Source: a virus (lineage: Duplodnaviria; Caudoviricetes). Taken from it: a stretch of DNA of 37,317 bases. The translations under genes were made by a program, and so were the position numbers. The notes below the pieces were generated by a model. That model was not told the DNA's origin. It saw only the letters and a list, made by a program, of their open reading frames with translations, and searched no databases. Of this stretch, positions 1 to 37,317 are shown one piece after another. Location of the stretch: positions 1-37,317 of IMG/VR virus record IMGVR_UViG_3300044723_003130; one strand, 5' to 3'. Position 1 is the first letter of the stretch; every line of letters starts with the position of its first letter.

Positions 1-1
1 T

Positions 2-148
2 TTAGCCATTACTTTCTCCTTTTTTATATAGATCATTAAAAAAACAATCGTCACAAAGTATTACTGCTTGATCCTCGTTCCAATCTTCACAGTCAAATTG
101 ACCTTCGTGATCTTCTTCTCTCTTACAATTATCACATTTTTTTATCAT
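2..148 (-). CDS. Small CxxC...CxxC zinc-ribbon-like protein (48 aa)
   Basis: Start moved from 199 to the ATG at 148, which follows a strong SD (AGAAAGGAGAA). The protein MIKKCDNC...LCDDCFF has two Cys pairs. Confidence 0.6.
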   Translation of the reverse strand: MIKKCDNCKREEDHEGQFDCEDWNEDQAVILCDDCFFNDLYKKGESNG

Positions 149-163
149 CTTTCTCCTTTCTAA

Positions 164-218
164 CGACCGAGCAGGAAGGTTAACTAACCAAGAGAGCAAA
201 AAATAACCTGCTCAGTCG
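164..218 (-). promoter_or_regulatory. 12-bp stem-loop in the 5' leader, directly upstream of the SD
   Basis: Arms cgaccgagcagg (164-175) and cctgctcagtcg (207-218). The single mismatch is a U-G wobble on the minus-strand transcript. Confidence 0.6.
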
Positions 219-297
219 CATGTTTATAAAGTGTCTATTAAACCAGTTAAAATAGACCTAATATAAATACTATAATTAAATATTCCATAATACAAAA

Positions 298-618
298 TTA
301 AATTTCTGATAGAATTACGTGACCAACTATTTTTCGTCTTATAATATCTAGTTCATTACGAGCATCTTCAGGGTGTTCTTTATTATAGTTTAACCAATAG
401 TCATGATATGCTTTACTTGCTTTAAGATTTTCTTTCTTTTGAGAAAATAAACCTTCTTCGTCACATAACATTACATAGTTTTTTCCATCCCATCGTGCTT
501 GAGCAACTTCAATTAAACTGCAACCAATGATATTTCTAGCATGATTCCAATCTATTTGTTTAGCATGTTCAAAGCCAATGTGAAAACCACTCTGAGGTAT
601 AAACACATGTTTTACCAT
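298..618 (-). CDS. DUF3846-like phage protein
   Basis: Pattern IIGC.LIE...MLCDEEG...IVGHVIL resembles DUF3846; strong SD AAGAAAGGAGAG upstream. Confidence 0.55.
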   Translation of the reverse strand: MVKHVFIPQSGFHIGFEHAKQIDWNHARNIIGCSLIEVAQARWDGKNYVMLCDEEGLFSQKKENLKASKAYHDYWLNYNKEHPEDARNELDIIRRKIVGHVILSEI

Positions 619-715
619 TTTACTCTCCTTTCTTAATATTTAACTTTCTAATATATATAAAATAATTATTAGCAAAAAAGACAATAAAGTAATCGCAAAC
701 AATCGAAACTCATAA

Positions 716-997
716 TCATTGAGTAACGAAAGCAATTTCTTTTTCTTCCAACGCATTATAAATACTATCCTCCATATCGAGTTGATAGAGTTCTCCATTA
801 AAATATTCAAATAAAACTCTATAACATTTTGGCTGACGCTTTACACTATAATGTATTGGAAATACAGTATCTTCTGGTATTTTTTGTAAATCATTTATAT
901 CTTCAAGATATCGAGTAAATTTATTATCAACAGCAAAGCGGTTAGCTTTTCTAAGTTGAGCATGATTAATAACTTTACATTTAATAAATCCAGGCAT
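716..997 (-). CDS. Hypothetical protein
   Basis: 93-aa ORF with a TAATG overlap with the upstream gene. Confidence 0.65.
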   Translation of the reverse strand: MPGFIKCKVINHAQLRKANRFAVDNKFTRYLEDINDLQKIPEDTVFPIHYSVKRQPKCYRVLFEYFNGELYQLDMEDSIYNALEEKEIAFVTQ

Positions 998-1194
998 TAA
1001 TTACCCTCCAATATATCTTTTAATTCTTCTAGATCAGAACCATCGTCACTAAAGTCAGATAGTTCTAAACCAAAAGAGTTGGCTAACTTTTCGTCATCTG
1101 TTTTTTCTATTTTATCTTCTGGCTTCCAACCATCTGGTGGAGTATTTTCTTTATTTATATCTTTAATTAGATCATCTAACTTTTTAATAGTCAT
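997..1194 (-). CDS. Small acidic hypothetical protein
   Basis: 65-aa ORF with SD GAAAGGA upstream. Confidence 0.65.
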   Translation of the reverse strand: MTIKKLDDLIKDINKENTPPDGWKPEDKIEKTDDEKLANSFGLELSDFSDDGSDLEELKDILEGN

Positions 1195-1332
1195 ATTTAT
1201 CCTTTCGTTATTAGATTAATTTTAATTTATATATAAAATTAAATAGTCAATAAAATCAAGATAATTTAATACGATAGACTATATGGCTAGACTTAAATCC
1301 GAGTGAATAAGACCGGTCTACGTCACACTATT

Positions 1333-1635
1333 TTAGTGGATTTTAAACTCATTCTCTATATTTACTTGATATCGAATACTTTGATTAGCTGTAATAACAG
1401 CATCATAATCTATAAATTTAAATTCTTTTTTCATCTTTTGAAGACAGAATTCAAAGAAGCGATTGATCCTCGGAAAGTAAGGTGAAGCATCATGCTGAAT
1501 GAATTCAAACTTTTGAATCTCTTTAGGTTTTCCTTTTTTATGATAATAAAATGTAACTAGATAATCTTTGCAAGGTTGTTGATACAACTCTCTTATAATA
1601 TCTTTTTCGTTTTCATTTTTATCAAATAGATTCAT
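1333..1635 (-). CDS. Hypothetical protein
   Basis: 100-aa ORF overlapping the end of the upstream gene in a tightly packed operon. Confidence 0.6.
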   Translation of the reverse strand: MNLFDKNENEKDIIRELYQQPCKDYLVTFYYHKKGKPKEIQKFEFIQHDASPYFPRINRFFEFCLQKMKKEFKFIDYDAVITANQSIRYQVNIENEFKIH

Positions 1636-1834
1636 TTTCTTTACAATAAAACTTAGTATAATATTGATTTTTATTCATGTCTTCTACATTAAATTTTTTT
1701 AAGACTTTTTCTGATTCTCTATATCCATATAAACTACATTCTCTAAAATCTTTAAATTCTTTTTTTATTAGATAAGGTCCATCGCAAACATTCAAAGTAA
1801 AAGAACACATTAATATATATAAACTAAAAGTCAT
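1622..1834 (-). CDS. Small Cys-containing protein with hydrophobic N-terminus
   Basis: Start moved to 1834 because of the ATGA overlap with the upstream stop at 1831-1833. Sequence MTFSLYILMCSF...C...C...C. Confidence 0.6.
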   Translation of the reverse strand: MTFSLYILMCSFTLNVCDGPYLIKKEFKDFRECSLYGYRESEKVLKKFNVEDMNKNQYYTKFYCKENESI

Positions 1835-2133
1835 TCGACCAGTATACATCTATTTATAAGGTTTCGTAAAACTTTATTTTGTTTTAATATGTTATAATAT
1901 TCTTCACTCCATTCTGCGACACGTTCTTCTCCATGTGGTGCAACTTTAAAATTATTTACTGATATAATGATATGAAATAACTCATGAAATAAAGTGCGAC
2001 CTAAAACTCTTTTTGTTAAACCCTTTCTTATGACTAATTTATTATGATTATAATAATAAACAGCATAGTCTTCTATGTTTTTAAACTCTACTTTAATGAC
2101 TTTATCTTTGTATTTTATCTCTGTTAGTTTCAT
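1831..2133 (-). CDS. HExxH (zincin-like) metallopeptidase-domain protein
   Basis: TLFHELFH motif followed by a downstream Glu (HGEERVAE). Confidence 0.6.
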   Translation of the reverse strand: MKLTEIKYKDKVIKVEFKNIEDYAVYYYNHNKLVIRKGLTKRVLGRTLFHELFHIIISVNNFKVAPHGEERVAEWSEEYYNILKQNKVLRNLINRCILVE

Positions 2134-2155
2134 AGGGCCAAATTAATGGCCCTAT
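2132..2155 (-). promoter_or_regulatory. 9-bp hairpin overlapping the start codon of the HExxH gene
   Basis: atagggcca (2132-2140), loop aattaa, tggccctat (2147-2155). No U-tract follows it. Confidence 0.45.
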
Positions 2156-2163
2156 TATAATTC

Positions 2164-2910
2164 TTATCGACCTAACATTCTAGATTTAGTTTGAGCATTT
2201 ACTTGAGTATTTAGCCCTATTCCATCGCCTTTTTTCTGACCACGACCATAAGCCACTCTATCTCTTACACTAAAACTAGACTTAGATGTTCTAACTCTAA
2301 CACCTTGATTAGCGAGCCACTCAGAAATAGCTTGTTGTTCGTTCTTATATAAAATAGGTAAACCATCTGGATTATCTATTCCAGTATAAGCAGGGACTAA
2401 CTCACTATACTTATCTATTAATCTTGATTGTAATCGACTAGCACAACCAAGTTGAAAAGCATGTTTCATTTTATTAACAGCAGATTTACTACCTGGCGTT
2501 TGTTTAAATTCTTCATCAGCTAGTCTTTCTACAGTTTTTTCAAAGTAATCGCACATAGACTTTGCAACGATACGATTAGATTTACGACCAACAAACACTG
2601 CTTTTTTAACTTTCTTATAATTTTCGTCAAAGCCTGTTTTTTGAAACATAGAACAAAAATATAATTTAGCAGTTGCTTGTGCTATCCAAGCTCTCCAGTT
2701 TTCTCTACCGAGAGGATGATCATCTCTATCTATTGGTTCGTGTTCACTGTCGTCTTTAACATCACTTAAAGATAGATTATGTTCTTTAAGTAATTCTTGA
2801 ACTTTAGAAGCTGCCATCATAGCTTCGTTCTCTGAAGCACCATTATTTTCTGACATCTTTAAAAGTTTTTGTATTCGTTTCAGAATACTATCTTTTTCTT
2901 CTTCTGGCAT
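2164..2910 (-). CDS. DUF2786-domain protein
   Basis: N-terminus ILKRIQKLLKMS...SENEAMMAASKVQELLKEHNL matches the DUF2786 pattern; C-terminal AYGRGQKKG. Confidence 0.75.
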   Translation of the reverse strand: MPEEEKDSILKRIQKLLKMSENNGASENEAMMAASKVQELLKEHNLSLSDVKDDSEHEPIDRDDHPLGRENWRAWIAQATAKLYFCSMFQKTGFDENYKKVKKAVFVGRKSNRIVAKSMCDYFEKTVERLADEEFKQTPGSKSAVNKMKHAFQLGCASRLQSRLIDKYSELVPAYTGIDNPDGLPILYKNEQQAISEWLANQGVRVRTSKSSFSVRDRVAYGRGQKKGDGIGLNTQVNAQTKSRMLGR

Positions 2911-2925
2911 ATTTCTCCTTTCTTA

Positions 2926-2972
2926 GTTTGTAGCTAGAATACCTTGAGCTGAGCCCGAAACTAGCTACAAAC
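2926..2972 (-). promoter_or_regulatory. Perfect 12-bp stem-loop in the 5' leader, directly upstream of the SD
   Basis: gtttgtagctag (2926-2937) and ctagctacaaac (2961-2972) with a 23-nt loop; SD AAGAAAGGAGAA follows immediately. Confidence 0.65.
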
Positions 2973-3051
2973 ATCAACTTGTAAAATAGTAAAACAATAG
3001 AATTACAATCATTAGGCGAACCTCGAAATAACTATTGCTTTACTCTTTTAT

Positions 3052-3080
3052 AATATATTTTTTTTCTAATTATTAGACAA
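3052..3080 (-). promoter_or_regulatory. Putative sigma70-type promoter for the DUF2786 operon
   Basis: TTGTCT (3080-3075), 17-nt spacer, TATATT (3057-3052) on the minus strand. The AT-rich background lowers specificity. Confidence 0.45.
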
Positions 3081-3461
3081 GAAATTTTTAATATCTTCCC
3101 AATTGTTCGCTATACTAATGTTTTTAAATTCTTCTTGAGATATACCTTTTGCTAATTTTTCTCCATCGCTTCCTTTAAATAAATAAACTTCTCTATTCTT
3201 TTTTACTAATATAAAGACTTTACCACCATAAAACTCATAAGCTTTATGCCAAGCTAATTGTTCTATAGTCAATTTAAGTTTTACTTTAGTATTTTTTCTT
3301 TTAGGTGTTTCTAAATACTTACCTTCAATCCATCCAGTGTGTCCACCATAAGTAACGTAGTGTACATCTGGTATTCCTCGTTCTATTTGAGTTTCTATTC
3401 TTTGTATAAAAAAGCCAGGAAGCTTTTCTCTAATCTGTTTCCAAAGTAGTTTTTCCATCAA
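3066..3461 (-). CDS. VRR-NUC / PD-(D/E)xK nuclease (Holliday-junction-resolvase-like)
   Basis: GIPDV...GWIEGK...EQLAWH motifs; last gene of the replication operon. Confidence 0.75.
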   Translation of the reverse strand: MMEKLLWKQIREKLPGFFIQRIETQIERGIPDVHYVTYGGHTGWIEGKYLETPKRKNTKVKLKLTIEQLAWHKAYEFYGGKVFILVKKNREVYLFKGSDGEKLAKGISQEEFKNISIANNWEDIKNFLSNN

Positions 3462-4194
3462 ACTTGCAAACAGGTATCTCTTTCATTTTATGTAAATTTC
3501 TTTTTCTTATTTCAAGATACTTTTTATATTCTGGTTCATTAGGTCTAGTCATTAAAAATTCTATTTCTTTATAACTCATACCTAATTGATCAGTGTCTGT
3601 TCTACCATCTGACCATAAACCGTCAGTTGGCTCTGCCATTTGTATATCTTCAAGTATACCAAGCTCTTTACCCATATCCCATACTTGCGTCTTAGTACAA
3701 TCAGCTATTGGAGATATATCAACACCACCATCTCCATACTTAGTAAAAAATCCTACACCAAAGTCTTCAATTTTATTTCCTGTACCTACAACTAAACCAC
3801 TTGTACTAGCTGAAATTTGATATAATGTCATCATTCTTAATCTAGCTTTTGAATTAGCAAACCCTAGAGCTTCAGTAAATTTTTTATCTGTCATTAAGTT
3901 TTCGAATGCTAAATAAGCATGAGTTAAATCTATTTCAACACCATAAGCATTTGTAAATTTAGTTGTTAACCAATTTTTATGTTTAATAGATAAATCGTGA
4001 TGCTCGGGTCTTTGTGATATAGGCATGGAAGCAACTAATGTTTTCATACCGGTCATAGCACATATAGTAGATACAACTGATGAATCAATACCACCTGATA
4101 CTCCTACTACTAAACAATTCGCAGGCTTATCCATAGATTCAACATAATCTAATATCCATTTTTTTATGTATTCAATTCTATCTTTAGCTTCCAT
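3430..4194 (-). CDS. nadE: NH3-dependent NAD+ synthetase
   Basis: VVGVSGGIDSSVV (PP-loop), ANSKARLRM, GTGNKIE, GFFTKYGDGGVD, PTDGLW. No glutaminase domain. Confidence 0.9.
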   Translation of the reverse strand: MEAKDRIEYIKKWILDYVESMDKPANCLVVGVSGGIDSSVVSTICAMTGMKTLVASMPISQRPEHHDLSIKHKNWLTTKFTNAYGVEIDLTHAYLAFENLMTDKKFTEALGFANSKARLRMMTLYQISASTSGLVVGTGNKIEDFGVGFFTKYGDGGVDISPIADCTKTQVWDMGKELGILEDIQMAEPTDGLWSDGRTDTDQLGMSYKEIEFLMTRPNEPEYKKYLEIRKRNLHKMKEIPVCKFDGKTTLETD

Positions 4195-5449
4195 GTTTTC
4201 CTATCGGTATATATTTAACACCTTCTATCGTTTCAATATACCTAAATGGATCAATAACTACATCTCCTTTTTTAAAATAGAAATGTTTCCATACTTCATG
4301 TTTAGTACCTATAAAATAAGTTTGTGGTTCTGTATCCCATTTATTGTCTTGTATAACTTTAAAAGTTTCTTCTTTGTCAACCCAAGGATCCCACATAAAT
4401 ACATCTTCACCTTTTTCTTCTAAAATATTTTTTAATAAAATACTCGGGCTACCTAAAGTTAGATTAGTTTCAGGTTTAAAACATTTACCTAAAATATTAA
4501 TTTTATTATTAATCTTATTATCAATACAAAGTTGTGCTAACCATTCTGTTTGATTTTCTCTTTGTCTCATTATATTATCATACCAATTGTATGATAAATT
4601 TAACTGTTTAGCCAAATAAGATAGAGCAATATTATCCCGAGGATGACAACCCCCACCGTCTCCCATACCTCCATATAAATACTTATCACTAATAATCCTT
4701 GTTGTGCACATAGATAAAGCTCTACTTACTTCATCAACATCAGTATTAGGTAAGTGATGGCATGTCTCCATGATTGTGTTAATTATAGAAATTTTAGTAG
4801 AAATAAATGTATTGTAAACTACTTTTATTAATTCAGCATTTTCAATTGTAGTTTTAAAAAAAGGACTAAGTGTAATTGTTCTATAAAATTTTTCTGCTTT
4901 TTTAGCAGCATCTTCATCATCTACACCAAATAAAATTATTTCACTATTTAAAAAATCGTCAATAGTTGTACCCATTGCTATAAAGAATGGATTATAACAA
5001 AGCTTTAAATGTTTTCCAAGTATTGGTTTAATATGTTTTGTAATAGTACCAGGAAGGACAGTAGATATAATAACCACAGTTTTATCTTTCCCTTGTTTTT
5101 CGATTTCTTCATTGAGTTCTTTTATTCCATTAATTAAATATTCATAATTAAAATCTTTTCGATCATCAGGTATTCTAGTTATACCTTCATACTTTTCTTC
5201 ATGTGGAGTTTGAATTGGAACAAATATTATATCAGATTCAGATACTATTTCGCTAACATTTTTTAATTCTAATTTAGAATTTTTTAGTAGTTCTTCAGCA
5301 CCTTTTTCTTTATAATTGAGTGTTTTAAATCTTATATTTCTTAAAGTTGTTTCGTTAATATCCGTACCAATAACTCTATGTCCTTTTTCTTCTATTGCAA
5401 GAGCTACAGGTAATCCTAGCTTACCTAGTCCTAAAAATCCTATATTCAT
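4184..5449 (-). CDS. UDP-glucose/GDP-mannose dehydrogenase family protein (atypical)
   Basis: GLGKLG Rossmann motif, QTP, STVLPGT, AELIKVVYN, GGGCHPRD, ILGKCFKPET. Confidence 0.88.
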   Translation of the reverse strand: MNIGFLGLGKLGLPVALAIEEKGHRVIGTDINETTLRNIRFKTLNYKEKGAEELLKNSKLELKNVSEIVSESDIIFVPIQTPHEEKYEGITRIPDDRKDFNYEYLINGIKELNEEIEKQGKDKTVVIISTVLPGTITKHIKPILGKHLKLCYNPFFIAMGTTIDDFLNSEIILFGVDDEDAAKKAEKFYRTITLSPFFKTTIENAELIKVVYNTFISTKISIINTIMETCHHLPNTDVDEVSRALSMCTTRIISDKYLYGGMGDGGGCHPRDNIALSYLAKQLNLSYNWYDNIMRQRENQTEWLAQLCIDNKINNKINILGKCFKPETNLTLGSPSILLKNILEEKGEDVFMWDPWVDKEETFKVIQDNKWDTEPQTYFIGTKHEVWKHFYFKKGDVVIDPFRYIETIEGVKYIPIGKHGS

Positions 5450-7287
5450 TTTGCTGTACCCCAGCTATCTCCTTTCTCAATGTCTACCTTTAGTGGTACT
5501 TCAAGTTTTACAGCATTTTTCATGATTTGTATAGCTTCGTCCAAACATTTTTGTTTGCCGTGTGGTACAGAAAAATCTAATTCATCGTGTATAGTAAGTT
5601 TAACATCAATCTCGTCCATTAAACCACTATCCCATATTTTTAACATTGCTGCTTTTGTAATATCAGCAGAGCTTCCTTGTATTAAAGCATTTAATCCAGT
5701 ATGTGTCATTGCTCTTTTTAATTCTTGCTTAGGATATTTTTCGTAAGCTTCTGATAATGGTACTGCTTTTTCTCCCCAACTATCTCTAGGTTCCCATAAA
5801 TCAAATCTTCTCTTACGACCTAATAAAGTTTTTATATATCCTCTACTACTAGCTACATGTGATACTTGTTTAGATAATTCTTTTACAAATGGTACTTTAG
5901 AATGATACTTATTAAAAAGATCATAAGCTGAATCTAAATCTAATCCTAACTCTGCAGCTAATTTTTTATTACCCATTCCATAAAATAATCCTAGATTAAT
6001 AGTCTTAGCTTGTTTTCTAGGTATACTTGCCATATCAGCAACCATCTGATGAAAGTCAGTATCATCTTTATTATTAAATTGATCTCTAGCTTCCATTGCA
6101 GTTTCCATCTTTTTTAAAGATGCGTAATGTACTAATACTCTAGGCTCTTGTTGAGAGTAATCTGATACAACCCATTCTGATTCTTCTTCTGGTATAAATA
6201 AACTTCTGATCATCGGACCAAGTTCAGGGTCTCTTGCGGGTACTTGCTGTAGATTAGGATAGTTAGAGCTAAATCTACCTGTAACAGTTCCGTGTGGATT
6301 AAAATTACAATAGATCCTACCATCAACAGCTTTCTCTAGAATCATATTTTTAATAAATGTATTTCTAATCTTGTCTAACTTTCTAACCGCTAAAATGCTT
6401 TTAGAGACATCATCCACTTGACTTTCAAGCCAATTTGCAGTGAAAGACGCAGTGCCTTTTTCGGTGTAATTATAACTAATCTGATTTTTATCATATGCTT
6501 GTTTTAATGAAGCATTTGCCCATACATTAACTTCATTTCCTCCAAGTCTATTTAGTCTTTGTTGCAACTCACTTTGCTTTTTTTCAAGTGTGTCAAATAG
6601 TTCTTCTGCCTTACTAATATTAATTTTTACTCCTCGCTTACGAATTTCAAATAAACAATTAATTAATCTTGATTCAAACTCAACTATGTCTCTTATCTCT
6701 TGTTTATCAATTATCTCTTGTTGTTTTTGAAATATTTGTAAAGTTAATAAAGCATCTTCTTTAGCATACTCAGATACAAAATTTGCGTGTAATTTCCATA
6801 AGCTTTCTTTTACTTTAGCACGTTTACCAAACTCAGCTAATACTGCTCTTTCTAATTCAACTTCATATTTAGATTTTCTTAAATATCTTTTAGCAAGACT
6901 ATCTAATGAATACTTTAATCTATTTTCATCTATTAAATGCTCTATTCCTTGCACATCGTAAATTCTATGACTACGAGTAAAGGCCAGTCTATTATCGTGT
7001 GAATAAAGCCACTCCATGTCATAAATAGCATTGGCAAAAACGTAAGTTTTATTGAGTTTTAACATTTTATCTAAAAAATCAATTACTTTTTCATTATCTA
7101 AATTACCGCCACCTTGATGACCTATTGGAAAATATTCATTATAACCAGTGTCAGTTGCTATAGATATTCCAACTAACTTACCATCTTTTCTAAATCCACC
7201 TGGTCCATGAGTTTTCAAACGAGGGTCGTGTGTCTCAGTATCAATAGCAATGATACTAGACTTTTCTAATTCAGTGAATCTGAACAT
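5446..7287 (-). CDS. polA: Family A DNA polymerase with 3'-5' exonuclease domain
   Basis: ExoI AIDTET, ExoII NAIYD, ExoIII YAKED; motif A DYSQQEPR, motif B RKQAKTINLGLFYG, motif C TIHDEL. Confidence 0.95.
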   Translation of the reverse strand: MFRFTELEKSSIIAIDTETHDPRLKTHGPGGFRKDGKLVGISIATDTGYNEYFPIGHQGGGNLDNEKVIDFLDKMLKLNKTYVFANAIYDMEWLYSHDNRLAFTRSHRIYDVQGIEHLIDENRLKYSLDSLAKRYLRKSKYEVELERAVLAEFGKRAKVKESLWKLHANFVSEYAKEDALLTLQIFQKQQEIIDKQEIRDIVEFESRLINCLFEIRKRGVKINISKAEELFDTLEKKQSELQQRLNRLGGNEVNVWANASLKQAYDKNQISYNYTEKGTASFTANWLESQVDDVSKSILAVRKLDKIRNTFIKNMILEKAVDGRIYCNFNPHGTVTGRFSSNYPNLQQVPARDPELGPMIRSLFIPEEESEWVVSDYSQQEPRVLVHYASLKKMETAMEARDQFNNKDDTDFHQMVADMASIPRKQAKTINLGLFYGMGNKKLAAELGLDLDSAYDLFNKYHSKVPFVKELSKQVSHVASSRGYIKTLLGRKRRFDLWEPRDSWGEKAVPLSEAYEKYPKQELKRAMTHTGLNALIQGSSADITKAAMLKIWDSGLMDEIDVKLTIHDELDFSVPHGKQKCLDEAIQIMKNAVKLEVPLKVDIEKGDSWGTAK

Positions 7288-7754
7288 CTATCTAGAATAA
7301 CTTTCTTATTTATATATGACCATGAAGCACCTCTACCCATTGCGTGTTTCATCCAATAATCGCCTAATTGATCTGCGTCTACATACTTTTCCATAAATAC
7401 TATTTTTTTAGCAGAAGTATTTAATAATAATTTTAAACAATGAATGCAAGGACTTAATGTACAGTACACTGTATCAATATCGTAGACATCTTTACATTGA
7501 AGTAATGCGTTTTGTTCAGCATGAATTGCTTCACATAAATCTAAACCTTGACCTGATTTTAATCTAGCTCCTTTACATGGATTATCTATACAGTGTTCTT
7601 GACCAGATGATACTCCATTATATCCTGTAGCTATTACATGTTTTTTTGAATTAACTAAAATACAACCTACTTTACGTCTAGCACAAGTTCCACGTTCTGA
7701 AACTAAATGCGCCATCTTTAAAAAATACCATTCGCTAGGAATTCTATATGCCAT
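7266..7754 (-). CDS. dCMP deaminase
   Basis: TCARRKVGC, TGYNG, HAEQNA (HxE) and SPCIHC (PCxxC) zinc motifs. Confidence 0.9.
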   Translation of the reverse strand: MAYRIPSEWYFLKMAHLVSERGTCARRKVGCILVNSKKHVIATGYNGVSSGQEHCIDNPCKGARLKSGQGLDLCEAIHAEQNALLQCKDVYDIDTVYCTLSPCIHCLKLLLNTSAKKIVFMEKYVDADQLGDYWMKHAMGRGASWSYINKKVILDRCSDSLN

Positions 7755-8562
7755 CTGCGTCTTTTAAAACTTTATATTTTACTTTATATCCACTATTAGC
7801 TGCACGTTCTAGATTAGGAATAAATCTATCAGATATACCGTGATATAAAGGAATTAAATCATTAAAAGAAAAATAAGGAAAATCTTCAATATTATCGCTA
7901 GTTAATATATCATCTACTTTTTTAAAATCAGTTTCGTATAAATGACGACTACCTGCTTGTATATTTAATTTACCTAATTTACAATTAATACCTCTTTCAT
8001 TTAATAGTAATGCTAAATAAAAACTTATTGCACTAAAATTAAAACTATCATAAGGTGTACCTAAATAAATATCGTTACTTCTCATTGTAGCAACTGTATG
8101 TAACCATAAAGTATCACTTGCTTTTCTTAAAAAGAATTGTAAAGAAAGAGTACAAGGAATATCTTTACTTGATCTAGGATTCTCTCTCCATATATTTAAT
8201 ACTGCTTGTCTTGTATCTTGATCTTTTTCTAAAATATCTAATACATAAGGTAATTGATCAATGATCTTAGGACCATATGCTCCAAAAAAAGTTATACCAT
8301 TATCACTAAATCTTTTAATAGCACCAGCATATTTTTCTACTGTAGCTACATCATTTTTACCTCTAAGCATCCATGCTGCTTCACCAAACATAAAATCATA
8401 ACTTAATTTTCTATCAGCAATAGTTATAATTGGATTATCCATATCAACAGTCCAACTATCATTTAATATCTCTGCTATTTTTAAACCACGAGGCTTAGTT
8501 ACAAATTCTGGTTGATGATATATAGTCCATATCTTTTTCTTATAATCTAAATTTATACTCAT
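7744..8562 (-). CDS. Thymidylate synthase superfamily enzyme, dCMP hydroxymethylase/methylase-like
   Basis: DTRQAV, catalytic Cys in DIPCTLSLQF, MRSNDIYLGTPYD with Asp at the base-specificity position, GSRHLYE. Confidence 0.82.
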   Translation of the reverse strand: MSINLDYKKKIWTIYHQPEFVTKPRGLKIAEILNDSWTVDMDNPIITIADRKLSYDFMFGEAAWMLRGKNDVATVEKYAGAIKRFSDNGITFFGAYGPKIIDQLPYVLDILEKDQDTRQAVLNIWRENPRSSKDIPCTLSLQFFLRKASDTLWLHTVATMRSNDIYLGTPYDSFNFSAISFYLALLLNERGINCKLGKLNIQAGSRHLYETDFKKVDDILTSDNIEDFPYFSFNDLIPLYHGISDRFIPNLERAANSGYKVKYKVLKDADGI

Positions 8563-9131
8563 AATCCTAAAGCAAAACTCCTATCCATAATTTTATCTGT
8601 TACTTTTTCTAAATTATCACCTTCTTGTAACATATCGTACCTAATAAAATCATTTCTTAATTTTAATGGACTTAGTTCCCATAATACATTTTCTCTATCT
8701 TCAAAACCATGCCAGTAATTATCATAAAGTTCTACTACTTTATCAATGTCATGATATTCTTCGTGTCTTTCTTCTCTATTAATTCTATGATTAGCTTTTA
8801 CTTTTTCAATATTTTCTGGTGAACACCATACATATAAAGCACCTTCTGTTTTTAGTTTATCATAAATAAATCTAGCATTATAACTAGGTCCATCACGATA
8901 GATATAAGAATAACATTGTTCGCTAGGCCAATGTCTATCCATTAAAACTAATTTACCTTCTTTTCTTTTTTTAATTGCTAATCGCATACTAGCTGTATGC
9001 CATAACTTCATATCTTTATGCACTCTTAAATGCATGTAATATGAGTTTTTAAATTCTTTTCTAAAATGATTTATTAAAGTAGTCTTACCTACTCCATCTG
9101 GTCCTTCAAATATTATTATTCTAGCATACAT
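8559..9131 (-). CDS. P-loop dNMP (thymidylate-like) kinase
   Basis: IIIFEGPDGVGKTT Walker A and LMDRHWPSEQCY (DR motif). Confidence 0.82.
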   Translation of the reverse strand: MYARIIIFEGPDGVGKTTLINHFRKEFKNSYYMHLRVHKDMKLWHTASMRLAIKKRKEGKLVLMDRHWPSEQCYSYIYRDGPSYNARFIYDKLKTEGALYVWCSPENIEKVKANHRINREERHEEYHDIDKVVELYDNYWHGFEDRENVLWELSPLKLRNDFIRYDMLQEGDNLEKVTDKIMDRSFALGL

Positions 9132-10150
9132 TTAAAAAAATCTTTCGTTCTTTCTTTACTCCAAAATTTATTATTTAAAATTTCGCTTTGACTATTAAAT
9201 ATTTCTTTTAATTCTTCTTTACTACCTTTTTCTACGATATTAGGATTTATATTTATTCCTAATACTTTAGCTTCTTCAGGGTGAGCATGTACTATACAAC
9301 CAGCATCGTGAGCCATTTTATATCTTACTCTCCACCAACCACTACCTTTAGCTGTATGATAATGTGGTGGACTTATTACACCCCATACTTTTTTATATTC
9401 ATGATACATTTCGTGTTCTTTTAATCTAGTTTGACCTTCTCTTTGATTACCAAATGTTTTTACTCTCCAGTTATAAACTTGTTTATTTAACCAACCTTGT
9501 TTACTAACTAGACTTGCACATATCCATGCATTTTCTTTTACTCTAATAATATCGTCACTACTTGTATTAAATAAATCGTGTTCAGCTTTTTTCTTATAAG
9601 AATCAGTATAAGCAGATGGATCCCAATTAACTATTTCATTTGCTTTTAAACCTAACTCATTGTAATTACCACCATCATATGCTGGTACTAATAATTTATG
9701 TGGCCATTTTTCAAATGCAAATGTATCAACTAAATCTTCAATTTCTTTTTTATAAGGTTGAGCTTCGTCCCAATATACTTTACCTACAGGATTTCCTGCT
9801 TTAGATACTTTTTTCCATATTCTCCAATGACCTCGGCTAAACGTTCCAAAACCACTTACTGAATCTTTAGTTTGCCAATCGTCAATGGAGATTATAGCAT
9901 CGGGTCTTTTAATTATGGTGTATGCCGCACCATACCAATATCTAGCTGATAGACTATTAGGACCGAATACAAATACAAAAACTTTATCATACATTGATAC
10001 ATCTTCTCCCGGGACAATTGCTTTTTGAGTTACATCGTGTCCTAGTTCTTCTAAAACTTTAGGAAGTATTCTAGCTGATGTTGCAATATTTAAAGGTGAT
10101 TTAGCTGTACCAATTGCTAAAGCATTAAATCCCGTGACCAGTATCTTCAT
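9116..10150 (-). CDS. Putative GT-B DNA glycosyltransferase, T4 beta-glucosyltransferase-like
   Basis: N-terminal MKILVTG...LPKVLEELGHDV (GT-B first strand and helix), acidic IDDW, C-terminal GWWRVRYKMAHDAGCIV in the position of the GT-B donor-binding helix; gene context. Confidence 0.55.
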   Translation of the reverse strand: MKILVTGFNALAIGTAKSPLNIATSARILPKVLEELGHDVTQKAIVPGEDVSMYDKVFVFVFGPNSLSARYWYGAAYTIIKRPDAIISIDDWQTKDSVSGFGTFSRGHWRIWKKVSKAGNPVGKVYWDEAQPYKKEIEDLVDTFAFEKWPHKLLVPAYDGGNYNELGLKANEIVNWDPSAYTDSYKKKAEHDLFNTSSDDIIRVKENAWICASLVSKQGWLNKQVYNWRVKTFGNQREGQTRLKEHEMYHEYKKVWGVISPPHYHTAKGSGWWRVRYKMAHDAGCIVHAHPEEAKVLGININPNIVEKGSKEELKEIFNSQSEILNNKFWSKERTKDFFKCMLE

Positions 10151-10580
10151 TCTGTTTCTCTCTTTCTTCGTAAATTACTTGTTCAATATCTGGAGCTTTC
10201 CAGTTTTTTGGTTTAATAACATCAAACGCTGTACCTCGTTTTTTAGATTTACTTTTAGCTCTTATCTTACTCATATTTGCTCGTTGTACTTCGTTCCATG
10301 CTTTTTCAAATGGAAGATTAAATAACCACGCTGTACCTAAAGCTATATAAACTATATCAACAAGAGCATCTAAAGCACCTGCTGCATCTTTTTTAGTAAT
10401 CGCTTGAGTGTATTCAGCTAATTCTTCCATTAAAAAAGAAGTTCTAAAATTTACTAATTCGTTATTATCAGGTATACCAACTTTTTCGTTCTTTTCAAAC
10501 TCAAATTTTTTATGAAAAGCATCAATATCTTTTATTAAAGTATCTTTATCCATATCGTCAAACATATTTACATCACTCAT
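10125..10580 (-). CDS. MazG-like / PRA-PH family nucleotide pyrophosphohydrolase
   Basis: EELAEY...DALVDIVY..WNEVQRANMSK, typical of DR2231-like all-alpha NTP-PPases. Confidence 0.8.
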   Translation of the reverse strand: MSDVNMFDDMDKDTLIKDIDAFHKKFEFEKNEKVGIPDNNELVNFRTSFLMEELAEYTQAITKKDAAGALDALVDIVYIALGTAWLFNLPFEKAWNEVQRANMSKIRAKSKSKKRGTAFDVIKPKNWKAPDIEQVIYEEREKQNEDTGHGI

Positions 10581-11638
10581 TATAGTAACGTTGCCTGTTC
10601 TGGCACCTTTCTAAAATCTATTATTTGTAATTCTTCTTCTTTTTTATTTTTTTCTTTTATACTATTTTTAACTATCCTTGCTACATATTCAGCTACAGGT
10701 GGCATTACTCCTCTAGCAATTTGTGAACCTATAGTCGAAGATGGTCCTTCCCATTTATAATCTACAGGATACCCTGCCATATAAGCTAATTCTTTATGAC
10801 CAAATAATCTATCTTCTGTAGGGTGAATATAAAATCCTCCAGCAATAACTGGTATATGAGCATTTTCTTTTAATCTCCATTTCATAAACTGAGGTCTACC
10901 TTTAACTCCTCCACGCATTCCACCTCTTACCCAAGTTTCAGGTGGATTAAATCTTTCCCATGTAACTCTTAAACTTTCACCTTGTTTACAATGTTTAAGA
11001 TAAGGTTTTTCGTTTTCTCCTAATTTCATTAAGTGACCAATGTCTGATCCATGTTCCTCTTTAAATTGTCCTAATACTTCACCAGCAGTTGGTAATGGTT
11101 GAAAGTTAAGTATATGTGGATTTAAATTATGTTTAGTTGCTATAAAGAAAAATCTTTTTCTTGAGTGATTTAATCCTGTAAACCCTCCATCAATTAATAA
11201 ATGAGTTACCTGATACCCTAAATCAATTGCTTCTTTACTTAATTCAGTTATCATAGGTCTTCCACCATTAATCGAATAAACTCTAGGTACTGATTCAATC
11301 GCAATAGCTTGTGGCTCTAACTCTTTTAATAAATTAAAACTATCTCTCCAACATTTAATTCTAGGGTCATTTCTCCATGCGCCTGCACCTTTTTGAGCTC
11401 CACCTAAATTAGACCATGGAGCACATGGTGGATTACAATATACGAAATCTATTTTATTTTTAAATTTTTTTCTAGGCCATTCATCTTCACCTTCGTAAAT
11501 TGGTAAATCTGGAAAATTAGCTTTAACTGTTTTTTTATATAAACCTGGTTTCATTTCAAAATGTGCTTGAACATCAAAATGTTTTTGTACACCTAAAGTA
11601 AAACCACCTGCAAATATATAAGTTCCTAATGCTTTCAT
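10580..11638 (-). CDS. Divergent DNA cytosine-C5 methyltransferase
   Basis: Motif I YIFAGGF, motif IV NPPC, motif VI ESV, motif VIII HSRKR, C-terminal QIARGV.PP. Confidence 0.8.
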   Translation of the reverse strand: MKALGTYIFAGGFTLGVQKHFDVQAHFEMKPGLYKKTVKANFPDLPIYEGEDEWPRKKFKNKIDFVYCNPPCAPWSNLGGAQKGAGAWRNDPRIKCWRDSFNLLKELEPQAIAIESVPRVYSINGGRPMITELSKEAIDLGYQVTHLLIDGGFTGLNHSRKRFFFIATKHNLNPHILNFQPLPTAGEVLGQFKEEHGSDIGHLMKLGENEKPYLKHCKQGESLRVTWERFNPPETWVRGGMRGGVKGRPQFMKWRLKENAHIPVIAGGFYIHPTEDRLFGHKELAYMAGYPVDYKWEGPSSTIGSQIARGVMPPVAEYVARIVKNSIKEKNKKEEELQIIDFRKVPEQATLL

Positions 11639-13149
11639 CTAATTTCGTAACTATACTTCGTTTCAGGTTGCAATATAAACAAATTTTTGCGTGCTCTAGT
11701 TACAGCAACATAAAACACTCTATGTTCGTCATCTGGTTCTGTATTTAATTTTCTCCAAGTTCTATACGAAATATCCGATATAACAACAACATTATCACTT
11801 TCACCACCTTTTATTCCATGTATTGTTGATAATCTTATACGAGCTTTGTTCTTAAATAAATCACCAGATTTTTGTAATGATTCAAACATTAATATATCTT
11901 CTGGATCTAATCCATAAATTACATCTTGCCATTCACCTTCTGCTATTAGTCCACAATTTTCTCTTAAATAATCTATATCAAAATTTAAAGTTTGATCAAC
12001 ACCTTCTAATTTTTTAAATCCTCTTTTAATTGATACTTTACCATATAAACATTGATAGAGCTTTTTTAGTTCTTCAAATATAATTGTTTCGCCTTTATTT
12101 AATTTAATCCAAGCTCTTATTGCAATTACATATTTATTAGTTTTAAATTCGTGATAACCTTTTTCATAAAACCAACCCATTCTTTTACAGTAAGCTTCAG
12201 TTCTATTTAATTGGTAACCTGATCTAGCTAATACTAACCATTCACCTTTTGACATATCAACATCTTCTATTGCTGTAATTTCATTTACTGATCCAAGATC
12301 ATCTCTACAAGACCATTCTTTAGTTTGTCTTAAAGATATTTTATTTGATATATCGCAAGCAAGTTTATGAATAGTTTTAGGAAGTCTATAACTAATTGGT
12401 AATACTTCAACTTTACCCTCTATATCTAAAAACTTTTTAACATCAGCACCTGCCCATTTATATATCGCTTGATCATCGTCACCTGCTATATATCTAAACT
12501 TACAATGCTCTGATAACTTTTCAATTACTTTCCATTGTTTAGTTGTTAAGTCTTGAGCTTCGTCAACAAATATAATATCTAAATGTGGTACAGTTTTCTC
12601 TAATAAAAATACATCTAACATATCTGTAAAATCTAATAATTTTTTTTCTCTTTTAAAACTAGCTAATGCTTTTGAAAAGTATTCTTGTTCTTCCCATGAG
12701 TGATCACACTCTAATTCTCTCCATACATCTTTTAAATTTCTTTCGCTTGATCTTGTAACTTCATCACAAAATAAAAGTAAATCACCTTTTTTACTTCCTA
12801 TAGTTAAACCTGATGTATCTTCGTCAGATACACCTGACATTTCTATTCTAGCAACTTCACTAAATTCTTTTACTCGTTCACCTTTAAATACTTGACCACT
12901 ATTTATATTTAAAGTTCTATAACATAAACTATGTATCGTTCTAAAGTATTCTAAATTATCTTCATCTATTTCAAACTTTTTAATAACACGTCTTCGTGCC
13001 TCTCTTATAGCTCTACGTGTAAAAGAAAAATATCCAATTCGTAAAGGATTATATCCTTCTGCGATTTTTTTCTCTAGTATATCTAATAACGTTGTTGTCT
13101 TCCCTGTACCTGGGCTTCCGAATATTTTTATTGTTTGACAATTGCTCAT
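11635..13149 (-). CDS. SF1 UvrD/Rep-like helicase
   Basis: GSPGTGKTT, VDEAQD, GDDDQAIY, SYR, STIHGIKGGE, YVAVTRAR. Confidence 0.92.
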   Translation of the reverse strand: MSNCQTIKIFGSPGTGKTTTLLDILEKKIAEGYNPLRIGYFSFTRRAIREARRRVIKKFEIDEDNLEYFRTIHSLCYRTLNINSGQVFKGERVKEFSEVARIEMSGVSDEDTSGLTIGSKKGDLLLFCDEVTRSSERNLKDVWRELECDHSWEEQEYFSKALASFKREKKLLDFTDMLDVFLLEKTVPHLDIIFVDEAQDLTTKQWKVIEKLSEHCKFRYIAGDDDQAIYKWAGADVKKFLDIEGKVEVLPISYRLPKTIHKLACDISNKISLRQTKEWSCRDDLGSVNEITAIEDVDMSKGEWLVLARSGYQLNRTEAYCKRMGWFYEKGYHEFKTNKYVIAIRAWIKLNKGETIIFEELKKLYQCLYGKVSIKRGFKKLEGVDQTLNFDIDYLRENCGLIAEGEWQDVIYGLDPEDILMFESLQKSGDLFKNKARIRLSTIHGIKGGESDNVVVISDISYRTWRKLNTEPDDEHRVFYVAVTRARKNLFILQPETKYSYEIR

Positions 13150-13240
13150 TTAACCTACATGTTGCACAATAGTATTTTTTATTATGTATAACGTGTGCTA
13201 CGTTTTTACACTTATGACAAACTTTAACTACACTTAGCAT
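13049..13240 (-). CDS. Small zinc-finger-like protein (CHKC...CATC) overlapping the helicase gene
   Basis: Fills the gap between the exonuclease and helicase genes; two CxxC pairs; start chosen at ATG 13240. Confidence 0.5.
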   Translation of the reverse strand: MLSVVKVCHKCKNVAHVIHNKKYYCATCRLNEQLSNNKNIRKPRYREDNNVIRYTREKNRRRI

Positions 13241-14027
13241 AGATTTTTTTAAGAACATCATATTGTTTAGTAGATACTAAAATATGTTCATCAAATTTAT
13301 CCATCTTTTCTATTAAAGATTGACAAAAATTATTTTCCCAATCATTTAATTTAGTTGAATCTACATTATTTATAAACTTAACTAAATTTTTATATTTTTC
13401 TCCATCTATTTTTTTTAATAATTCTTTAGGAATAGCTTGATGAGTTTGTAATAATATTCCTTTTCTTCTTAAATGAAAATAAAGCTCTCTACATAATTGA
13501 ACATCTAATAATGCATCATGGTAGTTTTGTACTCCTCTATGAAAGAAGTGATTAAAACATTCTTCTAATTTAGGAAATTTATAATCATTATACTTACCTT
13601 CTAATTTCATTTCATTCTTAGCAGTCATCATTGTACAATGTAAATTATTTGGTATTTTATACATAAAATTTAATAAATTAAATTCACGTTCTAACATTTG
13701 TAAATCAAATGCTAAATTATGTGCAACTAAAGTATGACACTTACTCATAAAATAACTTAAAGTTGACATTGCATACTTAGCTGATATACCTGTTTCTTGT
13801 GCTTCTTTAGTTGTTATACCATTAATATCAGAAGCTTCTTTAGGTATAGTAAATTCTGGATACTCATTATTTTTAGGCTCTATTCTAGTTGAATATTGAG
13901 CTACAATCTTTTCGTTATCATCTGTAACTTGAAAAGCTAAACTAACAAGTCTAGGTTGATCTTCGTGATTAGGATTTAAATCTCTACGCCACAGGCCATT
14001 AGTTTCTGTATCAAAAAATAAAATCAT
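13224..14027 (-). CDS. DEDDh 3'-5' exonuclease (DnaQ/epsilon-like) with C-terminal extension
   Basis: FFDTETNG, AHNLAFD, HDALLDV. Confidence 0.88.
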   Translation of the reverse strand: MILFFDTETNGLWRRDLNPNHEDQPRLVSLAFQVTDDNEKIVAQYSTRIEPKNNEYPEFTIPKEASDINGITTKEAQETGISAKYAMSTLSYFMSKCHTLVAHNLAFDLQMLEREFNLLNFMYKIPNNLHCTMMTAKNEMKLEGKYNDYKFPKLEECFNHFFHRGVQNYHDALLDVQLCRELYFHLRRKGILLQTHQAIPKELLKKIDGEKYKNLVKFINNVDSTKLNDWENNFCQSLIEKMDKFDEHILVSTKQYDVLKKIYAKCS

Positions 14028-14224
14028 TATATTCCTTTTTTAATATTAGATGAAATACCTTGTATTTGTACTTTAGCATCAATCTTATTTTTCTCTATTT
14101 CTTTTTGCATAAATAAAATTGCAGCTGTTAAAGAATCACTTTCAACAGCATAAGCATCGTCATTAGGATCAGTGCTTCGTATAGCATGTTCTAATAAGAT
14201 ATTAATTGCTCGTTCTCTATTCAT
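14027..14224 (-). CDS. Hypothetical protein
   Basis: 65-aa ORF overlapping both neighbours in the operon. Confidence 0.6.
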   Translation of the reverse strand: MNRERAINILLEHAIRSTDPNDDAYAVESDSLTAAILFMQKEIEKNKIDAKVQIQGISSNIKKGI

Positions 14225-15734
14225 AAGCTTCCTTCTCTATTTTTGGTTGTTTAAATTCTTCAGTTTGTGTTTCAAAGTTTTTAATTGCCCATGTATTAAC
14301 GTATTTACCTTTTACTTTTTTTCCTTCGTGTTGAGCACCTAAATCTTTTAAATAAGCAGTTATCTGATTTAATTTAAATTCTTTAAATCTATGTCTATCT
14401 AAAAATTCCATAAAATCATTTATTCTAAATTGTGTATGAGTATCTTGTATTACTGCTTTACCTCTTAATATATCTTCAAACTCTGTAGATGATGTAGACC
14501 CTGTACAAAATCTTTCTAATAAATCTTTTAATCTACCTTCATTACTTGAATCATCAGAAGCTTCAACTGGTATTACTCTAGACATTAAATCATTAACTGA
14601 TTCTACCCATAGCTTGTCATTCAGCTTAGGAAGTAACATATCTAAATGTTCAAATACTACTTCTTTAAAATCTAAAAAATTATAAATCTGTTTACTATTT
14701 AATGGACCTATCTTTCTTTCATTTATAGTTAAAAAATATTGTGGTGGTTTAGTTAATATTTTAGTAATACTATTTAAAACAGGCATAGTACCATCATCAC
14801 TTATACCAAATTCACATGTTAAACATTTAGTTTTATTACAGACTGAATTAATAGGACTATCTTTACATTTATAATTGTAAGTTTTTTTATCTAAACTATT
14901 TAATACTGATGTAAATTCTCTAGGTTTTAATGGTGGATCTAAATACTCATCATTATATTCTTCTAACTTTTCTTGCCATTCGTCTGGAAATCTTTTTCTT
15001 AAATAAACTCCAATATTAAATAATCCATTATTTCTACCACCTTCTCCTAAAGCACCTTGAGATAATAAATCTTGTAAGCAAGGTGGTCCTCCTGGTAATA
15101 TTTCATTTGACTTATTTACTTTTTTTATAAAACTTAAATCAATTTCATCTAAACTATTAACTGCAAACTTTTCAACCCATTGAATAAAATGTTGAATACT
15201 TAAAGCTTTACCATCATAAACTGCATATCTATCTGTTTCATCACCTCCAAAGTATGGCATATTAAGCCAACTACCTACATCTTTTTCATCTAATAATTTA
15301 GATTGTTGAGGTCTTAAATCGTATTTAACAAAACCAAAAGCTTTTTGAATTTCTTTTAATTTATCTATCATTGATTTTGCACTTACAAATTTTTTAGTAA
15401 ATACAAATATATGTGCTCCGCCTGATTTTGATCTACAAACTAATAAATTCTTTTTAACAAATTGTTTTGATATTTTTTCAATATCAACTGAATAATCATC
15501 TACGTCAAGACAACCCCATTTACATTTGCTGTCTTCGTTAATAGGAATAACACCTAGACCTGTTTTACTGTCTAGGTGTTCAATCCATAAGTTTTCACTG
15601 TAACTCTCTCTTAATGTTTTTCCATAACCATCGAGCTTAGGACCTTTTCTTTCTGTTATAAAGAATTGGCCATAAGCTCTAGTTAAACCTGGAAATATCT
15701 CAAAGAGTTTTTTAGAAAGGTGCGTCTTCTCCAC
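14217..15734 (-). CDS. AEP-family primase/primase-polymerase with PriCT-like domain
   Basis: WGCLDVDDY (DxD), RSKSGGAH (SxxGxH), GGRNNGLF, Cys cluster CKD...C...C..C. GTG start after GGAGG. Confidence 0.78.
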   Translation of the reverse strand: MEKTHLSKKLFEIFPGLTRAYGQFFITERKGPKLDGYGKTLRESYSENLWIEHLDSKTGLGVIPINEDSKCKWGCLDVDDYSVDIEKISKQFVKKNLLVCRSKSGGAHIFVFTKKFVSAKSMIDKLKEIQKAFGFVKYDLRPQQSKLLDEKDVGSWLNMPYFGGDETDRYAVYDGKALSIQHFIQWVEKFAVNSLDEIDLSFIKKVNKSNEILPGGPPCLQDLLSQGALGEGGRNNGLFNIGVYLRKRFPDEWQEKLEEYNDEYLDPPLKPREFTSVLNSLDKKTYNYKCKDSPINSVCNKTKCLTCEFGISDDGTMPVLNSITKILTKPPQYFLTINERKIGPLNSKQIYNFLDFKEVVFEHLDMLLPKLNDKLWVESVNDLMSRVIPVEASDDSSNEGRLKDLLERFCTGSTSSTEFEDILRGKAVIQDTHTQFRINDFMEFLDRHRFKEFKLNQITAYLKDLGAQHEGKKVKGKYVNTWAIKNFETQTEEFKQPKIEKEAYE

Positions 15735-16497
15735 TTTCCTCCGTACTCGCTGTTTCTGTATCTACAGGCTCTGATGCTTTAACTTTACCAGTTGTAACTG
15801 AATCAGCAAAAGCTTGTGCTTGTTTAAATACATCTTGAGATTTAATTTGACCAGTTTCTTCTATTTTATATTTGTGCCAACTACCTAAATCGTTTTCTGC
15901 TTGAACAGTAGATAGATTAAACTCAAATAAAAATGAAGGTGGTTCTACAGTTTGACCTTTAACATTCATTCGTTTCAATTTTAAAAGTGTATTCCACTTT
16001 CTTGAAACAGATAAATTACTAGAAGTCATTGTAAGTACAGCAGGTTCATATGCATCACCATTCTTAACTAATACATAATGTTCTGCGGTATCAACTATTT
16101 GATTTTCACCTAACATTGACTTTTTAGTTTTAGGATCTATTGTAGTACCTTCAGGTTTATAATCGTGTACAGCAACTAATCCGCCACCTTTATCTCTAGG
16201 AACCCACTCTACATAAGATTTTTTATATCCACATGGGATTATTGTTAATCCATCTGTATATAAAGTATTAGAAACAGTATTAAAGATATGACCTTCGTCA
16301 GCACCATCAATATATTTCTCATCTTTTTTCTTACGTTGTGGAGACCCTGATTGAACAATCGCTAATCTAGGAATAGTAATATCGTCATTACCGACATTTT
16401 GTAAACCTTGACCAGCAGATTTAATAATCAAATCTGCAGATAAATCGCCTAATGCAACTTCTGAGTTTGACTTTTTTGCTACTTGTTTATCACTCAT
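15712..16497 (-). CDS. Putative single-stranded DNA-binding protein
   Basis: Located directly upstream of the primase; acidic tail ending EESGEDAPF, like SSB C-termini. Confidence 0.6.
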   Translation of the reverse strand: MSDKQVAKKSNSEVALGDLSADLIIKSAGQGLQNVGNDDITIPRLAIVQSGSPQRKKKDEKYIDGADEGHIFNTVSNTLYTDGLTIIPCGYKKSYVEWVPRDKGGGLVAVHDYKPEGTTIDPKTKKSMLGENQIVDTAEHYVLVKNGDAYEPAVLTMTSSNLSVSRKWNTLLKLKRMNVKGQTVEPPSFLFEFNLSTVQAENDLGSWHKYKIEETGQIKSQDVFKQAQAFADSVTTGKVKASEPVDTETASTEESGEDAPF

Positions 16498-17082
16498 TTA
16501 TTTCTCCTTTCCGAGCTTTATTTTCGCTATGCTTGCTTCATAGACACTAAATAATTCTTCAGGTAATGTTTTACCTAATTTATATTGGTCTTTGGCCCAA
16601 GCTTTTAACGTTTGAGAATGTACGTCAGCTTTTTCATCATAAGGTATATCTTTAAAATTTTTAGATAAAACCTCAATTAACTTATCAGCTTGATCGTACT
16701 TTCCTTTAGGGAAACTAACTTTAACATCATGTTTAATTAGTTCCGCATGGCCTTCATCTTCTAACCATTTTAAAGCATCAGCTTTTCTGTCAGCTTTAAT
16801 TGAGCAAAAGATTTCGTCTTTAACTTTGATTTGAGTGCCATCTTTCAAATCAAATCTTTCTAAACCACCGCATGCTCTCATAGCATCTGGTAGTTCTTCT
16901 TCTTGTATCTTACGAATTTCAAGTTTAAGATTTTTTAATTCTTCTTCTTTCTTCGCAAGTTGTTTATTTTTATCTACAAGTTTATTACCAATTCTAGTAA
17001 CTACTTCTAGTCCTACATCTGGTAACTTTTCTTTTTTCGAGTGTTTTTCAACCTCGTCAAATATCCATGTTTCTTTAGACAT
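16498..17082 (-). CDS. Conserved-looking phage replication-operon protein with N-terminal coiled coil
   Basis: Start moved to 17082 (SD AGAAAGGAGAAAG). ALKWLEDEGH...VHSQTLKAW pattern. Confidence 0.7.
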   Translation of the reverse strand: MSKETWIFDEVEKHSKKEKLPDVGLEVVTRIGNKLVDKNKQLAKKEEELKNLKLEIRKIQEEELPDAMRACGGLERFDLKDGTQIKVKDEIFCSIKADRKADALKWLEDEGHAELIKHDVKVSFPKGKYDQADKLIEVLSKNFKDIPYDEKADVHSQTLKAWAKDQYKLGKTLPEELFSVYEASIAKIKLGKEK

Positions 17083-17407
17083 TTGCTTTCTCCTTTCTAC
17101 TAAAGACGTCACAACATACATTATAGTAAGCTCTATTTTCTCTGTCCCACTTTAATATATTTACAACGCCATTGTTAACGTCACCTGCTATTATAGAAGC
17201 TATTGCTATAGCAGCAGGATCACCCATTGCTAATAAGTAATCATCATCACTAAAATCTTTTAGTTTTGATTTTAACATTCTAATAATAGGTGCTGGAGAT
17301 AACATTATTTGATGTCCTGGTGGTAGCAATGGAATTAAATCACCAAAGCGACCGGCAGCCAGTACATTAACATTAGGGTTTTCTTGTACTACATAAACTT
17401 TACCCAT
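17075..17407 (-). CDS. Hypothetical protein, first gene of the replication operon
   Basis: 110-aa ORF with strong SD AAGAAAGGAGAA. Confidence 0.75.
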   Translation of the reverse strand: MGKVYVVQENPNVNVLAAGRFGDLIPLLPPGHQIMLSPAPIIRMLKSKLKDFSDDDYLLAMGDPAAIAIASIIAGDVNNGVVNILKWDRENRAYYNVCCDVFSRKEKANV

Positions 17408-17431
17408 TTAGTTCTCCTTTCTTCATTTACT

Positions 17432-17466
17432 ATTTACTTATATCGAAAAGTTATATAGAAGTAAAT
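17432..17466. promoter_or_regulatory. Divergent promoter region with 8-bp inverted repeat
   Basis: atttactt (17432-17439) and aagtaaat (17459-17466). Minus strand reads TTTACT-17-TATAAG; plus strand reads TTTACT-17-TAGAAG. Confidence 0.45.
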
Positions 17467-17493
17467 TATAAAATAGAAAACAGAAAGATTTAT

Positions 17494-18969
17494 ATGCAAG
17501 TACAATTTATTAATGATGATGATTTTATAAAGTATAAATTTAAAACTAAACCATTTAAACATCAGTATGATGCTTTTTTAGAAAGTAAAGATAAGGAGGC
17601 CTATGCATTATTTATGGAACAAGGTACTGGTAAGTCTAAAGTTATTATTGATAACATTGCCTATCTATTTAGGAGAGGCTCTATTGATACTGCTATCATT
17701 GCTGCTCCTAAAGGTGTATATCGTAATTGGTTTGCTTCTGAATTTAATACGCACATGCCTGAAGATGTCGTACAATTATCTAAAGTCTGTATATGGTCGC
17801 CTAGTGAAACGAAAAAAAATGTAGATGAGTTAGTTGATTTCTTAAAAGAATCAGAGAAGTTAAGATTTTTTATTATAAATATAGAAGCTCTATCTACTGA
17901 CAAAGGTAAAAATTATTTACAACGATTATTAAATACTGGAAAAGCTTTTTTCTGTATAGATGAAAGTACAACGATTAAACATAGAACTGCTAGAAGAACT
18001 AAATCAGTTTTAAAACTTGGTCGTATGGCTAAGTATAGAAGAATACTAACAGGGACACCAGTGACCCAAGGTCCTCTAGACTTATGGTCACAAGTTAATT
18101 TTCTAGATGAATATATTTTACAATCTAGTTTCTATGCATATCGAAATGCTTATTGTGTACTTCGTAGAAGACGTACATCAACTCATAGTTTTGATGAAAT
18201 AGTAAGTTATCAAAGATTAGATGAATTACAAGATACTTTAAAGCCATATAGCTTTAGAGTAACTAAAGAAGAATGCTTAGATTTACCACCTAAATTAAGG
18301 CAAAAACGAGAAATAGAGCTTAATTCTCACCAGAAGCGTCTATATCACACACTTAGAAAACGTGCTATAGTAGAACTAGAACAGTCTAAATTAGTGACTG
18401 CGCCTCTTATAATCACACGAATATTACGACTTCAGCAGATATTATCTGGTTTTATTAAATATGACGATGGAAGAGAAGAAGTTATCCCGGGAACTAACCC
18501 TAGACTAGAAGAACTAATGAATGTGTTAGAAGAATCAACTGGCGGTGTAATTATATGGGCTACGTTTAGAAGAAGTATAGAAATGATCTATGATGCTCTA
18601 GCTAAAAAATATGGTGCTAGTAATGTAGCTACATATTATGGTGAAACTGAATCTGAATTAAGACAAGAAATAGTTACTAAGTTTCAAGCTGGTGAAATTA
18701 AATATTTTATAGGCCAACCTAGAACTGGAGGTTATGGTCTAACTTTAACTAATGCAAAAACAGTTATCTATTTTAATAATACTTATGATATGGAAGTTAG
18801 ATTACAATCAGAAGATAGAGCACATAGAATAGGTCAAAAAGATAAAGTTACTTATGTAGATTTAGTTGTACCTGGAAGTATTGATGATAAGATACTTAAA
18901 ACTTTAGATACTAAAAAGAAACTCGCTGATCAAATAACAGGTGATCATTGGAAAGAATTATTTAGTTAG
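17494..18969 (+). CDS. SNF2-family (SF2) helicase
   Basis: FMEQGTGKS, IDEST, LTGTP, GYGLTL, QSEDRAHRIGQ. Confidence 0.92.
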   Translation: MQVQFINDDDFIKYKFKTKPFKHQYDAFLESKDKEAYALFMEQGTGKSKVIIDNIAYLFRRGSIDTAIIAAPKGVYRNWFASEFNTHMPEDVVQLSKVCIWSPSETKKNVDELVDFLKESEKLRFFIINIEALSTDKGKNYLQRLLNTGKAFFCIDESTTIKHRTARRTKSVLKLGRMAKYRRILTGTPVTQGPLDLWSQVNFLDEYILQSSFYAYRNAYCVLRRRRTSTHSFDEIVSYQRLDELQDTLKPYSFRVTKEECLDLPPKLRQKREIELNSHQKRLYHTLRKRAIVELEQSKLVTAPLIITRILRLQQILSGFIKYDDGREEVIPGTNPRLEELMNVLEESTGGVIIWATFRRSIEMIYDALAKKYGASNVATYYGETESELRQEIVTKFQAGEIKYFIGQPRTGGYGLTLTNAKTVIYFNNTYDMEVRLQSEDRAHRIGQKDKVTYVDLVVPGSIDDKILKTLDTKKKLADQITGDHWKELFS

Positions 18970-19036
18970 GCGGCCCGCCAAAAAAAGCAAGAAGACACAT
19001 AAGAATAATAAGTATTGCTGTAAATCTGTAGTCCAC
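18962..19036 (-). CDS. 24-aa single-TM peptide at the end of the lysis cassette (below the ORF-track size cut-off)
   Basis: GTG start at 19036 after GGAG; translates to MDYRFTAILIILMCLLAFFGGPPN; TAA at 18964-18962. Confidence 0.45.
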   Translation of the reverse strand: MDYRFTAILIILMCLLAFFGGPPN

Positions 19037-19051
19037 TTGGCAGTCTCCATA

Positions 19052-19429
19052 TTATTTCTTTTTAATTATATCGGCTCCTTTCAAACCATAAATTGCTGAT
19101 ACCACTCCAATAAATAAAGCTTGATACCAAAATGGCATGTTGCCAAAGTATTCAAAGAAGGTGTCTAATTTAGTACGAATTTCTGGATCGTCAGAAAAGA
19201 TAGACCACACCAATATAATAACAGGAGCGGATACCAAAAGTAAGACAAATTCATCTTTCCAGCCTTTATCATTAGACGCAATAATTTCCTTTTTGTATTC
19301 AATTTCGCCTTTCGCCAACCGCTCAGCATGCAATCGCTCAGCGTCTGACATTAACATTTTAGTTTGTTGTCTGTTCTTATAAATATGCGATCCAGCTTTG
19401 AATAGCATACTTGCTGCATTTAACCACAT
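19052..19429 (-). CDS. Holin (GTA-type 3TM-like)
   Basis: Start moved to 19429 (SD GGAGG). WKDEFVLLLVSAPVIILVW and PFWYQALFIGVVSAIYGLK hydrophobic segments, basic C-terminus, adjacent to the endolysin. Confidence 0.72.
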   Translation of the reverse strand: MWLNAASMLFKAGSHIYKNRQQTKMLMSDAERLHAERLAKGEIEYKKEIIASNDKGWKDEFVLLLVSAPVIILVWSIFSDDPEIRTKLDTFFEYFGNMPFWYQALFIGVVSAIYGLKGADIIKKK

Positions 19430-19863
19430 TTTATGTCCTCCTTGTGTAACCATTCTTTAAGAGGAAAACCTGGGCAATTAGGTTTATTCTCTTGAACGTC
19501 ACTGTGTCCAACGATTTCTTTTATATGCGGATATTTTTTTAATAACATCTCTATCGTATCTTTTAAAGTAAAAAATTGCTCTAAAGTAAAATTATTTTCA
19601 GGACCATTATCTTCAGCCATACCACCAACTAAACAGATACCAATACTTCTAGAATTAACAGCAGGCGCATGTGCTCCTTTATAACCTATAGGTCTAGCTA
19701 TTTCTAATTTACCATTACGTCTAATAATAAAATGGTAACCAACATCGTCCCAACCGTTTTGATCCACGTGCCACTTTCTAATTTCATCATAACCAATATC
19801 CATTGTAGCTTTAGTTGCAGCACAATGTACTACGATTATATCAGTATTAGTTCTTAACTCCAT
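19420..19863 (-). CDS. Endolysin, T7-lysozyme-type N-acetylmuramoyl-L-alanine amidase
   Basis: IVVHCAAT, IRKWH, GWDDVGYHFII, GAH, SIGICLVGG, GHSD, CPGF. Confidence 0.92.
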   Translation of the reverse strand: MELRTNTDIIVVHCAATKATMDIGYDEIRKWHVDQNGWDDVGYHFIIRRNGKLEIARPIGYKGAHAPAVNSRSIGICLVGGMAEDNGPENNFTLEQFFTLKDTIEMLLKKYPHIKEIVGHSDVQENKPNCPGFPLKEWLHKEDIKCG

Positions 19864-20150
19864 GTAACACCTCTTTTTTCTACTATTCTACACTTTTTTG
19901 TGTTTAAATCTACTTTAATTATTTCAATATTTTTATTTTTAATTCTAGGTACTCTAGATATAGAGCTTCCATCTTTTCTTTTATTTTCTACTTTAACATC
20001 AAATAGTCTAGTTTTAAATGTAACAGGATCCACGGCTACCAAATCTACAGCCGAATGTGTTTGACAACCAGTAAATACAAAATAATTATTTTCTTGTAAC
20101 CAACAGATAGCTAAATTTTCTGCGTAACAACCTTTGTTTTTTGTTATCAC
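19854..20150 (-). CDS. Small PD-(D/E)xK endonuclease-like protein
   Basis: KG.YAE.LA..WL...VDLVA...LFDVK. Confidence 0.6.
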   Translation of the reverse strand: MITKNKGCYAENLAICWLQENNYFVFTGCQTHSAVDLVAVDPVTFKTRLFDVKVENKRKDGSSISRVPRIKNKNIEIIKVDLNTKKCRIVEKRGVTWS

Positions 20151-23100
20151 TCACTATCTTCTTTCTTCAACTTCTTCTCAAACTCTCTTTTCTCTAAGTC
20201 GATTTCTTTTACTTTTCCACCTTTAATAAACATATCATATAATTTTTCTATCTTAGGTGTTAAATGTTTATCTAAATATTTAGGTGCAGTTGCACCAGTT
20301 TTACCGACAACTGCATTAACTACAGCATCAATCGGAGTAAATATATCAGGTGATCCTGGTGGTACGTCTTCTCCTTGAACACTTTCTGTAATCTTATCTT
20401 CCATATATTCTTTTGTGTATAATGGATTAGTTTTTAAATCAAAAGTTTTTCTAGGCATAAAATCTTGTGCTGCCTGTAAAACTTTTTTAAATAAATTTTT
20501 ATGTTGTGGTTTAGAGCTTTCTCCTAATCTATCTAACCATCTAGGATAATTTCCACCTAAAAATTGATTTCTAATAGCTTGAGTAAATTTAGCATAATCA
20601 CTTAATAATTCTAAACTATCTCCTCCTAAATCCATACCATCATAAATACGACCTAATCTATTTACAATTAATCTTTTGTGATTTAATGGTCCTGCAAATA
20701 TATCTATAAATAATCCAGCTCTATTTGCAGCCTCTGTTAAACCTTCTGTAACTTTACCGCCTAATTCAGGTTGCTGAACAATTTTTAAAACTTTAGCTAT
20801 ACTTCTATAAGATTCAGTAAATTCTTTACCATATAAATTATCAAGTACACCTTTATTTTGAGTTAAAAAATCATCTAATAAATTTCCATTTAAAGCTTTT
20901 ACATTAGTACCTTGTACATTAGTTTTAACAGCGTTCATCATTTTTTGTAAATATAATTTTCTAACATCAGTTGTTAATTGATTTGATGTTTTAGATAATC
21001 TACTTATTAATGGTTTAATATCAATTTTATTTCCTATTCTAAATATCTCATCAGCAATTGCTGTACCAGTTCCTTGATCTAATAACTTAACATTTAAACT
21101 TGGTAATTCTTTAGATACAATATTTTGAATATCAGCGTTTTGTTTTACAAGATCATCATATAATTTCATCGCTGATCCAGTGTCTTTAGCAAATTGTTCG
21201 TAAAGATCATCACCTAAAATTAATCTATAATTGTCTCCATACTTTTTAATAAAAGCTTTATGAGATAGTTTTTCTTTTTCACCTGCAGCTTTAGGAAAAA
21301 CATTATCGTAGTAATGTTGATACAAAGATCCTTTGATTTTATTATTTTGTGTAAATGTAGTAAATTTACCTTCTATTAAATTACCTAATTTTTCGGCATT
21401 ATTTAATCCTTGTTTAGAGTTTTCAGTAACAGAATTAAATACATTTCTACCAGTACCAGTTAAGCTTGCTGATTTAATAACTTGTGGTTTAGGTCCGTAT
21501 CCGATTTCGTCTGCTAATTGACTTAAAAAACTATTTTTATAATTAAATAATAAATCTTTATATTCATTATAAAAAGCAGCAGTATCTGGACTTTTTTGTA
21601 CAGCATCATTTATTGCATCATCGAATATACCTTTTAAATTTCTTATAGCATCTCTAGTTCCAGTAGGTACAGCATCTGTAATATCTATATTTTGTAAAGC
21701 TCTTTTAATTGCTAAAGCATTATTAAAACTTAAATTATCTATACTTGTAACACCACCTTTTAAAATTTTTAATTGATCTTTTACTAATCCAAATTGTCCG
21801 CCGTTAGCTTCTAAAAAATTAACAAATTCATTTATAGTTTTTTGTTTTTTCCATTGTGCTAAAGCTTTTTTACCTTTAGGCGGATTAGGTGATATTTTTT
21901 TTCTTAAAGTTAAATCGTATTCATTAAAAATATTTTTTAAAACTTTAGTTCCTTTTTCGTCTAATTTAACTGATAGTTGATTTGCTTTAGCTGACTTATC
22001 TATTTTAGTTTGTAATAAACTTAATCTAGAATTAATTTTTTCATTAACTTCATTAAATACAATACCCATTTTATCAATTTGATCTGTTTCATAAGTTTTG
22101 TATAAATTATCTTTTATTTTTTGTGTATTAGCAAAAGCTTGTTTAACACCTTTATCAGCATTAAATAATTCATCTTCTCTAATATTTTTTACATTCTTTT
22201 CTATGTTATCTAAAATAGTATCACTGGTTTTAGCATTCATATCATCTATACCAGTAGTGTATTTTAATATTTTCTTTTCTACTTCTTTATTCTGTACTCT
22301 AATATTTGCTGAGTTTAATGCATTCTTATAAGTTTGTTCAGCTCCAAATTTACCACCACCTTTTGGAATAATACCGCTTTCTGGTATCATATTTGCTACA
22401 CTGATTGCAATATAATCATTTGCAATATCATCAGGGACTCCAGCATTTTTTAAAACTGTTTTAGCTTCATCAATTGTTTTAGTCATTTCTGAATCTAAAG
22501 TTCCGCCTGCTTTTAAAAATTTACCTACAGTATCTCCAGATAATCTTTCGCTTCCTGCCATAAATACTTGTTGTTTTATAACTTTAGCAAGTGGTAAAAA
22601 TAAAGCAGTTGCTGCAGCATCAAATGCTCCAACTTTTGCTGCTTGATTAAAAGCTAGTTCATCAAATTCTTCTTCTGTTATATTATCAAATAGACCATAT
22701 TTTTTACCTAACAATAATCTATAATATTCTGCACCTGCAGCAGATAAACCCGATCCAACAATAGTTCCTCCAGGACCAAATCCAGAGCCAACAGTTCCTC
22801 CCGCAATACTTGCTCCTATTACCATAGCATCACCAGCAAAACCTTGAAGATCAGAAGTATCAAAACCTGGTTTATTAAAAGTATAAAGAAAACCATCGCC
22901 GCCTAATTCTTTAGGAATAGAAAATACTAAACCATTATATGAATCATTTCCTGCACCTACTTTTTGATTTTTAACTACAATTTTATCTTTATACTTGTCA
23001 ACAAGTTCTTTATCTAAACCTTGATTTTGTACTAAGTCATCTGCTAATAATTTTTTAGCACCAAATAATTGTGCGTCTGGTGTATTAAGACCAAAACTTA

Positions 23101-23461
23101 ATTTATATCTTACATCAGCTGGAGCTTCTTTATTAGTTCTTACACCAAATAAATTAAATACTTTTTCTTTATCAGGCATGTAATAACCTAATCCTTCATC
23201 TAGTCCTTCTATAAATACTTCATCATATTCCTGTGTATCTTTTTTAATTTTTTTAGAAGTGGATTTCATTAAGTCAAAGTCATAACCTTGACTTGTAAAT
23301 ATATCTTTTTCAGTTTCTGGTTTTTGTTGAGTTTTTAATTCTGATAAATAAGTATCTTTATCTATTGCACCTGTAACTAATCCCTCTGCAGTTTTTTCAT
23401 CAAGACCACCAGCAATTAATTCATTAAAAACATTTTTTTGCTGTGAAGAAAGTTCTGCCAT
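20147..23461 (-). CDS. Large internal virion / DNA-ejection protein
   Basis: 1104 aa, helical, with a Gly/Ala-rich hydrophobic stretch; last of three internal-protein genes in podovirus order. Confidence 0.6.
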   Translation of the reverse strand: MAELSSQQKNVFNELIAGGLDEKTAEGLVTGAIDKDTYLSELKTQQKPETEKDIFTSQGYDFDLMKSTSKKIKKDTQEYDEVFIEGLDEGLGYYMPDKEKVFNLFGVRTNKEAPADVRYKLSFGLNTPDAQLFGAKKLLADDLVQNQGLDKELVDKYKDKIVVKNQKVGAGNDSYNGLVFSIPKELGGDGFLYTFNKPGFDTSDLQGFAGDAMVIGASIAGGTVGSGFGPGGTIVGSGLSAAGAEYYRLLLGKKYGLFDNITEEEFDELAFNQAAKVGAFDAAATALFLPLAKVIKQQVFMAGSERLSGDTVGKFLKAGGTLDSEMTKTIDEAKTVLKNAGVPDDIANDYIAISVANMIPESGIIPKGGGKFGAEQTYKNALNSANIRVQNKEVEKKILKYTTGIDDMNAKTSDTILDNIEKNVKNIREDELFNADKGVKQAFANTQKIKDNLYKTYETDQIDKMGIVFNEVNEKINSRLSLLQTKIDKSAKANQLSVKLDEKGTKVLKNIFNEYDLTLRKKISPNPPKGKKALAQWKKQKTINEFVNFLEANGGQFGLVKDQLKILKGGVTSIDNLSFNNALAIKRALQNIDITDAVPTGTRDAIRNLKGIFDDAINDAVQKSPDTAAFYNEYKDLLFNYKNSFLSQLADEIGYGPKPQVIKSASLTGTGRNVFNSVTENSKQGLNNAEKLGNLIEGKFTTFTQNNKIKGSLYQHYYDNVFPKAAGEKEKLSHKAFIKKYGDNYRLILGDDLYEQFAKDTGSAMKLYDDLVKQNADIQNIVSKELPSLNVKLLDQGTGTAIADEIFRIGNKIDIKPLISRLSKTSNQLTTDVRKLYLQKMMNAVKTNVQGTNVKALNGNLLDDFLTQNKGVLDNLYGKEFTESYRSIAKVLKIVQQPELGGKVTEGLTEAANRAGLFIDIFAGPLNHKRLIVNRLGRIYDGMDLGGDSLELLSDYAKFTQAIRNQFLGGNYPRWLDRLGESSKPQHKNLFKKVLQAAQDFMPRKTFDLKTNPLYTKEYMEDKITESVQGEDVPPGSPDIFTPIDAVVNAVVGKTGATAPKYLDKHLTPKIEKLYDMFIKGGKVKEIDLEKREFEKKLKKEDSE

Positions 23462-23464
23462 TTT

Positions 23465-24814
23465 TTATTTATTTCCATTTATTAATTCATCAGTAACTTT
23501 ATTTTGTATTAAATCTTGAATATTTTGTTCTTGAGCTTCTTGAGTTTTTTTGTAAGTATCGAAATAATTAGTAGTTCCACCTTTAAATTGTGGTGCTAAC
23601 TCTTGATAGTAATAAGCATTAATAATTCTAAATGGATTAGCATCTTCCGCTGTTCCAAATAATTCTACTAGACTTTCTTCTGTTACTTTATCTTTTAATT
23701 CATCAGCTAAAGCTTGAGCTGCTTTTTCATTTGCAACCTGTTCAAATTCAATATTTTTATTTATAAATGCTTCTTCTTTAGCAAAATTAGGTATTTTATT
23801 ATTAATTTCCATCATAGCTTTTTGAGCAGCAACAAGTTTTCTTAAAGCTTGTGGATTAGTTCCGATGTCACCAATTGTACTTAATAACACTTGAATATCT
23901 TTATCAGAAGCTGGATATAAATCTTTTACTTGAGATACGATAGCTTGTTTAGTTGCAGCAGAAAATAAATCTTTAAAAGCAACTTTATCTTCAGCAGATA
24001 AATCTTGACCTTTTTCGTAACCAGAAACATTTTCTTTTAATTTATTATATTTATCAGTTAAATCTAATTCAGAAAATATTTTTTCAAATGGTGTTAAAAA
24101 CTCTGATACTAAACCAGTAGGAGCTTCAAAACCTTTTTGAGCTAATTTATATAACTCAGTATATCTTTGATCTAAAGCACCATACTGAGTTTTCTTATCT
24201 CTCATTCTTGTTTGAAAATTTGGATATTCTTTTAAAATAGCTTCACTTATATCATCTCTAAATCTAGGTGCTTCACCTCTTAATGCTTTTTCTAAAGAAG
24301 CTTGTGCTTTAAGTTTAGAAGCTTCTGTTGCTTTACGTTTTTGACCAATAGCTTCTGATTCTAAAAATCCTTTTTTTTGACCTTTAGCAATCATACCAAA
24401 TTCTGATGTTGCTTGACCAATTGGTTTATATGAAGAAGCTTCTATAATAGTATTAAGACCTTGTAAAAATCTAGTTCTTTTTTCTCGATCATCATAAACA
24501 GATTCCATTTTTTTATCTATGCCTTCAGTAAATCCTGTAAGTGCATCACCTACAGAAGATACAAATTGCCTGAATCCACCTTCTTTTTTTTCACCACCAC
24601 CATCACCATTTTTTTTATTACCGACTTGATCTTTAAGTGCGTTACCACCATCTACACCAATTTTACCGTCATTCTCTAATTCTTTTAATCTTTCGTAATC
24701 TCTGTTTTTTGCTCTTATTAAAGAACGTAATTCTAAATCTTCAATGCTTTTTTCTGATTCAGCACCTGGTTGAGCTACAGATTCAATATCTTTATCTTCT
24801 TCATTCACTGCCAT
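23465..24814 (-). CDS. Internal virion / ejection protein
   Basis: 449-aa helical protein containing PASDKD; position in the module. Confidence 0.55.
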   Translation of the reverse strand: MAVNEEDKDIESVAQPGAESEKSIEDLELRSLIRAKNRDYERLKELENDGKIGVDGGNALKDQVGNKKNGDGGGEKKEGGFRQFVSSVGDALTGFTEGIDKKMESVYDDREKRTRFLQGLNTIIEASSYKPIGQATSEFGMIAKGQKKGFLESEAIGQKRKATEASKLKAQASLEKALRGEAPRFRDDISEAILKEYPNFQTRMRDKKTQYGALDQRYTELYKLAQKGFEAPTGLVSEFLTPFEKIFSELDLTDKYNKLKENVSGYEKGQDLSAEDKVAFKDLFSAATKQAIVSQVKDLYPASDKDIQVLLSTIGDIGTNPQALRKLVAAQKAMMEINNKIPNFAKEEAFINKNIEFEQVANEKAAQALADELKDKVTEESLVELFGTAEDANPFRIINAYYYQELAPQFKGGTTNYFDTYKKTQEAQEQNIQDLIQNKVTDELINGNK

Positions 24815-24823
24815 ATTAATCTC

Positions 24824-25657
24824 CTACATAAATCCTGATAAAGCTTGAGCTCCACCGACTATTTGTGAAAACGTACTTGGTGATCCTACTGGTGTTCCTA
24901 CAAAGCCTGATCGTTCTTCTCCATAAGTTCTTATAGGTGCTCCTGCTAATGCACCAACCATTTGTCTAATTTGTCCTGCTGGATATTCTCTTTCTTCAAT
25001 GAAATCTCTATATTGTTCAGCAAGTCCTGCTTGTTCTATTCCTCTTGCTAATTGTCCAAATTGACCTAAACCTTGTGCTGCTCCAGCAAGTCCTGATAAT
25101 TGAGATTGTGCTGCTTGTAATTGTGAAGCTCTATCTTGAGCAAATCTTTGTGCACCTGATTCAAAACCAGCTTGTCTTAATCTTCCTGAAGTATCAACAA
25201 CTTGTTGTAAATATCTTTCTCTACCTAAAGCTCTTTCTACACCTTCTCTACTTCCTCCAAAAGCTCCTGCACCAATTGCCTGAGTTGCCATTCCTCTTTG
25301 TTGTTGACCATAAGCTTCTCCTAAATCTGATAATGTAGATTCAATAACAGCATTCGTATAAGGATTCATATACTGTTGCATTGTTGCAGTATCAAAAGTT
25401 TGTGCTCCTATTTGAGCTAACTGTCCAGCTTGTGGTAAAATTTGAGTACCATAAACGTTAGCAACTTGTTGTTCTTGTGGAGTAAGTTGAGCTATACGTT
25501 GACCTTGATAACCTTCATAAGGTTGTGTAAATACATTCTCTGCTGTTCTTAAAGTTCTTTCTTGAATCTCTTTAAAATATTCAGGGATTTGAGAAGTAAC
25601 TGTTTGTTGACTTGGTGCTTGAATGACAGTTGTTGATGGTTTAAAAAGACTACCCAT
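24824..25657 (-). CDS. Small internal virion / DNA-transfer (pilot) protein
   Basis: Gln/Ala/Gly-rich, with QYMNPY and GAFGGSR motifs; follows the GNAT-like gene. Confidence 0.6.
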   Translation of the reverse strand: MGSLFKPSTTVIQAPSQQTVTSQIPEYFKEIQERTLRTAENVFTQPYEGYQGQRIAQLTPQEQQVANVYGTQILPQAGQLAQIGAQTFDTATMQQYMNPYTNAVIESTLSDLGEAYGQQQRGMATQAIGAGAFGGSREGVERALGRERYLQQVVDTSGRLRQAGFESGAQRFAQDRASQLQAAQSQLSGLAGAAQGLGQFGQLARGIEQAGLAEQYRDFIEEREYPAGQIRQMVGALAGAPIRTYGEERSGFVGTPVGSPSTFSQIVGGAQALSGFM

Positions 25658-26105
25658 TGATTATATATGTTCCTCCAATATTTTTATATCCTAATTTGAC
25701 AAAGGCGTTGTGTTTTCTTTCAACGTCTTTACCTTGAAATACTTCGCATATAGCTGTAAGCTTATTAGCCAATGCGTATTCTTTAAACACTAACATAGTA
25801 GCTTTAAAGATATGAAAGTTTCGATACTTAGGATGTATATGTAACCATAAAGTTCTTAAAAACTTTTTATCACTATACCAAGTTTCGTCTATTGTAGCAG
25901 CCATAGTTCCTACAATATTATTTTCATATTCCACTACTATAACAAAACTATTACGAATGTAAAATATTATATTTTCTAGAGCTTTTTTATTATTAGTGTT
26001 TCCAAAGTTAAATGGAGCTTCTACAAGCCATGTTTTCAATAATTCTCGTATTCTTACAGCATCATCTATACGAGCTAATCTAATTTTATATTTATCTTTT
26101 TCCAT
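25650..26105 (-). CDS. GNAT-fold acetyltransferase-like virion assembly protein
   Basis: IRLARIDD...IVGT...LHIHPKYRN...FVKLGYKNIG; lies between the nozzle and ejection-protein genes. Confidence 0.65.
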   Translation of the reverse strand: MEKDKYKIRLARIDDAVRIRELLKTWLVEAPFNFGNTNNKKALENIIFYIRNSFVIVVEYENNIVGTMAATIDETWYSDKKFLRTLWLHIHPKYRNFHIFKATMLVFKEYALANKLTAICEVFQGKDVERKHNAFVKLGYKNIGGTYIING

Positions 26106-27936
26106 CTGGTCTTACATTGATTCTTAATGTACCAAATCGCCAATTACTACCTAATTCGTCACTTTCTATTTTAAGAGAAGATTGTCTACCTCGTATTCTA
26201 GAATTATAAAAAGCTGTCGTATTTGACACTGTAATAGCTTCTCCTGTAGTCTTAGAGCTATTAGGATAATCTCTAGCTGATAAAGTAATAATAGTATTAC
26301 CAGTTTGATTTTTAAAATCTGGTATAACTTTATTAATAAAAGTAAAATTCTCTCCATCTGCAATATCTCCATCACCTGATTCTATATAAGCAGTTATAGC
26401 AGAACCATCAGCATCTACACCATCTTCATGACGATAGATTAAACTTCGTCCAGCAGTTAGACCATATATTGTAGTATAAGTATTAGCAGTAGAGTTAGCA
26501 AAATATTCTGTAGCTATTGGATTTAATTCTACTCCATTATCTAAATATGTACTTCTCGATAAATTACCAAAATACCAACTATTTTCTAAATGATTATAGA
26601 TTACATATTTATCTACAAAATTAGAATTAGCAGAGCAGTAGTACCAAACAACTTCAGAAAAATCAGAAGTTTGTCCTGCATATACTTGAGCGTATTGAGT
26701 TTTATTTATATTATCAAATACATGATTTAATATAGGACAAGGTATTTCTTGAACAGCACCAGCAAATCTAAAAAATTGACCATCGGCCATCCAATAGGCA
26801 ACGTCATCTATAACTATTGCACTGTTTAATCCAACAGCTCCACAGTCATTACCGAGTTGACGAAAACCAAATATAAAAGGTGGACCAATAAAAGACATTG
26901 AATGTAATGTTGTATCTGTCCATACTAGAATAGTACCTTTTGCAGGTTTAGCTGTTCTTATTTCACTACCACCCGCAATTCTTTGTGAGCCCGCTGAGTT
27001 AGTTGCGTTAGGCGCCCAAAAATTGTAATTTTCTTGATCTGACCATCTTATAAATAATTTATCTTGTGAAGAAATATCTCCAATTGTAGTTTCTGTTCCC
27101 ATACAAATTAAATGCCTAGTTTCTGTAGATACTACAGATAAAGAAGAAGATGTAGGAGCATTAGAAATAGCGGTAGCTGGATTACTAGACATACCAGCTG
27201 ATTCGTCCCATTCGTAACTAGCTCCATCTCTTTGTGTTAAAATTAAATCTTCTCCCCAATTATTTAATGACCACTGTCTCATATCTAGTGTAACTTCTGA
27301 TGTAGTTCTAGGAGTATTCCATGTACTTTCAGAGTAAGTACCAGCTGACCAACCATATCCAAAAGTTTGAGTTGTAGGACCAATATTTAATTGATAAGAT
27401 ATATCGCAATTAGCAGAGTCAGTTACTGTAGAAGTAGCTGTACCTGGTGTAGTTATAGTATATGCATCTGAATTATTAATAGATACAATTTCAAATTCAT
27501 TTTCTAAATCAGTAATAGTAATTCCGCCTACATTTGCTGATACATTAGATATTGTTATAAATGATCCTAAAGTTGCACCATGAGCTGAATGATTTACTAT
27601 TACATTAGAGCTAGTATCAGTAGTAGTAAATACAGAAGTTAAACTATTAGATTGTCTAATAGGAGTAATATCTTGATTTTGTCCACCTTGATAAACATAA
27701 ACTTTTTTATCTCCTCCTATAGATTGATAACGTGTACCATCTAAGCTAATCCAAGAAGCTATATTCGAAGGTCTTCCTACATAATAATCTTGACTAAATT
27801 TAGTCCATCCACCTATTTTTTGTGGTAGTCCTTTTCTAAATCTAATCTTATCGCAGTCTGTCCATCTACCTTCTGCACCGGTTTCGGTGTTTTCAGTGTC
27901 TAAACCAGGTTGAAAATTTAATTGAGTTAATGGCAT
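26092..27936 (-). CDS. Tail nozzle / packaged-DNA stabilisation protein (beta-propeller)
   Basis: Start likely MPLTQLNFQPG at 27936; IRFRKG.PQKIGGW, FIRWSDQE, WRFGTLR; size and position. Confidence 0.7.
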   Translation of the reverse strand: MPLTQLNFQPGLDTENTETGAEGRWTDCDKIRFRKGLPQKIGGWTKFSQDYYVGRPSNIASWISLDGTRYQSIGGDKKVYVYQGGQNQDITPIRQSNSLTSVFTTTDTSSNVIVNHSAHGATLGSFITISNVSANVGGITITDLENEFEIVSINNSDAYTITTPGTATSTVTDSANCDISYQLNIGPTTQTFGYGWSAGTYSESTWNTPRTTSEVTLDMRQWSLNNWGEDLILTQRDGASYEWDESAGMSSNPATAISNAPTSSSLSVVSTETRHLICMGTETTIGDISSQDKLFIRWSDQENYNFWAPNATNSAGSQRIAGGSEIRTAKPAKGTILVWTDTTLHSMSFIGPPFIFGFRQLGNDCGAVGLNSAIVIDDVAYWMADGQFFRFAGAVQEIPCPILNHVFDNINKTQYAQVYAGQTSDFSEVVWYYCSANSNFVDKYVIYNHLENSWYFGNLSRSTYLDNGVELNPIATEYFANSTANTYTTIYGLTAGRSLIYRHEDGVDADGSAITAYIESGDGDIADGENFTFINKVIPDFKNQTGNTIITLSARDYPNSSKTTGEAITVSNTTAFYNSRIRGRQSSLKIESDELGSNWRFGTLRINVRPDGKR

Positions 27937-27976
27937 AATTTTTGAATTATATAACAAAAATTATAAAAATATAGTG

Positions 27977-28309
27977 CTATTTTTTGAGCATTATATTCCA
28001 ATCTAGCTTAGAGATCAAACTTTGTAAATAAACTTCTTTTAGTTTGTTTTCTTTCAAATATTGATATAATTCTTCTATATCAACAATAACCCATTCATCC
28101 TTAGTATCAAATACCATTTTATCGGCTTTACTTTTAAAATAACCTTGTTTTTCTAATCTGTTATTATTAACTTTCATAGGACGTACATCAAATTTAAATA
28201 TTTGATTAGATTTATTTTTTAACATCCCTTGTACATGCCAAGATTCTGCTTTACTTGGATAAGTTATTTCTTCTAAACAAGAATTTGCAAATTTGTGAAC
28301 CATAGACAT
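27977..28309 (-). CDS. Hypothetical protein
   Basis: 110-aa ORF (FKFDVR, SKADKMVF) within the variable island. Confidence 0.65.
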   Translation of the reverse strand: MSMVHKFANSCLEEITYPSKAESWHVQGMLKNKSNQIFKFDVRPMKVNNNRLEKQGYFKSKADKMVFDTKDEWVIVDIEELYQYLKENKLKEVYLQSLISKLDWNIMLKK

Positions 28310-28325
28310 TAAATATTAAAAATTA

Positions 28326-28925
28326 TTATTTAAACGGCTTACCTGTTACCCAAGTCACTAATGAATTTCTTTCTCCTTTTGTTACAGGCATAACTTCATG
28401 TAATGTATATGAAGGAAATACTATTAGTGTTCCTTGATCTTTATTCATCATAACATGATCTTCCACACCATTATCAATATAAAGTTCACCACCCTCATAT
28501 TCTTTAGGATCAGTAAGTTGAATTGAAATAGATAATTTTCTAATTGGAAAACCGAATCCTTTATCAACGTGTCTATTATATTTTCCTGATGGTGCTTTAT
28601 AATTTGTAAATTGTAATCCTTCATTAATTCCAGATAAATCAAAATTAAAAAAAAGTTTATTAATCTCTAATGTAATGTCTGTTATTCTACGAAACACCCA
28701 TTCCATATTGTCACCAGGATGTAGCCAACATATTTTAGAATCTCTAATATTATTTAATTTTTTATCTTGATTATCTTTTCTTACCAAAGCATCATTTAAA
28801 CCTTTGATTTTAGCAAGTTTAATTATTACTTCACAGTCCTCTTTTGTAAATGCGTTTTCATAAAAAGCATAACTATGAATTTTATCTAAATAAAAATCCC
28901 AAGATGAGTTTGTTATTTTTTCCAT
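28326..28925 (-). CDS. 2OG-Fe(II) oxygenase (prolyl-4-hydroxylase-like)
   Basis: LQFTNY, HVD, RKLSISIQL, YEGGEL, FPSYTLHEV.PVTKGERNSLV.W. Confidence 0.88.
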   Translation of the reverse strand: MEKITNSSWDFYLDKIHSYAFYENAFTKEDCEVIIKLAKIKGLNDALVRKDNQDKKLNNIRDSKICWLHPGDNMEWVFRRITDITLEINKLFFNFDLSGINEGLQFTNYKAPSGKYNRHVDKGFGFPIRKLSISIQLTDPKEYEGGELYIDNGVEDHVMMNKDQGTLIVFPSYTLHEVMPVTKGERNSLVTWVTGKPFK

Positions 28926-28936
28926 AATTCATTTAA

Positions 28937-29449
28937 TTAAAAATAGTTAAAATTTATTATATATCTAAAATCAGCATTATTAGATGTTACTCCTCTATGT
29001 TCAATATTAGAATCAAATATAACAATTTTATTTTCTTCTGATTTAATAAATTTTATTTCATTATTTATTTTAAATTCAGTTCCTCCATCACAATTGTTTA
29101 AATATAATATTGCAGTTTTACAATTAAAATTATTGTCTATATGAAAATCAGAATGTTTATTTTTAAAAAAAACAGAAGGGGTTAAATTTGATCTTACTTC
29201 TATTACAGCTTTTGAATTTAATTTATCTAAAATTGGGATTATATATTTAAAATACGTATCACAATTTATTCTATTATCATTATAGAAAGAATGTGTAAAA
29301 TAACCTAAGTTATTTGAGGTTCCTCCAACCATAGTTTTCCTCTGATACCAAGCAAACTCTGATTTTGTTACAAGTTTTTTTAAATCTTGAAAAAAAGAAT
29401 TTTCAAGAAAATTTTTTATTACTTTTACGTTTTTTGTTGGTTGATGCAT
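28937..29449 (-). CDS. 2OG-Fe(II) oxygenase
   Basis: FHID, TAILYLN..DGGT, HRG, RYIINFNYF. Confidence 0.8.
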   Translation of the reverse strand: MHQPTKNVKVIKNFLENSFFQDLKKLVTKSEFAWYQRKTMVGGTSNNLGYFTHSFYNDNRINCDTYFKYIIPILDKLNSKAVIEVRSNLTPSVFFKNKHSDFHIDNNFNCKTAILYLNNCDGGTEFKINNEIKFIKSEENKIVIFDSNIEHRGVTSNNADFRYIINFNYF

Positions 29450-29451
29450 AA

Positions 29452-30090
29452 TTATTCCTTATTTAAATATATATTTAGTACAATTGTAATTCTTGTTTTG
29501 TCTGAAGTTTGCATAGGTACATAGTGATGTAAAAAAGAAGGAGTAATACAAAAACAATTTTCTTCAATATTAAAATTCCAATAATCCATAACCCAAGAAT
29601 TATTTGGATCACTTGAATCTAATAAATTTAAAAGTTCCGGTCTTAAATATTTTAAATAACCAACATAAGTGTTTTTATTTTCAAATACTGTTGGTTTATG
29701 TTCTTCTTTATCAAATTTTAAATAATGTACAGCTGTAAAATCCGCACCGTCGTGATAATGAGATTGCATATTTTGATTAGATTTCATACAAGTATAATTA
29801 ACAATTTTAAAATTATATTTAATTTTTTGACTAAATTTTAAATTGTTTAAGTAAAGTTCAATATCATTTTTATACAAAGGTATTAATGTTTTATAATTTA
29901 TATCTTTAAATTTTTTGTTATTTAAATCTTTATTACTGTGATGTAAATTTGAGTTTTTGGTATCCCATTTATTTCTATTAGCGTCTATTTTATAATTATA
30001 TTCAATGTCTCTGATAATTTTTTTCTTATCAAAGTTATTAGAGTTAATTTTTGTTATTAATGTAGGAAAACTAAAGAGGTTTACTATCAT
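29452..30090 (-). CDS. Putative 2OG-Fe(II) oxygenase (HxH type)
   Basis: SHYH...FTAVHYL...PSFLHHYVP...RITIVLN. Confidence 0.72.
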   Translation of the reverse strand: MIVNLFSFPTLITKINSNNFDKKKIIRDIEYNYKIDANRNKWDTKNSNLHHSNKDLNNKKFKDINYKTLIPLYKNDIELYLNNLKFSQKIKYNFKIVNYTCMKSNQNMQSHYHDGADFTAVHYLKFDKEEHKPTVFENKNTYVGYLKYLRPELLNLLDSSDPNNSWVMDYWNFNIEENCFCITPSFLHHYVPMQTSDKTRITIVLNIYLNKE

Positions 30091-30157
30091 TTTTTCTTTC
30101 TATATTTTAAATAAGTTAAGATTGTGTCCTACCTCAAATTTATTACTTTCACGTTAA

Positions 30158-30577
30158 TTATTCAGAAACTGTAGTTTCTGCAGAAACTAAATCCCAAGTT
30201 TGATTAGTTTCATTCCAATCATATAGTTCTTTACCTTCAGGTCTTACCACAGGTGCTTCCCAAAGGCAAGTGGTTTCATTTAATATCCAAGATGAATAGG
30301 GTTTTGGTGGAATAAAAGCATCTTTATCTTCATCATAAGTATAACCAATTCCAGCAAAGTTTTTTCTAAAAGGTGTACCTCCTAATACATGAACTCCACC
30401 TCTCGTATTATAAGAAGTTTGTTTCCAAATAGAATTTGGTTCTTTATATAAATTTTTTAAAAATTCAATACCAATAGATTCTTGTTCTATTCCATTTGAA
30501 TCTTGTATTACATCGTTTACAACAGATTCAACTCTTAATACTATATTTTGTGAATTTAATTTTGAAAATGATGCCAT
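30158..30577 (-). CDS. Phage protein associated with the Gly-rich fibre (possible fibre chaperone)
   Basis: WKQTSYNT.GG, PFRKNFAGIG.TYD, DAFIPPKPY.SW, WEAPV; TAATG-coupled to the Gly-rich gene. Confidence 0.6.
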   Translation of the reverse strand: MASFSKLNSQNIVLRVESVVNDVIQDSNGIEQESIGIEFLKNLYKEPNSIWKQTSYNTRGGVHVLGGTPFRKNFAGIGYTYDEDKDAFIPPKPYSSWILNETTCLWEAPVVRPEGKELYDWNETNQTWDLVSAETTVSE

Positions 30578-31434
30578 TATGTTTCGTAACTCCCTGACCC
30601 ATTAAATTGAATTATTGTATTTCCACCTGATTCCGTAACTGTTGGAGAACCTGTTGTTGTACCAGTATAATTTTCAGTTGGTACACTTAAAATAACTACA
30701 CCTTTTCCGCCTTGACCAGCAGGTACACCACCTGGGCCACCGCCACCGCCACCACCAGTGTTAGCTGTACCAGGGCTACCGCCGTTGCCTCCACCACCAG
30801 AACCTCCTGATCCTGCACTAGCACCCCAATAAGCGCCACCGCCACCGCCACCTGCTCTTGTGACTGAAGAACCTGTTATTGAAGAGGCTGTTCCAGCTCC
30901 ACCAGGACCGCATGCACTACCACCACCAGGGCTACCTACTGCACCAGCTCCTCCGCCTCCTCCTGAGGGATAAGGAGCACTAGGTCCATTTGAAGGACCA
31001 CCATTATTTCCTTCTGAAGGTGTATAACCTCCGGCGTTACCAGCACCACCTGCATTTGACGAACCGCCTATTGCGCCACCGCCACCACCGGAACCACCAG
31101 GTTTACCAGGAGAGCCTCCATTAGGGCCACCTGCTCCTCCACCTGTTGAATTTATTGTGCTTAATCCTGATCCTGATATTTCAGAGTTATTTCCGTCAAC
31201 ACCACCACTGGAACCACCATCACCTACTGTGACGGTAATTGTGAATGATTCATTCATTGTTTGAGTTGATGTTCTGTATCCTCCAGCTCCACCTCCACCA
31301 CCTCCGGTGGGTTGTCCTCCTGCAGCACCTCCACCTATAACTAAAAAATCTATATCATGGGGTGAAAATCCTCCACCACCTCTTTGACCAAAACCTTTTG
31401 CAGATCCTGATCCAAATGTTCCTAATAAAGGCAT
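30577..31434 (-). CDS. Glycine-rich tail fibre / adhesin protein
   Basis: Long GGx repeats (GGGGAGGY, ANTGGGGGG, GG.GVVIL); locally GC-rich. Confidence 0.7.
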   Translation of the reverse strand: MPLLGTFGSGSAKGFGQRGGGGFSPHDIDFLVIGGGAAGGQPTGGGGGGAGGYRTSTQTMNESFTITVTVGDGGSSGGVDGNNSEISGSGLSTINSTGGGAGGPNGGSPGKPGGSGGGGGAIGGSSNAGGAGNAGGYTPSEGNNGGPSNGPSAPYPSGGGGGAGAVGSPGGGSACGPGGAGTASSITGSSVTRAGGGGGGAYWGASAGSGGSGGGGNGGSPGTANTGGGGGGGPGGVPAGQGGKGVVILSVPTENYTGTTTGSPTVTESGGNTIIQFNGSGSYET

Positions 31435-31446
31435 TAATATTTCTCT

Positions 31447-32487
31447 CTAAGCAAATTGTGTTAGTGATGCTAATACTGTAAAAGTTGCATCAGCAGTTTT
31501 AATAATTGTATATGTATATGTATCTAATGAACTTGCATTACCTGCAGTTGGTGCAGCTCCACCTTGCCATTCTGGAGTAACTGAGCTACCATCAACTTGT
31601 ACAGCTGAATTATAGTATGGAGTTCCACCTTGAGATACAATATGTGCTACTGTTATTGATTCGCCAGTATCCATAATACTATTTAAAGTATTAGATCCGT
31701 CACCTCTGATATTTAATGTCCAGTTTGCTGAAGCATCTGTAGTGAAGTTCCATACAGCTTGAGTTAAAACATCGTAGTTGATTGTACCTGTTGCAGCAGT
31801 AGCTTCAGTTGTAACTTTTTCTGCTAATTGTTGAATTTTACCTCCGCCATTAAAAGTTACTCTTCCTGCAACTCCATTAGGAGATAAAAGAATATCAGCA
31901 TTAGCTGTTGTTGAAGTTACATTAGGATTAGATCCAGCAATTGAAATTGTATTAGATGTTGCGTTTAAATTTGTACCAGAAACATTGGCTGAACCAATTA
32001 TATTAGTACCAGAAACATTTCCTGAAGAAGTTATAGATGTCATAGCTATATCACCTAGATCACCCATTACATCAACCATAGTAGTTCCATCTGTATATAC
32101 TATAGTTTTAGCACCTTGTTTAAGAGTTACACCAGTTCCACCTGTTGGACCAAAAGTTAAAGTTTGTGAACCAGTTGTATTATTAAATACAATATATTTA
32201 GTTTCTACTGCATCAGTAAATACATTAATATCTCCTGTTAAAGCACCTGTAAATTCTAATACTGCATTATGTACTTGGTCATCTGTTGCTGAATCGTCTG
32301 TATTAGATGTTGAATTGTTTGAAGTTAAAGTAACATTAGCAGAACCTGCAACGTCAACTGATTGATAACCTTTTACTGATGAATCAATTCTATTAAAAAC
32401 ATAATTAACTAGATTACCCCAAGTTCCTGAATTTTCTCCAGAAGCTTGTCTCTCTAATTTTAATCTCGATGTATAACTTGATGGCAT
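31447..32487 (-). CDS. Tail fibre / tail structural protein
   Basis: N-terminal YTSRLKLE....GENSGTWG anchor; Thr/Ser/Gly-rich beta composition; C-terminal WQGG.APT...D.YTY domain. Confidence 0.65.
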   Translation of the reverse strand: MPSSYTSRLKLERQASGENSGTWGNLVNYVFNRIDSSVKGYQSVDVAGSANVTLTSNNSTSNTDDSATDDQVHNAVLEFTGALTGDINVFTDAVETKYIVFNNTTGSQTLTFGPTGGTGVTLKQGAKTIVYTDGTTMVDVMGDLGDIAMTSITSSGNVSGTNIIGSANVSGTNLNATSNTISIAGSNPNVTSTTANADILLSPNGVAGRVTFNGGGKIQQLAEKVTTEATAATGTINYDVLTQAVWNFTTDASANWTLNIRGDGSNTLNSIMDTGESITVAHIVSQGGTPYYNSAVQVDGSSVTPEWQGGAAPTAGNASSLDTYTYTIIKTADATFTVLASLTQFA

Positions 32488-32492
32488 AATTT

Positions 32493-32521
32493 TTTATACT
32501 CCATATTTTAAATAATGTAAA
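32493..32521 (-). promoter_or_regulatory. Putative promoter giving a leaderless or near-leaderless transcript
   Basis: TTTACA (32521-32516), 17-nt spacer, TATAAA (32498-32493), then 5 nt to the ATG at 32487. Confidence 0.4.
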
Positions 32522-32545
32522 TAATATATATTTGTCATCATTTGT

Positions 32546-33445
32546 CTAGTGAATATTAGTCCAAGTTTCAGTAATATTACCTCTAATTGGATCCCAAAAT
32601 TTAAGTGTTGTAACATTAGCATTTGCTCTATTTCCTTCAATAGATATAAAGTTTTCAGAATTAGGTACTATATCAGCTAACGTAATAGTAACTCCATTAC
32701 CGGTCATAGATAATATTTGTCCTGTACTTAAAGTAATAGTATTAGCTGTAGTTGTTAATTCTTCTCCAGTAATAGGTATTATATTTTCAGAAGTTATAGA
32801 AATGTTATTTAAATTAATATTTAATTCTTGACCATCTATTGAAAGTATTTGGGCAGTTCCTACTTGTATACCATCATTATTAAGTTCTACATTAGCTTCT
32901 AAAGTAGGAGTATTAATAGTAATAGATCCGTCAGCTAATACAGCAAAAGTATTAACAGTTGCAGATAATAATTCTTCACCAGTTATAGTTAAAGAAGCTG
33001 TACCTGTTACAGTTTCTTCACCTTGAGATGTAATTAATTCTTCACCACTAATAGTAATAGGAGCACTAGCTGTAACAGTTATAATGTTAGCAGTAGTAGT
33101 TAATTCGCCTGCTGTAGTTGTTGCAAATACATTACCGTTACCAGTTAATACAAAACCTAAACTAGAATTCCATTCTCCAACATTCCATTCTTCTCTTCCC
33201 CAACCAAATCCTAAATTTAAATCAGTTATTAATTGACCAGCTGTAGTTAAAGATACAAATTGATCTGGAGCTTGATTCCATGTAGCTGATGAATAAGTTC
33301 CTCTATTCCATCCAGCTCTTATTTCAGCATTAGCAACTACATCACCTACAGATGTGGTAACAGATTGACCTGTTAATACTGCGCCAACTGCAGCATCATT
33401 CCAAGAACCTAAGTTCCAATCACCTTGGCTCCATGTACTTGCCAT
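32546..33445 (-). CDS. Repetitive virion structural protein (Trp motifs and roughly 21-aa ITGEEL repeats)
   Basis: WSQGDWNLGSWN, GWNRGTYSSATWN, GWGREEWNVGEWN; repeated [IL]TGxELxT; SD AGGAGG. Confidence 0.65.
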   Translation of the reverse strand: MASTWSQGDWNLGSWNDAAVGAVLTGQSVTTSVGDVVANAEIRAGWNRGTYSSATWNQAPDQFVSLTTAGQLITDLNLGFGWGREEWNVGEWNSSLGFVLTGNGNVFATTTAGELTTTANIITVTASAPITISGEELITSQGEETVTGTASLTITGEELLSATVNTFAVLADGSITINTPTLEANVELNNDGIQVGTAQILSIDGQELNINLNNISITSENIIPITGEELTTTANTITLSTGQILSMTGNGVTITLADIVPNSENFISIEGNRANANVTTLKFWDPIRGNITETWTNIH

Positions 33446-33458
33446 AAGGATTTCCTCC

Positions 33459-33884
33459 TTATGCTATTCTAATTAAGCCGTTAGTAGCGTCAGCGTTAGG
33501 AAACTGTAACTCAAATGTACCGTTAGTAGAAGTTTTAACACCTCCAAAATCTAAAACTGCAATAGAAGAATTACTATTGTTAGCGTTGTAGATTAATGCA
33601 GCTTGAGCTGAAATAGTTGCGTTTGCAAAAGAAACGTTATCAGCATCAAAAATTGCAGTAGTACCATCAGTAGTGATAGTAACATTTGTAAGTGTTGCAC
33701 CGCCAGTAGTATAATTAGTTCCGCTATCTGAAATTTCATTAGCAGTTATATACGCAGCAGTGTTTTGGTTAAGAGTTGCAGTGTTGTCGTAAAGTGCACA
33801 CTTCAATGTCTGAGCTTCTAAGTTTCCGCCAGGCGACATTAAGTCTTGCTTAAACGACACTGTAATCGCTTGAGATATTGCCAT
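33459..33884 (-). CDS. Virion structural protein
   Basis: SFKQDL, K.ALY, YTTGGATL, ALIYN, VLDFGG.KTST.GTF pattern; SD GGAGG. Confidence 0.65.
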   Translation of the reverse strand: MAISQAITVSFKQDLMSPGGNLEAQTLKCALYDNTATLNQNTAAYITANEISDSGTNYTTGGATLTNVTITTDGTTAIFDADNVSFANATISAQAALIYNANNSNSSIAVLDFGGVKTSTNGTFELQFPNADATNGLIRIA

Positions 33885-33886
33885 TT

Positions 33887-34549
33887 TTATTGTCCTCCAG
33901 TTAATGTGTTTTCGCCTAGTGGACTACCTGGAAACTTGTAGTCAGTTCTTCTGTTTCTACGAGCTTCGTTATTAATAGCAGCCACACTTTCGACATACTT
34001 TTGTTTGTATATATTATAGTCTTCCATGTTCTTTGTAAAGAGATTTGCTTCAGATAAACAACCAAATAAAAGAGCATCAGAAGCATTTTCAGTATACCAA
34101 TTAGTAGTGTTAGTATTAGATAATGGATTAATTCTTCCTTGATAACCTAACTCCATAGTATATACAGCATCTGGTGTTGGAGCTAAATATAATGTGGTAT
34201 CATCAAAATTAGCAAAATATCTAGGTTGTGCTGTTAAGGAAGCATCAGGCCAATATTCTTGTAAATATTCTAATGGTTTAATTTCTAAAAATACTCTATT
34301 ACCTGAGCTGTCTATTATATTTAAATAATTTAAAAGCATAGGTTCAATTGCTGATGGAAGAGTTATAAATCTATCTCCTATAGAAGTAGATGAAGTTACA
34401 TTTTCATTAAAACCTGTAGGATCAATTTCTCTAGATAATTTTAATTGAGTATTATCAATAAAAGTATCTAATTGAGCTACAAAATCAGTTCCTGTATTTT
34501 CTGCCCAAGTTTGTATATCAGTCTTTAGACTGCTGTATGTCATTGGCAT
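33887..34549 (-). CDS. Head-tail adaptor / tail tubular-like protein
   Basis: MTYSSLKTDIQ.W, PRYFA, LAPTPDA.Y, ALLFGCL.EA; position in the module. Confidence 0.65.
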   Translation of the reverse strand: MPMTYSSLKTDIQTWAENTGTDFVAQLDTFIDNTQLKLSREIDPTGFNENVTSSTSIGDRFITLPSAIEPMLLNYLNIIDSSGNRVFLEIKPLEYLQEYWPDASLTAQPRYFANFDDTTLYLAPTPDAVYTMELGYQGRINPLSNTNTTNWYTENASDALLFGCLSEANLFTKNMEDYNIYKQKYVESVAAINNEARRNRRTDYKFPGSPLGENTLTGGQ

Positions 34550-35336
34550 TGTTTTCTACTCCTTCAACTTTAAACTTAGTCCATACATGACCTCTAAATG
34601 CATATGTACCATAATGCGTAAGAGGACTATGTAAATCAGCATATATCTTTCCACCGATTTTTTGCCATAATCTGCAAAAAGCATAATCTTCTGATAAATA
34701 TCTATTACTTTTTTCATCAATAATACAGTCAAAAAGTGCATAACAATTGTCACTTGAAAATCTATCTCCATTTATTATTTGATCAGATGTATATTTAAGA
34801 TTAGGATAAGCTTCTATCATTTTATAAAATACTTCTTTTTTAATACACATAAAGCCTGTCGCTGCATCTAATACTTCAGTAAATCCATTTTTAACTTCTA
34901 TATTTAAAGGATTTGCAAAATTTAAATTATATCCTAAAGCTTTTTGTTCTAAATTTTCATAATCTTTTTTTTCAGCATGAGATTTAACAGTATTCCAATC
35001 TATAGATTTTCTAGGGTATATTCCACAAGCTACATCGTAATCACTTTCTAATAATCTCATTATAGCTTCTCCACCAAAACCTATATCGCTATCTATAAAC
35101 ATTAAATGTGTAAATCTATTCGGATCTTTTTTATCAGCATCTAAAAATTGAGTTACTAAAGTATTTCTAGCTCTAGTAATTAAACTTTCATTACCCATAG
35201 TATTTAAATGTAACTGTATTCCTCTTTTACCAGCCTCAGTTACAGCATTTAAAATACCGTGTAAATATGATTCTGTTAATTGACCGCCATAACAAGGAGT
35301 TGCGATCATAACTCCTAATTTTTTTTGATTTGTCAT
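34518..35336 (-). CDS. GT-A (family 2-like) glycosyltransferase in the structural module
   Basis: IATPCYGG, NESLITRARN, HLMFIDSD (DxD), ATGFM, YLSEDYAFC, LTHYG. Confidence 0.78.
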   Translation of the reverse strand: MTNQKKLGVMIATPCYGGQLTESYLHGILNAVTEAGKRGIQLHLNTMGNESLITRARNTLVTQFLDADKKDPNRFTHLMFIDSDIGFGGEAIMRLLESDYDVACGIYPRKSIDWNTVKSHAEKKDYENLEQKALGYNLNFANPLNIEVKNGFTEVLDAATGFMCIKKEVFYKMIEAYPNLKYTSDQIINGDRFSSDNCYALFDCIIDEKSNRYLSEDYAFCRLWQKIGGKIYADLHSPLTHYGTYAFRGHVWTKFKVEGVENNANDIQQSKD

Positions 35337-35716
35337 GTAGACACTGTAACACTTCCTAGCCCAATTGATAACAAATTTGTGCTTGCTTGTGCGACACCTA
35401 CATTAGAAACAGAGCCTGATGTAGATGGATATATTAAAGTAATTTGATTAGGAACACCACCAGTAGCTGATAAATTAGCTTGTGGTCTAGCGTCTTGTAA
35501 AGATTCAGCATCAGTAAAATATGTTAAATCTAATTGTGGTTGTTTCTTTTCAAATTCTGAACTATGAACCATACTACCATTCCATTCAAATACCATTTCA
35601 TTGTATGGAAATTCTAAACCAGAACGATCAGATATAGCTCTAGCATATTTACCACCAGAAAATTTTTGATGTGGTGCTCTATGCGGTTTATTACTTCTAT
35701 CTGCGTATCTTGCCAT
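35333..35716 (-). CDS. Hypothetical virion-module protein
   Basis: GKYARAISDRSG..FPY.EM..EWNG..VH.SEFE.K.PQL; coupled to both neighbours. Confidence 0.65.
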   Translation of the reverse strand: MARYADRSNKPHRAPHQKFSGGKYARAISDRSGLEFPYNEMVFEWNGSMVHSSEFEKKQPQLDLTYFTDAESLQDARPQANLSATGGVPNQITLIYPSTSGSVSNVGVAQASTNLLSIGLGSVTVST

Positions 35717-36396
35717 TAGTTATAATAACTTGTTGATGGTAATATTCTCGTAGATGGAGTATCATCACCTGCGATTAATCTTTCATAAGCTTGTTCGTAA
35801 TCTAATTTTAATTCAGCTCTAGTTGCTTGTTGTATTCCACTTCTTTTTTTAGATAAATAATAAGCAAGACCAGCACACATACATTCAAAAGCTCTAAATG
35901 GTATATCAATATTTTGTTCTACTCCATTAACTGTAGAAGCTGTAATATCTTGTATCTTTCTCATTCTATAATATCTTAATGTATAAGCTTGATCAGGTGT
36001 TGGGTAAATTAAAACTTGTGGAGTATTTAATCTTTGTAAATAAAACTGTGTAGGTCTAGATTGAGAAGTTTTATTTGATATAGCAGCATAATCATTAACA
36101 CCTAAACGTGTCATTGAATATTCTGTAGTTCCATCTAAAATATTTGCATTAATAATATCTATTGTATCATAATCAAGTGTATAAGTATTAGTACCTTGAG
36201 TTAATGATAAATCTTTTAATTCAACTGTCCATTGATTGTAACCACGATTAGCCCAATCACTAAACATAATATTTAAACTACGTCTAGCTGACCTTACATC
36301 ATAACCTAAAATAGGATCTCCTCCTATTCTATCGTAAGCTTCCTGTATAACATCGTTTACAGTTAAATTATATGTAGCTGTTCCAGATGTAGCCAT
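35716..36396 (-). CDS. Head-tail connector / ring protein
   Basis: Start moved to 36396 (TAATG overlap). MATSGT...IQEAYDRIG...ARRSLN...WANRG...RP.QFY...AGLAYYL. Confidence 0.65.
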   Translation of the reverse strand: MATSGTATYNLTVNDVIQEAYDRIGGDPILGYDVRSARRSLNIMFSDWANRGYNQWTVELKDLSLTQGTNTYTLDYDTIDIINANILDGTTEYSMTRLGVNDYAAISNKTSQSRPTQFYLQRLNTPQVLIYPTPDQAYTLRYYRMRKIQDITASTVNGVEQNIDIPFRAFECMCAGLAYYLSKKRSGIQQATRAELKLDYEQAYERLIAGDDTPSTRILPSTSYYN

Positions 36397-36686
36397 TATG
36401 CAAAGAAACAAGTTACAGAGCTTGCACCATTTGCAGAAATATTAACTTTTAAATCAGTTCCAAATTTTACACCTTCATCTGGTAAACTTATGTTAATAGG
36501 TCCACTATCCGCACTTGCTCCAGTTGATACAACAAATTTTGTAGTAGCGTCATCTACAAAAGTAACAGTTCCAGCAGTCGCACTAGGCGTAATGATGAAA
36601 GCTTTTAATCTTGTAGGTCCCGCAAATACTGAAACATTAGAACCTTGCGTAGTTGTACTGTTTGCAAATATATCAGATCCTGCCAT
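36396..36686 (-). CDS. Small virion structural protein
   Basis: 96 aa, beta-rich (GPTRLK, LPDEGVKF); SD AAGGAGG. Confidence 0.65.
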   Translation of the reverse strand: MAGSDIFANSTTTQGSNVSVFAGPTRLKAFIITPSATAGTVTFVDDATTKFVVSTGASADSGPINISLPDEGVKFGTDLKVNISANGASSVTCFFA

Positions 36687-36696
36687 ATTTTCCTCC

Positions 36697-37173
36697 TTAA
36701 ATTAAATTTTGTTTTCTTAAATTAGCATATAGTAACTTAATTCTATCTTCATTGCTAGTAGGTTGTGCTATTACTGGAGATAGATAATCTTTTGCTATTT
36801 CTTTTCTAAAATCAATAGGTCTATTTAAATCAATACTCATTGTTTTATCAAAAGGCATAGTTGTACCTCCTAATGATTCTTGTTCTCCAAACGTACTTAA
36901 AACTTTTTCAATATCAGCTAATTTTTCGTCTAAGTCTTTTTCTTTACCTTCTTCTTCTTTTTTAGCTTCTGCCTCTTTTATAATTTTTTCAATATCTGAT
37001 GATTCTTCATCAATATCTTTTATTTCTTTAGATTTAATTTTTTCTTTTTCTTTTTCTAAAGCTGCTTTAATAGATTCAGCAGAGCTTCTTTCTTCTTCGT
37101 CTTCTATATCAGTATTAGCAAAATCTCTTAATGCTTTTCCTTCTTTTTTTAAAAAATCAAAATTAAATTCCAT
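36697..37173 (-). CDS. Highly charged (E/K-rich) hypothetical protein
   Basis: 158-aa ORF with SD AAAGGAG. Confidence 0.65.
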   Translation of the reverse strand: MEFNFDFLKKEGKALRDFANTDIEDEEERSSAESIKAALEKEKEKIKSKEIKDIDEESSDIEKIIKEAEAKKEEEGKEKDLDEKLADIEKVLSTFGEQESLGGTTMPFDKTMSIDLNRPIDFRKEIAKDYLSPVIAQPTSNEDRIKLLYANLRKQNLI

Positions 37174-37190
37174 AAAACTCCTTTAATAAC

Positions 37191-37208
37191 GAGGGCCCGA
37201 AGGCCCTC
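37191..37208 (-). terminator. GC-rich hairpin with C(UUCG)G tetraloop, probable weak terminator or stabiliser
   Basis: Minus strand GAGGGCC-TTCG-GGCCCTC just after the upstream stop codon; followed by GTTATT rather than a full U-tract. Confidence 0.6.
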
Positions 37209-37215
37209 AGAAATA

Positions 37216-37317
37216 TTAAGTTACGTTATTGTTTTGTACGTAAGTAACAGTTACAATAGCTTCGCCAGTTGTTCCATCTCCGTCAGTCGCAGTAAATACT
37301 CCGATAACATTAATATC
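37216..37317 (-). CDS. 3' end of a truncated gene, probably a capsid-decoration/structural protein
   Basis: Open frame DINVIGVFTATDGDGTTGEAIVTVTYVQNNNVT* running in from the window edge. Confidence 0.55.
   Translation of the reverse strand, partial: DINVIGVFTATDGDGTTGEAIVTVTYVQNNNVT

Follow-up and report, generated by a model that had tools for sequence, protein, structure and literature searches.

The nine genes described here, all on the minus strand of an uncultured phage whose hosts are likely SAR11 bacteria, may encode a pathway that yields hydroxymethylcytosine (hmC) DNA bearing a uronic acid. This whole reading, which draws on sequence, fold and gene context, is tentative and falls somewhat short of probable; its core, hmC together with a glycosyltransferase (GT), is by itself very probable. 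By the window we mean the whole stretch of DNA that was analysed (37,317 nt, IMG/VR record IMGVR_UViG_3300044723_003130). All nine ORFs are intact and follow one another in the order given by the initial annotation, and the families it named were borne out for eight genes by Pfam, PHROGs and NCBIfam and, for the GT-B fold, by structure prediction and search. Neighbouring genes overlap by 1-26 nt at each of their junctions. The gapless packing that the initial annotation had stressed is thus real but not peculiar to the nine genes: all junctions between 17407 and 3066 likewise overlap or abut, indicating that tight packing is a mark of the whole replication operon. Gene overlap was therefore ruled out as a sign that the nine genes form one unit.

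The base is indicated by the thymidylate synthase (TS)-family enzyme (7744..8562; Thymidylat_synt, E 2e-17). Alignment with T4 gp42 placed its residues D134, C137, D164 and D172 at ThyA positions 143, 146, 169 and 177. Under published rules (PMC13326640), Cys146 is catalytic, Asp at 177 denotes cytosine and an acidic residue at 143 denotes a hydroxymethyl product. The enzyme carries these signature residues of the T4 gp42/MilA type of dCMP hydroxymethylase; positions 143/169/177 read D/D/D, like T4 gp42, compared with E/N/D in the RB69 hydroxylase and D/D/N in the M6 dUMP enzyme. Two other assignments were rejected. A 5-hydroxy-dCMP synthase of the RB69 gp48 type, which would lead to 5-hydroxycytosine, needs Asn at 169, where the cassette TS has D164, and a dUMP hydroxymethylase of the M6/SPO1 type, which would give hmU directly, needs Asn at 177, where the cassette has D172 and M6 gp58 has Asn. 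Among solved structures the top match was the CMP hydroxymethylase MilA (E 6e-20; best ThyA 1.5e-8). Phage AXL3 has a TS that is 42% identical with the same signature and that adjoins a kinase, a pyrophosphatase and a deaminase; of 37 restriction enzymes used on AXL3 DNA, only 2 cut, both with A/T-only sites. We predict from these residues that the cassette enzyme is a dCMP hydroxymethylase, so that the base would be hmC rather than hmU or 5-hydroxycytosine. The glycosylated hydroxymethyl-pyrimidine of the initial annotation is supported, and the TS signature now narrows the pyrimidine to cytosine.

The genes around the TS have predicted roles in supplying this nucleotide. A MazG-like all-alpha NTP pyrophosphatase (10125..10580; PRA-PH/MazG, 4e-13), whose closest solved relative is DR2231 (E 7e-5), is predicted to remove dCTP and dUTP. 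The dNMP kinase (8559..9131; thymidylate kinase match, 1e-7) is predicted to phosphorylate hm-dCMP, and the dCMP deaminase (7266..7754; dCMP deaminase match, 8e-22) to supply dUMP for host dTMP synthesis. Downstream lies a family A DNA polymerase with a 3'-5' exonuclease (PolA, 5446..7287; DNA_pol_A, 4e-72). DpoZ gave the top NCBIfam score for PolA, yet it lay under the cut-off (342 of 500), and this assignment was rejected.

The GT (9116..10150) had no match in Pfam, BGT included, and falls in PHROG 14998, which is annotated as unknown function. With its predicted structure, Foldseek ranked T4 BGT first (E 1.2e-6), as did VIA (Z 16.2, rmsd 3.7, 276 aligned), although a Z lead of less than 1 over non-DNA GT-B enzymes amounts to a tie and counts against assignment as a DNA GT. 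Profile comparison with T4 BGT was weak (hhalign probability 10.8%, N-terminal 59 columns only). Gene context points the same way as the fold ranking: the TS is present in 28/28 distant GT loci, the dNMP kinase adjoins both GT and TS in 26 of these, and the phage C48C1 member of this GT family has a TET/JBP gene on one side and a UDP-galactopyranose mutase on the other. The sugar enzyme beside the GT differs by lineage, being a UDP-Galp mutase in Aes508, FBB1 and DSL-LC01 and, at 12/16 loci of the sister clade, a UDP-xylose synthase (E 6e-90 to human UXS). Cultured phages with this GT family include Aeromonas phage Aes508 and Gordonia phage GMA2. On the modelled fold and this context, we predict an hmC-DNA glycosyltransferase; its clade-specific basic residues R27, R70, K231 and K244 could bind a carboxylate.

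Beyond polA lies an NDP-sugar 6-dehydrogenase (4184..5449), with a three-domain match, a Rossmann motif and intact catalytic Lys/Asn and Cys. It scored 212 bits against TIGR03026 (cut-off 189.8), fell under the cut-off of all specific NCBIfam models, and is equally close to GDP-mannose and UDP-glucose dehydrogenases (E 5e-29 each). We predict from its sequence that it makes an NDP-uronic acid donor, the starting sugar being left as an NDP-hexose. It is present in 24/24 close loci that extend past polA, a co-occurrence that reflects a single gain on one branch and not 24 independent events, and in 0/14 sister loci and 0/77 polA relatives lacking the GT; nor was it found in 4 near-complete sister genomes or 5 near-complete GT-less relatives. 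With the dehydrogenase in all close cassettes and a UDP-xylose synthase in its place in the sister clade, the donor is best read as a uronic acid, and the oxidised sugar of the initial annotation is most likely right in this respect. Several observations count against it. Viral glycan islands often carry members of this dehydrogenase subfamily (51-65% identity), and none of 38 such distinct proteins had a TS, kinase or GT in its locus; in a distant GT-bearing phage, another dehydrogenase (27% identity) sits among structural genes; and a UDP-glucose dehydrogenase is already present in 5/5 SAR11 genomes, which offers no ready reason for the phage to carry its own. In addition, a second GT-like gene at 34518-35336, among structural genes, could use the dehydrogenase's donor.

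The last gene (3430..4194; NAD_synthase, 3e-46) encodes NadE, a SAR11-type NAD synthetase that uses ammonia. It scored 160 bits against TIGR00552 (cut-off 63.65), keeps the SGGxDS loop and substrate-site motifs, is 58-66% identical to SAR11 housekeeping NAD synthetases (59% for one copy) and forms their sister clade in the tree. Cellular NadE has 83 conserved columns, 82 of which are not fully replaced in cassette copies. NadE is an optional member, missing from 3/24 close cassettes, and dehydrogenase-NadE pairs also occur in unrelated viruses without TS or GT. Most likely, it is a genuine NAD synthetase acquired from a SAR11-like cell. NadE by itself contributes little NAD+, a cofactor that the dehydrogenase recycles and does not consume; both points speak against our preferred explanation. 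The initial annotation had held that its proposal would fail if the dehydrogenase and nadE were distributed independently of TS and GT; such independence is seen across viruses at large and not within the phage's own lineage.

At the other end of the cassette, the enzyme encoded at 10580..11638 (DNA_methylase, E 1e-26) has a C5-methyltransferase fold and keeps the catalytic Cys72. Its motif VI is ESV and its motif X has Arg309 for Asn; a canonical SAM-dependent C5 DNA methyltransferase, with ENV at motif VI and Asn at motif X, was therefore rejected. Among 120 homologues, ESV is found in 117, and position 309 is R in 63, Q in 30 and K in 21, Asn not being among the four commonest states. The family goes with dCMP hydroxymethylases, tracking the TS rather than the GT, and is fused to the GT in 3 contigs. 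The label "C5-MTase" in the initial annotation thus holds for the fold but missed a divergent, hmC-linked enzyme in which canonical motifs VI and X are not kept. Previous work has shown that Arg at motif X, replacing Asn in the cofactor pocket, is a determinant of CmoX (PMC12783734). The cassette enzyme has this Arg (R309), and NPPC in place of SPPC. A CmoA partner was detected in none of 10 related phage records (5 at least 90% complete; the window does not span a complete genome), nor above cut-off in 5 SAR11 genomes. A cytosine-acting enzyme of this kind would mean that hmC replacement is incomplete, which counts against our preferred explanation. CGCG is depleted in the window (0 observed of 6.9 expected) and in the close and sister clades (1/37 and 1/66), and marine CGCG methylation has been reported (PMC9516812). 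CGCG depletion was rejected as a methylase footprint: HTVC008M and several cassette-free relatives are also depleted, and no depletion is seen in distant phages that carry this methylase family (ratio 0.99).

In the pathway that we propose, the TS-family enzyme would convert dCMP to hm-dCMP, which the phage kinase and host kinases would raise to hm-dCTP. The pyrophosphatase would reduce dCTP and dUTP, the deaminase would maintain the dTMP supply, and PolA would build hmC into DNA. The dehydrogenase would oxidise NDP-hexose to NDP-hexuronate, with NadE, as an NAD synthetase, backing this NAD+-dependent step, and the T4-BGT-like GT would move the hexuronate onto the hydroxymethyl group, which would protect the DNA against nucleases. 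The methylase-like enzyme would serve the hmC step specifically; in the simplest case, it would cap those cytosines that had not been replaced.

If the nine genes were ordinary nucleotide and cofactor supply genes, the DNA would be canonical or only methylated. A deaminase, TS, kinase and pyrophosphatase also make up a dTTP pathway, and no ThyX turned up in 5 related records, which could leave the TS as the sole phage thymidylate enzyme. Against this, D177 and D143, the MilA match, the T4-BGT fold and the fixed GT-kinase-TS grouping make such a role highly improbable. It is rather unlikely that hmC carries a neutral sugar, either glucose from host UDP-glucose or xylose made by way of a host synthase, and that the dehydrogenase and NadE are a mobile glycan pair serving the virion or host surface. 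The pair does occur in glycan islands of HTVC008M, Bellamy, S-SSM7, P-TIM68 and others, at 20/38 distinct non-cassette viral dehydrogenase loci; many distant GT loci lack a nearby sugar enzyme (n=28: 0 dehydrogenase, 1 epimerase-type gene); and the structural-region GT-like gene offers another user. However, the pair here lies within the replication operon, 29 kb from that gene, a relative of which is also present in the ORF list of a sister genome without the dehydrogenase. Moreover, the sister clade swaps another enzyme of UDP-glucuronate metabolism into the same operon, and a query with UDP-xylose synthase found no close homologue in 5 SAR11 genomes.

The initial annotation had raised the possibility that NadE makes a uronamide. 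In this scheme NadE would amidate the NDP-uronic acid, or else the sugar already on DNA, and so neutralise its charge, and the GT would install the amide. In its favour, NadE immediately follows the dehydrogenase in 21/24 close loci and is never there without it. In unrelated viruses it directly adjoins a dehydrogenase in 14/33 distinct cases (epimerases, 2/33), compared with 0/80 cellular NadE loci having a dehydrogenase within 6 kb. A 99/96 branch separates the cassette NadEs from the other viral ones, which means two or more origins of the pairing. In 23/23 cassette copies another residue stands at the conserved Glu201; yet this is the single fully replaced column of the 83, the change also occurs in 3/23 SAR11 copies (two of these from the housekeeping locus), and Glu is kept in all 35 other dehydrogenase-linked viral NadEs. 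The losses of NadE brought no matching change in the GT, only 2 variable surface-type positions, and, to our knowledge, uronamide synthases are asparagine-synthetase-like and not NadE. An essentially unchanged, dispensable SAR11-type enzyme makes uronamide-hmC decidedly unlikely, although the recurrent viral pairing may, as gene context, leave room for sugar-acid amidation. A combined version, in which a barely altered, moonlighting NadE makes the uronamide (which would also explain the glycan-island pairing) and the methylase-fold enzyme catalyses an undescribed base reaction, is unlikely as well, if slightly less so. Finally, the methylase-like enzyme might, like CmoX, carboxymethylate DNA cytosine, with NadE amidating the carboxyl or the cofactor, and hm-dCMP perhaps deaminated to hm-dUMP so that the sugar sits on hmU. 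The aligned motif X Arg resembles CmoX, and this scheme would explain why the TS is accompanied by both a dCMP deaminase and an enzyme acting on cytosine. We consider it very unlikely: CmoA was not detected in the phage records searched, nor above cut-off in the SAR11 genomes, position 309 (R/Q/K) is not strictly basic, the sister clade has the methylase-like family without NadE, and the AXL3 restriction data indicate C/G, not T.

If the preferred reading, uronic acid on hmC, is true, it would mean that cytosine acquires an acidic sugar naturally, by a pre-replicative route, in what are likely phages of the ocean's most abundant bacteria, and a DNA glycosyltransferase family whose sugar (uronate, xylose, galactofuranose) can be read from the neighbouring gene. 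It would also offer a small, readily testable enzyme set for DNA labelling and for the study of modification-dependent nucleases, and would make two puzzles accessible to tests, the recurrent viral pairing of NadE with a sugar dehydrogenase and the role of the hmC-linked methylase-like family.

The initial annotation knew of no described phage base of this kind, but precedents exist. In Pyle et al. (bioRxiv 10.1101/2023.12.21.572611), metagenomic phage GTs of contigs 57 and 91 made HexA-hmC (433 amu) in E. coli, the hexuronic acid on hmC that is predicted here. As described there, hmC arises after replication from a methylase and TET, unlike the pre-replicative TS route; the GT partner is an epimerase rather than a dehydrogenase; GT-B is named only for GT53, GT66 and GT94, whereas the cassette GT is GT-B; and E. 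coli was the host in which the product was detected. The literature covered, which scarcely included subscription papers, described neither a phage base with a uronamide nor a cassette joining dehydrogenase, NadE and GT; the supplements of Pyle et al. may list contigs of this kind. According to PMC5977210, DNA of Bacillus phage SP-15 bears phosphoglucuronate and its modification cluster has a UDP-glucose dehydrogenase; that base is phosphoglucuronate-dihydroxypentyluracil, a thymine derivative with a phosphodiester link and unrelated transferases. The glycosyl-5-hydroxycytosine phages RB69, DLP3 and RL38J1 (PMC13326640) share the kinase-GT-TS trio and a phage-made sugar nucleotide, but their TS has Asn at 169 instead of Asp. 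CmoX of Synechococcus phage S-B43 (PDB 8YF3; PMC12783734) shares the C5-MTase fold, catalytic Cys and motif X Arg, whereas the cassette enzyme, 18% identical, has NPPC and ESV rather than SPPC/ENV-type motifs and is tied to a dCMP hydroxymethylase, CmoA and CmoY not being found. The SAR11 housekeeping NadE lies between aroG-like and cysS-like genes, and the cassette NadE follows a sugar dehydrogenase. The T4 glucosyl-hmC pathway (gp42, gp1, gp56, cd, beta-gt) has a TS with the same three signature residues, a dNMP kinase, an NTP pyrophosphatase, a dCMP deaminase and a BGT-fold GT. Unlike T4, the cassette phage is a PolA podophage, its GT is ~16% identical to BGT, and it has its own NDP-sugar dehydrogenase, NadE and methylase-like partner. 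The cassette is likely a variant of T4's sugar camouflage against bacterial nucleases, with a sugar acid on hmC.

All nine minus-strand ORFs at 3430..11638 (methylase-like enzyme, MazG-like pyrophosphatase, glycosyltransferase [GT], kinase, thymidylate-synthase-family enzyme [TS], dCMP deaminase, PolA, NDP-sugar dehydrogenase and NadE) are intact, stand in the order reported in the initial annotation, overlap their neighbours by 1-26 nt, and retain the gene assignments made there. Overlapping junctions continue beyond the cassette both ways, from 17407 to 3066, and gene overlap is therefore no marker of a unit.

To identify the base, we examined the TS (7744..8562). Among solved structures it comes closest to the CMP hydroxymethylase MilA (E 6e-20), ahead of the best ThyA (E 1.5e-8). 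Published rules for this family assign Asp177 to a cytosine substrate, an acidic residue 143 to a hydroxyl-bearing product and Asn169 to a hydroxylase (PMC13326640). By alignment, residues 143/169/177 are D/D/D in the window TS, as in T4 gp42, E/N/D in RB69 gp48 and D/D/N in M6 gp58. An RB69-type hydroxylase identity was ruled out by D rather than N at 169, and an M6-type identity by D rather than N at 177. Together, the MilA match and the D/D/D signature point to hydroxymethylcytosine (hmC) as the most likely base.

The nearest TS enzymes from cultured phages are those of HTVC119P and HTVC200P (about 48%) and AXL3 (42%). AXL3 has the window's TS signature plus a kinase, pyrophosphatase and deaminase, and of 37 enzymes tried on its DNA, two A/T-only ones alone cut (PMC7504290). 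We treat this resistance as supporting context only. In AXL3 (L007, 4611-8645) and two further loci (L009, L010), the cassette lacks the GT and comprises a class I methyltransferase, pyrophosphatase, kinase, dCMP-hydroxymethylase-type TS and deaminase. The T7-like pelagiphage HTVC119P (L008, 6442-7726) carries a kinase and a TS with the dCMP-hydroxymethylase signature, with no GT nearby, and is, among cultured phages, a candidate for carrying plain hmC in its DNA. In another locus (L464, 11839-13389), the TS homologue is split directly after the catalytic Cys by a large insertion with intein-like position and ends.

A structure model of the GT-B glycosyltransferase (9116..10150), built from 25 sequences (pLDDT 85), ranked T4 beta-glucosyltransferase (BGT) first in both Foldseek (E 1.2e-6, TM 0.56) and VIA (Z 16.2, rmsd 3.7, 276 aligned), with glycogen synthase, SenB and T4 AGT less than 1 Z behind in the VIA ranking; sequence similarity to T4 BGT is weak. 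Gene context makes it likely that the GT acts on DNA: distant GT loci (26-33% identity) contain a TS in 28/28 cases and a kinase in 26/28, and Aeromonas phages AS-gz and 60AhydR15PP have both a GT of the window's family and gp42 at 56% identity. In C48C1, a TET/JBP gene precedes the GT instead of a TS. We consider glycosyl-hmC highly probable.

The sugar enzyme adjoining the GT varies by lineage. UDP-galactopyranose mutase adjoins it in Aes508, FBB1, DSL-LC01 and C48C1, an arabinose-5-phosphate isomerase overlaps the GT match in Morganella Rgz1, and UDP-xylose synthase lies near it in the sister clade and in L069, a distant phage; no annotated sugar-nucleotide enzyme was present in the fetched flank of Gordonia BlueNGold or of one Manatee Spring record. 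The cultured phage C48C1 (L001, 7586-11033) has the TET/JBP dioxygenase, GT and mutase in a row, all annotated hypothetical, and its predicted modification is a galactofuranosyl-hydroxymethylpyrimidine.

The methylase-like enzyme has a C5-MTase fold (pLDDT 93) and the catalytic Cys, with Arg in place of the canonical Asn of motif X. Of 120 homologues, 63 have R at this position, 30 have Q and 21 have K, while 117 carry ESV as motif VI. Arg at motif X is found in some ordinary SAM-using enzymes (DNMT3A), so it is possible that the enzyme simply methylates leftover cytosines. It is also the change defining the carboxymethyltransferase CmoX (PMC12783734); CmoA was not found in 10 related records, nor above cut-off in five SAR11 genomes. 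A TS lies within 9 kb in 26/31 distant loci, always with Asp177 (26/26); four of the five TS-less loci end early, and a few of the 31 duplicate a single contig or are nearly identical to one another. Thus, we regard the enzyme as an hmC-pathway partner and assign it no reaction. Only 5/31 of these loci have a window-type GT. In three distant phages (L063, 8039-11005; L064, 8399-11011; L069, 8534-11017), a homologue of window 10580-11638 is fused to a window-type GT through a conserved helical middle domain of ~60 residues, which also matches GT-containing ORFs of L065 and L066. In many xylose-synthase cassettes of the sister clade (e.g., L044, 7902-8570), a small class I methyltransferase with only a weak CmoB-like match directly precedes the methylase-like gene.

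The dehydrogenase has intact catalytic motifs and scores equally as a GDP-mannose and a UDP-glucose dehydrogenase. In a census whose counts include near-copies, 24 of 33 close loci extend past polA, and all 24 have the dehydrogenase, 21 with NadE too; of 16 sister loci, 14 extend that far and have neither gene (0/14 each), while 12/16 have xylose synthase. Both genes are absent from 77 polA relatives without the GT (30 covering the whole interval). Whole-record searches, in which the positive control was detected, found no dehydrogenase in four near-complete sister genomes or five GT-less relatives, and on the PolA tree its presence is a single gain. The co-occurrence proposed as a check in the initial annotation therefore holds among close loci, but the dehydrogenase subfamily (51-65% identity) is also found in glycan islands of other viruses, amid GT2, GT11, GT47, GT90, carbamoyl-, acetyl- and aminotransferase genes in loci that lack a TS, a kinase and a cassette-type GT. 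This argues against a dedicated DNA role, as does an unrelated dehydrogenase amid virion genes in one distant GT-bearing phage, and a neutral sugar on the base is conceivable, if unlikely. Each of the five SAR11 genomes searched encodes a UDP-glucose dehydrogenase of its own, and a close xylose synthase was found in none of them. This fits a sister clade that makes xylose from host UDP-glucuronate and a window clade that uses a uronic acid as such, perhaps one derived from another sugar. We tentatively favor an unamidated uronic acid on hmC.

The initial annotation had further raised the possibility that NadE amidates the sugar to a uronamide. The window NadE is 58-66% identical to SAR11 copies, which lie in a fixed housekeeping context. 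In a tree using 52 of 150 sequences, cassette NadEs form a clade (100/96) next to the SAR11 copies (weak joint, 92/56), separate from dehydrogenase-adjoining NadEs of other viruses (branch 99/96). Across 79 cellular copies, 83 columns are conserved; eight of them drop under 80% in at least one viral group, for the most part through conservative changes. The sole column wholly replaced, Glu201, is replaced also in three SAR11 copies. NadE is absent from 3/24 cassettes, of one subclade and in records 39-57% complete, with no matching GT change. Judged by its sequence, NadE is an NAD synthetase. A dehydrogenase directly adjoins viral non-cassette NadE in 14/33 distinct cases (an epimerase in 2/33), including cultured HTVC008M, Bellamy, S-SSM7 and P-TIM68, and lies within 6 kb of cellular nadE at 0/80 loci. 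The functional NadE-dehydrogenase link is real, and support of NAD+ supply is its simpler reading. The earlier interpretation is supported in part: a glycosylated hydroxymethyl-pyrimidine, narrowed here to hmC and with a uronic acid as the best reading, is retained, and the uronamide step seems improbable. One viral nadE (L383, 4921-8447) differs from the dehydrogenase-linked copies in lying in an apparent NAD salvage cluster, its neighbours being, by eye, nicotinate phosphoribosyltransferase-like and nicotinamidase-like.

The region after nadE and the VRR-Nuc-like gene acts as a changeable site for sugar-tailoring genes: a relative with 97-98% identity (L091, 3623-4339) and L020 (16685-17425) each carry an inserted class I methyltransferase gene immediately behind nadE, and L022, L041 and L057 have NDP-sugar epimerase insertions behind the VRR-Nuc-like gene.

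The window spans the entire virus record (37,317 bases, G+C ~30%); its structural genes lie to the right, and an extended replication operon occupies the minus strand to the left. No capsid or terminase gene was identified in the window; relatives measure 56-64 kb. A SAR11-like host is inferred because the primase resembles the HTVC023P-type pelagiphage primase (34% identity) and NadE is closest to SAR11. CGCG is absent (6.9 expected), and both clades avoid it too, as do HTVC008M and some relatives without the cassette; the value for SAR11 loci is 0.44, and the avoidance is likely host-related. PolA (5446-7287) has DpoZ as its top NCBIfam score, under cut-off, with no PurZ seen alongside, and Leu at what we take to be E. 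coli position 762. A second glycosyltransferase-like gene (34518-35336, PHROG 1574) within the structural genes likely serves virion glycosylation. In the tail region, two of three small tandem genes (28326-30090) have 2OG-Fe(II) oxygenase Pfam matches, and this slot is variable among relatives (L393).

A pelagiphage survey mentions a putative glucosyltransferase and thymine hypermodification based on a TS, and never uses the word "dehydrogenase" (PMC9599517). Among the papers listed in our literature searches, none described a uronamide phage base or a dehydrogenase-NadE-GT cassette. The earlier remark that no described phage base of the proposed kind was known is not supported: two phage GTs from metagenomes have produced hexuronic acid on hmC (HexA-hmC) in E. 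coli (bioRxiv 10.1101/2023.12.21.572611), and SP-15 has phosphoglucuronate in its DNA and a UDP-glucose dehydrogenase within the gene cluster (PMC5977210).
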